Positions 1-64,000 of a stretch of DNA of 64,000 nt are shown here, one piece after another. The notes below the pieces were generated by a model. The model searched no databases and had not been told where the DNA came from. It saw only the letters and a list, made by a program, of their open reading frames with translations. Both the position numbers and the translations under genes were made by a program. Positions within the stretch are counted from its first letter, which is position 1, and every line of letters starts with the position of its first letter. Source of the DNA: an uncultured bacterium (GTDB lineage Bacteria > Patescibacteriota > Minisyncoccia > UBA6257 > 2-01-FULL-56-20); contig CAWHOC010000016.1 in assembly GCA_963830935.1 (NCBI GenBank), forward strand, positions 13,852 to 77,851. The letters run 5' to 3'.

Positions 1-274
1 CCAGCTCGTCTTCTATAAGCTTCTCATCGAACATTCGCGCGACTTTGGCGGATCGCACACGGTGGACCGGGGGATCATTCAATTTGTTGAACCTTCGGCG
101 GGCAAGCCACGAGAGCTCGTTCTCGACATTGAGGCTGCCGAGGGAGAGCGCCTGAAAGCGCTCATTCGCGCCGTCTACACCCGGATCCAGGCGCTCGACT
201 TCCCCGACGTGAGCAAATATCCCAAGGACATAAAGGGAATAGAAGCATTCGAGGATGAGCTGCTCGGAGCGTAG
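1..274 (+). CDS. 3' end of a gene truncated by the window edge; hypothetical
   Basis: Open frame runs from the window start to the stop at 274; no motif recognised. Confidence 0.3.
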   Translation, partial: QLVFYKLLIEHSRDFGGSHTVDRGIIQFVEPSAGKPRELVLDIEAAEGERLKALIRAVYTRIQALDFPDVSKYPKDIKGIEAFEDELLGA

Positions 275-280
275 GTTATA

Positions 281-1582
281 ATGAAGATTACGCTTTCCGG
301 CGTTTTTACTATGCTCAAGAGCAAGGGATTTACCCTGATAGAGCTTCTCGTCGTCATCGCGATCATCGCCATTCTTGCGGTCGTCGTTGTCCTGACACTC
401 AACCCCATTGAACTGCTTCGGCAAAGCAGGGATTCCAACCGCGTGTCCGACATGGCGACGCTTGTGACCGCGATCAATCTTTATAACACCGATCAGTCGG
501 GAGTGTCGGGATATTCGCTGGGCATGGCGAATATTATTTATATTTCCATCCCCGATCCTTCGGCGACTTCCACGGCGGGTGATCAGTGCCAAGGGCTCGG
601 CCTGGGATCGCTGCCCGCCACCTATACATACCATTGCGCCGCGAATCGTCCACGTTCAAAAATATAGATGGCACCGGATGGATCCCGATCAATTTCAAAA
701 CCATTTCTTCCGGGGTGCCGATCAGCAATCTTCCCGCCGATCCGACGAACACTTCATCATCGCGGTTGTATTACACGTATACGACGAACGGCGCACAGTA
801 CGAAGTGACGGCAGTGATGGAATCGCAAAAGTACAGCGTCGGCGGGAGCAATGACGTGATCACGCCGGACGGCGGCGCGCTCGCGAGCGTGTATGAAAAG
901 GGCACCAAGCTCGGCTTGGAGCCGATGGATTACGGCGATCCGTCGCTCATCGGATTCTGGCCGCTGGACGAGGGGAGCAACAGCATTGCGTACGATTACT
1001 CCGGCACGAACGCGACGGGAAGCTGGTACGGCACGGCGGGGGGCACGGGCGGCACATATTATTCGCCGGGGAAGATCGGTCCGTACACCGGCACGTTCGA
1101 CGGCACGAGCACCTACGTCGGCAACGTGGCGAACAATGCCGCGTTCACTTTGACGAATGGGGTAACGATGGTTGCGTGGATCAAGCTGAGCGGCTTGGGC
1201 GTCGATCAAAAGATCATCTCCAAACGCCCGTCGTACGTGCTGACGGTCTACAACACTAACGTTCCCGAAACAGAAATATTCATCGGCGGAAGTTCGCAGG
1301 ATACCCGCTCGGCGGGAGGAGGGACGGTGCTCACGACCGGCGTGTGGTATCAGATCGCGGGCACGTTCGATGGCAGCTACGGTCAAGACCTATGTGAACG
1401 GCGTGCTCGACCGCCAGGTGTCGGCGAGCGGGATCATGAGCAGCACCACCTACGCGATCGACCTCGGCAAGACGGCGGACGGCACGAACAACTATTTCAA
1501 TGGCCTCATTGACGACGCCCGCGTTTACAACCGTGCGCTCTCGGCGGCGCAGCTCGCCGCGCTGTATAACGGCGGGAAATAA
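281..1582 (+). pseudogene. type IV pilin-like protein (prepilin N-terminal cleavage/methylation segment) with C-terminal LamG/ConA-like jelly-roll domain; frame broken twice (~630 and ~1378)
   Basis: N-terminus KGFTLIELLVVIAIIAILAVVVVL. The central GWIPINFKTISSGVPISNLPADPTN block is shared with the paralog at 50786. C-terminal LIDDARVYNRALSAAQLAALYNG is LamG-like. The three ORF pieces 281-667, 586-1512 and 1370-1582 lie in frames 2, 1 and 2. Confidence 0.6.
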
Positions 1583-1661
1583 AGCGCTTCACCATATGGT
1601 ATTATCAGTGCATGGTCGATAATAGTGTACCGACAATAATCTAATCAACTATTAAAAAAAC

Positions 1662-1886
1662 ATGAAACAGATGACATGCCCGGCGATGGGTGGACCTGCC
1701 ACCTGCACGGCGGTCCTTGCCGGCAATACGGCGGAGGAGATGGTGGCGAACGGCACGAAGCACGTGATGGAATCCCATCCCGAGATAGCTGCGGATATGG
1801 CAAAGATGACGCCGGAAGATATGGCAAAGTGGAACGCGGAATTCAAGACAAAGTTCGACGCATTGCCGGAAGCGGCAGCGGCATAA
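1662..1886 (+). CDS. DUF1059-like small protein
   Basis: MKQMTCP...C...TAEEM...HVMESHP matches the DUF1059 pattern; AT-rich upstream leader. Confidence 0.5.
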   Translation: MKQMTCPAMGGPATCTAVLAGNTAEEMVANGTKHVMESHPEIAADMAKMTPEDMAKWNAEFKTKFDALPEAAAA

Positions 1887-1968
1887 TGATTAAAAAAAGA
1901 TTAAAAAACTTTTGACAATTCTAATCAAGTTGTTATTATTGTCTTAATCACGAGCGGGAAAGCAAACC

Positions 1969-2484
1969 CTATAAGGTTCCGTCCTTATGGGGACTTTCTT
2001 TTTTATATGAGAGTTTTTCGCGTAAATTATTCATGTAGCGTAAATAGGGGCGCGACGCTTTCAGTTTAAGTAATGCCGAGTATCTCGATTCATTCGGGAC
2101 AATAATCGCCTTAAGCTTTTTCTTCTCGATCCAATAACGTACCAGGCAATAAAAGTCACCATCCCCGGTCACGATAATGGCCGTATCATAGGCGGCATAA
2201 TCGATCATTGATTGTAATACCAATTCCGCATCACAATTTCCCTTTATCTTGCCATCGTGACGAATAAGCGTCGGTTTGAAAACGCATATATACCCCATAC
2301 TCTGCAGTGCGGTGTAAAGTCGGTCATTCCCGGGGACATAGCCTATAAAAAGGTAAGCCCTGTTCACATCATATTTTTCCCGTAAATAAATTCTGAATTT
2401 TGCAAAATCTAATTGCCATCCCATGGCGCGAATGCCAAGGTTCACATTTTGGCTATCAATAAAGGCGTAATTATTTTCGGGCAT
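1969..2484 (-). CDS. NYN-domain (LabA-like PIN-fold) protein, low GC
   Basis: NYAFIDSQN...IVTGDGDF pattern typical of NYN domains; GC is far below the neighbours. A convergent hairpin plus T-run lies at ~1960-1995. Confidence 0.6.
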   Translation of the reverse strand: MPENNYAFIDSQNVNLGIRAMGWQLDFAKFRIYLREKYDVNRAYLFIGYVPGNDRLYTALQSMGYICVFKPTLIRHDGKIKGNCDAELVLQSMIDYAAYDTAIIVTGDGDFYCLVRYWIEKKKLKAIIVPNESRYSALLKLKASRPYLRYMNNLREKLSYKKESPHKDGTL

Positions 2485-2559
2485 CTGAGAAGTATACCGA
2501 AAGGTACATTAAAATTATTTAAACTAGCGAAAACCGGGGGAAAGCGCTAGCATTATCTT

Positions 2560-2928
2560 ATGAACAACACCACAAGCGGGGCAGGGGGCGGTCAGCCGGT
2601 GGCGCATGAGATGGTGACGACGGGCTTCGAATTGGACAACTATCGCATTGTCAAAAATCTTGGCGTTGCGCGGGGGATCATTGTGCGGTCGCGCAATATT
2701 TTCGGCACGATCGGCGGTGCGCTCCAAACGATCGTTGGCGGCAACATCACGCTGTACACCAAGCTGTGCGAGGACACGCGCACGCACGCGTTCGACCTGA
2801 TGCTCGAGCACGCGGGAGAGATGGGCGCGAACGCCGTCATCGGCGCCCGCTACGACGCGACGGAAATCATGCATGGCGTCACGGAAGTTCTGGCATACGG
2901 CACGGCGGTGGTCGTGGAAGGCAAGTAG
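2560..2928 (+). CDS. ybjQ: YbjQ/UPF0145 (DUF74) family protein
   Basis: [11 protein letters not shown]...GTAVVV and overall length are typical of YbjQ. Confidence 0.75.
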
Positions 2929-2939
2929 ATCAAAGAGAC

Positions 2940-3473
2940 ATGAAGAACGAACTACCACCCAACGCGAAGATGGTCTTTAAGGGAGAGATATTCGAGGTGT
3001 GGCAATGGGAACAGAAGATGTTCGATGGGATCACCCGCACATTTGAAAAATTAAAGCGGACGGACAGCGCGGACGCGATCGCGGTCGTGGGAGATAGTAT
3101 CCTTATCGAAGAGCAGGAGCAGCCACACAGGCCGCTATTCACGTGTATTCCCGGCGGACGTTGTGATGAAGGCGAGGATGCCTTGTCCGCGGCAAAGCGG
3201 GAGCTTTTGGAAGAGACCGGCTATGCTTCCGACGACTGGGTCCCGTTTAGGGAACGGATCCCATACAACTCGATGGTGTGGACCATTTACACGTTCATCG
3301 CGCGAGATTGTAAGTTCGTCAAAGAACCGCATCTCGACGCCGGAGAGAAGATCGCCGTAAAACTTGTTTCATTCGACGAGTTCCTCATCTTTCCCAGGAG
3401 CCCGACTTCCGCGATAAGGAATTGGGAATATCTCTTCGCGCCCAGTTCGAGCCGAAGTTCAAAGAGGAATTAA
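2940..3473 (+). CDS. NUDIX hydrolase
   Basis: Nudix box GGRCDEGEDALSAAKRELLEETG; ATG at 2940 lies inside the longer ORF 2766-3473. Confidence 0.75.
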   Translation: MKNELPPNAKMVFKGEIFEVWQWEQKMFDGITRTFEKLKRTDSADAIAVVGDSILIEEQEQPHRPLFTCIPGGRCDEGEDALSAAKRELLEETGYASDDWVPFRERIPYNSMVWTIYTFIARDCKFVKEPHLDAGEKIAVKLVSFDEFLIFPRSPTSAIRNWEYLFAPSSSRSSKRN

Positions 3474-3500
3474 AAGCGAAACTTTTTGGTTCACGGTAAT

Positions 3501-3941
3501 ATGGAAATAATGGATTGCACCTACTGCACCCTGCCGGAAATAAAAGCGCGGACGCTTAAGCGGAACGATCTCGCGTGGGCATTTTTAACGAACATTCCGA
3601 TTACGCCCGGGCATACGCTTGTGGCGCCGTTACGGCACGTGCAAAAGTTCGAAGAGCTGACGGCCGAGGAGAAGGCGGCGATCTTCGCGCTCGCGGCGGA
3701 GGTGAAGGATGCGTTGCGCGCGACGTTCGGCGCGGAAGGGTTCAACCACGCGTGGAATGAAGGCCCGGCGGCAGGGCAATCCATCCCGCACTTTCATCTG
3801 CACATCATCCCGCGCGTGGCGGGGGACGCGGGCGTCTTAGAATACGAGCCGCGCAAGTTCATCTACCGGCCGGGTTCGCGCGAAGCGACGCCGGAGGCGG
3901 AACTCGCGGCGATCACGAAGGAAATAAGGGAAAAACTGTAA
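3501..3941 (+). CDS. HIT-family (histidine triad) nucleotide hydrolase
   Basis: HFHLHIIPR histidine triad motif. Confidence 0.8.
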   Translation: MEIMDCTYCTLPEIKARTLKRNDLAWAFLTNIPITPGHTLVAPLRHVQKFEELTAEEKAAIFALAAEVKDALRATFGAEGFNHAWNEGPAAGQSIPHFHLHIIPRVAGDAGVLEYEPRKFIYRPGSREATPEAELAAITKEIREKL

Positions 3942-4193
3942 TCATTACCATGCGCATAGCGAGGAATGGTTCCGAGGAGGGCATCAAAGTGTTCCTTATC
4001 GACGAGTAGTATATTGGGCATGGATATCAACCGAAATGAAACCGTGACAAACAGTCACGATTTGAAAATAATTGCCAAATAGAGAGATCAGTCGGTAACA
4101 ATTTGTAACCAACTGGAAGGAGGCGTTACAAAGTAACGGATTGAAAATGCCACAAATAGTCATTTTCTCGATCTTTTGGTATATAATCCTTCT

Positions 4194-4634
4194 ATGCCAA
4201 CCGACACTTTCCGCCCATTCGCCGCCGTATATCTGCTCTTCGTCCGCGACGGGAAGATTTTGCTTTTGCGCCGGGCGAACACGGGTTTTCAGGATGGGAT
4301 GTACAGCCTGGTGGCCGGGCACATCGACGGTGGCGAGACGCTCCGCGCCGCCGCGGCCCGCGAGGCAAAGGAGGAGGCCGGGGTGAACATCGCCGTGGAC
4401 GACCTACACCTCAAGGTGGTCATGCACCGGCTGGAGGGCAGGGAATATATCGATTTCTACTTTGAGCCCGCAAAGTGGCAAGGCGAGCTCACCAACATGG
4501 AGCCCGGCAAGTGCGACGATCTCCACTGGTTTCCGCTCGACGCATTGCCCGACAACGTCATTCCCTACGTCCGCGAGGTGATCCGCGCCTATCGCGACGG
4601 CGTGGAGTATGTGGAGTGGGGGTGGGGGAAATAA
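4194..4634 (+). CDS. NUDIX hydrolase
   Basis: Nudix box GHIDGGETLRAAAAREAKEEAGV. Confidence 0.75.
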   Translation: MPTDTFRPFAAVYLLFVRDGKILLLRRANTGFQDGMYSLVAGHIDGGETLRAAAAREAKEEAGVNIAVDDLHLKVVMHRLEGREYIDFYFEPAKWQGELTNMEPGKCDDLHWFPLDALPDNVIPYVREVIRAYRDGVEYVEWGWGK

Positions 4635-4648
4635 AGTATAATATTGGC

Positions 4649-5140
4649 ATGACTTACGAATCTATCGATTTTACCCGAAAGCTTGCAAAAGGAAGAATCG
4701 CCGAAACTTTGTTCGAACAAATGCTGCGGGACGCAGGATGTTTTACGATTCTCGCTTTTGGTTACGAGAATGTACTTCCAGAATTAGCTAATCGCCAACA
4801 TAATATACAGGCGAAGGAGACAATGGAAATCATTCGTCGCGCCCCAGATTTCGCAGTTATCAATAACCAGACGCACGAGGTACACCTTATTGAAGTAAAA
4901 TACATGATGAATCCTAGAGCTGATTGGATATTGCGGGATGCTGAGAGAATGTACGCCTCCTGGAAGCCCTCGTTCTTATTTCTTGCAACTCCAGAAGGTT
5001 TTTATTTTGATAAAGCAGATAAAATCATTGAGAAAAAAGGAGTTATGGATAAACTTAACCATCCACAAATTTCCATAGAGTTACAAGAGGAATATAGGAA
5101 GTTATTAAATGAATTAATTTTGCCGATTCTTAAAACGTGA
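4649..5140 (+). CDS. Hjc/Mrr-like PD-(D/E)xK nuclease-fold protein on a low-GC islet
   Basis: KGRIAETLFEQML...APDFAVIN...HLIEVKY matches the E...PD...E.K arrangement of archaeal Hjc-type resolvases; GC ~37% versus ~62% for the flanks. Confidence 0.5.
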   Translation: MTYESIDFTRKLAKGRIAETLFEQMLRDAGCFTILAFGYENVLPELANRQHNIQAKETMEIIRRAPDFAVINNQTHEVHLIEVKYMMNPRADWILRDAERMYASWKPSFLFLATPEGFYFDKADKIIEKKGVMDKLNHPQISIELQEEYRKLLNELILPILKT

Positions 5141-5317
5141 TTTGGTTTAAGAAGAATAAAGTTCAGAGTGGTGTTGTTCTGGCCCTATTACGGTCGTCTT
5201 GCGAAGGGTACGAAATATAAACATAACAATATTATTCAATGGCTGAAGAGATCAATGATCCGGAGTTGGAGGAGGATGTCAAGGATGCGGAGCTGAACAC
5301 CGACGATACATCGACGG

Positions 5318-5749
5318 ATGATAACGGCGAGGCCGAGGAATAGCGGCAATGAAGATCGTTCGTGCGCGCGAAGCCGGGCGTTAAGAAGGCATACGTCAAA
5401 GAAACGACGGATCTTTTTGGAAGCATCGGGCGAGCGGCGCTTCGTGGTGGCGGTGAACGCGCGCGCGGTGGAAGGCGCGGCGAACCGTGCGATCGAAGCG
5501 GCGCTCGCTGCACATTTTGCCGTCGCGCCATCGCGCGTGCGAATCATTTCCGGCGCTACGGCAAAGGAAAAGATCGTTGAGATATCGGTGAATAATAAGC
5601 GGCACGATTTTGTGAGTTCGTGCCGCCAGAATCAATCCGTCGGCTCTTTTGAAGGGACAGGGAGGGACGACCCACAAGGAAAGGATGATTCCATTCTCTT
5701 GAAGTTGCTTGAGCTCGTTCGCCAAGATGCGGAGCATCTCGGGCGATAG
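5318..5749 (+). CDS. DUF167 (YggU-like) protein; start uncertain
   Basis: RRFVVAVNARAVEGAANRAIEAALAAHFAVAPSRVRIISGATAKEKIVEI resembles DUF167/UPF0235. Confidence 0.45.
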   Translation: MITARPRNSGNEDRSCARSRALRRHTSKKRRIFLEASGERRFVVAVNARAVEGAANRAIEAALAAHFAVAPSRVRIISGATAKEKIVEISVNNKRHDFVSSCRQNQSVGSFEGTGRDDPQGKDDSILLKLLELVRQDAEHLGR

Positions 5750-5885
5750 CCGGCTTGGAGGAAGATCGTCTATTTGGCGATCATCATCCATCAAAAACCG
5801 ATCATGCGATCCGTCTCACGGTACACCCCCGATTCATTTCTTCTTTCAGTATCGCACTCTGTGCGTTGTTGTACGATGTAGGCAT

Positions 5886-6894
5886 ATGGAAACTTCATCT
5901 CACGTGGTGATCGTGGGGGCGGGGAACTTGGGCAGCGCGATTGGATTTTTGCTTAAAGAGAAAAACATCGAGATCGATTACTGGGATGCGGATCCGGCGG
6001 CGGTGCCCGGGCAAAAGCCACTTCAGGATATTATTCCGGTTGCGGGCTATGTTTTGTTCTGCGTGCCGTCTTGGGCGATGCGTGCTGCCGTGACGGGCGT
6101 TTTGCCATATCTTGCGCCGAACGCAACGGTGGTTTCGTTTTCGAAGGGCGATAGAGAAAGATTCTCTGCAGACGATGGCCGAGATGGTGCCGACGCTCCT
6201 GCCGGCAACGCAGCCGTTCATGGTGGTGGGCGGGCCGATGCTCGCGGCGGAGATCGTGGCCGGCAACGACGCGATCGGCGTCTTCGCATCAAAGAACGAA
6301 GCGGCGCTCGCGTGGGCGACCGCGTGCGTTTGCGGGCGAACACTTCCGCGTGGAGACGACGCCGGATACCGCGAGTGTGGCGCTCGCCGGAGTATTGAAA
6401 AATATCTACGCCGTGGCGCTCGGCATCGCGACGGGCTCGGCGTTTCGGGAAATGAAAAGGGCTGGGTGACCGCGGCGGCGACGAAAGAGATGGTGGACGT
6501 GGCAACAGCACTCGGCGCGGATCCCAAGATCATTTTGGGCGCCGCGGGCGTGGGCGACCTCATCGCCACCGGCTACAGCGTGCACTCGCGCAACCGCGAA
6601 GTGGGCATAGAGATCGTGGCGACGGGCAAGTGCAACATCCACGGCGAAGGCCTGAACTCGCTCCCGTTCCTTCTGGCGCGGCTCGGCGAAAAAGCGCAGG
6701 CGTTCCCGCTAATGACGCTCGTGAACCGCATCGGCATCGCATGCGAACCCGCGCGCCCGGCGTTTGAGGAGTACTTTAAATCGTTGCCCTGGCTTAGAAA
6801 GACGAAACTTCTTGGCGTACTGGCCGAGGTAGGGAAGCTCTTTTTCGTGGCCGTTCAAAACGTTCATGATACCGATGATGGCGAGGATGAGTGA
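5886..6894 (+). CDS. gpsA: NAD(P)H-dependent glycerol-3-phosphate dehydrogenase, frame broken by three 1-nt indels (~6150, ~6325, ~6445)
   Basis: VVIVGAGNLGSAIG Rossmann motif, FRVETTPDTASVALAGVLKNIYAVALGIATG, GAAGVGDLIATGYSVHSRNREVG. The homologous segments are spread over frames 0, 1, 2 and 1. Confidence 0.7.
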
Positions 6895-7149
6895 CGCGAG
6901 CCACCAGAGCCACATGACGAGCCATCCGATGACGGGAATCCAGACGAGCACCACGTTGGCGAACCAACCGATCACTTCAAAGATGAGGAGCACCAAGCCC
7001 TGCTTGATATGATATTTTACGAACGGGTTATCCTTCGCGTCCGTGAGGAACGGGATAATGATAAGGATCGATAGATAGGCGAAGATTGCCATGATGTTCT
7101 TATCCGACTGCTTGGCCGCCGCGGGATGCTGTTCGTGTTCGTTTGCCAT
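6709..7149 (-). CDS. DUF4870-like small membrane protein; its 3' end overlaps gpsA by ~186 nt, so the C-terminus is suspect
   Basis: KDNPFVKYHIKQGLVLLIFEVIGW plus two TM helices. Confidence 0.45.
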   Translation of the reverse strand: MANEHEQHPAAAKQSDKNIMAIFAYLSILIIIPFLTDAKDNPFVKYHIKQGLVLLIFEVIGWFANVVLVWIPVIGWLVMWLWWLASLILAIIGIMNVLNGHEKELPYLGQYAKKFRLSKPGQRFKVLLKRRARGFACDADAVHERH

Positions 7150-7234
7150 CCGTTTATAGTACCATAGCCGTACCGGCCATATCGGAGCCCCTGTGGATTA
7201 CTTGTGGCCCCGGAATGTGACGCATAAACGCCGT

Positions 7235-7972
7235 CTAAACACCGCCGCTCTGATGCCATAACGATTCGAATAAAACTTCCATCGTGTGATGGATGTCCTG
7301 GTCCTCGATCAAAATGCCCACCGGGCGTTTTTTGTTGAGCGAGATGACCGCCACTTTGTTCGCGTAAATAAAATTACAATTGTTGATCTCGATGCCGGAA
7401 GGGAGGAACTGCGTCACGCGGAGCTCTTCGCCGTCGCGCGCCTTGAGCGCCATCGCCGCTTTTGATTTTGGCGTGAGGATGCGGATGCGGAGATATTGCC
7501 GGTAGCGGCTCTCGATGAAATCATCCATGTACGTTTCGCCGAGAAGTGCTTTCCACTCGTCCCACGAGAGGATCGCGGAGATGTGATGCTTCGCTTCCAG
7601 GATGTCGCTCATGATCTGGCGGATCTCCTCAACGCCGCCGTATGCGCGCACCGTCGGCTTCACTCCCGTGTCGTGCCGTAACGATTGCAGTTCGGGAAGC
7701 ACAAGCTTCAGCGCCGCCTCGCGCTCTTTCAGTGTGATGAGCAGGCGCTCCGGATTTTCCGCCGCCCAGATCTTCCGCTTGCGCTGGATATACGCGTTCA
7801 TCAGCCCCTGCTTATTGAGAGAATTAATGATGAGGTTGACCGTGGTGCGTGGCAGGCGCGCCTTCGCGGCGATGTCCGTGGCGGTGCTGCCGCCCAATTC
7901 CAGGGCCGCAAGGTATACCGCGGTCTCCTGCGGGGAGTGCCCCAGCTGTTCAATGACGCTCTTTAGATGCAT
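7235..7972 (-). CDS. TrmB-family transcriptional regulator
   Basis: N-terminal wHTH (LGHSPQETAVYLAALELGGSTATDIA...LPRTTVNLIINSL) and C-terminal TrmB-like domain; divergent from the RNR gene. Confidence 0.6.
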   Translation of the reverse strand: MHLKSVIEQLGHSPQETAVYLAALELGGSTATDIAAKARLPRTTVNLIINSLNKQGLMNAYIQRKRKIWAAENPERLLITLKEREAALKLVLPELQSLRHDTGVKPTVRAYGGVEEIRQIMSDILEAKHHISAILSWDEWKALLGETYMDDFIESRYRQYLRIRILTPKSKAAMALKARDGEELRVTQFLPSGIEINNCNFIYANKVAVISLNKKRPVGILIEDQDIHHTMEVLFESLWHQSGGV

Positions 7973-8015
7973 TTTGGGATATTTTCTCAAATTATAGCAC
8001 ATTTTGCAAAATAGA

Positions 8016-8032
8016 TGACAAAAAAGTTGTCA
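8016..8032. promoter_or_regulatory. 17-bp palindrome TGACAAaaaaaGTTGTCA in the TrmB/RNR divergent promoter region (candidate operator); a half-site GTGACAAC recurs at ~8088
   Basis: Perfect inverted repeat read directly; its position lies between the divergent starts at 7972 and 8167. Confidence 0.4.
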
Positions 8033-8166
8033 CTTTTTTACGCCGGTTTATTAAGAAAAAATGAAGGATTTTGCGATGCCCGTTGCGCATGTGACAACCC
8101 GTTCCCGTTATGCACAGGCGCCCCTTGCTATGCGCCCGCCGACTTCGGCATAACAATGGAACTACC

Positions 8167-19138: not shown

Positions 19139-19672
19139 ATGGAGAATCATAAGAAACATTCACTGGGGCGTCGCGCGTATCTCCTTTTTCTCTCGAAGCG
19201 GTTGAAGCTCGTGATCCTTTTCTTCGTGCTCGCGGCTGCCGCCTGGTACAGCGAACGATGGGCGCCGCCGTATTATCTTCCGTTCGTGCAATACGGAGTG
19301 GAGCTGCTCGCGCTCTTCAGCGCACTCTACTTCCTGGCGATACTTCTTTGGACATGGATGGAGTACCACTTCTATACCTACACCTTCACCGATGAGGCGT
19401 TCATCATGACCTACGGATATATCGAACGCAACGAGCTCGCGGCGCTGTATCACCAGATCCAGAACGTGAACATCCAGCGCAGCCCGCTCGACCGCATGGC
19501 GGGCGTGAGCAAGGTGATCATTTTGATGACCGGCGCGCAGCATGACCCCGCGCACAACAAGATCATCCTCCCGGCGGTGGGGAGAAAGAAAGCGAAGCTC
19601 GTGCAGCAGGAACTCTTGACCCGCGCGCGCCGCCACATGGCGGGCAATTATCCCGAGCCGCACGCGCGATAA
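19139..19672 (+). CDS. membrane-anchored bacterial PH-domain (YdbS/YdbT-like, DUF304) protein
   Basis: Two N-terminal TM helices followed by a bPH_2-like segment. Confidence 0.5.
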   Translation: MENHKKHSLGRRAYLLFLSKRLKLVILFFVLAAAAWYSERWAPPYYLPFVQYGVELLALFSALYFLAILLWTWMEYHFYTYTFTDEAFIMTYGYIERNELAALYHQIQNVNIQRSPLDRMAGVSKVIILMTGAQHDPAHNKIILPAVGRKKAKLVQQELLTRARRHMAGNYPEPHAR

Positions 19673-19697
19673 AGCGCGGTCAACGCGCTACCGCGCG

Positions 19698-21053
19698 CTA
19701 TTGCGGAAAATCAAAGCGCAATAATTTCTGCCCTTGGTCGATGAGATAGAGCGAGTTCTCCTGCGCGTCGTATTGCGGCTCTGTGCCGGGCGAGACCGTG
19801 GTCAGATTTTTCAGGTTCGTGTCGGCGAAATCGAGGAATGCGACGCGGTCGGGGTATTGCACAAAAAGATGCGCGTCATCCTTGTACCAGATAAGCCCCT
19901 GCACGTTCGCCGCCTCCGGAAGGTTAAAACGGTAATAGTCCTGCGTGGTGAACGAGAATATTTCCAAGCTATGGTATTCAAGCGCCGCGACCGAGGAGCC
20001 GTCCGGGGCCGGGTAAAACTGCTTCACGTCGTCGGCGAGCGTCGTCAGCTGCTCGCTCGGGACGTTATACAGATAGAGCGTGTTATCACTTTCCAAAATG
20101 CCGAGGACATTATTCCGAACCCATACGAGCTGTGCGATGGGGCCTTTGACGATGAGCGAGTCGTCGACCGTGTCGCCGGAGAACTTGTCGTAGACGATGA
20201 CCTGCGACGTTCCCGATGAGCCTGGGGCGCTCGCGGTATATTGCGCCCATGCCATCGCGGACGGTGATACCGCGATGGGGGACTCGATTGCCGCGCCGGC
20301 CGGCGCTGTGTACACCACGGTCGCGCGATGGGTCTCCGAGTCGATTGCCACGATCTCGGCGGGCGTTTGCGTTATCACGCTCGTATCATCGTACGGGTCC
20401 ACAAAGATGTTCGTCGTCGGCGTGGACTTGATGCCCGATTGCCTGAGGAGTGTGGAAAGATTCGTACTCGTGGCATTCGTAAAGTCGTAGAGCGAATAGG
20501 TGGCGCCGCCGGTCTTCGCGCTGACCGTGCGAATGACGGCGGTCTTGAGGTCGGTGCTGTGGCTCGTGACCGCGCCGTACCCGATCGTCTTGTCGAGCCA
20601 GGTGACCGTGGCGCTCGCGTTCGTGACGAAGACGCTGCCGTTCGCCTCAAAATAGCCGGTCACTGCGGCGGTGGCGGTCGCCACGTTCGTGGCCTTGTCG
20701 GGCACGAGCACGGCATACTTCATTTCCGTGACGAGCGATGGCACGACCTGCGGCATTTCCGTCCACGCATCGTAGCCCGCCGCCTTGAGCGTCAGGGTAT
20801 AGGTCTTTGGGAAAAGCCCGGAGATGAACGTTCCGGGGCTCAGGAATGCCGATCGGTTCTGTACCAGCTCCCCGTTCAGCGTGATCTTTGCGGTAATGGG
20901 GTATGACCGGACGTAGATGCCGCCGGCCTTCTCGGCCACGAGCGTGGAAAAGTTGATCCGCCATCCTTCGGCATAAGACACGACCGCCGCGCCGATCACG
21001 ATAAACAAAAGGACCAGCACATAAAATATGCGTTTCCGGGTTTTGAGCTTCAT
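19698..21053 (-). CDS. secreted/anchored protein with a PEGA domain
   Basis: Signal/TM segment; YVRSYPITAKITLNGELV...TYTLTLKAAGYDAW is a PEGA motif. Confidence 0.5.
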   Translation of the reverse strand: MKLKTRKRIFYVLVLLFIVIGAAVVSYAEGWRINFSTLVAEKAGGIYVRSYPITAKITLNGELVQNRSAFLSPGTFISGLFPKTYTLTLKAAGYDAWTEMPQVVPSLVTEMKYAVLVPDKATNVATATAAVTGYFEANGSVFVTNASATVTWLDKTIGYGAVTSHSTDLKTAVIRTVSAKTGGATYSLYDFTNATSTNLSTLLRQSGIKSTPTTNIFVDPYDDTSVITQTPAEIVAIDSETHRATVVYTAPAGAAIESPIAVSPSAMAWAQYTASAPGSSGTSQVIVYDKFSGDTVDDSLIVKGPIAQLVWVRNNVLGILESDNTLYLYNVPSEQLTTLADDVKQFYPAPDGSSVAALEYHSLEIFSFTTQDYYRFNLPEAANVQGLIWYKDDAHLFVQYPDRVAFLDFADTNLKNLTTVSPGTEPQYDAQENSLYLIDQGQKLLRFDFPQ

Positions 21054-21225
21054 TGCAGGATGATTCTAATCCACATTGATAACTTTTTCCAGGGTGGTGG
21101 TATAATTGAAGTAGATCCCGCGCAGATTTCGGATCAAACAATATTAAAAGGGAGAGCGATTATCTCTGCCGCCTGTGGGCCGCAGTTGAGCTCACCCACC
21201 TGGCTGTTGCGCCAGAAATCTGACG

Positions 21226-21312
21226 GGATTGAGCAAAAGGACTATCCTTTTTTAACGGAAATGCCACGTAGGAACGTGACCGTTAAAAAAGGATAGTCCT
21301 TTTGCTCAATCC
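21226..21312. repeat. perfect 33-bp inverted repeat with a 21-nt loop (large hairpin/palindrome)
   Basis: Left arm ggattgagcaaaaggactatccttttttaacgg is the exact reverse complement of the right arm ccgttaaaaaaggatagtccttttgctcaatcc. Confidence 0.8.
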
Positions 21313-21345
21313 GAGAGAAAAAATAAAAAGTGCCGGTGTGATGAA

Positions 21346-21789
21346 TCACACTGGCACCGAGATCACGGCCGGATGCACGCTTATCGCGATGTCCGGGGTG
21401 TCATCCATTTGCAACCGATTGATGTCCCAGCCGACCACCTGTCCCTCGTGATGGGGCGTCTTCTTATCGAGACGCTCCTCGCGGTAGGTCCGCACCAGCT
21501 CCTTGGCGAGCGCTTCCCACGACGCGATCGGGTTAACGAAGGGGCATGACTCCAAAACGTCCCTTTGAAAGAATCTCCGACCGAAGGGCTCAACCAGGCA
21601 ATGGAAGTGTGTGATCGGTCTTTGTAGGGGACCGAAAGCCGATTTCAGAAGAGCGGTAATCTTGTCTGCGTCATCAACGACGCTCCCAATTGGGAACGAT
21701 ATTGCTTCTAACTCCACAGTTGGCACGTTCGAGGTCCTCCTGAGATAAAAATATATTTCCGGCGGAGATAAGTCAAGCGTTTGCCGCAT
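21346..21789 (-). CDS. hypothetical protein upstream-overlapping the pterin dehydratase gene
   Basis: ORF only; no motif recognised. Confidence 0.35.
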   Translation of the reverse strand: MRQTLDLSPPEIYFYLRRTSNVPTVELEAISFPIGSVVDDADKITALLKSAFGPLQRPITHFHCLVEPFGRRFFQRDVLESCPFVNPIASWEALAKELVRTYREERLDKKTPHHEGQVVGWDINRLQMDDTPDIAISVHPAVISVPV

Positions 21790-22111
21790 CGATCTTCGCC
21801 GCGAGGATGAAGTCGTTCTCAAACAGTCCGTTCACGGCATGGGTGGTAAGGTCGAGGCGCACTTTGTTATAAAAGATGTACATGTCGGGATGGTGGCCTT
21901 CGGCCTGCGCGATATCTGCAACGGCATTCACGAACTTCATCGCTTCTACGAAGTCCTTAAACGTGAACTCGCGCGTGATCTTTTTCTCGTCATCGGACAC
22001 TTTCCAGTCCGGCACCTGCGCGGCATATTTTTGCACATACTCGTGATCGAGCGCCGACATGCCGCCTTCGCAGGGAACGCAATGTTTTTCTTTAAGGACG
22101 TTTACAATCAT
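21773..22111 (-). CDS. pterin-4a-carbinolamine dehydratase (PCD/DCoH)
   Basis: EGHHPD motif and typical length. Confidence 0.75.
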   Translation of the reverse strand: MIVNVLKEKHCVPCEGGMSALDHEYVQKYAAQVPDWKVSDDEKKITREFTFKDFVEAMKFVNAVADIAQAEGHHPDMYIFYNKVRLDLTTHAVNGLFENDFILAAKIDAANA

Positions 22112-22491
22112 GGCATTGGATTATTTTCAACGATCTCTACCTTTCCTTCCATACAATTCAAAATAAATGTTTTATTCAACTTTTTAAAAAGTTTTGTTCC
22201 GAGCAAAATGATGTCGGCGGCATGGATGTCAATGGGCGTATTTATATACTTTCCATCCACGCCAACCCGTCCGTCACAAACCAGATGTGATGACGTCGAC
22301 CCATCTGCAAGCATATTTTCCTGGACGCCGGTGAGGATAAGGCCGAGAGGGAGCGCCTCAATGAGCGGGATCTGGATATATCCATTGAATCCGGAATCCA
22401 CCAAGGCGGCAAGTTTTTTGGTGGCTCCGCCGAACCCTTTTATTTCAACCTCAACGATCGGTTGGTCATTGCCATTAAATATCCCAAGCAT
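22108..22491 (-). CDS. retropepsin-like (clan AA) aspartic protease, low GC
   Basis: ALVDSGFNGYIQIP, a D-S/T-G active-site region, on a ~125-aa scaffold. Confidence 0.55.
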   Translation of the reverse strand: MLGIFNGNDQPIVEVEIKGFGGATKKLAALVDSGFNGYIQIPLIEALPLGLILTGVQENMLADGSTSSHLVCDGRVGVDGKYINTPIDIHAADIILLGTKLFKKLNKTFILNCMEGKVEIVENNPMP

Positions 22492-22747
22492 ATTTCTTTG
22501 TGGAAAAGGACGCGCCTATTTTCTGTATGCTGCCGATCTGGACAATATAAAATAGCTTTTCTCCGAAGTTCTTTTTTGCCTTTTCAATAGCAACCGACCG
22601 ATCAGGGTCAATCTCATATTTTTCCGTTTCCACGTCAATGACGGCAAATTGCCCCATAAAATTTTTTTCCAAAAAGTCCTTATTGGCAGCGTAAAAAACG
22701 TTTCCCCGACGGACCAATGTTTCAAGGGAGGGAGGTAAATTTGACAT
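22475..22747 (-). CDS. small hypothetical protein; overlaps the start of the retropepsin-like gene by 17 nt (probably translationally coupled)
   Basis: ORF; low GC; 17-nt overlap. Confidence 0.4.
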   Translation of the reverse strand: MSNLPPSLETLVRRGNVFYAANKDFLEKNFMGQFAVIDVETEKYEIDPDRSVAIEKAKKNFGEKLFYIVQIGSIQKIGASFSTKKYAWDI

Positions 22748-22887
22748 GGATTTAGTGTAGCAAAAACGGAAACAATATCAATGCGCGACCTTTTAATTAA
22801 TGATACAAACCTGCAACGTTGATATCAGCATAGCATACCCACCATTAAATCACGGTAAATTTCTGATGAAATTCTTATTAAGATTTA

Positions 22888-23775
22888 TCAAAAACTGCTC
22901 GGGTTGATGTGGAAGAGCGCGCCGACGACGATGCCGAGCAAAAACGTGGCGAGCGCGGTGCCGAGCATGAGCCCGACGGTCTCAAAGAACTCACGCCAGA
23001 ACTTCCGGTCAAAGATGATCGCGCCGTAGAACGTGAAGCCCGCCACAAGGATGATGCCGACTGTCGTGGATACGATGAACGCGGGCACCATCACGCGGAT
23101 CAAAAAGTAGGGGAGCGCGAGGAGGACGACGGAACAGAAATACGACGCCCACGTGAGGAAGCCGGAAAAGAGCGCCGACTTTTCCGTGTCCTGCTTTGCC
23201 TGAAGGTATCCCGCCGAGCCCATGGAGATCGCCGCGGAGAAGCCCACGATCACGCCCGCGACGCCCGCGATGAGCGTGCTCCCGGTGACGCCGAGGAATC
23301 CGGCGTGGACGCCCGTGATCTCCACGATCGCGTCCGCGAGACCGAGCACGATGAATCCCATGTAGCTCACGCGTTTCTCTTTGAGCTGGGCGATGAGCGC
23401 CTTCTCGTGCGATTTTTCGTCCTCGATGATCTCCGCGAACCGCCCCCGGTGCGATTCGGGGATGGTCTTCGCGATATCCTGATATTTTTGGACAGCACCG
23501 TTCTCGTGCGTCTCAAGGAATTTTGTCATGAACGTTACGCCGAACGCGACGCGTAGGAACGAAAGTCCCCAGACGGTGGCGCGGCGCGCGTGGACCTTTG
23601 CCGCCGCGGCCGGAGGCATGAGCGAACTCCAGAACTCGTAGTGCGTTTTCTCTTGCGTCGAAAGTCGCTCGAGCGCCTCGCGGTTGCCCGGATCCTTCTC
23701 CATCTCTGCGAGCTTATGGTACACAACGTGCTCCGTCAGCTCGTTCGCCGCGTTCCACGCGAAAACATCTTTCAT
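22888..23775 (-). CDS. VIT1/CCC1-family iron/manganese transporter with N-terminal ferritin-like domain
   Basis: N-terminal ferritin-like EKTHYEFW...EDEKSHE; C-terminal multi-TM VIT1 pattern. Confidence 0.65.
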   Translation of the reverse strand: MKDVFAWNAANELTEHVVYHKLAEMEKDPGNREALERLSTQEKTHYEFWSSLMPPAAAAKVHARRATVWGLSFLRVAFGVTFMTKFLETHENGAVQKYQDIAKTIPESHRGRFAEIIEDEKSHEKALIAQLKEKRVSYMGFIVLGLADAIVEITGVHAGFLGVTGSTLIAGVAGVIVGFSAAISMGSAGYLQAKQDTEKSALFSGFLTWASYFCSVVLLALPYFLIRVMVPAFIVSTTVGIILVAGFTFYGAIIFDRKFWREFFETVGLMLGTALATFLLGIVVGALFHINPSSF

Positions 23776-23892
23776 ATCCTCATTATACTCCGAAAGGTTG
23801 TTTTAGCTTTACTGTATTGACGCACGCACAATGGCGGCGGATACTATGAGTAGTTGCACGGTAGCCACTCTTTGTGTCCGGGGGACAAGATA

Positions 23893-24369
23893 ATGGTTCA
23901 GGACGAAGTGATGTTCGAAGCAATAGAACGCATCGATAGGGTGCAAAAATTTGTCGATCGATGGTTGCCTGAATTCAAGGCGCCGGGACGATTTTTCATC
24001 GCCCATGCGGACGCTATTATCGCATTGGACACCGCCGAAAACAGTGGAAGATCCGCCATTTGTATTCGGACAGCCCGCGATGCGTATCGGCAGGCGGCCA
24101 ACGAGTTGGAATTTTCATTGCAGAATTTCATCCTCGAGAAGGTCAACGAGATCCGGTCGATAGTCGATGCGGCGGAAAAGCATCCCGAATTGCGGAGCCA
24201 TTGTCTCGCCATGCGTCGAAAGATCGAAGTGCTGGATAGGGACATCGGATCTCGAGATTCGAACGTGTTGGGTGTTGTTATTAAATATGGAGAATTGGTT
24301 CGATTGCTGAGCGATGCTGCCAAAGTTGTGCGGGAAAGATCCGTTGCGGACGTTGTTCGCTATGCGTGA
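23893..24369 (+). CDS. hypothetical protein
   Basis: ORF followed by the terminator hairpin gggatgg-agtgatc-catccc plus a T-run at ~24376-24400. Confidence 0.4.
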   Translation: MVQDEVMFEAIERIDRVQKFVDRWLPEFKAPGRFFIAHADAIIALDTAENSGRSAICIRTARDAYRQAANELEFSLQNFILEKVNEIRSIVDAAEKHPELRSHCLAMRRKIEVLDRDIGSRDSNVLGVVIKYGELVRLLSDAAKVVRERSVADVVRYA

Positions 24370-24465
24370 CCAAGGGGATGGAGTGATCCATCCCTATTTT
24401 ATTGTCCGTCATCTAAATCCAATGAGAGAAAAAAATGGGTCGTCTGCATTATGCAAACGCCCATA

Positions 24466-24897
24466 TTACACACTCGCCGCGGCAAGCTGATTTGGGGCTG
24501 GCGGGGGTTGCTCCCACACTTTCTTTTTCCGGCCGCGCTTACGCGCCGTCAGGCTTTTAATCCACCCCAGCAATTCGGTGGGTGAAATTTTTCTGTCGAG
24601 CAATGCATCGGCGGGGTGAAGCTCCACAGACATCTCTTCTGGATCGCCGAGTAGTATGATCGGCACGCGTGCATTCACCCGCTTGAGCCGTTCATCGAGC
24701 CGCGTACCGTTCGGTGTCAGCATGTCGAACCTGGCGATCACAAGATCGATCGAATCGTGGTGGGTAAATACGAGCACCGCCTCGGCTGCGTTTGCCGCGG
24801 TAAGGATGCGATAGCCCTTGGTTGTAAGTACAACTTTGAGTACCGACAACTCCTGCTCGTTGTCGTCGACCAGGAGAACAGCCTTCTTAGGCCTCAT
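24466..24897 (-). CDS. stand-alone response-regulator receiver (CheY-like) domain protein
   Basis: AVLLVDDNE...DLVIARFDM...PIILLGD pattern. Confidence 0.6.
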   Translation of the reverse strand: MRPKKAVLLVDDNEQELSVLKVVLTTKGYRILTAANAAEAVLVFTHHDSIDLVIARFDMLTPNGTRLDERLKRVNARVPIILLGDPEEMSVELHPADALLDRKISPTELLGWIKSLTARKRGRKKKVWEQPPPAPNQLAAASV

Positions 24898-25082
24898 GCT
24901 TGGGCCATCCATTCTACCCGCCCGAGATTGAAGCGAGTGCGCAACGGACGGAGCCATCCGCTCCGCACTCGCTTCAACATAAATAGAGAAATCGGTTTCG
25001 GCGATTATGAAAGAGCACCTGAATCGTACAATGGAGGGTGCTGTTCGTCAATAAATTTGGATCGCTTATCACCGCCAAAACA

Positions 25083-25125
25083 AAAACAGCCGTTTGGCGA
25101 ACGGCTGTTTTTGTTTTGTTGTCGG
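25083..25125. terminator. bidirectional hairpin terminator (aacagccgtt-tggcga-acggctgtt flanked by A-run and T-run)
   Basis: Read directly. Confidence 0.5.
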
Positions 25126-25250
25126 GCTGCCGGAAATCGGATCCGGGCCTCATCCACCCCATGGACGTGCGCTACCACTACGCCACAGCCCGCTTGACCG
25201 TTCTATCATGACCACTTGCATTTTAAAACGCCACATATTAGGATAGAGGC

Positions 25251-25439
25251 ATGACAGAACAAACAAAGGGTCCGGAGCAGATGAAGGCGGAATTGGTCGA
25301 ATTTGATAACACGCCCCATGAGGAGCTTGAGGCGATGGCAATGAATCTTATGACGCCGGAAGAGCAGCGAGCAGTCATCCCCGGAGAGATCGCTCTCATA
25401 TTGAGGATAGCCCGGAAGAAAGATCGCGTCGCTGGATAA
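25251..25439 (+). CDS. small hypothetical protein
   Basis: ORF only. Confidence 0.3.
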   Translation: MTEQTKGPEQMKAELVEFDNTPHEELEAMAMNLMTPEEQRAVIPGEIALILRIARKKDRVAG

Positions 25440-26225
25440 TCCGCGTATCCATCCATGATGCGATTGCGGATGCCGCCATACCTTCGCCTTGGAGTAAGAG
25501 ATATTCTCCAGTGATTATGGCGACCGACCGACAAGGAAATGTCGCGGAGCTCGGATTCCAGCAGGGAAAGAAGCTCTGCGCGGGGCTAGGCAAACCGCGC
25601 AGTGAATAAATAATTAGCTTAGGAGGATCCATCGCCGAATAATATCAAACCCCGGCCATGCATTGCTCGACTGGTGTTTTTGTTCATTCTAACAGACAGG
25701 GCGGGATTTCTTGTAAAGGCCTGCCATTTGTCCTCCGCAATGCGGAGTACTCTGGCTCCATTTCCGGTGAGGAAACGTGGCCAATAGATTTCAGTTCTCC
25801 GCAGTAATGTTTTGATCCAACAATTTCACTCAGAGAGCGCTCCTGCCTCAAAAGAACGCTAACCCTCTCATAATCCGGTTATGGAGATCTGCCTTGATCG
25901 TAACACGCCGATTCCGAGGGCAAGATAAAGGTGTTCGCTTTTTCTGCCTGAATCGCATGAAAGTATCGATACCATTTTTAATGCCATCGTGACGAGCGTC
26001 GGCAAGATGACGACTGGAGGATGGCAATGAGTCGCTATTTTCCACGGATCGTTGATGTTCGGCATCAAAGGTGCAAATTTTTTTGCCGCCTAGGGCGTTT
26101 CATCGTTCCGGAATTGCTCCTCGAGCATTTCAACGTATTCCTGAACCTTTAAGGAATCCTTATCGGAGAGATTAGAAGAAGCCGGATTTTATAGCCTTCT
26201 CGATTTCGCTCTCGGGTACGAAAAT

Positions 26226-26549
26226 TTATGAAGAGCCTGCGATGTTCGTCCGGGCGCCTTTCCGCATTTCGATTGAAGAATCCACTTCCGGATTGAAGAA
26301 GCCCACTGTGCGATATAGTGCTCGGCGGTCACGCTGTCGTCGCTGCTTCTCCTTCACCACCGCCTTTCGCGGCGCTTTGTGGATCGTCCTCAGACAGCCG
26401 GTGCAGACGAGCATCCGCTTGCCGTCTACCGTCGCGTACTGCAAATTCGGGTACTTTCGGGTCCAGTTCGTGGGATTGTAATGGCCGCGGAGCAAGATCC
26501 GGTGTCCGCCCATCTGTGATGTCTTTCCGCATCGCGCGCATTTCCTCAT
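26226..26549 (-). CDS. rpmB: ribosomal protein bL28 (zinc-ribbon C+ form)
   Basis: MRKCARCGKT...RRFNPTNW-like core...RMLVCTGCLR. Confidence 0.65.
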   Translation of the reverse strand: MRKCARCGKTSQMGGHRILLRGHYNPTNWTRKYPNLQYATVDGKRMLVCTGCLRTIHKAPRKAVVKEKQRRQRDRRALYRTVGFFNPEVDSSIEMRKGARTNIAGSS

Positions 26550-26634
26550 TGTCGTGGTATTTGATTTGTTGACAGTATTATAGGGGAACAAACGGTTTTA
26601 CGCAAGTTCTCGTGATCGCGCACAGGCGGCTTCG

Positions 26635-27156
26635 TTAATCTACCCGAACTTTCAGCTTCCTCGTCTTCTTCTTGTTTACCTTCGGGAGCGTCACCGTGAG
26701 GATGCCGTTCTTAAACTTCACCTGCGCCGCCTCGGGGTCCACTTCCTGCGGAAGGATGATCGAGCGGCCGAACTTGCCCCAATAGCACTCCTGGTAGAGA
26801 TAGTCCTCGTCGCGCACGGTTTTCTCGCGCTTGCGCGAGCCGCGGATCGAGATCGAGTCGGTCGTCACGTTCACGTCGATATCGTCCGGGTCCACGCCCG
26901 CAATCGCGGATTCCACCACGATGTCGTTCGCCGTCTGGTAGACATCTACCGTGAGCTGGCCCTCCGGCTCACCGTCGTTCCAAAGATCCTCTTTCTCATC
27001 TTTGGTACGGATGATCTTCGGGCGCAACGCGACGGGCGACGCGGAAACGGTGCTGCCGTTCGCCTTCACGAGCTCGACATCGTATTCACCGTCGGCTTCC
27101 GTCTTTGCGCCGGAAAGGTCCTCAAAAAACTTTTCGTCTTCGCTGTTCATGATCAT
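26635..27156 (-). CDS. Hsp20/alpha-crystallin small heat-shock protein
   Basis: ACD pattern ...DVYQTANDIVVESAIAGVDPDDIDV...ILTVTLPK. Confidence 0.75.
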   Translation of the reverse strand: MIMNSEDEKFFEDLSGAKTEADGEYDVELVKANGSTVSASPVALRPKIIRTKDEKEDLWNDGEPEGQLTVDVYQTANDIVVESAIAGVDPDDIDVNVTTDSISIRGSRKREKTVRDEDYLYQECYWGKFGRSIILPQEVDPEAAQVKFKNGILTVTLPKVNKKKTRKLKVRVD

Positions 27157-27845
27157 GTTATAAGGTTTATGGATTTCGACTTGATCGCTTCAAAATCGGC
27201 CAATACGAAGAACCCGACCACTATCAAGAATATCACAGAATAGACCGCACCTCCATAGGTCAGTATAAGATAATTGAAGGTGGTGTGCAAAATGGCGGCG
27301 ATCGCGACGCCAAGCACCACATGCCATGCCACCTTGCCCCGCACCATGCCGAGCGCCCAGTAATAGCCGACAATGCCCGACGTGAGCGTATGGAGGAGCG
27401 TGGCGCCCACGAACCGCAGGGATATCGTCTCAAGCACGGTGGGGATGATCGCGGCCTGCGGCGTGAGGCCGGCGATCGCGCCGATGTTCTCGAGCGTGGC
27501 AAAGCCGAGCGCCGCCACGATCATGTAGATCATCACATCCACCGGTTCGGTGACGTCCGGATTCCGGTTGACGGCAAAGTGAGCCGCGCAGAACTTCATC
27601 GTCTCTTCGATCGCCGCGAGGCCGAACAATGAAAGGAGCGAAAGTTCCTGGATGCCGATCCCCGACGCCCACCCGCTAAAAATGTTCTCGATCGCGACGG
27701 TAAAGAATCCGAATGCCATACCCACGACGAACGTGAACACGATGAGCCGCTTCGGCTCCGGATGGGTTTCCTCGCCGAGATAAAATATCAACCACGCAAA
27801 GCCCGGGAGGAGGCCGAACACGAGCGAGATGACGAGCATCACCAT
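27153..27845 (-). CDS. PrsW-family intramembrane protease
   Basis: EE..K motif (AAIEETMKF), FATLEN, multiple TM helices. Confidence 0.6.
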   Translation of the reverse strand: MVMLVISLVFGLLPGFAWLIFYLGEETHPEPKRLIVFTFVVGMAFGFFTVAIENIFSGWASGIGIQELSLLSLFGLAAIEETMKFCAAHFAVNRNPDVTEPVDVMIYMIVAALGFATLENIGAIAGLTPQAAIIPTVLETISLRFVGATLLHTLTSGIVGYYWALGMVRGKVAWHVVLGVAIAAILHTTFNYLILTYGGAVYSVIFLIVVGFFVLADFEAIKSKSINLIT

Positions 27846-27871
27846 GGCTTTATTCTAGCATGCCGGTGGCG

Positions 27872-30589
27872 CTACCAACGCTCTATCATCAGTATTGTTC
27901 CCGGACGGAAGATCTGCCAGACCTCTTCGGTGATGAACGGCATGAAGGGATGGAGTACGATGAGCGATCCGAGGAGCAGATGCTCAAGGAGGGCATATGA
28001 CTCGCTCTTTTCCGCGTCGGTGCCGTCGGCCAGCGCTTTCTTCTCCGCCTCTATGATCTTGTCGGCGAGCGTGTGCCAGACATAGTGGTAGAGTTTTTCT
28101 CCGGCAAGATGGAATTCAAAATCGTCGATGTGTTTGGTAACCTCCGCCTTCAACGCCGCGAGCTCTTTTATTTCTTCACGCCCGGCGATATGTTTTGCTG
28201 CGCCTGCGGCATCGAACTTCTCCGGCTTGTTCATCTGGATGAAGCGCGCGATGTTCCAGATCTTCGTGGAGAAGTTGCGGTAGCCCCGGACTCGGTCCTC
28301 GGACAACTTGATGTCGTTGCCCGCGGCGGCGCCGATCACGAGCGAGAGGCGAGTGGCGTCCGCGCCGTACTTATCCGCCATCGTGAGCGGGTCGATGATG
28401 TTGCCGAGCGACTTGGACATCTTGCGACCCTTGTCGTCGCGGACGAGACCGTGCAGGTAGACGCGGCGGAAGGGGACGTCGCCCATCAGCACCTCACTCA
28501 TCAGGATCATGCGCGCCACCCAGAAGAAAATGATATCGTAGCCGGTCTCGAGCACGGAGTTCGGGAAGTACGTCGCGAGGTCGTCGGTCTTCTCCGGCCA
28601 GCCGAGCGTGCTGAATGGCCAGAGCCCGGAGGAGAACCACGTGTCGAGCGTGTCGGGGTCCTGCTCATAACGGTCGTGACCACAGGCGGAACATTTATTT
28701 TTTGCGATTTCGATCTCCATGATCGACCCGTTGCTCATCGCGGGCGGTATTTTCCCTTCCGGAAATCCTCGCAGAAATGATGTGAGCGAACCGATGGCAC
28801 CGCCGTGAGTGACAAGAAGAACATTCTTATCTTTATATTTCTTTTGATATTCCTCGAAGGCCTCTTTTACGCGCTTGCTTACGTCGCGCCATGTTTCCAC
28901 GCCACCGCGTTCATTGTCGAGATCGGTTCGGGTCTTATAGGTATCTGGAAATTTCTCCATTACCTCTGTTCTTAGCAGCCCCTCCCACGTTCCCTCGTCC
29001 ATCTCGCGGAGGCGTTTATCGAACATTGGCGTGACACCGACCCTTTCCCCAATAATAGTGGCGGTCTCTTTGCATCGCGAAAGATCGGACGAAATGATGA
29101 CGTCGATATGTTGATTCGCCAACGTTTCGGCGACGGTTCGCACTTGTTCCCGCCCGGTGTCGTTCATCGGGATCTCTCGGTGTCCCATGTATCGCTCCTC
29201 CTTGTTCCAATCGGTCTGACCATGGCGCGTGATAAACCATTTTGATGTTATCTCGGCATTCACTTGCGGCTCGCCGCAGTGCATGCAATACCATACCGGG
29301 ATCCGGTGTCCGAACCAGATCTGGCGTGAGATGCACCAGTCGCGCAGGTTGTCGATCCAGTTGAAATAGATCTTTTCAAATCGCTCCGGCAGAATTTCGA
29401 TGCCGTCGTCCGTGACCGCGGTTTTCATCAACTCCTTTAATGTTTTTTGCTCCTTGCCGAATGGTTTATTGACCGCGATGAACCATTGTAATTTGGGCAA
29501 CGGCTCGATGATGCCGCCGGTACGCTCGGCGGTGGCCACGTTCTGCGTGATCTCTTCTTCTTTTTCTATTAAGCCGTGCTTGCGGAGTTCCTCCGCAGCG
29601 ATCTCTCGTGCTTCGACCGTCTTCTTGCCATGGACGAGGGGATTTTCCACCGTCATCTTTCCGTATTCATCTATTATTTGCTTGAACGGCAGATCGTGAC
29701 GCTCCGCGATCTCCCAGTCGATCATGCTGTGCGCGGGCGTGACGCCGAGCGCACCGGTGCCGAAATCTTTTTCCACGGATTCGTCCGCGATCACTTTTAT
29801 AGAGAGCGGGGTGCCGCAGAAATCCACATCGAATGTTTTACCGACAAATTGTTTGTAGCGCTCGTCGGAAGGATGCACCGCAACGGCGATGTCGCCGAAC
29901 TTTGTTTCAAGGCGCGTGGTGGCGATGGGGATGGGGAACTTCGTGCCGTCGGCGAGCATGCCGTAGCGGAACGTATAGAGTTTTGTTTTGCGCTCCTCGT
30001 AGACGATCTCGTCGTCGGAGATGGTGGTCTGGCCTTTGACATCCCAATTGATCACGCGATGGCCGCGATAGATCAGGCCGAGGTCGTACATCTCCTTGAA
30101 CGCGGTGCGGACGGCGACTTCGCGCTTGTCGTCGAGCGTGTATGCCTCGCGGCCCCAGTCGAGCGATGCGCCCATGCGCTTCACTTGATTGACGATCGTG
30201 TCATGGCTTTCCTGCGCGAACGCGCGAACGCGCTTCAGAAATTCCTCGCGGCCGAGATCGTGGCGATTCTTTCCTTCCGCCTTCACGATATCTTTTTCCA
30301 CTTTCGACTGCGTCGCGATCGCGGCGTGGTCGGTGCCGGGGATCCAAAGCGTGCGCTTACCGTTCATCCGCGCGTAGCGCACCATGATGTCCTCGATCAC
30401 GAGCATCGCCGCGTGGCCCATGTGCAACGTTCCCGTCACATTCGGCGGCGGAAGCACGATGGAGAACGGCTCGGCATCTTTCGCCGTTACGCCTTTCTCG
30501 ATGCAGACATCGGGATCGAAATATCCCGCCTCTTCCCACATTTTATAAATACGGGATTCGACTTCGTTCACGTCGTAGCGGGGTTCCAT
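27872..30589 (-). CDS. valS: valyl-tRNA synthetase with a complete histidine-phosphatase (PGAM-like, RHG...H) domain inserted into the zinc knuckle
   Basis: HMGHA, editing domain TRLETKFGD / GTGALGVTPAH, KMSKSLGN. Between VWYCMHCGEP and CSACGH...DTLDTWFSSGLWPFSTLGWP lies FITRHGQTDWN...LLVTHGGAIGSL, ~190 aa. The insert DNA is ~50% GC versus ~60% for the rest. Confidence 0.75.
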   Translation of the reverse strand: MEPRYDVNEVESRIYKMWEEAGYFDPDVCIEKGVTAKDAEPFSIVLPPPNVTGTLHMGHAAMLVIEDIMVRYARMNGKRTLWIPGTDHAAIATQSKVEKDIVKAEGKNRHDLGREEFLKRVRAFAQESHDTIVNQVKRMGASLDWGREAYTLDDKREVAVRTAFKEMYDLGLIYRGHRVINWDVKGQTTISDDEIVYEERKTKLYTFRYGMLADGTKFPIPIATTRLETKFGDIAVAVHPSDERYKQFVGKTFDVDFCGTPLSIKVIADESVEKDFGTGALGVTPAHSMIDWEIAERHDLPFKQIIDEYGKMTVENPLVHGKKTVEAREIAAEELRKHGLIEKEEEITQNVATAERTGGIIEPLPKLQWFIAVNKPFGKEQKTLKELMKTAVTDDGIEILPERFEKIYFNWIDNLRDWCISRQIWFGHRIPVWYCMHCGEPQVNAEITSKWFITRHGQTDWNKEERYMGHREIPMNDTGREQVRTVAETLANQHIDVIISSDLSRCKETATIIGERVGVTPMFDKRLREMDEGTWEGLLRTEVMEKFPDTYKTRTDLDNERGGVETWRDVSKRVKEAFEEYQKKYKDKNVLLVTHGGAIGSLTSFLRGFPEGKIPPAMSNGSIMEIEIAKNKCSACGHDRYEQDPDTLDTWFSSGLWPFSTLGWPEKTDDLATYFPNSVLETGYDIIFFWVARMILMSEVLMGDVPFRRVYLHGLVRDDKGRKMSKSLGNIIDPLTMADKYGADATRLSLVIGAAAGNDIKLSEDRVRGYRNFSTKIWNIARFIQMNKPEKFDAAGAAKHIAGREEIKELAALKAEVTKHIDDFEFHLAGEKLYHYVWHTLADKIIEAEKKALADGTDAEKSESYALLEHLLLGSLIVLHPFMPFITEEVWQIFRPGTILMIERW

Positions 30590-30664
30590 AATGTTGGATT
30601 ATAGGGTATAATAGAGAAAAGAAAAGGTCGTGATTGTTTTAACGAGTTTTTAACGTCATTAAAA

Positions 30665-31003
30665 ATGGCTGAAGAAAGGGACGGAAAGATAATTTCGACA
30701 GGGAACACGACGTGCGCGTGCGGTCCCGGATGCGTCTGCGGGTGCGGGCATCATTGCATGCATCGCGTGCTGTGGTGGATCGTGGGCATCGTGGCGCTCA
30801 TCATTGTGTTCTGCCTCGGCGTGAAGGCGGGAGAGTTCAGTGATGCATTGCATAGCATGTACGGCGGCTATTACCGCGACTATCCGGTGATGACCCGGGT
30901 GTACAACAGCGGATATGGCGACGGCGGTGTCGCGGTGCCGGTGACGGGCAGCGCTGCGGGCGGTGCCACGGGCACTTCGGGCGCAGTTCCGGCCGGGCAG
31001 TAG
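30665..31003 (+). CDS. small Cys/His-rich membrane protein (possible metal-binding)
   Basis: CACGPGCVCGCGHHCMH followed by one TM helix and a Gly-rich tail. Confidence 0.4.
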   Translation: MAEERDGKIISTGNTTCACGPGCVCGCGHHCMHRVLWWIVGIVALIIVFCLGVKAGEFSDALHSMYGGYYRDYPVMTRVYNSGYGDGGVAVPVTGSAAGGATGTSGAVPAGQ

Positions 31004-31091
31004 TTCCGGTCATTTGATCGAATATCGAATAAAAACCCCTCGCTCCGGCGGGGGATTTTTATATCCATCGTTTTTCCGCTACACTATCTTC

Positions 31092-32223
31092 ATGATCGAG
31101 TTCACGGTATTAAAAAAATCTAAAAAATCCGCGGCGCGGCTTGGGGTTTTGAAGACGCCGCACGGCGAAGTTATGACGCCCGCGATCGTGCCGGTGGCCA
31201 CGCTTGCGGCGGTAAAGGCCCTACGCAGTGATGAGATCGCGGCGACGGGAACGCAGCTCCTCATCTCAAACACGTATCATTTGCACCTCCAGCCGGGTGA
31301 AAAGATAGTGAAGGCCGCGGGTGGCATCAATAAGTTCATGAATTGGCCGAAGCCCACGATGACGGATTCCGGCGGCTTTCAAGTATTCTCGCTTGGCTTC
31401 GGGCGCGATCTCGGCGTCGGCAAGATCGCCATCAAGCAATATCCGGGCAAGTTGGAACGGGCGATCGAGAAGGGCAACCAGCCGAGCAACGTGAAGATCA
31501 CGGAAGACGGCGTGGAGTTCCGCTCGCCACTCACGGGCGAGAAAATGTTCCTGGGGGCGGAGAGTCCATGGACATACAGAACGACGCTCGGCGCGGACAT
31601 CATGTTCGCGTTTGACGAATGTCCGCCGCCGGGTGCCACGCATGAATATGTGAAACAGTCGCTCGCGCGGACGCACCGCTGGGCAAAGCGTTCGCTCGCG
31701 GCGCACAAGACAAATCAGGCCCTGTACGGCATCATGCAGGGTTCACGAGTTCGAGGATCTACGGAAATCGAGCGCGCGGGCGATTGCGCGGATGTCATTT
31801 GACGGTTACGGCATCGGCGGAGATATCGGGGAATCGGCGATCGAGCTGAAGAAGGCGCTCCTGTGGACGATCCCGCTTCTCGATCAACGCAAGCCGCGCC
31901 ACTTGCTTGGTATCGGACACATGGCGGACATCGAGCCGATCATAAAGCGTGGCGTGGATACGTTCGACATCACGGTGCCGACGCACTACGCGCGGCGCGG
32001 TATCGCGTTCACGAGCAAGGGTCGCGTAGATTTCGGCAAAGCGGCGCTGCTCAAAGATAAAGGCCCGATCGACGCATCGTGCGAGTGTTTGATCTGCCAG
32101 AAATATCAGCGCGCCTACATCGCGCACCTCGTACGCGCGAACGAGATCACCGGCGGTGCATTACTCACATTTCACAATCTATTTTTCTTCAACGCGTACG
32201 TGGCGAAGGTGCGCGAAAAATAG
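31092..32223 (+). CDS. tgt: queuine tRNA-ribosyltransferase; one frame break ~31755
   Basis: TDSGGFQ, ALYGIMQG, then FDGYGIGG and the zinc site CECLIC in the next frame. Confidence 0.75.
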
Positions 32224-32244
32224 CGAGGGGAGTATTATAAGGTC

Positions 32245-32969
32245 ATGGCGATGAAATTCATTCCGGTAAAGACGCGAAGGGTCCTGCCGCCGAAAGACGA
32301 TATCTATCCGATACTCGACGACTTCCTGCCCAAACTCCGCGAGGGGGACATCATTTTCATCACTTCAAAAATTTTGGCGATTCATCAAGGGCGGTGCGTA
32401 AAGATGCGGCCGGGATTAAAAAAGGAAACGTTGATCAAGCGCGAAGCGGAGCGGTACGCCCACAGCCATCTCAAATCGTGGAAAAATCTTTACATCACGG
32501 TAAAAGGGCACACGCTCATTGCGAACGCGGGCATCGACGAGAGCAACGCGAATGGGTATTACATTTTGTGGCCGAGCCGGCCGTCCGCGCTCGCAAAGAG
32601 ATTCGCGCGTATTTAAAAAAGAAAAATAAGATCAAGAACCTTGCGGTCGTCGTGACGGACAGTCATATCATCCCACTCCGCCACGGTACGATGGGAATTT
32701 CGATCGGGTTCTACGGCATGGAGCCGCTCTATGATTATCGCGGCGTGCCGGACATCTTTGGACGATTGCTCCAGCACACTACCAAAAACATCGTCGATGG
32801 ATTATCATCCATGGCAGTACTGCTCATGGGCGAAGGCAGTGAACGGACGCCGATCATGCTGTTGCGCGGCGCGAAGTTCGTTGTTTTCACCGATAAGGAT
32901 ACCTATCGAGCATCGGTCGTCGATCCAAAGAACGATCTCTATTCACCGCTTTGGAAGGAGTTTAAATGA
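32245..32969 (+). CDS. CofE/F420-0:gamma-glutamyl ligase-family protein; one frame break ~32590
   Basis: TSKILAIHQGR...LIANAGIDESNA...VVVTDSH resembles PF01996. Confidence 0.45.
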
Positions 32970-33590
32970 GACAATTTCCCACGTTGTCGCTTTCGCGATA
33001 CAAACGAGCGATGGCTTTATCGCGCTCCACCCTGGACATTCCACCGTTGAATGGAGAAGCAGTGCCAATGCGGAATTCTTTGACCGAACGTCTAGACGGC
33101 CTGACCGAGCCGGACGTCATCGTGGTGGGTAACACCACGTACAATGAGGTCATTCAAGCGGCTGTCAAAAAGAAATTGCATCGTGTTCACGCGTTCCGTC
33201 CTCGACCGTCAGAGACGCGGTTCACGAAACATTGCTCCTATTGCAATCCCGAGGGAATGTCGCTTGCGTCGATCCTCGAGGATTATGGACAAGGTCGCGC
33301 TTTCGGAGGAACGCAGGTCTACACCTACTTTCTCGAATAGCGACCTGATCGATGAACTCTATCTCACGATCGAGCCAGTGGACTTTCGGAGATGGATTGA
33401 CGTCTCCTTGAGCGCCCGCGACGACATCAAAACGCTAAATTCCGGAGTCGAATCGTATCAGTCGATGAACGAGGAGGGGACATTTCTCCGCCATTACGAA
33501 CCGGAGAACTCCATAACGAGCCCACCAAACGGGCTTTGCAGCAAAAGTTTGAGAACAGGTTATGTAACTTTTCCCGTTTGGGGGTCGTAG
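32965..33590 (+). pseudogene. RibD-C-terminal/DHFR-like reductase, at least 4 frame breaks in ~650 bp
   Basis: Homologous pieces in three frames: ISHVVAFAIQTSDGFIA, PDVIVVGNTTYNEV, RNCIVFTRSV, ASILEDYGQGRAFGGTQVYTYFLE, DLIDELYLTIEPV. Confidence 0.5.
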
Positions 33591-33934
33591 TAATATGCAG
33601 GTCGAGCAAAGGTCGTGCTCACATATAAATTCAAACAAATCGTTACGATTATGCTTCAGAGAAACGGCAAAAGGGGAATATACACCCACCATGCTCTCCT
33701 CAGGGACCTTTCAGAGATAAAGGAAGTGCTCAAGGTGGAATCGCAGCTCATCAGAGAACTCATCAAAATGGCAATCGCACGGCAGACCGCAGGTTTTGAA
33801 TTTGGATTCTAGAAACGAGATCATATATCAATGGAATAAAAGGCCGCTCTCAGTGTGGGGAGCGGCCTTTTTGGTTTCGGGATTCATTAAATTAGGATTA
33901 TAATAAGGTTAAATAATTCCTCATCCCTCCCTCC

Positions 33935-34699
33935 ATGTCCAAGTACTACAACCCTCAGCGGTCACGCAATATCTTCGACCCGAAATCGCACGAGTCGTTC
34001 ACGGTCAGCCGGAGCGGCATCGATCTCTTCGTGCAGTGCCCGCGATGCTTTTATATAGACAAGCGCCTCGGCACCGGGCGCCCGCCGGGATATCCGTTCA
34101 GCTTGAACAGCGCCGTGGACGCGCTCCTTAAAAAAGAATTTGATATCCATCGCGCGGCGGGGAGTGTGCATCCGTTGATGAAAGAGTTCGACATCGACGC
34201 GATCCCGTACGCGCACAAAGAGCTCGACGCGTGGCGCGATTCGCTACGCCGCGGGATCCAATTTTTGCACGAGCCGACGAACCTGCTCATCCGCGGTGGC
34301 GTGGACGACGTGTGGGTGGCGCCGACGGGGGAGTTGATCATCGTGGATTACAAGGCGACGTCAAAGACGGAAGAGGTGTCGCTCGACGCCGAGTGGCAGG
34401 ATGGCTACAAGCGGCAGATGGAGATCTACCAGTGGCTGTTCCGTAAGAACGGTTTCAAGGTCTCGCCGATCGGCTATTTTGTGTATTGCAACGGCGATGC
34501 GGACGCGCCCGCGTTCGATGGCCGCCTTGAGTTCGACATCAAAGTGATCCCGTACGTTGGCAACACGGATTGGGTGGAGCAGACGATTGTGAACATGAAA
34601 AAATGTTTGATGGACCCGGAGATCCCCGCCGCGAGTGTCGAATGTGATTACTGCGCGTATTTCAATAAGCGCACGCAGCACGAGAAAGCGAAAAAATAG
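33935..34699 (+). CDS. Cas4-like PD-(D/E)xK nuclease (DUF83) with Fe-S cysteines; no cas genes nearby
   Basis: N-terminal CPRCFY; ELIIVDYKATSK (D.K); QMEIYQWLF (QxxxY); C-terminal CDYCAY. Confidence 0.6.
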   Translation: MSKYYNPQRSRNIFDPKSHESFTVSRSGIDLFVQCPRCFYIDKRLGTGRPPGYPFSLNSAVDALLKKEFDIHRAAGSVHPLMKEFDIDAIPYAHKELDAWRDSLRRGIQFLHEPTNLLIRGGVDDVWVAPTGELIIVDYKATSKTEEVSLDAEWQDGYKRQMEIYQWLFRKNGFKVSPIGYFVYCNGDADAPAFDGRLEFDIKVIPYVGNTDWVEQTIVNMKKCLMDPEIPAASVECDYCAYFNKRTQHEKAKK

Positions 34700-34896
34700 T
34701 TGGGTGGGCATTACTCACTGCCATGCCATCACTGCTATTCATTGATTAGTGGACATATCGCAAATATGCTTATGTTTTCTACATTTTGAAATCACAAACT
34801 GTGATTTCAAAATGTAGATATCGCTTAGCTATTGCGCGATTGCGTGATAGTGTTATTCGAGCAACAGACGTCACACTTTTGTACTATAATCAATGT

Positions 34897-36159
34897 ATGG
34901 CATTGAACCTCACCGAAGAAAAGATATTCACGATCGCGGAATACATCGAGATCCTCAATGTATTTTTCAAATCGCAGTCCGCGCGGATCATTGGTGAGAT
35001 CAGCGAGCTCAAGCGTGCCGCGAGCGGGCATGTGTACTTCAGCGTCAAAGACAAAGAGAATCCCGGCATCGCTCGACTGCGATCATGTGGGCGCGGAACT
35101 ATCAGCTGTGCGGCATCGCACTCGAGGTTGGCATGGAGGTTATCTTGAACGGCCATCCGAACGTGTATCCGAATAACGGGCGGCTGTCGTTCGTAGCGGA
35201 CACGGTGGAGCTGGTGGGTGAGGGCGCTTTGAAGAAAGCGTACGACGATCTGCGCCGTAAGCTGGAAGCGGAGGGCGTTTTTGCCGCGGCGCGCAAGCGC
35301 GTGCTGCCGGATTACATTCAGCGCATCGGCGTCATCACTTCCATGAAGGGCGCGGTCATCCACGATTTTGAAAATAATTTGGGAAAGTTTGGATTCACAG
35401 GTGAATGTGATCGACTCGCGTGTGGAAGGCGCACAGGCGGCCGCACCGTTGCTCGCGGCGATCCGCGCAATGCGGGAAATGGTGGAAGACACGGGCTCGC
35501 GCGGCACGGGCATTGAGGCGCTCGTGATCATCCGCGGCGGCGGGTCGCTCGAGTCATTGCAGGCGTTCAACAATGAGGCGCTCGTGCGCGAGGTCATTGA
35601 TTTCCCGGTGCCCGTGATCGCGGGCATCGGCCATGATCAGGATGTACCGCTCATGGCGCTCGCCGCGGATTACATGACGAGCACGCCGACCGCCGCCGCG
35701 CACTTGCTCAGCAGGTCATGGCAGGAGGCATATGCGAAGGTTGCCGCCTTCGCTGGCTTACTCGACCGTTTTCCGATGGAGCTTCAGCGCGTGGAGAACG
35801 CGCTCACGAACACGTGGGATGGTCTCGTCAACTTATTTGAGCGATCGCTTGAAGGTGCGAAAGCCACGCTCGCGCTCGGTGCTCAGGCCATCAAGCACAA
35901 CGATCCGTCGCGGCAGCTGGCGCTCGGCTATTCTATCGCGCGAAGAAATGGTAAAGTAGTGCGGAGCACGGCCGGGCTGCGCGCGGGCGACGAGATGTCG
36001 CTCACCGTCAGCGACGGCGAGATTGGCTCCGTTATAAAAAATATTCAGCAGAGTACTACTCATGGCAAAGAACACAAAGCAATCGGAGGCGGCGGCGCAA
36101 AAACCGCACGACTTAAAAAAGTATCTGGAGGACATCAAGAAGATCTCGGACTGGTTTGA
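34897..36159 (+). CDS. xseA: exodeoxyribonuclease VII large subunit; at least 2 frame breaks (~35075, ~35400); 3' end uncertain
   Basis: OB-fold N-terminus ...GEISELKRAASGHVYFSVKD...; catalytic domain in later frames; followed by xseB. Confidence 0.65.
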
Positions 36160-36298
36160 GGAACAGGAAGAGATCGATCTTGAGGAAGCGCTCGTCAAGA
36201 TCCGCGAAGCGGGGGAGTTGATCAAGTTGAGCAAAGATCGTTTGGTGGAGGTTGAAAACGAGTTTAAGGAGATCAAAACGAAGATAGAGAACGAATAA
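36062..36298 (+). CDS. xseB: exodeoxyribonuclease VII small subunit
   Basis: 78-aa coiled-coil protein; LEEALVKIREAGELIK pattern; directly after xseA. Confidence 0.7.
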   Translation: MAKNTKQSEAAAQKPHDLKKYLEDIKKISDWFEEQEEIDLEEALVKIREAGELIKLSKDRLVEVENEFKEIKTKIENE

Positions 36299-36320
36299 AA
36301 AACATTAAATTTTTTACACT

Positions 36321-36815
36321 ATGATTTCAACCAAGGAATTGTTCTTGAAGGAGTTCGATCGGGAGATGGTGACGACCCGCAAAGTCTTGGAGCGCGTACC
36401 GTTCGACAAGTTCGATTGGGTCCCGCACGCGAAGTCCACGCCGCTTGGCCGGCTTGCAAATCACGTGGCGACGCTTCCGCGCTTCGTGCCGCACGTCATC
36501 GATGAAGATAAATTTATGATGACGCGCACGGGGCCGCTTGATGTGAAATCTACGGCGGACATCGTCGCCGCGTTCGACGACCTCGCCACAAAGGCGCGCA
36601 CGTCGCTCGCGGGAACAACGGACGAGCATCTCGCCGGACAGTGGGAAATGCTCTTCGGTGAGCAATCGTTCTTTAAAGGGCCGCGCGCCGAGGCCTATCA
36701 GTCGCTCTTTATGGACCATCTGATCCATCATCGCGCCCAGCTTGGCGTGTATCTCCGGCTGAACGATGTGCCCATTCCGGGTTCATATGGGCCGTCCGCG
36801 GACGAGCCAATGTAA
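36321..36815 (+). CDS. DinB/YfiT-like (DinB_2) protein
   Basis: His-rich pattern ...HVATLP...HLIHHRAQL. Confidence 0.5.
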   Translation: MISTKELFLKEFDREMVTTRKVLERVPFDKFDWVPHAKSTPLGRLANHVATLPRFVPHVIDEDKFMMTRTGPLDVKSTADIVAAFDDLATKARTSLAGTTDEHLAGQWEMLFGEQSFFKGPRAEAYQSLFMDHLIHHRAQLGVYLRLNDVPIPGSYGPSADEPM

Positions 36816-36825
36816 ATAAAAAAAC

Positions 36826-36880
36826 CGCCTGTTCGCCTCCAGGCAGATGACCGTTCGGCGAAGGGGTATTTTTTGCACGC
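36826..36880. repeat. family A repeat copy 1 (core CGCCTCCAGGCAGATGACCGTTCGGCG) just after the DinB-like gene
   Basis: Core recurs at 51407-51433 and diverged at 48904-48920; the reverse complement sits at 49080-49105. Confidence 0.6.
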
Positions 36881-36926
36881 CTATTTAGTGGAAGCGGCGT
36901 CTTTGTCGCGGGCGGTTTTGAGCGCT

Positions 36927-37466
36927 TCACCCCACCAGGTGAGCTGGTCGAGCATTTGATCCGCGGTGGCATTTGCCGAAGAAGATCGGTCGTGCCATCG
37001 GCGTTTTTGGAAGCAGCCACGGGGTTACGATCATTGCCGCAGCACGCACGGTCGCCACATGGACCTCGGGGAATACCTGCCGGAGTTGTTCCACGGCACG
37101 CGCGCCGCCGACCGTTCCGTACGCCACGAATCCCACCACTTTCCTGTTCCACTCGGGTCCGACCCAATCGATCGCGTTCTTGAGGACGGCCGAAGTGCCG
37201 TGATTGTATTCGGGCGTGACGATGATAAAGGCGTCGCTCTCCGCGATCTTTGCCGTCCACTTTTGTACGGCCGGATCGGCGTACGGTTCTTTTTTGCTGG
37301 ACGGCGTCGCCGCCGCGTTGAAGAAGGGGAGCGGATAATCGCGGAGATCGAGAAGCTCGACGTCCAGCCCGGGTTTCGCCTTCGCTTTTTCCGTGATCCA
37401 CTTCGCCGGCTGTTCGCCGAATCGCCCTTCTCGCGTGCTTCCGAGGATGACTTTTATTTTTAACAT
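36927..37466 (-). CDS. NADPH-dependent FMN reductase-family flavoprotein
   Basis: MLKIKVILGSTREGRF...FIIVTPEYNHG pattern. Confidence 0.6.
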   Translation of the reverse strand: MLKIKVILGSTREGRFGEQPAKWITEKAKAKPGLDVELLDLRDYPLPFFNAAATPSSKKEPYADPAVQKWTAKIAESDAFIIVTPEYNHGTSAVLKNAIDWVGPEWNRKVVGFVAYGTVGGARAVEQLRQVFPEVHVATVRAAAMIVTPWLLPKTPMARPIFFGKCHRGSNARPAHLVG

Positions 37467-37470
37467 GGTT

Positions 37471-37767
37471 TTAATGTTTCTTTTTCTTTTGTTTTTGCAT
37501 ATCGCTGACTAAATTGTGGAGGAGTTTGAGCGTGTACTCCGTGTTCACCGCGTAGAACACCTCCTTGCCGCGCCGCTCGTCGATCACAAGGTCGCAGGCC
37601 TTGAGCGTCTTCAGGTGTTGCGACACGGCCGGTTGGGAAAGTTTGACGATGCGCGTAAGCTCGTTCACCGTCTTGCGGCCTTTGATCAACGCTTCCACGA
37701 TCCGGTACCGCGCGGCATTCCCGACCCCCTTGCCAAACTTATTTATCTCCTTGCACAGATCAGACAT
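37471..37767 (-). CDS. ArsR-family transcriptional regulator
   Basis: wHTH ...LTRIVKLSQPAVSQHLKTLKACDLV. Confidence 0.7.
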   Translation of the reverse strand: MSDLCKEINKFGKGVGNAARYRIVEALIKGRKTVNELTRIVKLSQPAVSQHLKTLKACDLVIDERRGKEVFYAVNTEYTLKLLHNLVSDMQKQKKKKH

Positions 37768-37802
37768 ATTTAGATATTAGCATATGCTTATATGAGGTCA
37801 AG

Positions 37803-37911
37803 GGGCCGCTTGATGCCATTTCTCGGGTATGGCGTCGCGTTCTACTGAACGCGCGCTTCGGCTCTCGCCGCCTTCGCGGCTCCGAGACGCCCCTCGAAAC
37901 GGCATCTTCGC
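37803..37911. repeat. family B repeat copy 1 (core GGCTCTCGCCGCCTTCGCGGCTCCGAGAC) with imperfect ~24-bp terminal inverted repeats
   Basis: Core is identical to 55843-55871 and the reverse complement is related to 48855-48885. Flanks ggccgcttgatgccatttctcggg and cccctcgaaacggcatcttcgcggcc are inverted. Confidence 0.6.
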
Positions 37912-37923
37912 GGCCTAGTAAAA

Positions 37924-38205
37924 TTGAGATATAATAAAACGATGCCAGAAACACAATGCACCCACCGTGACCAGATCCGCGACGTCCATCCGAAGGACAT
38001 CACGGTGTGCGAGGAGTGTATAAAGACGGGGGACACATGGGTAAATCTGCGCATGTGCCTCACGTGCGGGCACGTCGGATGCTGTGATAGTTCCAAGAAC
38101 AAGCACGCGACGAAACATTTCAAGGCGACGGGCCATCCGATCATGAAATCGGTGTCGCCGGGCGAGGAATTCACGTGGTGCTATATCGATAAGGTCTATT
38201 TATAA
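37924..38205 (+). CDS. zinc-finger UBP-type (zf-UBP) domain protein
   Basis: C.H....C..C......W.CL.CG.V.C......HA..H.....HP pattern. Confidence 0.55.
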   Translation: MRYNKTMPETQCTHRDQIRDVHPKDITVCEECIKTGDTWVNLRMCLTCGHVGCCDSSKNKHATKHFKATGHPIMKSVSPGEEFTWCYIDKVYL

Positions 38206-38225
38206 AAATCTGCTAAAATAAAACT

Positions 38226-38447
38226 ATGAAAAAAACATTAACAGTATTGGCGGTCATTTTCGGGATCGGGTTCGTGGCGCTTGCGATCTATTACTGGGTG
38301 ACGCCGGCAGATATGCTGCCGATGTTCGTTCCCGGCTATGACGCGGCGATGACAACGCCGCACGTGAAGCATGGCATCGCGTCGCTCGTCGTCGGTCTTG
38401 CGCTGCTCGTTTACGCCTGGTTCGCGAGCGCGAAGAAAGTTTCGTAA
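38226..38447 (+). CDS. small two-TM membrane protein
   Basis: ORF with two hydrophobic helices. Confidence 0.4.
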   Translation: MKKTLTVLAVIFGIGFVALAIYYWVTPADMLPMFVPGYDAAMTTPHVKHGIASLVVGLALLVYAWFASAKKVS

Positions 38448-38803
38448 TGCACGAGAAAAAGATGGCGATCGTGACGCCGAAGGAGGTTCCCGAGAAAGGA
38501 TTTTATTATCACTACAAGCACGACCCCGACGGGCCGGTGAACAATTATGCGTACGAAGTGATCGGCGTCGGCCATCACACGGAGGACTATCTTCCGATCG
38601 AGGATGTGTTGATGGTGGTATACCGCCCGCTCTACGAAGGCGAAGTGTATAAGGCGGGAAAACTGTTCGACCTGCGCCCGCTCAAGATGTTCATGGAATA
38701 CATCACGAAAGAGGGGAAGACATTTCCGCGATTCAAAAAGATCAGCGACGAGGCGGTGATAAAAGAGTTGGAGATAGTTCGGGCGAAGATGTACGGCGAA
38801 TAA
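38447..38803 (+). CDS. DUF1653 protein
   Basis: YYHYKHDP...YEVIGVGHHTE...VVYRPLY...RPLKMF. Confidence 0.55.
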   Translation: MHEKKMAIVTPKEVPEKGFYYHYKHDPDGPVNNYAYEVIGVGHHTEDYLPIEDVLMVVYRPLYEGEVYKAGKLFDLRPLKMFMEYITKEGKTFPRFKKISDEAVIKELEIVRAKMYGE

Positions 38804-38818
38804 AAGCCGCTGCCCGGA

Positions 38819-39375
38819 TTATAAAACTTTGAACGTAGAAAGTACTGATTCGTAAACCGGGATTCCACTATTTACCGCATTGGATTGGCACGTAAGTTCC
38901 ATGCTGGCAATTGATGTATTTGGAAGAAGAGCCCAAATCTCGTCATCGATGATGTTTGGTCGGTTTGTTGTGAGATTGGTTGCCGTAAGCGCCGGTAGTC
39001 CCGCAAGGGTGGCGATCGTTGTTTTTGCACCGCCTGAATCCTTGGAAACAATCTGATCCAGTGATTTCTTCTGAGGATTTGATTCGGCATTAATAAATAT
39101 TTCGCAAACTCCGTTGGATGTCTCCGGTGTTGGAACGGAGAAATAACCATATAGATAGATGAGGTAGTTATGACCGTCCACGTCGAGGGATATTGGATGA
39201 AAAATTTTGAGGGAAAGATATGTTTCCCAAGAATCTGAAATTGACAGCATGGTGCTCGTTTGGATACCCGAATATTGAGGGAATGTCGTGATTGGATCTG
39301 AAATTCGATATAAGCAGAAAGTCGAAACAGGGTAAGGGCTGCCATGATAAAACAATAGATCGCGGTAAAAAGCAC
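38819..39375 (-). CDS. low-GC secreted hypothetical protein; probable single frame break
   Basis: Signal-peptide-like start (MLFTAIYCFIMAALTLF) in one frame and the body in the other (ORFs 38872-39375 and 38819-39355). Confidence 0.3.
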
Positions 39376-39887
39376 CAGTTTTTTTACATATAAGTGTGGG
39401 CGGTACGGTGCTTTTTTTGCGGCTCAGCGAATAGCCATAGCATTACGAGCGCGAGAGCGATGTATCTCACGATCCCATGATCGTACTTGTCCGCTGAACG
39501 GAAGTTATGGTAATCGTTGTATTCGACAGTACCGCTAATACCAAGAAATTCCCAAGAAATAAAGTGCCCCGCCGATGATACCGATCACGAGAACGACTCG
39601 ATATGCCTTTTCCATGCGAGCCGCGAGTGTGGGATTCGACTGCGACTTTGGCGAAATAGCGAGCTCTTCCTGGGCTTTCAACATTAATCCGACAAGAATG
39701 GCCGAAGGCGGTAACGATGATCGCATGATTGATTGATCCAGGAGTTGATATAGGTGAATTCAGATGGCTGAAGATATGATGAGAAGTCGATTTGCCTGAT
39801 GAAAGACACAAGTGCGAATGAACGAATTAATGAGAAAAGATATTTTGTGTATTGAATACAGATGCATTACCGTTAATAACTAGCAAG

Positions 39888-40791
39888 TCACTCACTGTTC
39901 AAACTCTTTACTGTGAGAATCAGCAAACTCACGATCCCTATCGCGATACAGTAGATCGCGAACGGCGTGAGGTTGTTCGTCTTGAAATAGCGCGTGAGGA
40001 ATTTGACGGCGAACCACGCGGCGAACGCGGCGGCGGTGGCGCCCGCGAGCGAGACCTCGATGAGCGCGCTCCCGCCCGAGGTGAGCAACGGCGGGATCTC
40101 GAGGAGCGCCGCCGCGCCGATGATCGGCGTGGCGAGGAGGAAGGAATAGCGGAGCGAGTCCTCGTGCGAGAGCCCGACCATCAGGCCGCCCGCGAGCGTG
40201 GAGCCGGTGCGCGAGAATCCCGGGATGAGCGCGAGCACCTGGAGCAGTCCCACTTTCGCGGATTGCCAAAACGAGAGCCGGTGCGCGATGCGCGCGTCAT
40301 TGTTTTGTAAACTTTCCGTCGTTGATGCCGCCGCGCCAGCCCGCGCCACCGCGCGCTTACGTAGCCACTCGGCGAGCAGGAGCAGCACTCCGTTCAGCAT
40401 CAAAAAAAACGCGGCACTCGCCGGCAAGAGGAACCAGCCGGTGATTTGATCTTTTAAGAGCAGGCCGATTATTCCGGCGGGGATCGTGCTCACGATGAGC
40501 AGCCAGCCGAGCTTTGGCGTCCGGGTCGGCGTCGCTTATCTCGCGCCGCGCGAGCGAGCGGAAAATGCCTTTTATGATCCGCACCCAATCCTTAAAGTAG
40601 ATCACAAAGAGCACCGTCGCGGTGGCGAGGTGCGTGGCCACCAAAAATTCCAGGAACGTTTCGGCGTTCTGATTGATGTTCCACCCAAAGAGGCCGGGCA
40701 GGAGCACGGTGTGCCCCAAACTCGAGATAGGGAAAAGTTCGGTGATCCCTTGCGCGAGACCGAGGATGATCGCTTGGAGAAGGGTAAGCAT
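39888..40791 (-). CDS. uppP: undecaprenyl-diphosphate phosphatase; one frame break ~40480
   Basis: GITELFPISSLGHTVL at the N-terminus; C-terminal IPGFSRTGSTLAGGLMVG; pieces in two frames. Confidence 0.7.
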
Positions 40792-40826
40792 GATGGAGTG
40801 ATTAAAAAAATATTAAGCGTCGCTTG

Positions 40827-41843
40827 CTAAATTTCCATATCGCCGCGCGCTTCTATCTTATAGCGCTTCTTGCGGAGGTATGCCATATAGCCGGCGACGC
40901 CGATCATCGCGCCGTTGTCCAGATTGTATTTGAAGTTCGGCACGAGGAACGCGCAGCCGGCTTTCTTCGCCTCGCGGGCGAGCCGCGCGCGGAGCGCCTT
41001 ATTCGCGGCGACGCCGCCGGAGAGCATCACCGATCGTGCGCCGGATTCCCGCGCGGCGCGGATCGTCTTCTTGACGAGCACGTCGAGCGCGGCTTCCTGG
41101 AACGACGCAGCGACATCTTTTTTGGAGAACTTCGTGTGGTCGCGGATATAATAGAGCACCGATGTTTTCAATCCTGAAAAACTGAAGTCGTAATTCTTGT
41201 CGTGGAGCATCGGGCGCGGGAATGCGATCGCGTGCGGGTCGCCCCCGCGCGCGAGGCGTTCCACCTCCGGGCCGCCGGGATAGGGAAGTCCGAGCAGGCG
41301 CGCCACTTTGTCGAACGCTTCGCCCGCGGCGTCGTCGCGCGTCTCGCCGAGCCGTTTCCATTTTGAGAACGAATCAAGCTTGAGCAGAACGGTGTGACCG
41401 CCGCTCACGATGAGCGCGATGGCGGGAAAGATATTTTTTTGCGTGCCGGTTTTTTTCTGTTGTGATAAAAGAAAACTATACAAGTGCCCCTCCAAATGAT
41501 TTGCGCCCACGAGTGGTACACGATATTCCTTTGCAAGTGATTGCGCAAATGTGATGCCGGTCCAAAGCGCGGGCTCGAGGCCGGGGCCGACAGTGACGGT
41601 GATGAGATCGAACGTGAGGCGCGGATGCTTCGCGCGCAATTTCCCGAACAAGATCGGAAGATTTTTTAAATGTTCGCGCTTGGCGAGGTTGGGAACGACG
41701 CCGCCGAACTCGCGGTGGATGGGGATCTGCGTGGTGACGAGGTTTTCAATCACGCGTACGTGCGGCGCGCGAACGGTGCCCGACGCTTCAAGCAGGGCGA
41801 CGCCCGTCTCGTCGCACGAAGTTTCGATGGCGAGGATGTTCAT
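40827..41843 (-). CDS. tsaD: tRNA N6-adenosine threonylcarbamoyltransferase
   Basis: MNILAIETSCDETGVAL; metal-binding HLEGH; Kae1/Gcp pattern. Confidence 0.8.
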   Translation of the reverse strand: MNILAIETSCDETGVALLEASGTVRAPHVRVIENLVTTQIPIHREFGGVVPNLAKREHLKNLPILFGKLRAKHPRLTFDLITVTVGPGLEPALWTGITFAQSLAKEYRVPLVGANHLEGHLYSFLLSQQKKTGTQKNIFPAIALIVSGGHTVLLKLDSFSKWKRLGETRDDAAGEAFDKVARLLGLPYPGGPEVERLARGGDPHAIAFPRPMLHDKNYDFSFSGLKTSVLYYIRDHTKFSKKDVAASFQEAALDVLVKKTIRAARESGARSVMLSGGVAANKALRARLAREAKKAGCAFLVPNFKYNLDNGAMIGVAGYMAYLRKKRYKIEARGDMEI

Positions 41844-41849
41844 ATTTTC

Positions 41850-42233
41850 TTATTGTACAACCGAATTTGCATGATGGATAGAAAAAAAGGGGGCCGATGC
41901 GATCGACCCCTTTTGAATATTTCTAACCTTCACCGCGGGTTTGTCTTTCTTCCAAAACTGCCATGCGTTCCACCACCGCCTCGTCAGTGGCATTTTGCAC
42001 TGGAGGAGATTTTGTTGGAACGCATCAAATGACGTTTCCCCGGTCTTCGCGTCGCGAGGACAGATAATCGGTTTCCGATCGGCGTGTTGACGCGTGTTGG
42101 CCCGCTCCTGCGCCTGTCTCTGTTCCGCTGCCGCTCCCGGCGCCGAAAGGAGGATGATCACCATCCCGATCGTCCATACCCAAAAGAACACTTTCCGATT
42201 CCCCATGGCCATCTCCCTGGTGCCTAGCGTTCT
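41850..42233 (-). CDS. hypothetical secreted protein (boundaries uncertain)
   Basis: ORF with a hydrophobic N-terminus. Confidence 0.25.
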   Translation of the reverse strand, partial: RTLGTREMAMGNRKVFFWVWTIGMVIILLSAPGAAAEQRQAQERANTRQHADRKPIICPRDAKTGETSFDAFQQNLLQCKMPLTRRWWNAWQFWKKDKPAVKVRNIQKGSIASAPFFSIHHANSVVQ

Positions 42234-42452
42234 CACTAAAATGGTTATAGCCGAAAAAATTCAGTCGGTCAAATAGCGCCCTGATAGGACCAATGACATC
42301 CAACTGTTCATCCCATTCATCAAACATATTTTTGCGGCGGTGCGGCGTAGGTATCGACATAGCAATACCTCCTTCTTTTAAAATACTCCCACCGTTATAG
42401 CAGACCGATATTAAAAATATCTAAAATACCCACAATGATCGTGCCGCGCCCG

Positions 42453-43814
42453 CTACGAGCTCGTAATCGTCTGGATGTCCTGGGCGAAGGTCTGTTCCTG
42501 TTCCACCGTCGCTTCGCCGTACGTCCAGAGATAGCTCTTCCACGCGCCGCCGGCGTAATACTTCGCCGCGGTGCAGCGGTCGATGTCGATCTGCGCGCTG
42601 TAGACCGCCTGGCATCCCGTCATCGCGCCCTTCAAGTAGAGCGCCGTCGCCACGAACGCATCCGCGTTGCTCCACGGCGACGGGGGATTGTCGCCCGTGA
42701 TGGAAGTGATCTGCGAGACGTACAGCTCCCACGTGGATGGTTCGAACTGCGCCGGTCCCATCGCGCCGCCGTACACGCCGTCCGCGTTGGGGCACGACAC
42801 GAGCATGTTTACGGGATTCAGCCCGAGCTGAGCCACGATCTGCAGAAAGATCGGAATATTGGAAGGACTCATCGCTTTCTGATAACTGCATTGGCCCACG
42901 TTCTGCCCGAGCGCCGATTCGCGGTTGAGGATCGCGAGGATCAGCGCGGCATTCACGCCGGTCGCCTGCGACGCAACTTTTGCGTACTGATACGCCTGAC
43001 CGAAGGTAAGTGAACCGCCGCCGAGCAACTGGAAGATCTGATTGCGGATCTGCGCCGCGGTCTGCTTCGCCGCGGCGGCAAGCGCGGCTTTTGCCGTCGC
43101 GTCGCTCTTTGTGGCCGCGAGCAGTTGGGCCTGCTGAGCTTTGTTCGCCGTCACTTGCGCGGCCTGCGACGCGGCGTATTGCTCTGCCGTCGCTTCCGCG
43201 CTCTGCGATTGCGCGAGCTGCTGGTTCTGGTCCTGCAACTGCCCGGTCAGCGTATTCAATTGCGCGACGTCCGCGTTGAGGTTCGATTCGAAGAGCGAAA
43301 TATTCTCGGAGTCGTCCCACAGCGTGGAGATCTGCGGATCTTTCATGAACGATTGCAGGAACCCGGTCCGATCATTTTTATAGAGCGCGTTCAAAAGATT
43401 TCCCACCGATATTTTTTCTCCCGCGATCTGCCCCTGCGTGACGCCGATCTGCTGTGTGGTCTGTGTTATCTGACTGTCGATCTGTTTGAGCGTAAGGTTG
43501 ATCGCCTGGATCTGGAGATTCAATTTTGCGATCTGCGCGTTCAAGGTGTTGATCTGGCCGGTAAGCGTCGTGCCTTTTTGCTGATCCACGGCGATCTGGC
43601 CTTGGTACTGGTCGATCTGCGTCTGGAGCGCGGCGAGCTGGTTCTCAAGGTCCTGCTGTTTTTGCGCGGTGGTTTCGGTGGAACTGCTTGTCGTGGCTGT
43701 CTGCGCGAGCGCTCGTTCGATAATGATGGCGCCGCCCGTCGCGAGCATAAACAAAAATAGCATCGCCCCGGCGGCGGCAAAAAAATACGTGTGTTGTCGG
43801 ATAGCGCGCATCAC
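42453..43814 (-). CDS. secreted coiled-coil protein with C-terminal lysozyme-like/SLT peptidoglycan hydrolase domain
   Basis: Signal peptide; long Q/A/L-rich coiled coil; C-terminal ILNRESALGQN...GAMGPAQFEPSTW. Confidence 0.55.
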   Translation of the reverse strand: MMRAIRQHTYFFAAAGAMLFLFMLATGGAIIIERALAQTATTSSSTETTAQKQQDLENQLAALQTQIDQYQGQIAVDQQKGTTLTGQINTLNAQIAKLNLQIQAINLTLKQIDSQITQTTQQIGVTQGQIAGEKISVGNLLNALYKNDRTGFLQSFMKDPQISTLWDDSENISLFESNLNADVAQLNTLTGQLQDQNQQLAQSQSAEATAEQYAASQAAQVTANKAQQAQLLAATKSDATAKAALAAAAKQTAAQIRNQIFQLLGGGSLTFGQAYQYAKVASQATGVNAALILAILNRESALGQNVGQCSYQKAMSPSNIPIFLQIVAQLGLNPVNMLVSCPNADGVYGGAMGPAQFEPSTWELYVSQITSITGDNPPSPWSNADAFVATALYLKGAMTGCQAVYSAQIDIDRCTAAKYYAGGAWKSYLWTYGEATVEQEQTFAQDIQTITSS

Positions 43815-43900
43815 TCTATAAGAATACTACGAAAGGAAATAAAAAGTTGCGGATTTTCCGCGCATCCCTTAGTATCAGCAGAGCAGAGGAGCCATCGGTC

Positions 43901-44812
43901 ATGCCGAGTAAAGATGTATCATCCCAATCGCTCAACGCGTATAAGCGCGACCTCCAACAATACCCACGCACAGTAAGCCCAAAGGACGTGGTCAAGATCG
44001 CGAAACAATACCGAAAGACGAGGTGCGTCGAATTCCGTGACCAACTTGTTTTTTCGGCAGCCCCCTGGGTCATCCACCTTGCCTGGAGATATGCCAACGC
44101 TTATGGAGTTCCCGAACTTTTAAACGACCTGATCCAGGAAGGCAATATCGGGCTTCTCCGAGCAGCACTGAAGTACGACCATCGGCGCGGATGCACCTTT
44201 ACCACGTACGCGACCAATTGGATCCGTGCCATGATACTGGATTTTATCCTCATCGGCGGCCAAATGCTCTATCGTCCACGTAACATCCGCGTGAAGTGTG
44301 CGAAATTACGGAAGATGGTCGCTCTCTTAAAAGAACGATTGGGAGAGTTGCCGACGGATGAACAGATCCTTGCCTCCGGCATCAGCGCCAAAGACCTCAA
44401 GGTGCTATCTCTCGCGAATCCTGAAACCCTCTCCCTCGATGAGGTGGTCCATTCGAGGCCGTACGGATCGACGGATGTGACGCTCGGCGACACCATTCCC
44501 GATCCTATAAGTACCAAAGCGATGGCGTATGGTGCCGAAAGCGCCGATCTCCAATCAAAGATCGCCGAGTTCGTCTCCCGGCGTTTCAGCGAACAGGATG
44601 CCGGCATTCTCAAGATGCGCTTCGGTTTTCTGGAATGGGATGGCGAGCACACGTTTCCGGAGATCGCCAATCATTTTGGAGGATCGCCGGGATACGCGCA
44701 GCAACGCCTCTCGAGGGTTTTGCGGGATCGCAACTTCCGTCAGTTCATCGACCACACCTTGTTCACCGTTCACACGCCCCACGTTCCATCCTCGCTGGCC
44801 GCCGCTGGCTAG
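43901..44812 (+). CDS. RNA polymerase sigma-70-family factor
   Basis: Region 2 ...TFTTYATNWIRAMILDFI; region 4 HTH FPEIANHFGGSPGYAQQRLSRVLR. Confidence 0.65.
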   Translation: MPSKDVSSQSLNAYKRDLQQYPRTVSPKDVVKIAKQYRKTRCVEFRDQLVFSAAPWVIHLAWRYANAYGVPELLNDLIQEGNIGLLRAALKYDHRRGCTFTTYATNWIRAMILDFILIGGQMLYRPRNIRVKCAKLRKMVALLKERLGELPTDEQILASGISAKDLKVLSLANPETLSLDEVVHSRPYGSTDVTLGDTIPDPISTKAMAYGAESADLQSKIAEFVSRRFSEQDAGILKMRFGFLEWDGEHTFPEIANHFGGSPGYAQQRLSRVLRDRNFRQFIDHTLFTVHTPHVPSSLAAAG

Positions 44813-44847
44813 TCATCCCGCAGTTCTTACTGCGGGTTTTATTTTTG

Positions 44848-44922
44848 TGGTAGCTCCAGCGGGAATCGAACCCGCATTTACGCCGTGAAAGGGCGCCGTC
44901 CTAACCATTAGACGATGAAGCC
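44848..44922 (-). tRNA. tRNA-Glu (UUC), CCA encoded
   Basis: Hand-folded: acceptor ggcttca/tggagct, anticodon loop cTTTCAc, T-arm gcggg-ttcgatt-cccgc. Confidence 0.7.
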
Positions 44923-45018
44923 ATGCCGCGAACGCGAATACTTTGCCGCGCCATCGGTCCGTCCGCGATGATGCTATAATAGAATAAAATTGGGATTTCT
45001 GCTAGGGTTACCAACGTC

Positions 45019-46552
45019 ATGAAACGTTTCTTTGAGATGGTGCCGGGAATTTTGGCGTGGCTCACGCTCATCTTTATGGTGCTCTTCTCGTGGCTTCTGC
45101 CGGTGTGGGTGTCCATTTTTATTATTCTGTTCGATATCTACTGGGTGATGAAGACCGTGTATCTTTCGCTTCACCTGCGCGCGACGTTTATGGAGATGCG
45201 GCGTGTGATGAAGATTGATTGGCTCGCGGAGATCCGCGGCGAATTTCCGGAAGGCGACGCGATCGTGGCGGGCGCGGTCTCCGAACAGGGCGCGGCCCAC
45301 ACTTTCGGAAATATATCACCTCGTGATCTTGCCGATGTACGACGAGCCGTACGAGGTCGTGCGGGAAAGTTTTGCGTCGCTCACGCGCGTCAATTACGAC
45401 AAGAAGAAGTTGTTGGTGGTGCTCGCACTGGAGGAGCGTGCGGGGGACGCTGCGCGGGAGACGGGACAAAAATTGCGCGACGAATACGGCGCCGCGTTCG
45501 GGAAATTTTTGGTAACGCACCACCTGGCGGGATTACCGAATGAGATCCCGGGCAAGGGATCAAACGAGGCGTGGGCCGGTGCGCAGGCAAAGCGCGAGAT
45601 CGTTGACGCGATGAAGCTCCCGCCCGAGAACGTGCTCGTGTCGGTGTTCGACATCGACACGCAGGTCTTCCCGGAATATTTCAGCCGGCTCACGTATGTA
45701 TTCCTGAAGGCGGAGAATCGCACGCGTGCGATCTATCAACCGATCCCGCTTTTCACCAACAACGTGTACGAGGCGCCGATGCTCGCACGCGTCGTCGCGT
45801 TCTCCACGACATTTTGGCAGATGATGCAACAGTCGCGGCCGGAGCGTCTGACGTCGTTCTCGTCGCAGTCCATCCCGCTCAGCACGTTGCTCGACATCGG
45901 CTGGTGGGATAAGACGATCGTGTCCGAGGACTCGCGTATTTTCTGGCAAGGATATTTGCGCTATCACAGCGATTTCCGCGTGGAGCCACTCTTTTATCCG
46001 GTCTCAATGGACGTCAACGTCGCGCCCACGTTCTGGGCGACGATGAAGAATATTTATAAGCAGCAGCGGCGATGGGGATGGGGCGTGGAAAATATTCCGT
46101 ACATGTTGGACGGGTTCCGGCACGACCCGCAGATCCCGGATAGTAAAAAAAGATATTGGACGTTCAACTCGCTCGAAGGATTCCACTCGTGGGCCACGAA
46201 CTCGCTCATCATCTTCGCGCTCGGCTGGCTGCCGCTCGCGCTCGGTGGACGACACTTCGGGCACTCGGTGCTCTCATATAACCTACCGCACATCACGCGG
46301 TTCATCGTCACATTGTCCATGATCGGCGTCGCGTCCTCGGCGATCTTGAGCGTGATGCTCCTGCCCGAGAAGCCGGGCGGATTGCGCGCGAAGGATTATT
46401 TGATCTTTGTTCTGCAATGGATATTGATGCCGTTCACGCTGATCATCTTCGGCGCGTTCCCGGGGCTCGAGGCGCAGACGCGGCTGATGCTCGGCGGACG
46501 CTTCCGGCTTGGCTTCTGGGTGACGCCGAAAGGGAGATATGAGAAGAAATAA
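45019..46552 (+). CDS. family-2 glycosyltransferase (processive, cellulose-synthase-like) with N-terminal TM segment; one frame break ~45290
   Basis: QQRRW motif, DIDTQ, multiple TM helices. Confidence 0.6.
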
Positions 46553-48890
46553 TTATTCTTGATGCACCCGCGCGCGGAATTCTTCCACTTTTTTTCGTAA
46601 CGCTATATTTTTTTTGAACTGCGGATCCGTAGTGACGGCTTTGATCGCCGCTTCGCGCGAATGTTTGACGAGCTCCGGATCTTTGAGCGCTTCCATCGCG
46701 ACGTCGGGGAGTCCGGTCTGCACGTTGCCGAAGAATTGGCCCGGGCCGCGCAACGCAAGATCATGTTCGGCGAGCTCGAAACCATTTTTTGCCTCGAGAA
46801 TCGCTTTGAGGCGCGCGTTCGCGATGGCCGCTTGGGAGTCGGCCATTAAAAAACAGTATGACTGATACTCGCCGCGCCCGACGCGGCCCCGGAACTGATA
46901 GAGTTGGGCGAGGCCGAACCGGTCGGCACCTTCGATCATCATGATGGACGCGTTCGGCACGTCCACGCCAACCTCCACCACCGACGTGGCGACGAGAATG
47001 TCGAACTCCTTATCCTTAAAGCGGCGCATCACATCTTCTTTTTCTTTCGGCTTCATCTGGCCGTGGAGCATCGCGATGCGCAGGTCGGGAAAGATCTTCG
47101 TGGTGAGCTTTTCATATTCCTCTTTGACGGATTTCAGTTCCAGTTTTTTGACGAACGCGGCTTTGCCGCCGGGCACTTTCGTCACTTCCTCTTCCTCCGG
47201 CGCTTCGATGCGCGGGCAGATCACGAACGCCTGGCGCCCCTCTTTTATTTGCTCGCGAATAAAGTTGTATGTGGCGGTGCGCTTGAGCGGCGCCACGATC
47301 TCGGTTTTGATCTCCTTGCGCCCAACGGGCAGCTCCGTAATGAGCGAAAGGTCAAGGTCGCCGAACACGGAGAGCATGAGCGTGCGCGGGATCGGCGTTG
47401 CGGACATGCTGAGGAAGTGGGGGATGGGCGCGCGCGCCGTGCCATTCTTTGCCGCCGCCGTTGCCGTTGGCTCCGCCGTGCGCACCGCTCTTCCGCGCGT
47501 TCAGCTCCGCGCGCTGGCGCACGCCGAACCGGTGCTGTTCATCTATTATTACGAGCCCGAGCGAAGCGAACTCCATCGCTTTTTGGATGAGTGCGTGCGT
47601 GCCGAAAATGATGGACACTTCGCCCGCGGCAACTTTCCTATAAAATTCGGGCTTGGATATTTTTGACTCCAATTCCTTGCCGTAAAAAATATGAGCACTG
47701 CTGCCGGTGATGAGTCCGACGGCGGGTTGCGGGGTGCCGGTGCCATCATCACCTAGTGCGAGCGTGGTGAATAGTTTTCTCATTGTCTCGAAATGCTGCC
47801 GCGCCAGAATTTCAGTCGGCGCCATAAACGCGGTCTGGAGCCCGTTCTCCGCGGCGATCACCGCCGCAACCGCCGCAACGACGGTTTTGCCCGAGCCGAC
47901 GTCGCCCTGCAGGAGTCGGTTCATCGGTCGCGCTTTCTCGATATCTTTGATGATCTCCCAGAGCGATTGCTTCTGCGAATGCGTGAGCTCGAAGGGAAGC
48001 TTGGCGAGCATCGATTTCACGCGCTCGATGTCCGCCTTGATGACGGGCGCGGATTCCTGCGCGAGCTTCATCTTCTGCTGCATGTTCAAAATTTGCAAAA
48101 GGAACAGTTCCTCGAACGAGAACCGCGCGCGCGCGGCGGTGGCGTCCTCGATGTGGCGCGGGAAGTGGATGGAGTGGATCGCTTCGTTTAATTCCGGAAA
48201 TTGGAACTCCACTAAAATTTCCGCAGGGATCCATTCTTTCATCACCGGATTTTTATGGAAGAGCGATTGCGTGACGAAGCGGATGCCGCGCGAGGTGAGT
48301 CCGCGGGTCTCGGGATACACCGGCACGAGCCGCGCGGTGTGGCTCATCTCCTGTCCGCCGCGGTCGCCCGCGCGCTCGCGCAGGTGGATCATCTCATAGA
48401 CGGGATTGTTCAAATAAATTTCGCCTTCCTCCGACACGGAAGCTTTTCCGGCGAGGTTCACCGTGCGGCCGGTCTTCAGAACGTTCGCCACGTACGGCTG
48501 GTTGAACCACACCGCGCGGATGGATCCCGATTCGTCCGCGATCGTCGCTTCCACGATGCTCATCGCGCGGCGCCAGCTGCGTTTGCTTTGGATCTCCTCC
48601 ACGACACCCGTGATGGTGGCTTGTTGTCCGGGCTCAAGCTCGGCGATGGGATACACTTTTGTGAAATCCTCGTAGCGGGTGGGAAAGTGCCAGAGAAGAT
48701 CGCGAACGGTCTTGATGCCCATCTTCTCGAGACGGCGCAAAGCGGGAACTCGTGCTCCCACAACCTCGAAGAGCGGTGTGTCGGGCGCTATCTGAAGCAT
48801 TGATTTGCGAATAGTATAGCATAACGGGCAGAAGAAGAACACACATGCCTTTGAAAGGTGTCTCGGAAGCGCGAAGGCGCTGAGAGCCAA
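46553..48890 (-). CDS. recG: ATP-dependent DNA helicase RecG; one frame break ~47445
   Basis: LLQGDVGSGKTVVA, IIDEQHRFGV, then MSATPIPRTL and helicase C-terminal motifs in the other frame. Confidence 0.8.
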
Positions 48891-48935
48891 GGCGCGCGGC
48901 CAGCAGGTGACCGTTCGGCGAGAAGGATATTCTTT
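48843..48935. repeat. composite repeat: family B copy 2 (inverted orientation) fused to a family A-like segment, directly 3' of tRNA-Lys
   Basis: cacatgcctttgaaaggtgtctcggaagcgcgaaggcgctgagagccaagg is the reverse-complement homolog of 55806-55890, followed by caggtgaccgttcggcgagaagg. Confidence 0.55.
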
Positions 48936-48944
48936 TGTTCACGG

Positions 48945-49017
48945 TGCCCCCACCAGGACTCGAACCTGGGACCTTCCGATTAAGAGTCGGCGGCTCTACC
49001 AACTGAGCTATAGGGGC
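48945..49017 (-). tRNA. tRNA-Lys (CUU)
   Basis: Hand-folded: gcccctaTAgctcagttggtagagc D-arm, anticodon loop cTCTTaa, T-arm ccagg-ttcgagt-cctgg. Confidence 0.7.
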
Positions 49018-49060
49018 GATATCAAAGATATTCTATGAAGTATGGAAAGAAAATGCAATC

Positions 49061-49123
49061 GGCAAAAGATATCCTCCTTGCCGAACGATCATCTGCCTGG
49101 AGGCGAGAGGGATATCTTTTGCC
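49061..49123. repeat. family A copy 3 (inverted orientation) flanked by 17-bp inverted repeats
   Basis: Arms ggcaaaagatatcctcc and gagggatatcttttgcc; core gccgaacgatcatctgcctggaggcg. Confidence 0.6.
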
Positions 49124-49129
49124 ATGAGC

Positions 49130-49657
49130 TTAGTACCACTCTTGATGTTTCAGCGCTGCCAACGCGATGATCGCCGCCGGGAGGTAATATTCCGTGCGGT
49201 CGATCGCGCCGTCGGTGAGGTGGCCGATCGCGCCGATGCCCTGCTTTGAATTCGTGCTGTTGAAAAACTTGTCGGCCGCGTGCCCGAGTTCCATGCCATC
49301 CTCAATATATTTTTTCAGTTGCTTGGGCAGATAAAATTGCGCGGTTGATGATTCCCCGATGAATCCACTCTGGTCGGTCACGAGGATCCATGCCCGTTCG
49401 AACATGCGATCGTTCTCGCGGCAGAGTCCGCCCTCCTGGCTTATATAAAAATCCGCATCGGGATGATGCTCCATGATATAGCGCAGGCGGTTCTCCGCGC
49501 CTCTCCGCGTTTCCTCTTCCATCGGTTGCTCCGCCACTCCCGACTTGGATTTTATTCCGACGAAGCGGAATTGTTCATCGGGAAAGATCGCGGCAAACGC
49601 CCGTTTGGCCACCTCGATCTTCACCGGATTTTCCGACGCGACGATGACGGATCTCAT
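49130..49657 (-). CDS. inosine/xanthosine triphosphatase (YjjX/DUF84 family)
   Basis: IVASENPVK...TRRGAENR...ISQEGG pattern. Confidence 0.55.
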   Translation of the reverse strand: MRSVIVASENPVKIEVAKRAFAAIFPDEQFRFVGIKSKSGVAEQPMEEETRRGAENRLRYIMEHHPDADFYISQEGGLCRENDRMFERAWILVTDQSGFIGESSTAQFYLPKQLKKYIEDGMELGHAADKFFNSTNSKQGIGAIGHLTDGAIDRTEYYLPAAIIALAALKHQEWY

Positions 49658-49838
49658 CCGCTCATTATATCATCTAAAAAAATAAATAAATAAAATAATC
49701 TCTCCCGCCAGGAGTTTCACGTCGCTCGCCGTTGCGGCTCCCTCCTTGAGAACCCACGGTTCTCAAGGCTCTCCTCCACGGAAGGGGCAGCCTGCCCCTT
49801 CCGACCCATCCCCCCGTTCAACTTCTGCCGGAGAATAG

Positions 49839-49939
49839 GTAGAAAAATAAAGGAGAGGTATTGAGCGAGTGGACGTGCCCCACGGGACTTCCTTCGGTCG
49901 CTTACGTCGGAGCGAAATACCTCTCCTTTGTTTTTCTAC
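49839..49939. repeat. structured repeat, family C copy 2: same ~53-nt core as 18582-18634, closed by a different 24-bp helix, abutting the tRNA-Arg 3' end
   Basis: Arms gtagaaaaataaaggagaggtatt and aatacctctcctttgtttttctac; core GAGCGAGTGGACGTGCCCCACGGGACTTCCTTCGGTCGCTTACGTCGGAGCGA. Confidence 0.6.
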
Positions 49940-49942
49940 TTG

Positions 49943-50014
49943 TGCCCCCGCCAGGAGTTGAACCCAGACTTCATGGTTCGAAGCCATGCGTGATATCCGT
50001 TTCACTACGAGGGC
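49943..50014 (-). tRNA. tRNA-Arg (UCG)
   Basis: Hand-folded: acceptor gccctcg/cgggggc, anticodon stem catgg/ccatg with loop cTTCGaa, T-loop ttcaact. Confidence 0.65.
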
Positions 50015-50088
50015 GTTGCGCCGATTGCGCCACGAATGCGGCAATCGCGCGTATATATAGTGTACGCTCTAATGCTACAATTACTCCT

Positions 50089-50772
50089 ATGACAATTGCA
50101 ATCATCGTGTTCGAATTTGTCGTCCTGCTCTTTTCCGCGGTACTGCACGAGGTGGCACACGGGTATGAGGCGGAGCGGTTGGGGGATGACACCGCGCGGC
50201 GCGCGGGACGGTTGACGCTGAACCCGCTCGCGCATCTGGACCCGTTCCTTTCATTCCTCATGCCTGCAGTGCTTTTCCTCACCACCGGATTTTTCTTCGC
50301 GGGCGCGAAGCCGGTGCCATACAATCCGAACAACCTCAAGAACCCGCGCACGGGCGCGGTGAAGGTCGCGCTCGCCGGTCCCGCCACGAATCTTTTGATC
50401 GCGCTCGTGTTCGGCGTGATCTCCGTGCTCCTGCCGGTGGCGGGCGCCACGAAGGACGCGCTCTTTAACGCCATCGCGGGCGGTGCCACGCCCGTCTTCG
50501 CGGGCTCGCTCGACGGCGCGTATTTTTTCTTTTTGATCATTGTCTATATCAATGTCCTGCTCGGCATCTTTAATCTTGTGCCGATCCCGCCACTCGACGG
50601 ATCAAAATTGCTCTTTCTCATCCTGCCTCCCACGCCCGCCACGTATAAGTTTATGTATTTTATGGAGCGATGGGGACTGATCCTGGTCCTTATTTTTGTG
50701 TTTTTTGGGTTTCAGTTCATTTTCCCAGTTATCAACTTTTTCTTCGCGCTGTTTACGGGGAGAGTGATATAA
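50089..50772 (+). CDS. site-2 protease-family (peptidase M50) membrane metalloprotease
   Basis: HEVAHG (HExxH) and NLVPIPPLDGS. The longer ORF starting at 49861 is rejected because it runs over tRNA-Arg. Confidence 0.65.
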   Translation: MTIAIIVFEFVVLLFSAVLHEVAHGYEAERLGDDTARRAGRLTLNPLAHLDPFLSFLMPAVLFLTTGFFFAGAKPVPYNPNNLKNPRTGAVKVALAGPATNLLIALVFGVISVLLPVAGATKDALFNAIAGGATPVFAGSLDGAYFFFLIIVYINVLLGIFNLVPIPPLDGSKLLFLILPPTPATYKFMYFMERWGLILVLIFVFFGFQFIFPVINFFFALFTGRVI

Positions 50773-50785
50773 TACGAGGGAAAGC

Positions 50786-51394
50786 ATGAAAAAAGGGTTT
50801 ACCCTGATAGAACTATTAGTGGTCATCGCGATCATCGCCATTTTGGCCGTGGTGGTTGTCCTTACGCTGAATCCCGCAGAGCTTTTGCGTCAGGCGAGGG
50901 ATTCCAACCGCATCTCCGACTTCGCGACGCTGAAGAGCGCGCTCGGATTGTACTCGGAGGACGTGAACACGACAACGCCGATGTATGGGAACACGACCAC
51001 GATCTACCTCTACGGCACCTCGGGCATGACGACCACGACTACAAGTTCGTACGAAGGTACCGCCTCCACGTCATACGGGTTCACTGCCACGACGTCCGTT
51101 ATCAATTACGCGCTCGTCTCTTCGAGCACGAGCAGGGTGGTCACTGGTGCCGGTTGGATCCCGATTAACTTCAGCGCCATCAGCTCAGGAGCCCCGATCA
51201 GCGCATTGCCGGTGGACCCGACCAATTCCAAAAGCAACATCTATCTGTATGCGGCAACATCAACAGCCTACAAGCTCGCCACAAAGATGGAGAGTGCCAA
51301 ATACGGATACAGCGGCACGGGTCAGGATGTTGTTTCAACCGACGGCGGAAACAACACCAACACGTACGAACAGGGTTCGAACATGGCGCTATAA
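50786..51394 (+). CDS. type IV pilin-like protein (prepilin N-terminal methylation motif), Thr/Ser-rich
   Basis: MKKGFTLIELLVVIAIIAILAVVVVLTLNP; paralog of 281-1582. Confidence 0.7.
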   Translation: MKKGFTLIELLVVIAIIAILAVVVVLTLNPAELLRQARDSNRISDFATLKSALGLYSEDVNTTTPMYGNTTTIYLYGTSGMTTTTTSSYEGTASTSYGFTATTSVINYALVSSSTSRVVTGAGWIPINFSAISSGAPISALPVDPTNSKSNIYLYAATSTAYKLATKMESAKYGYSGTGQDVVSTDGGNNTNTYEQGSNMAL

Positions 51395-51406
51395 AAACAG
51401 GCACGC

Positions 51407-51433
51407 TCGCCTCCAGGCAGATGACCGTTCGGC
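51407..51433. repeat. family A copy 4, inside a terminator-like hairpin immediately 3' of tRNA-Ala
   Basis: cgcctccaggcagatgaccgttcggcg flanked by caggcacgc ... gcgtgcgtttttgttt. Confidence 0.6.
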
Positions 51434-51451
51434 GTGCGTTTTTGTTTGTGG

Positions 51452-51522
51452 TGGACCCGAGGGGAATCGAACCCCTATCTATCGGATGCAAACCGATTGC
51501 TCTACCACTAAGCTACGGGCCC
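51452..51522 (-). tRNA. tRNA-Ala (UGC)
   Basis: Hand-folded: gggcccgTAgcttagtggtagagc, anticodon stem atcgg/ccgat with loop tTTGCat, T-arm agggg-ttcgatt-cccct. Confidence 0.7.
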
Positions 51523-51706
51523 GAATGAATATGCCAGCATATTCATTTCTGAGCGAGGGACAGGGCTTTCGGCGGCAAATATCTCTATAGTTATAACGTG
51601 CGCCGGGAAAAATGAAAAGTGCATAGCGTCTGTCTGCTCAAACGATTTATTAAAAAATCATGAAAAAGTTTTTGACTTTATTTTTTTGGCGCCATAAAAT
51701 TAGTGC

Positions 51707-51970
51707 ATGAATATAGACAAATTGGCAATCGCAATTCAAAAAGATTTCGATAAGGTTCATGTCGAGATGGGGGAAATGAAGACCACGATGAGTGGGATGG
51801 CTACCAAGAACGAGTTAACGCTCTTCAAAAATGAGATCCTGGCGGCAATCGCTAAAATGGATACACGCCTTTCCGCATATATGGCTCGCACCAACGAGGA
51901 TGTTTCAAAATTGCAGGGATCAGACAAGAATTACGATGTTCGCCTCCGGGTTTTGGAGAAGCGGGCATAG
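51707..51970 (+). CDS. small hypothetical (coiled-coil) protein upstream of rpsL
   Basis: ORF only. Confidence 0.3.
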   Translation: MNIDKLAIAIQKDFDKVHVEMGEMKTTMSGMATKNELTLFKNEILAAIAKMDTRLSAYMARTNEDVSKLQGSDKNYDVRLRVLEKRA

Positions 51971-51989
51971 TGCCTGCGGAAGCGTTTAT

Positions 51990-52018
51990 TTGACATACCG
52001 CGCGGCCTCGCTTACAAT
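51990..52018 (+). promoter_or_regulatory. consensus sigma-70 promoter TTGACA-17-TACAAT for rpsL-rpsG
   Basis: ttgaca at 51990-51995 and tacaat at 52013-52018 with 17-nt spacing, ~15 nt before the rpsL ATG. Confidence 0.6.
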
Positions 52019-52033
52019 TCTTTGGTATTCGTT

Positions 52034-52450
52034 ATGCCTACCATCCGTCAACTCATCAAAAAGGGCCGAAAGCCGCTCGCCACGAAGACGAAAGCGCCGG
52101 CTTTGGCATACTATTTCAATTCCATCCATAACCGGCCGGTGGATTCCACGTCGCCGTTCAAGCGCGGCGTGTGCGTGAAGGTGTTCACCCAGACGCCGAA
52201 GAAACCGAACTCCGCTATCCGCAAGGTGGCGCGCGTGCGGCTGACGAACGGCATGGAGATCACGGCGTACATCCCGGGCATCGGCCACGCGCTCCAGGAG
52301 CACTCGATCGTGATGGTGCGCGGCGGCCGCGTGAAGGATCTTCCGGGCGTCCGCTATCACGTCGTGCGCGGCGTGCTGGACACGACCGGCGTCGAGAACC
52401 GCAAACAGCAGCGCTCAAAGTATGGCGCCAAGCGCCCGAAAGCAAAATAA
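52034..52450 (+). CDS. rpsL: ribosomal protein uS12
   Basis: [13 protein letters not shown]...PKKPNSA(I)RKV...VRGG(R)[10 protein letters not shown], with a short insertion [17 protein letters not shown]. Confidence 0.9.
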
Positions 52451-52456
52451 AATCCC

Positions 52457-52924
52457 ATGCGCAAAAAGCGAATATATAAAAAGTTCCATCAGCCCGACGT
52501 CGTCTTCGGCCGCGTTGAGCTGGGCCGCTTCATCAATTACGTGATGAAAGACGGAAAGAAATCCACCGCCGAAAAACTGGTGTATGGCGCGTTCGATAAA
52601 GTGAAGGAGTCCACGAAAGAGGATCCGATGGTGGTCTTCGAGCGCGCGCTCGAGAACGTGATGCCGCTTCTGGAGGTCGCGTCCAAGCGCGTCGGCGGTG
52701 CGAACTATCAGGTGCCGCGCGAGGTGCGCCCCGAGCGCCGCTTCGTGCTCGCGCTCCGCTGGATCATCGGCGCCGCCCGCGCCAAGAAGGGCAAGGGCAT
52801 GGCCGACAAGCTGGCGGAAGAGATCATCGCCGCGTCAAAGAACGAAGGCAGTGCCATCAAGAAGAAGCTGGACATGCACCGCATGGCGGAAGCAAACCGC
52901 GCCTTCGCGCACTTTGCACGGTAG
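52457..52924 (+). CDS. rpsG: ribosomal protein uS7
   Basis: ...[14 protein letters not shown]...ANYQVP(R)EVRPERR pattern. Confidence 0.9.
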
Positions 52925-53019
52925 GATTGTTTCCGATCGCAACAATAGGAAAAATGGCCCGGCGTCGGGCTATTTTTAATTTAAGATAGTTTTAATCGTC
53001 GGTTTGTTACGGTTGCTGG

Positions 53020-53442
53020 ATGCAAGATCCGGCATTCCCATCTGAGGGCGAAAAAATAAAAAAAGAAGCACGTGAGATTTACAACAAGATTGAGTATGTT
53101 TGGTCATCTGCGTTGGGCGATCGCGTCTTTTTCAATAGTACCGGATTTCGGCACCTCGTTTGGAAGGGGAAAGAATATCGATCGTCTTACCAACAGCACA
53201 AACGTTTAGCGCTGTTGCCATTTGCGCCCAATATAATCGCCAACGCGAAAATTCCTAACAGTCGGCGAATTGAGGTGAAATATATAAAAATAAAATGGCG
53301 TCACGAAAAGAAGGCCGCCTTATCCAACGTAACTTATTGGGCGTTCAAAGGCGAAGCAGACGGAAAGCCAGTGCGTGTTATTGTAAGGCAGATAGGCAAC
53401 GGACATAAGCATTTTTTCAGCATATTTCAGGATCATAAATAA
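53020..53442 (+). CDS. low-GC hypothetical protein inserted between rpsG and fusA
   Basis: Intact 140-aa ORF, GC ~38%, followed by the terminator gactcc-gtca-ggagtc plus a T-run at ~53445-53475. Confidence 0.5.
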   Translation: MQDPAFPSEGEKIKKEAREIYNKIEYVWSSALGDRVFFNSTGFRHLVWKGKEYRSSYQQHKRLALLPFAPNIIANAKIPNSRRIEVKYIKIKWRHEKKAALSNVTYWAFKGEADGKPVRVIVRQIGNGHKHFFSIFQDHK

Positions 53443-53675
53443 AAAACGACTCCGTCAGGAGTTGTTTTTTATTATGCCCGTACCAGCTATAACACCGGTA
53501 AGGGGCTACCGCCCCTGCGGGCATGGTTCAATAATAAGGTATCGCTAACTTTAGTCAAATAACTTTTAATGATATTTTAACAACTTCCATCAAGCTCCAT
53601 ATTTGCGCCCGCACCGCCATTATGCTATTCTAATCAACGTCGCTTAGGCGATTTTTGTATTAACCAGCTCTATTT

Positions 53676-55772
<2,097 letters not shown>

Positions 55773-55777
<5 letters not shown>

Positions 55778-55901
55778 GAAGCGCTAAAACAGCACAGGGC
55801 ACATGCTTTTGAAAGGACGGCGTTCCGGTCTGCTGACCGGCCGCCTTGGCTCTCGCCGCCTTCGCGGCTCCGAGACACCTTTCAAAAGCATGTGCCTTGT
55901 G
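55773..55901. repeat. family B copy 3: 34-bp near-perfect terminal inverted repeats (one G-U position) enclosing a 61-nt core; overlaps the fusA stop codon
   Basis: gctaaaacagcacagggcacatgcttttgaaagg ... cctttcaaaagcatgtgccttgtgctgttttagc; the loop contains ggctctcgccgccttcgcggctccgagac. Confidence 0.7.
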
Positions 55902-56020
55902 CTGTTTTAGCGACCCGTTCCAGAATTATCTAGGCAACATTGTCCTTATCCCGGAATGATTAAGAAAAGATTAAAAGAGACTTGGAGTATGGGTAAATTA
56001 GATATATGATTTAGTGACAA

Positions 56021-57514
56021 ATGGGAAAAACAACATCTATAACTGGACAGTTGAATACGAAAATCGACGAAAAAAGGAAGAAGGTTTCTAGGGAAACTTT
56101 ACTTAACGACCCAGCTTTATTAGATGCCCAAGTTGCTATCAAGCTTCTTGAAAAAAAATACGAGAAGAAGCTTGAGAAAAATTATGAACTCAGCAGATCT
56201 CTTGTTAGTTTTCAAGCTAATAAAACTGAGCCAGGATATCGATGGTTTAAATTTAAAGAAGGATATTCTTCGTCTCTCGTAAAATATACACTTAAAAAAC
56301 TTGGCATTAATCCAAAGAAATCGATTGATCCCTTCGCTGGTAGCGGAACGACATTATTTGTCACTGCTGAATTAGGCGCTGAAGGAACAGGTATCGAGCT
56401 TTTACCAATAAGCTCAGAAATTATAGCGGTTAGAAAATATTTATCTAGTAATAAAAAACATAAAGCTTTAAAGATTATTGATGAATGGTTAGAAAAAAAA
56501 CCTTGGGAAAAACATAAGCATAAAATAACTCTTAATCAGTTAAGAATTACCAGTGGGGCTTTTCCGGATTCTAATAAAGACCTTTTGGAGCGTTATATGG
56601 CGCTTCTTAATTCGGTTGGCGATCCTGAAGTAAAACGAGTTTTAAGATTTGCCCTCCTCTGTATTTTGGAAGAAATTAGCTATACCCGAAAAGATGGACA
56701 GTATTTGAGGTGGGATAAAAGATCTGGCAGAAAGCAGGGAGCACAACCTTTTGATAAGGGAGAAATTAAAAACTTTAGTCAGGCCGTGGTTACAAAATTA
56801 GCCACAATTAAAAATGATTTAATGGGAGATACTTTAAGTAATAATCTTTTTCCTATTAGACTTGCAAAAGCCAATACATCAAACGTTAATGTTTTGGATG
56901 GTTCATGTTTAGAGATTCTTCCGAAACTCCAATCTAATTCGCATGATTTTTTAATGACCTCGCCACCTTATTGTAATCGTTACGATTATACGAGGACGTA
57001 TGCTCTTGAATTAGCCCTTTTAGGGATAGACGAAGCAGGGATTCGCGATTTAAGACAAAAAATGCTTTCAGCTACTGTTGAAAATCGAGATAAGCCAGAA
57101 TTAAATCTCCTTTTCCCTAAGACATTTAAAAGCGCGACGAAAGCATTTGATCAACAAATAGCTTTACAGAAGATTCTTTACTACCTAGATGTATTAAGGC
57201 AAAAGAAAGAATTAAATAACCCTGGCATTTTTCGAATGGTAAAAAATTACTTTTTTGAAATGTCTTTAGTAATATTTGAATCTGCTCGTATTCTAAAGAA
57301 AGGATCGTATTTTATTATGGTAAATGATAACGTACGATATGCCGGAATAAATATTCCAGTAGATCTTATATTATCTGATTTTGCAGAAAAAGCAGGCTTC
57401 GGAGTAAAAAAAATATGGGTTTTACCTAGGGGCAAGGGGAATAGCAGCCAACAAATGGGAAGTTATGGACGAGAAGAAATGAGAAAGTGTGTCTATATTT
57501 GGCAAAAGTTATAA
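56021..57514 (+). CDS. DNA amino-methyltransferase (N6-A or N4-C), low GC, intact
   Basis: Motif I DPFAGSGTT and motif IV TSPPY; GC ~33%. Confidence 0.65.
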   Translation: MGKTTSITGQLNTKIDEKRKKVSRETLLNDPALLDAQVAIKLLEKKYEKKLEKNYELSRSLVSFQANKTEPGYRWFKFKEGYSSSLVKYTLKKLGINPKKSIDPFAGSGTTLFVTAELGAEGTGIELLPISSEIIAVRKYLSSNKKHKALKIIDEWLEKKPWEKHKHKITLNQLRITSGAFPDSNKDLLERYMALLNSVGDPEVKRVLRFALLCILEEISYTRKDGQYLRWDKRSGRKQGAQPFDKGEIKNFSQAVVTKLATIKNDLMGDTLSNNLFPIRLAKANTSNVNVLDGSCLEILPKLQSNSHDFLMTSPPYCNRYDYTRTYALELALLGIDEAGIRDLRQKMLSATVENRDKPELNLLFPKTFKSATKAFDQQIALQKILYYLDVLRQKKELNNPGIFRMVKNYFFEMSLVIFESARILKKGSYFIMVNDNVRYAGINIPVDLILSDFAEKAGFGVKKIWVLPRGKGNSSQQMGSYGREEMRKCVYIWQKL

Positions 57515-58390
57515 ACCAACTAACCATTGAGCCAAATCCTCAACCTGTTCTTTGGTCCCTAAATTCGCGGCGAATGCTAAATTACTATTTTTCAGATCAG
57601 CATAAATTTCTTTCGCCATTTCTATTTCTATTGCAGCTCCCACGAAAAATAGAGAGGGTTTATTGAAACCTTTTCGAATACGTGCAAGTGCTCCACTCGC
57701 CGTCTTTCAATGTTCATCAGCTCCAGCGGGATCTATCCCACCTTTAAGCTCCCCGAAAGCAAGATAATTTTTAGGATCAGCAAACGCTTCTTTAGTCGAA
57801 TGTTTCGAAGTATCTAAAAGAATAACATCAATGTTCTTTTTAATAAGTTTAAGCTTATAATCAAAAACCAAATGTCGTTTTGGCCAGCTTATGCTAGTTA
57901 TCTTACCCGACTTTTTTCTAAAAATCTCAGGAGATATTTTCTTTAAAGCTAAGGCCGCTATAAGTGAGTCAGTTAATTTTAAAGCGGCAGAAGCACCTAT
58001 AAAATTTCTCATAGATCCTCCTAGGGTATCTCCCTTAGTTAAAAGATAGCGATGCACTAATTGCTCTCTAGCAGTGATTACACCGCTTTTAAAAATCTTT
58101 CTTAGGACGACTTTAAGTGAATCTTCGATATCTTTTTCCTTTAAGTGACTTGATGCCTTATCCGAAAAACCTGCCGCGGCTAAAACCTCTTTTTGGAAGG
58201 ACTTTAACTTGGACAATTGGTTAATATTATTAACTTTTTCAAGGGCGGTTCTAAATTCAACAGCCCTTACCAAATAAGGTGTTGATTTATCTGTTTTTGT
58301 AAGGGCTTGGAAAAGAAATCCGGCCTTTATGGCTTCAGGCGAAGTCACTAAATCTTGATATCCCTTAATATGCTTAGGTTTCATGGCCAA
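57512..58390 (-). CDS. probable type II restriction endonuclease (partner of the adjacent m5C MTase); one frame break ~57706; its stop abuts the MTase stop (ttaTAA)
   Basis: Position between the two MTases; ELKGGIDPAGADEH segment; low GC; the C-terminal ~65 aa continue in another frame. Confidence 0.35.
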
Positions 58391-58555
58391 GAGGAGTCGA
58401 TATTACTTAATAAATTCAACAACTGTATCAAAATTTAATCATTTTTTAATGAATTGTGCAAATTTTTCAACCAGAGTATATTTAAATAGGATTTAATATA
58501 TGGACACCTTAATTTCGCAAAGAGCAGTCCTACAAATATCTCGCAAATATTATCA

Positions 58556-59793
58556 ATGGCGCCTCAACCCAAGGCTCTTGACCTTTTTGCCGGGACGGGA
58601 GGATTCTCAGAAGGGTTCATTCGTGCAGGTTATGAAATGGTTGGACATGTGGAAATGGACCAAAAAGCTTGCGAAACTCTTAAGACACGAATGGTTTATC
58701 ATGCATTAATAAAAAAAGGGGAAATAGGAGAGTATATAAAATACATACTTGGACAAACAACCTTAGATGAATTGATCCAAAAATATGGTCTTCAAAAGGA
58801 GAGAGAATTCAGTTATGTGTAATAAAATTGATAAACATAGCTATCCGGAAATTATAAAAAATATAAAAAATCGTCTAAATGGACAAAAAATAGATATTAT
58901 TATAGGTGGACCGCCATGCCAAGCATATTCTTATATTGGTCGTGCACGCGATAAAAACAATATGAAATGGGATCATCGTAAGTTTTTGTATAGATATTAC
59001 GTCGAATTTTTAAAAGAATTTAAACCAAAAATATTTGTTTTCGAAAATGTTCCCGGCTTGGTAAGTTCTGGAAGTGGAATTTATCTTAAGCAAATGCGAA
59101 AGTTAATGAAGGAGGCGGGGTATGAGACTAAATATGAAATCCTAGATGCGGCGAATTTTGGAGTACCGCAACATCGCAAGAGGGTGATACTTGTAGGTTG
59201 GAATAAAAAATCAACATTAAAGGATTATCCGAACTTCTCAGAAATTGATCGCGATTACATTGTTAAGGATTTCCTTTTTGAATTACCTAAAATTTCTTCC
59301 GGAAAGGGCCAACAGATTAAAAAGTTTTTAAGTAAGAATGTTCTTTTGGAGAATTTGGGTATTGTAAATCCCGAATTCAGTTTTTTAATGAACCACATAG
59401 CACGCCCAAATATATCGAGAGATCTCGAAATTTATAGAAGGGCGGTGGTTTCAAAAAAAGAAGGAGAGAATATAAAATATAATACTTTACCTCAAAAATT
59501 AAAAACTCATAAAAATGAGACTAGCTTTCTCGATAGATTTAAAGTTGTCGACTTCAAGGCTAAGGGTTCGCACACCGTTGTTGCTCATATAGCAAAAGAT
59601 GGACATTTTTACATTCATCCCGATATAAAACAAAATAGATCCTTAACTGTTCGTGAAGACGGCCCGATTACAGACCTTTCCGGATGACTATAAATTTGAA
59701 GGAGAGAGAACCGCTCAATTTAAACAGATTTGGAAATGCTGTCCCACCAATGTTATCTTTCGTCATCGCAAAAGAATTAAGAAGCTACCTATA
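58556..59793 (+). CDS. dcm: DNA (cytosine-5)-methyltransferase; three frame breaks (~58800, ~59655, ~59737)
   Basis: Motif I LDLFAGTGG, IV GGPPCQAYS, VI ENV, VIII QHRKRV, IX LTVRE..ARLQTFPDDY, X QIGNAVPP (the last two in shifted frames). Confidence 0.7.
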
Positions 59794-59801
59794 ATCTCCA
59801 T

Positions 59802-61188
59802 GGATGGAAAAGAAGAAAAATTTAAGCTTAGACCAAGAGCTAGAATCGTAAAGACTTTCGGAGAAGAACTAATCAGTAATGATTATGTAGCAATTATCGA
59901 GTTAATTAAAAACTCCTATGATGCTGATGCAAAATTGGTCGAAGTAATATTCGAAAATCCACTTAGTGAAGAATCGGGGAAAATAATTATTCGTGATAAT
60001 GGAATCGGAATGTCTCCGGAAGATGTTAAGGGTGGATGGATGGAGCCAGCTTCTATAATGAAGCTGGCAAAAAAGGAAGAGTAAATCGAGGCACATCTTC
60101 TGGGCGAGAAAGGTATTGGAAGATTTTCGGCAGCAAAACTTGCCTCGAATCTTACCCTTATTACACGAATAGGAGAGTTTTCCAGAGGTTGCTGCTCAAT
60201 TTCATTGGGCTGATTTTTATGATCCAGAAAAATATCTGGAATGAAATAGAGGGTGATTGGAAAACTAACGAAATAGGAGAGATTAAAGAATCTGGAACGA
60301 TTTTAATCTTGGAAAAATTAAATTCCAAATGAAATAGAATCTTCGCTTTAAAGAATTAAAGACTTATCTCTCACGTCTTTGGTAAATCCACTTAGGCCCA
60401 CAAAAGATTTTCAGATAATTTTAAATCTTCCAGATGAGTTTAAGGATTATATAGGAGTTGTAGGTCCTCCGGATTCGCTTCAAAAGCCAGATTATGTTAT
60501 TCGAGGAAGTTTGAATAAGGAGGCCATATTAACCGCGGAATATCAAAGTAAGAGGCATATAGAGAAACGCATCATGTACGACGATGTTCTCAGGTTGGAT
60601 TCTGGGAATCTACCATTATGCGGTCCAATTTCTTTTGAGTTTCGTATTTGGGATAGGGACAATCTCAAAGATTTAGCAATAGAATTAGGTACTGGAATCA
60701 GCGATATAAGAAAAGATTTAAATGAAATTGCTGGAATTAGCATATTTCGGGACGGTTTTCGTATTTCTCCTTATTCTTGGACCTCGATAATGATTGGCTT
60801 CGCCTTGATATAAGAAAGAAGGGTGCAGAACCCTACTTTGAGAATGAGTAATAATCAAATTGTGGGAGATGTCCTGATTACTAGAGCTGATAATTCAGAA
60901 CTAAAAGATCAAACCAATCGCGAAGGAATTGTTGAGTCTGATGCATTTAGCGATCTTAGAGAGGTGGTTGATTTTATTTTAGATCTCGTAGAAGATGCAA
61001 GATATAAAGAGAGACGAGAATTAGATACTAATCCAGATCGTAAATATAGACTTTTTCGTGATATAGATCTTGCTTCTGTCCGAGCCGTTATACAAAAAAA
61101 ATTACCCGATGATAAAGAGACGGAGGCTGCTCTTTTAGAAAAGAGAAAGAAATTAAAGATAGAGTTGAAGAATTCAGAGACTTTATAG
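59802..61188 (+). pseudogene. MORC/MutL-like GHKL ATPase (HATPase_c_3-type), at least 5 frame breaks
   Basis: N-box IIELIKNSYDADA; G1 IIRDNGIGMS; G2 GEKGIGRFSAAKL in a second frame; the rest (GTILILEK..., ISIFRDGFRISPYS, DWLRLDIRKKGAEPYF...) is scattered over all three frames. Confidence 0.5.
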
Positions 61189-61861
61189 TTAGATATCGCC
61201 GCCTTTCGCACTCTTGGGTCAGTTGTAGATATTATTTTGCATGATGCGGGGGCTGCTTTATCGAGAGTTAATAATGGAACAAAGGTTATCGAAAAAGAGT
61301 TAAAAAAATAAAAGATCCTTCCGAGCCACGCATTAAAGAATGTTGCAGCTGTTTCGGTGGGTCAACAGTTACTTGGAGAGCTTTTTAAGCGCCTCGAACC
61401 ATTTGGAGGAAGGGGAAGCGACAAAAGATATTTTAGTAACGAAAGCAATTGGGGAAGTATTTAAATTTTGAGCGATCTGATAAAAAACCTTTCTATAAAA
61501 ATTATACTTTCAGAAAAAGCTGAAGAAATATTTCTGAGTCGGATTTCAAGATGATCTTTCTCAATCTTATTGATAATAGCCTTTATTGGTTAAAAAAAGT
61601 TCCTGAATCGGAAAGAATAATAGAGGTTCTTTTAAAGAAGGGTGAAAACAATTTAGAGATCATTTTTAGCGATAGCGGTCCGGGAATATCATTCGAAGAT
61701 GCGCCTTTCATTTTTGATCCTTATTACACAAAAAAACCTGGGGTATTGGTTTGGGCCTTACCATCGTTGGAGAATTTGTCGCAGAAGCTGAAGGATCTTT
61801 CGATCTTGTCAAAAGGGGCCCCTAAAAGGTGCCACTTTTAGAATAAAGTTTCCTTTAAATT
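61189..61861 (+). pseudogene. cytoplasmic histidine kinase (HisKA + HATPase_c, no sensor domain), at least 4 frame breaks
   Basis: H-box-like ILHDAGAAL; N-box NLIDNSLYW; G1 IFSDSGPGI; G2 GGIGLGL in a shifted frame; C-terminal LKGATFRIKFPL. Confidence 0.45.
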
Positions 61862-63008
61862 GACTTTGATGGAAAAGATTAAAGTCCTAATTGTCTATTA
61901 CTATATTATTATTGCTGGACAGCTTTTGCAATTATTGAATGGAGCAGAAATAGCAGATTGTAAGATTTTAGCAGAAGCTATTGGAGATTTTGATCGAGCA
62001 AAGGAACTTTTGGCTATAGGAAATTATGACGTTGTTATTTTGGACGTTTATAGAGGGGGGCCCTCAGAAGAAAATACGGATCTTGCAGGAAGAGAAGTTC
62101 TTGAAACAATTAAAACTACCGCGCCATTGGCAGTTATCTTCTATACCGGTCTCACGAGTCATGTTCAAGAATTAGCTTCTGATGTTGTAAGGGTGTTATC
62201 AAAAACAGGGGGCAATATTGAAAATGAGTTAAAACTCCTTTTAGAAACAGGAATTCCTCTAATGAGACAAAAAATTACAGGACACGTAAATGAAATCCTA
62301 AAGGATTATTATTGGGAGTTCATTGATAAAAACTCTAGCTTAATTCAAGATTCTCAAAATAAAGCTCTTTCGGAATATCTTCTCTTGAGGCGATTAGCGG
62401 CTACTCTTACAAGAGATGGAGTCCATAAAATATTTGGCGACGCCATTTCGTCTGACAAAATCCATCCTTTAGAATTTTATATTTTTCCCCCTATAGATGA
62501 GGCAGAGTTCGAAACGGGAGATATTCTTGAGAAGGATGGTGTCGGCTCCTTCCACGTGGTTTTGACCCCATCATGTGATTTTGCAAATCATAAAGCAAGT
62601 TTTATCTTATTGGTAAATGGAACTCTGCTAAAAGAAACTGACGAATATATTTCCTACGCCGCTGATAGAAGTAACGTTGCCGTGAAAGAGACTCTAAGTA
62701 GGGTCATAGGTTCTAGGCGCGGTGACCGATATTTTTTTCTTCCTCGGAGCGAACTTATGGCTATGCCTGACCTAGTTTTAGATTTTCAGAATTTAACAAA
62801 TCACCAACTTGAAGGATTTAGCGGCTATAAAAAAATTGGAAGAATAGATGATCCATTTGTGCAGGATATGCTCGCTACATTTATAAGAAATCAAAATCGT
62901 CCTGGATCTCCGGATCTGGATGTCACATATATTTTGGACTATATAAATAAAGATATAGACCCTCCAACGCAAGAAACAATTCCACAGGCACATGATAGAA
63001 AAGAATAA
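61860..63008 (+). CDS. atypical receiver domain (acidic pair replaced by Y-Y; phospho-acceptor Asp, Thr and Lys retained) fused to an uncharacterised ~250-aa C-terminal domain; intact
   Basis: KVLIVYYYIII...DVVILDV...VIFYTGLTS...VVRVLSK; I recognise no motif in the C-terminal domain. Confidence 0.45.
   Translation: MTLMEKIKVLIVYYYIIIAGQLLQLLNGAEIADCKILAEAIGDFDRAKELLAIGNYDVVILDVYRGGPSEENTDLAGREVLETIKTTAPLAVIFYTGLTSHVQELASDVVRVLSKTGGNIENELKLLLETGIPLMRQKITGHVNEILKDYYWEFIDKNSSLIQDSQNKALSEYLLLRRLAATLTRDGVHKIFGDAISSDKIHPLEFYIFPPIDEAEFETGDILEKDGVGSFHVVLTPSCDFANHKASFILLVNGTLLKETDEYISYAADRSNVAVKETLSRVIGSRRGDRYFFLPRSELMAMPDLVLDFQNLTNHQLEGFSGYKKIGRIDDPFVQDMLATFIRNQNRPGSPDLDVTYILDYINKDIDPPTQETIPQAHDRKE

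Positions 63009-64000: not shown

Follow-up and report, generated by a model that had tools for sequence, protein, structure and literature searches.

How does a complete phosphatase come to lie inside a valine--tRNA ligase, and what might it do there? Few enzymes are as conserved or as well studied as the aminoacyl-tRNA synthetases, and to our knowledge catalytic add-ons besides editing domains are rare in those of bacteria. In the 64,000-nucleotide stretch of DNA analysed here (the window), what appears to be the single housekeeping valS of a Patescibacterium (Minisyncoccia/Paceibacteria-type) seems to have had its small CP3 subdomain replaced by a cassette carrying such an enzyme. The synthetase part of the gene has the following features:

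27872..30589, minus strand: valS ORF of 905 aa and a stop codon, containing the phosphatase cassette (ORF list, NCBIfam, Foldseek)
29288..30589, minus strand: N-terminal part of ValRS, aa 1-434 (tRNA-synt_1 stretch 14-464; aligns with 1GAX residues 32-422)
30413..30424, minus strand: HIGH signature, HMGH, aa 56-59 (motif position; G58 and H59 invariant in alignment A1)
27875..28681, minus strand: C-terminal part of ValRS, aa 637-905 (aligns with 1GAX residues 436-705 of 862)
28409..28423, minus strand: KMSKS signature, aa 723-727 (motif position and alignment A1, in which K723, S725 and K726 are invariant and S727 nearly so)

The 905-aa reading frame is uninterrupted in the ORF list, and the whole protein scores as a valS equivalog in NCBIfam (NF004349, 888.2 bits against a cut-off of 704; TIGR00422, 835.6 bits against 612.1), while in Pfam the tRNA-synt_1 match is split into two stretches with His_Phos_1 nested between them. 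Residues 1-434 comprise the first half of the Rossmann fold, the CP1 editing domain (matched by 1wka at aa 203-348) and CP2, with HRIPVWY as the last strand; residues 637-905 supply the second half of the Rossmann fold, KMSKS, the SC fold and the anticodon-binding helical domain. The best Foldseek match of the AF2 model (pLDDT 88) is 1gax_A (E=9e-56, TMq 0.72). The C-terminal coiled-coil domain with which canonical bacterial ValRS binds the tRNA elbow is absent: 1GAX aligns only as far as its residue 705 of 862, the ORF ends where the Anticodon_1 match does (profile positions 6-104 of 148), and relatives that carry no insert, at about 710 aa, are likewise without it. Judged by its sequence, the protein is a class Ia valine--tRNA ligase with an intact ValRS body, and valine-specific aminoacylation is the predicted activity. 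Elsewhere in the same assembly, tgt and fusA carry frameshifts, so its base-level quality is imperfect.

The initial annotation had placed a complete histidine-phosphatase domain within this synthetase and had asked whether it would fold as an independent lobe. The features that bear on both points are these:

28694..29266, minus strand: inserted lobe formed by a branch-1 histidine phosphatase, aa 442-632 (His_Phos_1 of Pfam at aa 452-633)
29219..29227, minus strand: catalytic RHG motif, R455-H456-G457 (conservation; invariant in alignment A1)
28805..28807, minus strand: second catalytic histidine, H595 in LLVTHGG (34/35 homologues; invariant in alignment A1)

The domain is indeed complete. 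His_Phos_1 (PF00300) matches aa 452-633 with E=1.7e-50 and 171.8 bits against a cut-off of 21.7, over profile positions 2-186 of 194, and the motifs quoted for it are present, FITRHGQTDWN at aa 452-462 and LLVTHGG at aa 591-597. All elements of the branch-1 catalytic core can be found (the RHG histidine nucleophile, two arginines, a glutamate proton donor and the second histidine), and R455, H456, R505, E529 and H595, plus N462, are kept in at least 34 of 35 homologues, the first five of these being invariant in alignment A1; within the RHG motif, R455 and G457 are present in all 35 and H456 in 34. By homology, H456 is the predicted phospho-acceptor. The insert is fast-evolving in sequence with its catalytic core kept, purifying selection on it is strong (omega 0.067 versus 0.121 in the flanks), and that selection continues at the codon level over both junctions. 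The lobe has the alpha/beta/alpha fold of its family, and in the structure model the phosphatase folds confidently on its own.

What kind of phosphatase is it? Its closest folds are small-molecule phosphatases with a capped pocket (PhoE/PspA/CobC-like), not protein or nucleic-acid phosphatases, and it reaches none of the NCBIfam equivalog cut-offs for CobC, PspA, GpmB, dPGM or SixA (128.8 against 162.9 for CobC, 93 against 350 for PspA and 84 against 261 for GpmB). Embedded copies are not more basic than their stand-alone relatives, and since charge is unshifted we rejected a nucleic-acid-binding surface on the lobe. Membership of a defence system was also rejected, because no PADLOC-DB family matched either the insert or the whole protein at E<=0.01.

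The boundaries of the inserted unit are best seen from four short features:

29288..29302, minus strand: left conserved arm, ATC CCG GTA TGG TAT (IPVWY, aa 430-434; junction comparison)
29276..29287, minus strand: first cysteine pair, C435-M-H-C438 (34/35 conserved, invariant in alignments A1 and A2; aligns with C417/C420 of 1GAX)
28682..28693, minus strand: second cysteine pair, C633-S-A-C636 (34/35 conserved, invariant in alignment A1; aligns with C438/C441 of 1GAX)
28643..28663, minus strand: right conserved arm, CAG GAC CCC GAC ACG CTC GAC (QDPDTLD, aa 643-649; junction comparison)

The cysteine pairs lie in VWYCMHCGEP (aa 432-441, 29267-29296) and CSACGH (aa 633-638, 28676-28693) and are 194 aa apart, in good agreement with the roughly 190 aa first estimated. 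The full module is 28682-29287 on the minus strand; the span originally given, 28560-29240, was slightly off, as it missed the first CxxC and took in about 120 nt of ValRS. Both CxxC halves can be aligned to the WYCEDC...TSCEACG knuckle in Thermus thermophilus ValRS (1GAX), whose own loop between the pairs is about 17 aa long, and the four cysteines lie, as those of CP3 do, after the PxW strand and ahead of the D(T/C)WF(S/E)SG helix. The alignment shows them to be homologues of the cysteines in the CP3 knuckle of the T. thermophilus enzyme, with zinc binding predicted. CP3 is a hypervariable peripheral subdomain that binds zinc in some species only (PMC7191050).

Within the cassette the order is CxxC, a 13-aa strand, the complete PhoE/PspA/CobC-type histidine phosphatase and CxxC. 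The nearest relatives without the insert have at this site a 15-aa CP3 hairpin with neither a cysteine knuckle nor a phosphatase and, because the knuckle is missing there too, the unit that is gained or lost is the whole CxxC-phosphatase-CxxC cassette. The idea of a domain inserted into the ValRS zinc knuckle thus holds for its in-frame position between the CxxC halves but not for a pre-existing knuckle having been invaded, as the entire cassette stands in place of the hairpin. The knuckle would staple the entry and exit strands together, so that the 190-aa lobe would hang off the Rossmann fold and leave aminoacylation undisturbed.

Could the fusion be a product of assembly or annotation, either valS wrongly joined to a separate phosphatase gene or an ORF that looks continuous only through a sequencing error? 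The frameshifts in tgt and fusA and the atypical third positions of the insert might favour such an origin. Against it, more than 30 independent proteins from metagenomes and 58 GTDB genomes share this in-frame arrangement and both its junctions, codon-level selection extends through each junction, the window contains no further copy of the insert (a copy elsewhere in the genome had been named as grounds for doubt), and even the most similar stand-alone phosphatases reach only about 40% identity. With dozens of independent assemblies sharing the architecture we rejected an assembly chimera, and an artefact of any kind has practically no credence left; the earlier view of an uninterrupted ORF with an acquired domain rather than an error was therefore sound. 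The nearest stand-alone proteins come, moreover, from unrelated contexts, some of them Firmicutes-like, and for these reasons recent capture of a stand-alone gene was rejected as well.

The base composition of the module, noted from the outset as lower in GC than the rest of valS, is so: the insert has a GC content of 0.504, compared with 0.563 and 0.590 for the two flanks. The difference is larger at third codon positions (GC3 0.576 versus 0.74 and 0.81), and GC3 is as low in only 1.4% of 190-codon windows taken from the other genes of the window below 56 kb. Is this no more than weak codon bias, as might be expected of a segment of low conservation? We disfavour that explanation because the flanks match the genome average while the insert is an outlier, and because module GC3 is below host GC3 in 33 of 35 fusions, the third positions being AT-richer. 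Import from an AT-richer pool would be a better reading of these sequences than relaxed codon selection.

The wider distribution, which the initial annotation had proposed to check, makes clear that the window is not a unique case: fusions were verified in at least 58 GTDB species representatives spread over the Patescibacteria. The closest ValRS relatives, about 90% identical and with the same synteny, have no cassette, and the locus TGT-valS-PrsW-HSP20 is identical with and without it; genomic neighbours were accordingly rejected as a functional clue, and no linked kinase or toxin gene was found near valS in the loci compared. On the backbone tree, presence and absence take 5-8 parsimony steps in 200 of 200 bootstraps versus about 8 for random labels, a nearly random distribution. 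Distances in the insert and the backbone are poorly correlated (Spearman 0.16), their nearest neighbours agree in 20 of 59 cases, and one pair, L031 and L036, is separated by 0.32 in the insert and 0.87 in the backbone; dS is saturated in the insert and about 1 in the flanks. The history of the cassette is decoupled from that of the backbone, the trees being approximate neighbour-joining ones and recombination being read from incongruence and composition rather than from a mapped breakpoint. No informative column emerged among ValRS backbone residues that might co-vary with the insert, for which reason we rejected co-adaptation of the ValRS body as well as a longer stretch of it linked to the insert. 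The ValRS module is of single origin, with a separate lineage at each IleRS/ValRS site. The near-random distribution, the conflict between insert and backbone trees and the AT-richer third positions together point to a single-origin, dispensable cassette that has probably been swapped among valS alleles by recombination. Both arms are nearly identical DNA in alleles with and without the insert (the window, L002 and L001 were compared), and homologous recombination within the near-invariant flanks (IPVWY and QDPDTLDTWFSS) would be the means of exchange. That close relatives do without the cassette means that its role is not essential.

Such behaviour raises the question of whether the cassette is a selfish in-frame mobile element that invades valS alleles in the manner of inteins and homing elements, with no benefit to the cell. 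Its constant site in an essential gene between highly conserved flanks, its polymorphic presence among close relatives, the incongruent phylogenies, the foreign composition and the occurrence in some IleRS of a DUF559 endonuclease-like or Y1 transposase domain would all suit an element of this kind. However, the insert is wholly explained by His_Phos_1, has no HINT/intein signature, endonuclease or terminal repeats, and lacks Cys/His-Asn splice motifs at its junctions (the C-terminal one reads ...AKNK|CSAC, with no His-Asn), and we rejected an intein or homing element on the absence of these signatures. The domain also stays in the mature protein, and purifying selection as strong as that on its catalytic residues and on the domain as a whole would not be expected of a functionless passenger. 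A selfish origin is, we think, quite improbable.

What, then, has been selected? The synthetase paralogous to ValRS is instructive. IleRS proteins carry one to three intact phosphatase copies at three sites, and embedded phosphatases are near-universal in the IleRS of Gracilibacteria and Peregrinibacteria. One protein, P0450, has a HAD phosphatase (aa ~566-759) in the same region between the halves of the catalytic core as the histidine phosphatase of P0371 (aa ~550-724). Such sequences suggest independent captures of related phosphatases at five or more ValRS/IleRS sites. The companion domains include ASCH and, in IleRS, P-loop kinase, GNAT, Zeta_toxin-like, hydrolase and deaminase domains, and no host domain other than synthetases occurred among the best 150 of 3593 representative matches (E<=1e-30). 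Embedding phosphatases in Val and Ile synthetases is a widespread habit of the CPR that is apparently undescribed. The earlier statement that no synthetase with an embedded phosphatase had been described holds for the literature searched, in which we found no description of a synthetase-embedded histidine phosphatase, but not for sequence databases, where JGI auto-annotation has labelled such proteins 'isoleucyl-tRNA synthetase/phosphohistidine phosphatase SixA'.

Overall, we lean towards a bifunctional protein with an exchangeable cassette whose phosphatase activity is selected beside the synthetase. The polypeptide would be both a ValRS and a predicted phosphomonoesterase working via a phospho-His456 intermediate, and the phosphatase would act on a small phosphomonoester made or bound at the synthetase. 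Because of the independent captures at five or more sites and the non-homologous HAD enzyme in the same region, the selected property is most likely phosphatase activity tethered beside the synthetase, and our leading guess for its substrates is of the nucleotide type, either a 2'/3'-phosphorylated tRNA end or adenine nucleotides. We hold a functional coupling of the two enzymes to be fairly probable. Coupling specifically through the tRNA end is much more doubtful. The scatter of insertion sites over the synthetase argues against strict geometric coupling.

Alternatively, the lobe could be a promiscuous small-molecule phosphatase of the PhoE/PspA/CobC-like, "house-cleaning" sort that simply rides in an essential, constitutive gene of a streamlined genome, with a substrate unrelated to ValRS, tRNA or adenylates. 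This would agree with its best structural and sequence matches, the unshifted charge, a ValRS body without co-adapted residues, the close relatives that dispense with the cassette and the tolerant, hypervariable CP3 loop, and synthetases are in any case generally favoured as hosts of insertions (PMC13114784). It sits less well with five or more sites of separate capture, all of them in only two paralogous synthetases, with the HAD enzyme in the same IleRS region, with the lack of any further host domain among the best 150 relatives, and with companions of a tRNA or nucleotide flavour (ASCH, P-loop kinase, GNAT). Furthermore, loop insertions are much rarer than terminal fusions, so their repeated fixation suggests that the association itself is selected. 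We therefore regard a mere passenger as rather unlikely, although it is the strongest competitor of a selected, tethered phosphatase.

Or is the tethered phosphatase a counter-measure in conflict? Together with the GNATs, kinases and hydrolases of IleRS it might repair or detoxify attacks on Val/Ile charging, being traded like a resistance cassette, with 2'/3'-(pyro)phosphorylated or nuclease-cut tRNA 3' ends, phosphorylated synthetase or a phosphorylated adenylate-mimic antibiotic as the proposed targets. The patchy, near-random distribution, horizontal exchange with foreign composition, and fast evolution around a preserved catalytic core are all in keeping with this, as are the IleRS companions of modification or resistance type (GNAT, P-loop kinase, Zeta_toxin-like, hydrolase, deaminase). 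T4 Pnkp is a polynucleotide kinase-phosphatase that heals ends, and the pairing of kinase and phosphatase resembles such enzymes. Yet PADLOC models gave no match, no toxin or kinase gene is linked in the valS loci compared, the fold is that of a capped small-molecule enzyme with a surface that is not basic, and in Gracilibacteria the IleRS phosphatases are near-universal, not patchy. A role in conflict thus seems to us doubtful. Equally speculative is a broader form of the idea, in which CPR Val/Ile synthetases would be docking platforms for exchangeable cassettes (histidine and HAD phosphatases, P-loop kinases, GNATs, ASCH) acting in cis on the tRNA end, on the aminoacyl-adenylate or on synthetase-directed toxins and antibiotics, so that repair or resistance is built into the target and traded by recombination.

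These observations matter because an intact phosphatase within the catalytic domain of an essential synthetase, apparently undescribed, would have arisen repeatedly in the ValRS and IleRS of a huge uncultured branch of bacteria. A selected phosphatase that does act at the synthetase, whether on an inhibitor, a nucleotide or the end of a tRNA, would represent a new layer of maintenance or defence of tRNA charging in minimal genomes. Even as a passenger, it would be a natural case of an essential gene gaining and giving up a large enzyme by recombination at conserved flanks, of interest both for protein engineering, as a zinc-stapled insertion site, and for gene flow in the CPR. Recombinant protein would allow direct tests of these hypotheses.

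How does this ValRS compare with known systems? T. thermophilus ValRS (1GAX/1IVS) shares its family, its fold and the four-cysteine knuckle, located after the PxWY strand and ahead of the DTWFSS helix, but where that enzyme has its short cysteine loop the present one holds 194 aa with a whole enzyme, and the 862-residue T. thermophilus protein has the C-terminal coiled coil that is missing here. The PspA phosphoserine phosphatase (4IJ5), PhoE (1H2E), GpgP (6S2Q) and CobC (6E4B), 24-31% identical to the insert, are free-standing enzymes with defined small-molecule substrates, whereas the termini of the insert are tied into the zinc knuckle of another enzyme. Comparable too is NF040702 (ileS_w_GNAT), also a CPR-type class Ia synthetase with an embedded foreign catalytic domain, of which many members also carry His_Phos_1; the synthetase, the enzyme and the sites differ, however, this ValRS scores 176 bits against the cut-off of 1999, and we found no functional study of NF040702-type IleRS or of a phosphatase ValRS in the published literature. 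The Rv2228c-type RNase H/CobC-like acid phosphatase (PRK07238) likewise joins a nucleic-acid enzyme to a CobC/PhoE-like histidine phosphatase, the half that the insert matches (113 bits, below the cut-off of 326), but it does so by end-to-end fusion with RNase H instead of by loop insertion in a synthetase. Kinase and phosphatase are paired in T4 polynucleotide kinase-phosphatase (P-loop kinase plus HAD) and in PFK-2/FBPase-2 (P-loop kinase plus histidine phosphatase); the ValRS of the window has the phosphatase only, and the likeness would be an analogy of domain composition. Inteins, finally, also lie in frame at a conserved site of an essential gene, are patchy and move horizontally, but the ValRS insert, with no HINT fold, splice-junction residues or homing endonuclease, is kept in the mature protein as a conserved enzyme.

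The initial annotation had placed a complete histidine phosphatase in-frame between the two halves of the ValRS zinc knuckle, and this was borne out: Pfam breaks tRNA-synt_1 into two stretches with His_Phos_1 between them (aa 452-633, E=1.7e-50, nearly full length at profile positions 2-186 of 194), in an uninterrupted ORF that contains all four motifs it had quoted. The same ORF scores above the curated cut-offs of the NCBIfam valS equivalog models (888 vs 704 bits and 836 vs 612 bits). The interval first assigned to the insert, 28560-29240, was off by ~50-120 nt, and the features lie as follows.

27872..30589, minus strand: uninterrupted valS ORF of 905 aa (ORF list)
aa 432-441, minus strand: VWYCMHCGEP
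aa 452-462, minus strand: FITRHGQTDWN
aa 591-597, minus strand: LLVTHGG
aa 633-638, minus strand: CSACGH
28682-29287, minus strand: the module from first Cys to last Cys, aa 435-636

In T. thermophilus ValRS (1GAX) the counterpart of the module's two CxxC pairs is, by alignment, the WYCEDC...TSCEACG knuckle, whose Cys pairs are only ~17 residues apart, whereas the window ValRS holds an entire phosphatase between its own. T. thermophilus ValRS also has a C-terminal coiled coil that touches the tRNA elbow, absent from the ValRS of the window's whole clade, in which the C-terminus (window 27872-28100, the 3' end of valS; relatives ~710 aa) stops within the anticodon-binding domain at Anticodon_1 position 104 of 148. 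In the structural nomenclature of class Ia synthetases the knuckle site is the CP3 subdomain, which links CP2 with the Rossmann fold's second half, differs in topology among all solved IleRS, and is zinc-binding in the IleRS of T. thermophilus, though not of other species (PMC7191050). A single polypeptide is shown to carry both an intact ValRS, with HIGH, KMSKS, the editing domain and the anticodon-binding domain, and a histidine phosphatase that is likewise intact and under selection.

Could the fusion be an artefact? Two genes are frameshifted in the window's assembly. One is tgt (queuine tRNA-ribosyltransferase; 31092-32223, plus strand), which adjoins valS and is disrupted near 31672-31745, its orthologue in the insert-free locus L001 being intact at 393 aa. 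The other, fusA (EF-G; 53676-55726, plus strand), lies in three overlapping ORFs, with the GTPase domain in two pieces followed by domains II-V. Two frameshifts thus interrupt this essential gene, for which indel errors of the assembly are a likelier cause than pseudogenisation or recoding. Confirmation by other, independent assemblies therefore matters. Over 30 metagenomic ValRS proteins (overall identity down to 55%) share the in-frame architecture, and a junction-specific DNA pattern run on GTDB species representatives gave 63 matches, 58 of them verified ValRS-phosphatase fusions, whose backbones are 38-90% identical to the window ValRS and whose names include Moraniibacteriota, Paceibacteria, Lipton-, Kaiser-, Falkow-, Wolfe-, Portnoy-, Colwell-, Nomurabacteria and Minisyncoccia. 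With this recurrence, and no second copy of the insert in the 64-kb window, an artefact is next to inconceivable and the domain was, as first proposed, acquired.

The branch-1 catalytic set (R455, H456, R505, E529 and H595) with N462, and likewise all four knuckle Cys, are kept in at least 34 of 35 fusions, and the catalytic set and the four Cys are invariant in the 33 sequences of alignment A1. Measured against the closest relative that also carries the insert, the window gene has a dN/dS of 0.067 for the insert and 0.121 for the flanks. AlphaFold2 modelled the entire protein at pLDDT 88 and pTM 0.78 (insert region 89-96), resembling 1GAX (TMq 0.72), and the module by itself at pLDDT 93, consistent with an independently folding lobe. 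The embedded phosphatase is a folded, conserved, selected enzyme. It reaches the curated cut-off of no characterised phosphatase subfamily in NCBIfam, so homology does not point to a substrate.

The insert is lower in GC, as the initial annotation had remarked: its GC is 0.504 and its GC3 0.576, against GC3 values of 0.74 and 0.81 in the two flanks and a mean GC3 of 0.776 in the window's other genes, of whose 190-codon windows just 1.4% reach the insert's low. Of 35 fusions, 33 have a module whose GC3 lies below that of the host gene (median -0.10, p=4e-9), and the gap widens as host GC rises. Elsewhere in the window, a lone gene at 21839-22552 (plus strand) has a GC of 0.466 and GC3 of 0.51 amid a 59% GC region, and a tRNA-like gene at 15626-15699 (plus strand) is called 'tRNA-???' by ARAGORN, with an odd anticodon loop and only 37 bits to the Rfam tRNA model. 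At 56000-64000 GC falls abruptly from ~58% to ~35% (GC3 ~0.28); the block, a restriction-modification island gained by horizontal transfer or else a chimeric join, has the following genes.

56021-57514: N6/N4 DNA methylase
57707-58390, minus strand: BsoBI-like restriction endonuclease
58785-59687: C5 cytosine methylase
62992-63807: NOV_C-domain protein

What, then, is the unit that moves? The closest phosphatase-free ValRS relatives, with flank identity up to 90%, have zero Cys at the site, which is a 15-aa hairpin (VWY-KGDEIFAGVAAPQGDGW-TQDP); knuckle and phosphatase therefore always go together. The neighbourhood TGT - small ORF - valS - PrsW protease - HSP20 is shared by L001, the window and the insert-bearing locus L002, and their valS genes are orthologues of one locus, not paralogues. 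The small ORF, divergent from valS (30665-31003, plus strand, 112 aa), has a Cys-rich N-terminus, CACGPGCVCGCGHHC, then a transmembrane helix, and no Pfam match; ORFs matched to it by size and position lie beside valS in L001 (112 aa) and L002 (87 aa), irrespective of the cassette.

In a flank-only tree the insert-bearing proteins are dispersed out to the tips, and within the near clade (flank identity at least 84%; insert in 9 of 32) presence or absence takes 5-8 changes in 200 of 200 bootstrap trees, with ~8 for shuffled labels. Insert and backbone distances give a Spearman correlation of 0.13-0.19, and nearest neighbours are concordant in only 20 of 59 fusions. For instance, the ValRS proteins P0007 and P0008 lie at 0.11-0.13 from the window in backbone and ~1.0-1.1 in insert, and locus L031 is at 0.32 from L036 in insert and 0.87 in backbone, the opposite of its pattern with L030 (1.10 and 0.27). 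In several close pairs synonymous divergence is saturated in the insert and ~1 in the flanks. Insert presence co-varied with none of the ValRS-body residues tested (at most 0.28 of 0.85 bits). These comparisons point to separate cassette and backbone histories. All ValRS-knuckle phosphatases fall in a single cluster, and the arms ATC CCG GTN TGG TAT and CAG GAY CCC GAC ACG CTC GAC are almost identical DNA in both allele types. With neighbour-joining trees as the phylogenetic basis, we infer that the cassette had a single origin, is dispensable, and probably enters and leaves valS alleles via homologous recombination in the invariant flanks; two-way replacement by allelic exchange is the economical explanation because simple deletion cannot restore the conserved short hairpin. 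That the cassette is a selfish in-frame element seems to us very unlikely.

Among the best 150 matches listed for the module profile, searched against 1.84 billion representatives, full-module ValRS were accompanied by stand-alone phosphatases (~190 aa), tandem phosphatases (~410 aa) and further class Ia synthetases in which copies are embedded. In the ValRS P0360 and P0231 the phosphatase is present two to four times and belongs to a different lineage; one copy lies in a CP3 that lacks Cys and another after QWF..VNK, evidence that a phosphatase was captured at CP3 on a second, independent occasion. Type-2 IleRS (DUF5915 C-terminus) of Gracilibacteria, Peregrinibacteria and Peribacteria have one to three copies in 109 of the 122 proteins examined, at three sites.

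S1: homologous to CP3
S2: after DCWFESGSMPYA
S3: ahead of the anticodon-binding domain

Both catalytic histidine motifs are retained in at least 124 of 130 IleRS-embedded copies. Each insertion site has a separate phosphatase lineage, and the ValRS-knuckle lineage is nearer to stand-alone proteins, at a median distance of 1.3, than to the IleRS lineages (1.6-1.8), which puts the number of independent captures at five or more. Between its catalytic-core halves P0450 has a non-homologous HAD phosphatase (aa ~566-759), and P0371 has a histidine phosphatase in the equivalent region (aa ~550-724). Certain IleRS have a P-loop kinase ~50 residues past the phosphatase, and further add-ons are GNAT (NCBIfam model ileS_w_GNAT), DUF559, a Zeta_toxin-like kinase, an alpha/beta-hydrolase and a MafB19-type deaminase. 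The type-2 IleRS (P0390-P0506, P0241, P0245, P0323, P0371 and L070:8001-12260) reach 1859 aa, their variable extras also including an AAA_33/AAA_18 kinase, a HAD phosphatase and a Y1 transposase domain. In the ValRS P0048 an ASCH-like domain of ~130 aa (aa ~437-570) occupies the CP3 site, with neither phosphatase nor Cys, and two loci (L052:4888-7986 and L060:2413-5457) combine the phosphatase cassette with ASCH/DUF3850 at a second site, after DTWFSSG.WPFSTLGW.

Catalysis is predicted, by fold and homology, to proceed via phospho-His456 with E529 as the acid, and the predicted zinc knuckle would clamp the entry and exit strands together. The beta strands with which the phosphatase begins and ends (aa 447-455 and 623-629 in the model) would lie side by side, so that the lobe would protrude from CP3 with the Rossmann fold undisturbed. 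Because two paralogous synthetases made repeated captures, and an unrelated phosphatase fold occupies the same region, the sequences suggest that tethered phosphatase activity is the selected property. We lean towards a phosphatase functionally coupled to its synthetase. Of the two main rivals, a hitch-hiking metabolic phosphatase is possible but rather doubtful, and a conflict or resistance cassette, which overlaps with the coupled model, is improbable. A nucleotide or tRNA end is a candidate substrate, favoured by the P-loop kinases and ASCH domains as companions and by the nucleotide promiscuity for which PhoE-type enzymes are known; the capped small-molecule fold, embedded copies that show no basic shift and insertion sites spread across the enzyme argue against it.

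Our results support the initial interpretation and extend it in two respects: the mobile unit is the cassette as a whole, zinc knuckle and phosphatase together, and embedded phosphatases are widespread in ValRS and IleRS of the Patescibacteria. The suggestion that no synthetase with an embedded phosphatase had been described holds for the literature searched, in which we found no description of an embedded histidine phosphatase, but not for the sequence databases, where such proteins are present and auto-annotated; a 2026 survey of domain insertions names synthetases as favoured hosts and leaves histidine phosphatases unmentioned. Catalytically intact phosphatases within the catalytic domain of essential synthetases would surprise specialists in these enzymes, as would their convergent capture and exchange as cassettes. 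The system nevertheless belongs with the multi-domain, bifunctional synthetases and is not categorically new.

What the first reader, a model, noticed from the sequence alone, without database searches (positions are those of the whole stretch)
49839..49939. Second copy of the family-C structured element, directly adjacent to tRNA-Arg
Same core as 18582-18634 but closed by gtagaaaaataaaggagaggtatt / aatacctctcctttgtttttctac. It ends 3 nt from the tRNA-Arg(UCG) 3' end, consistent with a tRNA-targeting insertion or a 3' processing/termination element.
Basis: seen in the sequence. Interest (0 to 1): 0.55.

Follow-up and report, generated by a model that had tools for sequence, protein, structure and literature searches.

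The report
Conserved module capping a terminator hairpin
The feature is real: a 24-bp terminator-like hairpin just past the tRNA-Arg gene carries, in place of a loop, one copy of a rare 53-nt conserved sequence module that in related candidate-phyla bacteria sits at the tip of hairpins after ordinary genes, so it does not target tRNAs, and what the module itself does is unknown.

Summary
Observation confirmed. Positions 49839-49939 form a 24-bp stem, perfect apart from one G-U pair, around a 53-nt core that is about 91% identical to 18584-18636.

The tRNA-Arg(TCG) gene is on the minus strand. Its 3' end lies 2 nt from the hairpin.

The stem is an A-run/GC/T-run palindrome with the shape of a bidirectional intrinsic terminator. 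A relative (L039) has a homologous outer stem at the same tRNA-Arg but no core. Other relatives have unrelated long hairpins there, or none.

The core ("family C") is a low-copy dispersed module of Paceibacteria. I found 8 distinct copies, always at a hairpin tip after a gene or between convergent genes: eno/DoxX, rplK/cmk, rpmE/response regulator, sodA/fmt. Only this copy is next to a tRNA.

At the orthologous eno site the module is full-length, reduced to a 30-nt basal version, flipped, or absent. Even so, the basal 30 nt is 93-97% conserved against about 79% for the flanking DNA.

The outer arms are inverted copies of the ends of neighbouring genes.

There is no match in Rfam, phages, plasmids or viral contigs. 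The core alone folds no better than shuffled sequence.

Verdict: the termination reading is supported and the tRNA-targeting reading is not. The module is a new variant of the terminator-associated palindromic repeats, with unknown function. Interest is moderate.

The parts
49839..49862 (+). 5' arm of the 24-bp stem. It contains the A-run 49843-51, which reads as the U-run for minus-strand transcripts.
   Evidence: The outer part (tagaaaaa.aaagg.ga) is homologous to the L039 hairpin.
49863..49915 (+). Family-C core, 53 nt. Segments: GAGCGA (63-68), GUG (69-71), GACGU (72-76), variable GC (77-78), apical CCCACGG-GACUU-CCUUCGG (79-97), UCGCUU (98-103), ACGUC (104-108), G (109), GAGCGA (110-115).
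   Evidence: Model R1 scores 96.2 bits on the + strand and 15.7 bits on the - strand.
49916..49939 (+). 3' arm of the stem, with the T-run tttgttttt at 49927-35.
49942..50014 (-). tRNA-Arg(TCG) gene with no encoded CCA. Its 3' end faces the hairpin.
49816..49838 (+). Degenerate inverted copy of the tRNA-Arg 3' end. It is the imperfect outward extension of the palindrome and pairs with 49940-49963.
   Evidence: I3: 36-nt arms, 83%; I21: 16 nt, 88%. The same decayed copy is present in L039.
18562..18658 (+). Copy 1 of family C. 5' arm 18562-83, core 18584-18636, 3' arm 18637-58. It lies between the eno stop (18544) and the convergent DoxX-like gene, whose stop codon and last codons lie inside the 3' arm.
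   Evidence: (I10). A 96%-identical relative (L056) lacks these 99 nt.

Best explanation
The 101-nt feature is the hairpin of a bidirectional Rho-independent terminator that closes the minus-strand tRNA-Arg transcription unit. Its tip is occupied by one copy of a dispersed, sequence-conserved module (family C) that belongs to Paceibacteria terminator palindromes in general, not to tRNAs.

How it works:
1. The GC-rich inner stem (GGAGAGGUAUU/AAUACCUCUCC) is followed by UUUAUUUUU on the minus strand and UUUGUUUUU on the plus strand. This would stop RNA polymerase coming from either side. The sequence anatomy and the position are shown. Termination itself is inferred.
2. The stem is local, fast-evolving palindromic DNA. 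Its arms are built and kept complementary by DNA-level inverted copying of whatever flanks the hairpin, such as the tRNA 3' end or the last codons of neighbouring genes. That the arms are inverted copies of gene ends is shown. Template switching as the process is inferred.
3. The core is a modular cassette. It has a 30-nt basal unit, GAGCGAGUGGACGU-loop-ACGUCGGAGCGA. On the forward strand this prolongs the stem through GA/AG-GC/CG-GA/AG and a 5-bp GACGU/ACGUC helix. A 23-nt apical unit (CCCACGGGACUUCCGUUGGUCGC) is nested in its loop. That the 30-nt version equals the full version minus 23 nt is shown. The base-pairing scheme inside the core is inferred and only weakly supported.
4. The cassette is gained, lost, truncated and flipped at hairpin tips on the time scale of species divergence. 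The basal sequence nevertheless stays more conserved than neighbouring coding DNA. I therefore take it to be a sequence-specific recognition site read on the forward strand in single-stranded form, by a protein or a complementary nucleic acid, rather than a passive loop. The conservation and the strand bias are shown. The ligand and the benefit are unknown.
For: Anatomy and context
- A-run, stem and T-run are present in all 7 copies with a complete or near-complete stem.
- All copies follow a gene or lie between convergent genes: eno/DoxX, rplK/cmk, rpmE/response regulator, sodA/fmt, tRNA-Arg.
- Other tRNAs in the window are followed within a few nt by simpler hairpins of the same A-run/T-run type.

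The stem is older than the core at this site
- L039 has a homologous outer stem and flanks, with two fully compensatory differences, but a plain 35-bp hairpin with no core.
- The tRNA-Arg 3' flank is hypervariable among relatives. This holds even between contigs that encode the identical M50 protein, L062 versus L068.

The module is dispersed and not tRNA-linked
- 8 distinct copies (6 full, 2 mini) were found in about 700 kb of Paceibacteria DNA plus the two collection scans.

Turnover at the orthologous eno-DoxX site
- Window: full module, forward orientation.
- L061: mini module, forward, with a homologous 3' arm.
- L058: mini module, reversed, sharing the inner stem GCTGTC/GACAGC.
- L057: a different hairpin.
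- L056, 96% nt identical: a clean absence of 99 nt.
- L059 and L060: the genes abut.

Constraint on the core
- The basal 30 nt are 29/30 and 28/30 identical between the window and L061/L058, where the flanking DNA is 79-80% identical.

Arms copied from neighbours
- The arms include inverted copies of the DoxX end (KKT*), the fmt end (KKI*), the eno end (GK*) and the tRNA-Arg 3' end.

Forward-strand bias
- Mismatches in the outer stems are G-U rather than A-C on the core's forward strand, 10 to 1, one-sided p = 0.006.
- The forward strand scores 96 bits with model R1 and the reverse strand 16 bits.

The same architecture in other families
- The same architecture occurs in at least two other core families in the window.
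- One of them, behind fusA, has a core 97% identical to that of a relative while its stems are about 69% identical and still paired.
Against: - No transcript data exist, so termination is inferred from sequence only. A 53-nt 'loop' is far larger than in canonical intrinsic terminators.
- The core alone is no more stable than shuffled sequence, and its predicted fold differs between copies.
- Inside the core there is only one compensatory pair and two mismatches. The rod-like pairing of the core is therefore weakly supported.
- At this particular copy the favoured forward strand is antisense to the tRNA transcript, and no plus-strand gene or convincing promoter lies upstream. An RNA-level role here would need an unannotated transcript, or the single strand that matters is DNA.
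- High core identity could also come from gene conversion between copies or from horizontal spread rather than from host-level function.
- In L061 the core persists although the long 5' arm is gone.
Confidence: 0.55

Rival explanations
1. Family C is a purely selfish non-autonomous mobile element of MITE type. It is moved by an unseen transposase or recombinase that inserts into the loops of terminator palindromes. The conserved core is what the enzyme recognises, and the variable stems are simply the targets.
For: - Presence/absence between 96%-identical relatives.
- Lineage-specific presence at tRNA-Arg inside an older palindrome.
- Unrelated stems around near-identical cores: the window copy 1 core is identical (53/53) to the L034 core at a different locus.
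- Three copies (window copy 2, L004 and, partly, L036) share the extra 6-bp inverted ends GGTATT/AATACC.
- The nested 23-nt unit suggests repeated loop insertion.
- From established knowledge: IS1397 and ISKpn1 insert into loops of REP palindromes.
Against: - There are no terminal inverted repeats common to the family and no variable target-site duplication. GAGCGA at both ends is constant.
- Copy number is low, and the two copies within one genome differ more (about 9%) than copies across genomes do.
- The eno-site copy is old. Its 3' arm is homologous between the window and L061 at about 80% flank identity. Its core has not decayed, which is unexpected for a dead insertion.
- No transposase was seen next to any copy.
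- There were no hits in viral, phage or plasmid collections.
Confidence: 0.2
2. Family C is an independent functional RNA, either a small RNA or a cis-acting 3'-UTR element, possibly protein-binding or catalytic. It is transcribed from the forward strand. The long stem is its closing helix and terminator.
For: - The forward-strand G-U bias is 10:1.
- Tandem G.A motifs make sense only on the forward strand. In L003 the outer G.A/A.G is replaced by U-A/C-G.
- There is one compensatory A-U to C-G change in the apical hairpin of L036.
- The basal core is more conserved than the flanking coding DNA.
- In 4 of 6 informative cases the forward orientation follows a highly expressed gene: eno, rplK, rpmE, sodA.
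Against: - There is no Rfam match even at E <= 10.
- The core has no thermodynamic signal, and its helices are almost invariant, so covariation cannot support them.
- Orientation relative to the neighbours flips at the same site, L058 versus the window.
- At the copy under review the forward strand has no evident promoter and is antisense to the tRNA.
- Close relatives do without it.
Confidence: 0.2
3. It is the remnant of an element that integrates into tRNA genes, or a dedicated tRNA 3'-processing signal.
For: - It is adjacent to the tRNA-Arg 3' end.
- A 13-nt direct copy of the tRNA 3' end (CCCGCCAGGAGTT) lies at 49706-49718, 224 nt away, as at integration sites.
Against: - 7 of the 8 distinct copies are not at tRNAs.
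- There is no integrase.
- The second tRNA-like piece is one arm of another inverted repeat (49706-22 with 49816-31), not an att site.
- The hairpin with its decayed inverted tRNA copy predates the core, as seen in L039.
- Orthologous tRNA-Arg genes work with other flanks or with none.
Confidence: 0.03

Closest known systems
Bidirectional intrinsic (Rho-independent) terminators
   Same: - A GC-rich stem flanked by an A-run and a T-run.
- Placed directly after a tRNA or a stop codon, often between convergent genes.
- Very stable hairpin.
   Different: - A 53-nt conserved insert takes the place of a 3-10-nt loop.
- The stems are 21-35 bp, far longer than usual.
- The arms run into coding or tRNA sequence.
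- Activity has not been tested.
REP/BIME and REPIN elements of proteobacteria
   Same: - Extragenic palindromic repeats at gene 3' ends and between convergent genes.
- Mosaic or nested composition.
- Proposed roles in termination and mRNA 3'-end stability.
   Different: - In REPs the stem sequence is the conserved part and the loop varies. Here it is the reverse.
- REPs occur in hundreds of copies and go with RAYT transposases. Here the copy number is low and no such gene was seen.
MITE-like palindromic repeats with terminator activity (Neisseria Correia elements, Rickettsia palindromic elements, IS1397-type insertion into palindrome loops)
   Same: - Small, non-coding and hairpin-forming.
- Present or absent between close relatives.
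- Can supply or sit in terminators.
- IS1397 and ISKpn1 show that palindrome loops can be insertion targets.
   Different: - No family-wide terminal inverted repeats, no target duplication and no cognate transposase.
- The conserved unit is only 30-53 nt.
- Orthologous copies stay conserved over about 20% flank divergence.

Membership tests
Intrinsic bidirectional terminator | GC-rich stem immediately followed by a U-tract, on both strands | tested here: met
   GGAGAGGTATT/AATACCTCTCC is followed by TTTGTTTTT on the + strand and TTTATTTTT on the - strand. The same layout is seen in L003, L004, L034 and L058.
Intrinsic bidirectional terminator | Short loop (about 3-10 nt) | tested here: not met
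   The arms are 53 nt apart. The tool's terminator scan, which allows loops of 3-8 nt, does not call it.
Intrinsic bidirectional terminator | Position at the end of a transcription unit | tested here: met
   It lies 2 nt past the tRNA-Arg 3' end. Other copies lie after eno, rplK, rpmE and sodA, each facing a convergent gene.
Intrinsic bidirectional terminator | RNA 3' ends map to the U-tract | not testable with these tools
   No transcript data are available.
MITE / IS-derived element | Terminal inverted repeats conserved among copies | tested here: not met
   The outer stems are unrelated between paralogous copies. Only 3 copies share a 6-bp GGTATT/AATACC.
MITE / IS-derived element | Target-site duplication (direct repeat that differs between copies) | tested here: not met
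   The flanks are inverted, not direct. The GAGCGA direct repeat is constant and internal.
MITE / IS-derived element | Insertion polymorphism between close relatives | tested here: met
   The window and L056 are 96% identical in the flanks, with 99 nt present in one and absent in the other. At tRNA-Arg, compare the window with L039.
MITE / IS-derived element | Cognate transposase with matching ends | not tested
   None was seen in the loci held. Collection scans for split ends were no longer available.
REP/BIME (REPIN) | Conserved palindromic stem sequence, high copy number, RAYT gene | tested here: not met
   The conserved part is the loop. There are 2 copies in 64 kb and 8 distinct copies in about 700 kb.
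Any described RNA family (Rfam 15) | Covariance-model match at or near the gathering score | tested here: not met
   Only tRNAs pass in the window. In 49700-50100 at E <= 10 there are only chance hairpin hits, for example MIR2871 at 24.5 bits against a gathering score of 99.
Kink-turn RNA motif | A 3-nt bulge 5' of tandem G.A/A.G on the strand that enters from the canonical helix | tested here: not met
   By inspection of alignment A3, tandem G.A is present, but the 3-nt bulge (GUG) is on the opposite strand. The strand expected to carry the bulge has 1 nt.
tRNA-gene-targeting integrative element | Copies located at tRNA 3' ends, integrase gene, direct att repeats | tested here: not met
   Only 1 of 8 copies is at a tRNA. 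There is no integrase. The tRNA-like repeats form inverted pairs.

The most novel reading that the evidence does not exclude
Family C, together with its sister families in this genome, is a new kind of genetic element: short sequence-conserved cassettes with no terminal repeats and no target duplication. They colonise, flip within and are excised from the tips of bidirectional terminator palindromes by a hairpin-directed DNA mechanism, either template switching or an unknown recombinase acting on single strands. Cassettes can nest inside one another, and the palindrome arms grow by inverted copying of neighbouring gene ends. In effect these would be mobile terminator caps in the streamlined genomes of candidate-phyla-radiation bacteria.
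Probability: 0.2. Interest if true: 0.7.

Novelty: new variant of a known kind. Interest (0 to 1): 0.4.

Why it matters
Candidate-phyla-radiation genomes are about 1 Mb and almost free of repeats. A set of conserved cassettes reserved for terminator tips is therefore unexpected baggage.

If the cassettes are functional, they mark an unknown layer of RNA 3'-end biology, such as a factor-binding site, in organisms that cannot yet be grown.

If they are selfish, they show a way of spreading that needs neither inverted ends nor target duplications.

In either case the data show that terminator palindromes in these bacteria turn over very quickly. They differ even between contigs that encode the identical M50 neighbour protein, and they borrow the last codons of adjacent genes. 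Both points matter for annotating gene ends and for understanding genome stability in these lineages.

Tried and rejected
- **Rfam.** The gathering scan of the whole window found only tRNAs. The permissive scan of 49700-50100 found only chance hits.
- **Viral contigs.** Three pattern scans gave no hit. A fourth attempt was a syntax error.
- **Phage and plasmid BLAST** with the core gave no match.
- **Genome-collection scan.** 4 hits, of which 2 are chance matches inside genes (L001, L002).
- **Metagenome scan.** 32 loci, of which only 4 are real (L017 = L003, L025 = L004, L034, L036). The rest are GC-rich coding matches.
- **L015** looked like a distant relative because of a following T-run, but it folds differently and was rejected.
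- **Small ORF.** The core was considered as a small ORF starting at TTG 49861. This was rejected because the two window copies differ by frame-shifting indels.
- **Known RNA motifs.** Kink-turn and sarcin-ricin readings of the GA/GUG loop were rejected on strand and sequence grounds (inspection of alignment A3).
- **Stable cap.** The idea that the core is a thermodynamically stable cap was rejected.
- **Filters-off model search of the window** found only generic hairpins besides the two copies.
- **Literature.** Three full-text searches found no description of such elements in Patescibacteria.
- **Host divergence.** It could not be calibrated for L003, L004, L034 or L036, because their loci share no genes with the window.

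Full report
**1. What is in the sequence**

Positions 49839-49862 and 49916-49939 are exact inverse complements apart from one T-G pair. The 101 nt fold at -52.4 kcal/mol on the + strand, z = -8.2, and at -42.8 kcal/mol on the - strand.

The 53 nt between the arms are GAGCGAGTGGACGTGCCCCACGGGACTTCCTTCGGTCGCTTACGTCGGAGCGA. They recur at 18584-18636 with 90.7% identity and two 1-nt indels. There they lie inside a completely different 21-22-bp stem, gaaaacctaggccatcgctgtc / ggcagtgatggcctaggttttc. Chance expectation for the shared blocks is zero.

ARAGORN and Rfam place tRNA-Arg(TCG) at 49942-50014 on the minus strand. The hairpin begins 2 nt after the discriminator base of a tRNA gene that encodes no CCA.

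**2. The stem looks like a terminator and is older than the core**

Both arms carry an A-run and a T-run outside a GC-rich segment. Each strand therefore reads as stem followed by a U-tract.

In the same window, tRNA-Pro, tRNA-Glu and tRNA-Ala are followed within a few nt by simpler hairpins of the same design.

I recovered syntenic loci (recG - tRNA-Lys - tRNA-Arg - M50 protease - S12 - S7 - EF-G) through S12 and M50 homologues.

In L039 (S12 93%, M50 89% identical) the tRNA-Arg is followed by a 35-bp hairpin.
- Its outer stem and flanks align with the window: tagaaaaaGaaaggGgaTg versus tagaaaaaTaaaggAgaGg.
- The alignment includes two fully compensatory pair changes.
- Its interior is a plain extended stem with a 10-nt loop and no family-C core.

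Other relatives differ again.
- L044 has an unrelated 27-bp hairpin.
- L062-L071 have an unrelated hairpin of about 34 bp.
- L068, which encodes the identical M50 protein, has a different short hairpin.
- L050-L052 and L072-L081 have none.

The site is thus a hot spot of palindrome turnover, and the core is a lineage-specific occupant of an older palindrome.

On both sides the palindrome continues imperfectly into the tRNA. 49816-49838 is a decayed inverted copy of the tRNA 3' end (I3 and I21). The same decayed copy is present in L039.

**3. The core is a dispersed module and is not tRNA-linked**

One scan each of the genome and metagenome collections, plus a covariance model (R1) run over about 700 kb of related DNA, gave 8 distinct copies.

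| Copy | Location |
|---|---|
| Window copy 1 | after eno, facing a DoxX-like gene |
| Window copy 2 | after tRNA-Arg |
| L003 = L017 | between rplK and cmk |
| L004 = L025 | between rpmE and a response regulator |
| L034 | between sodA and fmt |
| L036 | cut by the contig end |
| L058 | shortened copy at the eno site |
| L061 | shortened copy at the eno site |

All are from Paceibacteria/Minisyncoccia-type contigs. The nearest named S12 relatives are Candidatus Liptonbacteria.

None was found in viral, phage or plasmid collections. There is no Rfam match.

**4. The orthologous eno-DoxX site shows the dynamics**

Identity to the window in flanking DNA and the state of the site:

| Locus | Flank identity | State of the site |
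|---|---|---|
| L056 | 96% | The 99 nt at 18549-18647 are cleanly absent, with 6 nt of filler. Only the distal 3' arm remains, which is the DoxX coding end. |
| L059 | 87% | The two genes nearly abut. |
| L060 | 81% | The two genes nearly abut. |
| L061 | 80% | A 30-nt version, GAGCGGGTGGACGT-TCT-TACGTCGGAGCGA, in the same orientation. Its 3' arm is homologous to the window's (gacagcggtgg against ggcagtgatgg), but its long 5' arm is lost. |
| L058 | 79% | The same 30-nt version in the opposite orientation. It lies inside other arms that still share the inner GCTGTC/GACAGC. |
| L057 | 79% | A different hairpin. |

The short version equals the full version minus exactly CCCACGGGACTTCCGTTGGTCGC. 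The module is therefore two nested units.

Because the window and L061 share arm homology, the element predates about 20% flank divergence. Even so, the basal 30 nt are 29/30 and 28/30 identical. At 79% per-site identity this is improbable (about 0.8% and 3%, my calculation).

The core is therefore either constrained or homogenised. It has also been lost, flipped and resized.

**5. The arms are DNA-level constructs**

- In copy 1 the 3' arm contains the last codons and the stop of the DoxX-like gene (…KKT*). The 5' arm is their inverted copy.
- In L034 the same holds for fmt (…KKI*).
- In L058 it holds for the eno end.
- In copy 2 it holds for the tRNA 3' end.

Coding ends cannot drift to match a partner, so the opposite arm must have been copied from them.

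Perfect complementarity also persists through rapid sequence change. In a sister family behind fusA the arms are about 69% identical between the window and L037, while the core is 97% identical.

This points to template switching or intra-palindrome conversion rather than stepwise compensatory RNA evolution. That step is inference.

**6. Which strand matters**

Model R1 scores 96 bits and 93 bits on the forward strand of the two window copies, against 16-17 bits on the reverse strand.

On the forward strand the ends of the core can continue the stem as G.A/A.G - G-C/C-G - G.A/A.G. In L003 the outer pair of mismatches is replaced by U-A/C-G.

Non-Watson-Crick positions in the outer stems are G-U rather than A-C on the forward strand, 10 to 1, p = 0.006.

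Against a defined RNA fold:
- The core helices are almost invariant. There is one compensatory change, one wobble and two mismatches.
- The core alone is no more stable than shuffles.
- At copy 2 the forward strand is antisense to the tRNA and has no convincing promoter.

The single strand that is read may therefore be RNA or DNA.

**7. Context in the genome**

At least two other core families have the same architecture.
- GCCGAACGRTCATCTGCCTGGAGGCGA is at 49061-49123, at 51406-33 behind tRNA-Ala, and at 36833-59.
- GGCTCTCGCCGCCTTCGCGGCTCCGAGAC is at 55782-55912 behind fusA, at 37860-88, and at 48842-94 behind tRNA-Lys. It is also present in L039 and L044.

Family C is therefore one member of a general system of hairpin-tip cassettes.

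**8. Verdict**

The tRNA-targeting reading is rejected.

The best description is a bidirectional terminator palindrome whose tip carries a conserved, nested, mobile-or-exchangeable cassette of unknown ligand.

It resembles REP/BIME and MITE-type terminator repeats in place and behaviour. It fails their defining tests: the conserved part is the loop and not the stem, there are no terminal repeats, no target duplication and no transposase.

I rate it a new variant of a known kind, of moderate interest. There is a 20% chance that it represents a truly new hairpin-directed mobile cassette.

Noticed in passing
window 49706-49831: There is a second inverted-repeat-closed element directly beside the finding. 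Its closing arms (cccgccaggagtttcac / gttcaacttctgccgg) are a direct and an inverted partial copy of the tRNA-Arg 3' end. Inside are two perfect 11-bp hairpins (ccttgagaacc..ggttctcaagg and cggaaggggcag..ctgccccttccg). The + strand fold has z = -6.1. No copy was found elsewhere apart from the identical strains.
   Followed up: partly
window 49061-49123, 51406-51433 (-), 36833-36859 (-): There is another hairpin-tip family with the core GCCGAACGRTCATCTGCCTGGAGGCGA inside unrelated A-run/T-run stems. One copy abuts the tRNA-Ala 3' end and one follows the NTPase gene.
   Followed up: partly
window 55782-55912, 37860-37888, 48842-48894 (-); L044 13721-13752; L039 9935-9955: There is a third family with the core ..GGCTCTCGCCGCCTTCGCGGCTCCGAGAC... 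Behind fusA it has a 35-bp stem. Compared with L037, the core is 97% identical, with one compensatory pair, while the arms are about 69% identical yet still paired. The copy behind tRNA-Lys is a hybrid with the previous family's core.
   Followed up: partly
L062 vs L068 (tRNA-Arg 3' flank); also L039, L044: Contigs that encode the identical M50 protease carry completely different long hairpins behind tRNA-Arg. Terminator palindromes turn over faster than neighbouring proteins change.
   Followed up: partly
window 49130-49657 (-): The NTPase_I-T (inosine/xanthosine triphosphatase-like) gene between tRNA-Arg and tRNA-Lys is present only in the window's lineage. L039, L051 and others have the two tRNAs 80-160 nt apart or have other small ORFs there.
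   Followed up: partly
window 17404-18544; 47352-48890; L037 8593-9278: Several conserved genes are split by frameshifts: enolase in two overlapping ORFs, the recG C-terminus out of frame, and M50 in L037. This is either indel error in a long-read assembly or pseudogenes. Many enolase homologues in the database are likewise fragments.
   Followed up: no
window 55913 onward vs L037 1-4190: The window and L037 are identical around tRNA-Arg. They diverge from the fusA 3' end onward and are unrelated beyond the hairpin. L037 continues into a type I restriction-modification gene (HsdM). The recombination or island boundary therefore lies at a terminator palindrome.
   Followed up: no
window 15626-15699 (+): ARAGORN calls a tRNA of undetermined identity with an abnormal anticodon loop (tRNA-???, 'gc'). 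Rfam's tRNA model gives only 37 bits.
   Followed up: no
window 21226-21312: There is a perfect 33-bp palindrome with a 21-nt loop that contains a small CACGT/ACGTG hairpin. It is not a family-C member, although model R1 scores it 26 bits as a generic hairpin.
   Followed up: no
L057 10336-10355; L044 8490-8505: Two unrelated terminator hairpins share the apical motif GACGAGTCC. One is behind eno in L057 and the other behind tRNA-Arg in L044. This may be a further tip family.
   Followed up: no

Follow-up and report, generated by a model that had tools for sequence, protein, structure and literature searches.

Tip-conserved hairpin elements with locus-specific stems between the genes of soil and peat Paceibacteria

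Introduction

The CPR (Patescibacteria) are uncultured bacteria with ~0.8-Mb genomes, and to our knowledge almost nothing has been established on how they end or process their transcripts. At the 3' end of fusA in a 64-kb stretch of DNA from such an organism (the window, by which we mean the whole stretch analyzed) lies a long inverted repeat, and the question is whether it is the end of a mobile element, a terminator, or a structure of another kind. A sequence-only reading had assigned it to one of two dispersed repeat families gathered at tRNA genes and operon ends, and had offered two interpretations, namely REP/MITE-like elements co-opted as terminators and a mobile element specific to tRNA flanks.

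Results

Repeats and hairpins in the window

The B core, GGCTCTCGCCGCCTTCGCGGCTCCGAGAC, is matched exactly at 37860-37888(+) and 55848-55876(+) of the window, against no matches by chance in 100 shuffles. The A core, likewise not expected by chance, is exact at 36834-36860(+) and 51408-51434(+), carries 2 mismatches at 49079-49105(-), and is represented at 48904-48919(+) by a diverged half only. A degenerate B pattern, GGCTCTC-N5-CTTC-N5-TCCGAGAC, adds a third copy in the window at 48860-48888(-), where the 5-nt stem halves GCCGC/GCGGC have become AGCGC/GCGCT by two compensatory changes. These exact and degenerate matches bear out the cores listed in the earlier reading, at coordinates 1-5 nt from those it gave. 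The hairpins and associated modules of the window are the following.

18562-18658, plus strand: family-C hairpin between divergent ORFs, absent from the earlier reading; 20-bp arms and a 57-nt conserved tip.
36818-36875, plus strand: predicted terminator hairpin of family A in the gap between two convergent genes, DinB-like (36321-36815) and FMN reductase (36927-37466, minus strand); core 36834-36860.
37804-37915, plus strand: family-B hairpin between the divergent ArsR-family gene (37471-37767, minus strand) and zf-UBP gene (37942-38205, plus strand); 87.4 bits.
48842-48930, minus strand: degenerate A/B chimera 3' of tRNA-Lys; 40.5 bits.
49057-49123, minus strand: predicted family-A terminator hairpin after the NTPase (DUF84) gene (49130-49657, minus strand) and 5' of tRNA-Lys; core 49079-49105, arms 49061-49082 and 49102-49123, folding z -4 to -5.
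49700-49826, minus strand: X' module after the family-C hairpin at tRNA-Arg, with a multi-branched fold.
49827-49951, plus strand: second family-C hairpin, directly 3' of tRNA-Arg (49942-50014, minus strand).
51393-51447, plus strand: predicted terminator hairpin of family A following the type IV pilin-like gene (50786-51394) and facing tRNA-Ala (51449-51522, minus strand) in convergent orientation; core 51408-51434.
55782-55912, plus strand: family-B hairpin at the fusA 3' end, from folding and a covariance model; 114.5 bits.

The copies that follow fusA and the DinB-like gene, those 3' of tRNA-Lys and tRNA-Ala, and the one 5' of tRNA-Lys all sit where they had been placed. Their proposed clustering at tRNA genes and operon ends holds as an enrichment, but the 37860 copy lies between divergent genes and not at an operon end.

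Family B: a Y-shaped tip on a variable stem

The gene upstream of the fusA hairpin encodes EF-G (Pfam). The arms of the inverted repeat (55782-55816 and 55878-55912) are 35 nt long and 97% complementary, with 61 nt between them. What had been described as 34-bp terminal inverted repeats at 55773-55901 is indeed an inverted repeat, but one of 35 bp in a hairpin at 55782-55912. The claimed overlap with the fusA stop is correct, as the left arm holds the last fusA codon and the TAA (55785-55787). The outer arms carry A4 and T4 tracts, and the 3' side reads GTGCTG-TTTT. As a single strand, the element is predicted to form a long stem, P1, and a three-way junction bearing the hairpins P2 (about 55820-55845) and P3 (55851-55875) within a conserved Y-shaped tip (55817-55877), with a minimum free energy of -93.1 kcal/mol versus -46 for shuffles (z -12.4).

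A first alignment of 35 B copies, made with plain MAFFT, displays a nearly constant tip of 61-62 nt and outer arms that are different everywhere. The inner part of P1 is semi-conserved (TTTGAAAGG/CCTTTCAAA or CGGGG/CCCCG), and only the innermost ~9-16 bp are alike across loci. Over these 35 copies the proposed structure has 92.6% of cells paired and double changes in 23 of 35 pairs; none of 500 shuffles matches this pairing, which falls to 37-52% when the partners are slid (at most 56% across controls). A covariance model built from the alignment recovered 12 further, more diverged copies. In the resulting set of 47, whose alignment was fitted to the model and so leans towards the structure, 93.6% of cells are paired and 26 of the 35 base pairs have compensatory changes, a strong covariation that upholds the conservation of structure across copies on which the earlier reading depended. 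YUGCUG in the P2 loop, CUUC or CUGC in the P3 loop and a 3-nt UCC bulge are constant; the diverged copies, found by the model and not by the pattern, keep these loops and the bulge with all stems changed. P3 exists in two or three discrete variants only, each common to several loci and genomes, and a copy in L030 has a hybrid P3. Family B is thus modeled as a three-way junction with a variable P1 and two covarying hairpins, P2 and P3. Two known motifs were rejected for P3: a K-turn, because the bulge-adjacent positions form Watson-Crick pairs, and group II domain V, because P3 lacks an AGC triad and has a loop other than GNRA.

From its comparison with the other copies, the 35-bp repeat at fusA reads as a locus-specific P1, common to no other copy, and not as a transposon end. 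The MITE interpretation does not survive the comparison, as the supposed terminal inverted repeats differ at every locus and conservation decays outward from the tip. Within the window, the 37804-37915 copy has the same tip as the fusA copy, a P1 of unlike sequence, and no A/T tracts. The chimera at 48842-48930 has a B-type P3 (48860-48888), with P2 replaced by an inverted A-type core (48904-48919 on the plus strand) and a 5' arm orthologous to the arm of an A-type terminator in L048.

Family A: an invariant loop in a terminator-like hairpin

A metagenome scan with a 20-nt A core yielded 70 loci from peat and soil. In 69 of the 70, the stem is particular to the site and GCCU-CCAGGCAGAUGACCGUUCGG-C is conserved as loop and closing pairs; exact-match ascertainment is responsible for part of the identity of the core. 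GCCT was outside the search pattern, yet it is invariant in 65 distinct copies; beyond it come TTC/GAA at 60-95% and then about 6 variable GC-rich pairs. In family A the pairs (C)GCC/GGC(G) close a 19-nt loop that tops a hairpin composed of an A-tract, a GC-rich variable stem and a T-tract. The A-tract at -14 to -24 is mirrored by the T-tract at +13 to +24 (T at 65-80% over +13 to +20), and the arms have a median of 21 bp and a maximum of 31 bp. In a Hamming scan over 770 kb, diverged copies were nearly absent; in the one clear case the closing pairs are flipped (GGC/GCC) and GGCAGAUGA is kept. A hammerhead-like reading of A (CAGAUGA-CCGUUCGG-CGAA) was discarded, since U4 is A, stem II has 2 bp and GAA falls in the variable stem.

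A copies are sense to the upstream gene or tRNA in 50 cases versus 7 by ORF calls, in 22 versus 3 where a gene ends on one side only, and in 28 versus 6 by an independent composition test. The minus-strand copy of the window follows a minus-strand gene despite a GC skew that is positive throughout the window, which argues that the orientation tracks transcription and not replication. The GC-rich stem and U-tract of an intrinsic terminator are present both in A, with 50 of 57 copies behind a co-directional gene or tRNA, and in the fusA copy of B. The compact loop of 3-8 nt is not, the loop being 19 nt in A and a 61-nt three-way junction in B, and a simple terminator consensus scan calls neither A nor B hairpins. 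By its anatomy family A has the design of bidirectional intrinsic terminators, for which termination is predicted. The suggested co-option as terminators therefore suits A, whose hairpins have the full intrinsic-terminator anatomy, but not B in general, where only about a quarter of copies have a T-tract.

Family C, X modules and mosaics

The tip of the family-C hairpin at 18562-18658 reads GAGCGAGTGGACGT..CCCACGGGACTTCC..GGTCGCT.ACGTCGGAGCGA. In the second C hairpin, at 49827-49951, the outer arm overlaps the 3' end of tRNA-Arg, and the tip has CGTTCTCCCACGGGACT..GTCGC in common with the "P2-insert" variants of B, which points to B/C mosaics. The two families of the earlier reading thus become at least three (A, B and C), with mosaics between them.

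The X' module that follows this hairpin starts at its 5' end with an inverted copy of the tRNA-Arg T-arm and finishes at its 3' end with a 13-nt direct repeat of the 3' part of the tRNA (AACTCCTGGCGGG; 49704-49716 versus 49947-49959 in the tRNA). The same succession of tRNA, hairpin, X and a 13-19-nt direct repeat of the tRNA 3' end is found in L002, L006, L016 and L027. The X module begins with an inverted T-arm copy of the same tRNA, and in its fold this copy pairs with the direct repeat. Such a layout would be predicted from two successive palindrome-building events, an inverted copy and then an inverted copy of that copy. One could instead take the hairpins for att-site debris left by integrase insertions into tRNA genes, which would explain the clustering at tRNAs and would accommodate both the 13-19-nt tRNA 3'-end repeats that L002, L016, L027 and the window have ~140-250 nt further downstream and the two tandem units of L016. 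We consider this highly improbable: the modules also hold the inverted T-arm copy, which is predicted by nested palindrome growth and not by att recombination, no integrase gene occurs in the vicinity, A and B copies are for the most part away from tRNAs, and viral contigs gave no matches.

Distribution

A degenerate-pattern scan for B over one genome per species (596 Gb) returned 36 loci, 33 of them in soil and peat CPR MAGs of the Paceibacterota/Parcubacteria/Minisyncoccia; in the NCBI taxonomy, "Candidatus Paceibacterota" corresponds to the phylum Minisyncoccota. Three pattern matches in Acidobacteriota were rejected: their flanks show no similarity, and a pattern with 19 fixed bases should hit about four times by chance in 596 Gb. 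Exact B copies number 6-8 per genome of ~0.7-0.9 Mb. Searches of Rfam 15 gave no match for A, B, C or X, either at gathering thresholds or at E <= 10; neither the A nor the B core was found in viral contigs, and nothing relevant was found in the literature on CPR palindromic or terminator repeats. The three families are hairpin elements that lie between genes and are specific to one lineage, the soil and peat Paceibacteria (CPR; Minisyncoccota).

Some incidental features of the data concern the underlying assemblies. One of the 33 CPR MAGs with B is labeled Saccharibacteria. The A, B and C repeats break or mis-join metagenome assemblies, many contigs ending in them, and one scaffold links the fusA end to the ArsR locus via a B copy.

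Formation of the stems

The stems of A comprise 1278 Watson-Crick pairs and 28 isolated mismatches. Mismatches of the G.U type stand against those of the A.C type at 8 to 11 in A and 18 to 31 in B, ratios that are uninformative for inferring the strand from wobble pairs. RNA helices selected on one strand would tolerate G.U. The stems behave as DNA palindromes or must fold on both strands, and the lack of a G.U excess counts against single-strand RNA selection on them.

The arms of 6 of the 12 tRNA-adjacent A copies run 1-8 nt into the tRNA 3' end. At a site available in filled and empty form, the outer 3' arm (TGGGCTATGTTATT) repeats the upstream AATAACAYAGCCCA in inverted form; the empty allele has this upstream sequence and lacks the inverted copy. 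Stem growth by replication template switching fits such an origin of the outer arm from the upstream flank. In both A and B, arm similarity falls with distance from the tip. This decay, the small number of discrete P3 variants and the hybrid P3 of L030 suggest that tips are copied between hairpins together with a variable length of inner stem. Replication template switching makes perfect stems in one event, fixes mismatches, extends arms and inverts spacers (PMC8794818, PMC5941160, PMC8604942). The homogenization and extension of arms and the inversion of spacers recorded for such perfect inverted repeats are also seen here, but those studies describe a mutational process, whereas the present case is a repeat family with conserved spacers.

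Placement and orientation

Only about a fifth to a quarter of copies are tRNA-adjacent, most being elsewhere. B is present in a divergent promoter region in the window (ArsR-type regulator/zf-UBP), and in five genomes it lies ~40 nt upstream of rpsA, each time in the same orientation, antisense to rpsA. A mobile element specific to tRNA flanks is at odds with a distribution in which most copies are not beside tRNAs and some are in divergent promoter regions. Apparent tRNA- or tmRNA-like 3' ends upstream of B in L011, L032, L024 and L033 received no confirmation from ARAGORN and Rfam. The target-site duplications sought at the earlier reading's suggestion did not appear, direct repeats at palindrome boundaries equaling those of a displaced control (A, n=57; B, n=28). 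Among the ORFs examined in the window and near copies, a partial survey, there was no transposase or integrase.

A T-tract is present in only about 5-9 of 36 B copies, the fusA copies included. The orientation of B to neighboring genes is 24:9 by an ORF-length method that misassigns the rpsA sites (L010, L015) and 12:14, without bias, by the composition test; the tRNA-adjacent B copies are sense in 7 of 7 cases (5 independent sites). As a strand test for a structured RNA, the counts are 50:7 and 28:6 sense for A, and 24:9 versus 12:14 for B. Orientation relative to flanking genes, which had been proposed as a check for both cores, is accordingly strongly sense-biased for A but without robust bias for B. 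The paucity of T-tracts, the lack of a robust orientation bias and the antisense position at rpsA weaken the case for a terminator role of B in general.

These properties of B bring up another reading, in which the elements are DNA-level protein-binding or structural sites comparable to REP/BIME sequences (gyrase, IHF) or uptake sequences, with the tip being read as DNA. It would account for B occurring in promoter regions as well as at gene ends, for its mixed orientation to genes, for stems that are perfect on both strands with no preference for G.U, and for the clustering near the highly expressed genes fusA and rpsA and tRNAs. However, a symmetric role in DNA leaves unexplained the bias of A and of the tRNA-adjacent B copies, and the density of 3-4 per 64 kb is far below that of known uptake sequences. 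We also know of no candidate binding protein for the tips, which we count against this reading, and on balance we hold it to be quite improbable.

Inheritance and turnover

The syntenic relatives of the window (L021, L022, L026 and L027) are 80-89% identical to it. B is orthologous at the fusA 3' end of four genomes (the window, L021, L022 and L030), and the fusA element is a family-B copy inherited by vertical descent. The gene ends in CGCTAA or AGATAA, and the 3' arm complements the stop-codon region in both versions; the L030 copy has kept the old TTAGCG arm although its gene end changed. A is present at 10 or more orthologous sites, at which identity reaches only 73-78% in the arms and is 82% in the upstream sequence. 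The DinB-site hairpin (36818-36875) has orthologues in L075 and L097 with different stems. Were A cores evolving neutrally at orthologous sites, both would rarely be expected to be exact, ascertainment notwithstanding.

Retention at some sites is accompanied by turnover at others. A plain terminator follows tRNA-Glu in the window, where L027, L006 and L016 have B; tRNA-Lys and tRNA-Arg of L021 are without the hairpins present in the window; and the whole B hairpin of 37804-37915 is absent from the orthologous place in L026. In a synteny block of L008, L046 and L088, an A hairpin found in two genomes is precisely absent from the third; a diverged B occurs in one of the three genomes, in truncated form in another, and not at all in the remaining one. 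At tRNA-Ile, the tip borne by the same outer stem (GCGCACCATAAGAAA/TTTCTTATGGTGCGC) is of type A in L088 and of type B in L008. Compared with L035 and L020, L005 has its B tip turned round in situ, the flanks on either side being collinear. A comparison with strains at 98-100% identity to the window, made to detect recent gain, loss and flips, showed the elements unchanged; in a 98%-identical strain, L107, the pilin gene and its family-A hairpin (687 nt) are absent.

This turnover gives some substance to the view that the elements are selfish, non-autonomous DNA, whose tips are recognition hairpins for an enzyme acting in trans, such as a REP/RAYT-like or IS200/IS605-like single-strand HUH transposase or a hairpin-tip-homing activity, the terminator role then being incidental and without benefit to the host. 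Presence and absence among syntenic genomes of ~80-85% identity, truncated remnant included, would be natural under it, as would the exchange of an A for a B tip and the mosaics with C, the "exact or absent" behavior of A with almost no diverged copies, and the purely Watson-Crick stems; conserved unpaired bases with covarying stems are also what hairpin-recognizing transposases require. On the other hand, the elements have no target-site duplication, and the partial survey of ORFs near copies found no transposase or integrase. Long-term orthologous retention at the fusA, rpsA, DinB and tRNA sites, the strong sense bias of A, which follows transcription and not replication, and the unchanged elements of 98-100%-identical strains also speak against it, and we regard selfish DNA as a rather unlikely explanation.

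Discussion

The dispersed, structured, REP-like intergenic repeats of the earlier reading have been borne out, and the conserved-tip, private-stem system to which they belong is real and structured, with no description found in the searchable literature or Rfam. The aligned copies show an architecture opposite to that of MITEs and REPs, with a conserved tip on a long, almost perfect stem that is particular to each locus. The system is nearest to REP/BIME-type elements and bidirectional terminators, yet it departs from the defining features of MITEs (common terminal inverted repeats and target-site duplications) and of REPs (a common stem sequence). The REP/BIME sequences of enterobacteria and pseudomonads are short, dispersed extragenic palindromes that serve as transcript 3' stabilizers or terminators and as protein-binding sites. 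Like them, the present elements are mostly at gene 3' ends and between convergent genes, and form mosaic combinations. In REPs, however, the stem is conserved and copies pair as inverted REPs, whereas here copies have no stem sequence in common and the conserved tip caps locus-specific stems of 20-35 bp; moreover, the host is a CPR bacterium and not a proteobacterium, and a RAYT has been identified only for REPs. With bidirectional terminators, A and the fusA copy of B share symmetric A- and T-tracts, a GC-rich stem and a position directly after a stop codon or tRNA end. Canonical terminators differ in having non-conserved loops of 3-8 nt and stems of 5-14 bp, in place of an invariant 19-nt loop or a 61-nt branched tip on perfect arms of 21-35 bp.

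Other repeats resemble these in single respects. The Correia/NEMIS MITEs of Neisseria are intergenic repeats of roughly 100-150 nt bounded by inverted repeats, and can supply terminators and processing sites; MITEs have common terminal inverted repeats and target-site duplications, and A and B have neither. Inverted pairs of DUS/USS place a short, species-specific conserved sequence inside terminator hairpins. There the motif is the stem, in both orientations, whereas here it is a single-copy, strand-biased loop at a density about 20-fold lower. The double-hairpin elements and GC clusters of fungal mitochondria consist of two adjacent hairpins in intergenic positions near tRNA and rRNA gene ends, but they belong to unrelated hosts, are unrelated in sequence, and are not at the tip of a long locus-specific stem.

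The explanation that we favor, with moderate confidence in it as a whole, is one of tip-conserved hairpins in which A and the fusA copy of B are terminators, the stems are products of template switching, the tips are cassettes, and something reads the tips. Transcription through an element would yield a very stable 3' hairpin, and in A and the A4- and T4-flanked fusA copy of B this would bring about termination in both directions and cap the RNA 3' end. Replication template switching, one arm being copied from the other, would make the stems, keep them perfect, extend them into the upstream gene end and occasionally flip them. The tips may pass between hairpins as cassettes, along with a variable inner stem, through ectopic template switching or gene conversion, and would be retained because something reads them. 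For A this reader is most likely a protein acting on the sense-strand RNA; the B tip may be read either as protein-bound RNA or as a hairpin recognized in single-stranded DNA, both of which would fit its loops, bulge and covarying stems.

The best reading of A is a role at the RNA level in termination or 3'-end protection, as predicted from its anatomy, position and strand bias, and its invariant loop implies a sequence-specific reader. A like role in termination or at the 3' end is plausible for the fusA copy of B, given its 35-bp stem flanked by A4 and T4 directly after the stop. More tentatively, the tips may be "apex cassettes" (27 nt in A, ~62-95 nt in B and ~55 nt in C) that spread without a transposase by ectopic template switching and are kept by a reader specific to Paceibacteria. 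The candidate reader could, for example, be a termination or 3'-end-processing protein that recognizes the YUGCUG and CUUC loops and the UCC bulge of B and the GGCAGAUGA loop of A.

The system offers what would be an unusually clean natural case of template switching building, perfecting, extending and flipping stems, including tRNA 3' ends and a stop codon copied into the opposite arm. Recognition of the A and B elements would improve the annotation of operons and 3' ends in CPR genomes, and the invariant-loop terminators predicted here and the well-supported Y-shaped motif, which is absent from Rfam, provide handles for finding the factors involved. If the tips are indeed apex cassettes held by a dedicated reader, they would serve, in bacteria whose RNA-processing machinery is minimal, as terminators assisted by a factor or as tags of RNA ends.

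tRNA neighborhoods and hairpin families

X modules, which are multi-branched folds bounded by inverted and direct copies of the T-arm and 3' end of the neighboring tRNA, lie behind tRNA-linked hairpins in the window (49700-49826) and in the related loci L002, L006, L016, and L027; in L016, two hairpin-plus-X units stand in tandem. The orientation of tRNA-Ala is reversed in the window (51449-51577) relative to the syntenic locus L021 (3074-3145). A 51-nt segment 5' of this gene, carrying the palindrome GAATGAATATGC..GCATATTCATTC, is missing from L107 (1800-1881), a 98%-identical strain that also lacks a 687-nt unit made up of a pilin-like gene and its family-A terminator. In addition, ARAGORN found tRNA-like genes to which no anticodon was assigned:

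15626-15699, window; Rfam tRNA score of 37 bits
4500-4572, related locus L020; no Rfam match at the gathering threshold
2262-2336, related locus L035; no Rfam match at the gathering threshold

In the latter two loci, a B copy is situated 83-86 nt upstream of the tRNA-like gene.

We also recovered a third family of hairpins with a conserved tip, family C, which the sequence-only reading had not noticed, and a palindrome from which the A, B, and C tips are all absent:

18562-18658, family C hairpin
49827-49951, family C hairpin
21226-21312, 33-bp perfect palindrome; its 21-nt spacer holds a small hairpin, CACGT-AGGA-ACGTG

Five B copies (L003, L017, L019, L023, and L026) have a portion of the C tip spliced into their P2 arm, one of the two tip hairpins of family B.

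Assembly breaks at the repeats

Contig ends frequently fall within A or B elements (L006, L015, L037, L062, L064, L080, and L095, among others). In L110, an ENA scaffold of 657 nt, a B copy links the 3' end of fusA, 86% identical to that of the window, to the ArsR locus, where the window has another B copy; this scaffold is probably an assembly chimera at the B repeat.

The str operon and the island behind fusA

At least three reading frames share fusA (EF-G; 53676-55787):

53676-54164, ORF
54022-54918, ORF
54530-55726, ORF; the final ~20 fusA codons are in a different frame

Compared with three relatives, the window has an additional T at 55694, which is one source of this split; the split as a whole reflects either indel errors of long-read assembly or a pseudogene. 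Inside the str operon, the interval between rpsG and fusA holds a gene (53020-53442) whose product carries an LPD3 domain (large polyvalent protein-associated); L107 has this gene as well.

About 25 nt past the fusA hairpin, the GC content falls from ~57% to ~35%, and the low-GC block that follows encodes restriction-modification and defense genes:

~55935-64000, N6/N4 methylase, BsoBI-type endonuclease, C5 methylase, MORC-like ATPase, and NOV_C protein

This block is an acquired island that takes the usual position of tuf behind fusA.

Promoters and possible leaderless mRNAs

In many genes, -10 boxes of the GATATAAT type end just 5-7 nt ahead of the start codon:

37925-37944, window
49657-49675, window
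4880-4897, related locus L026
5358-5377, related locus L026
~4092-4110, related locus L010

This proximity of the boxes to the start codons suggests that leaderless mRNAs are widespread in this lineage.
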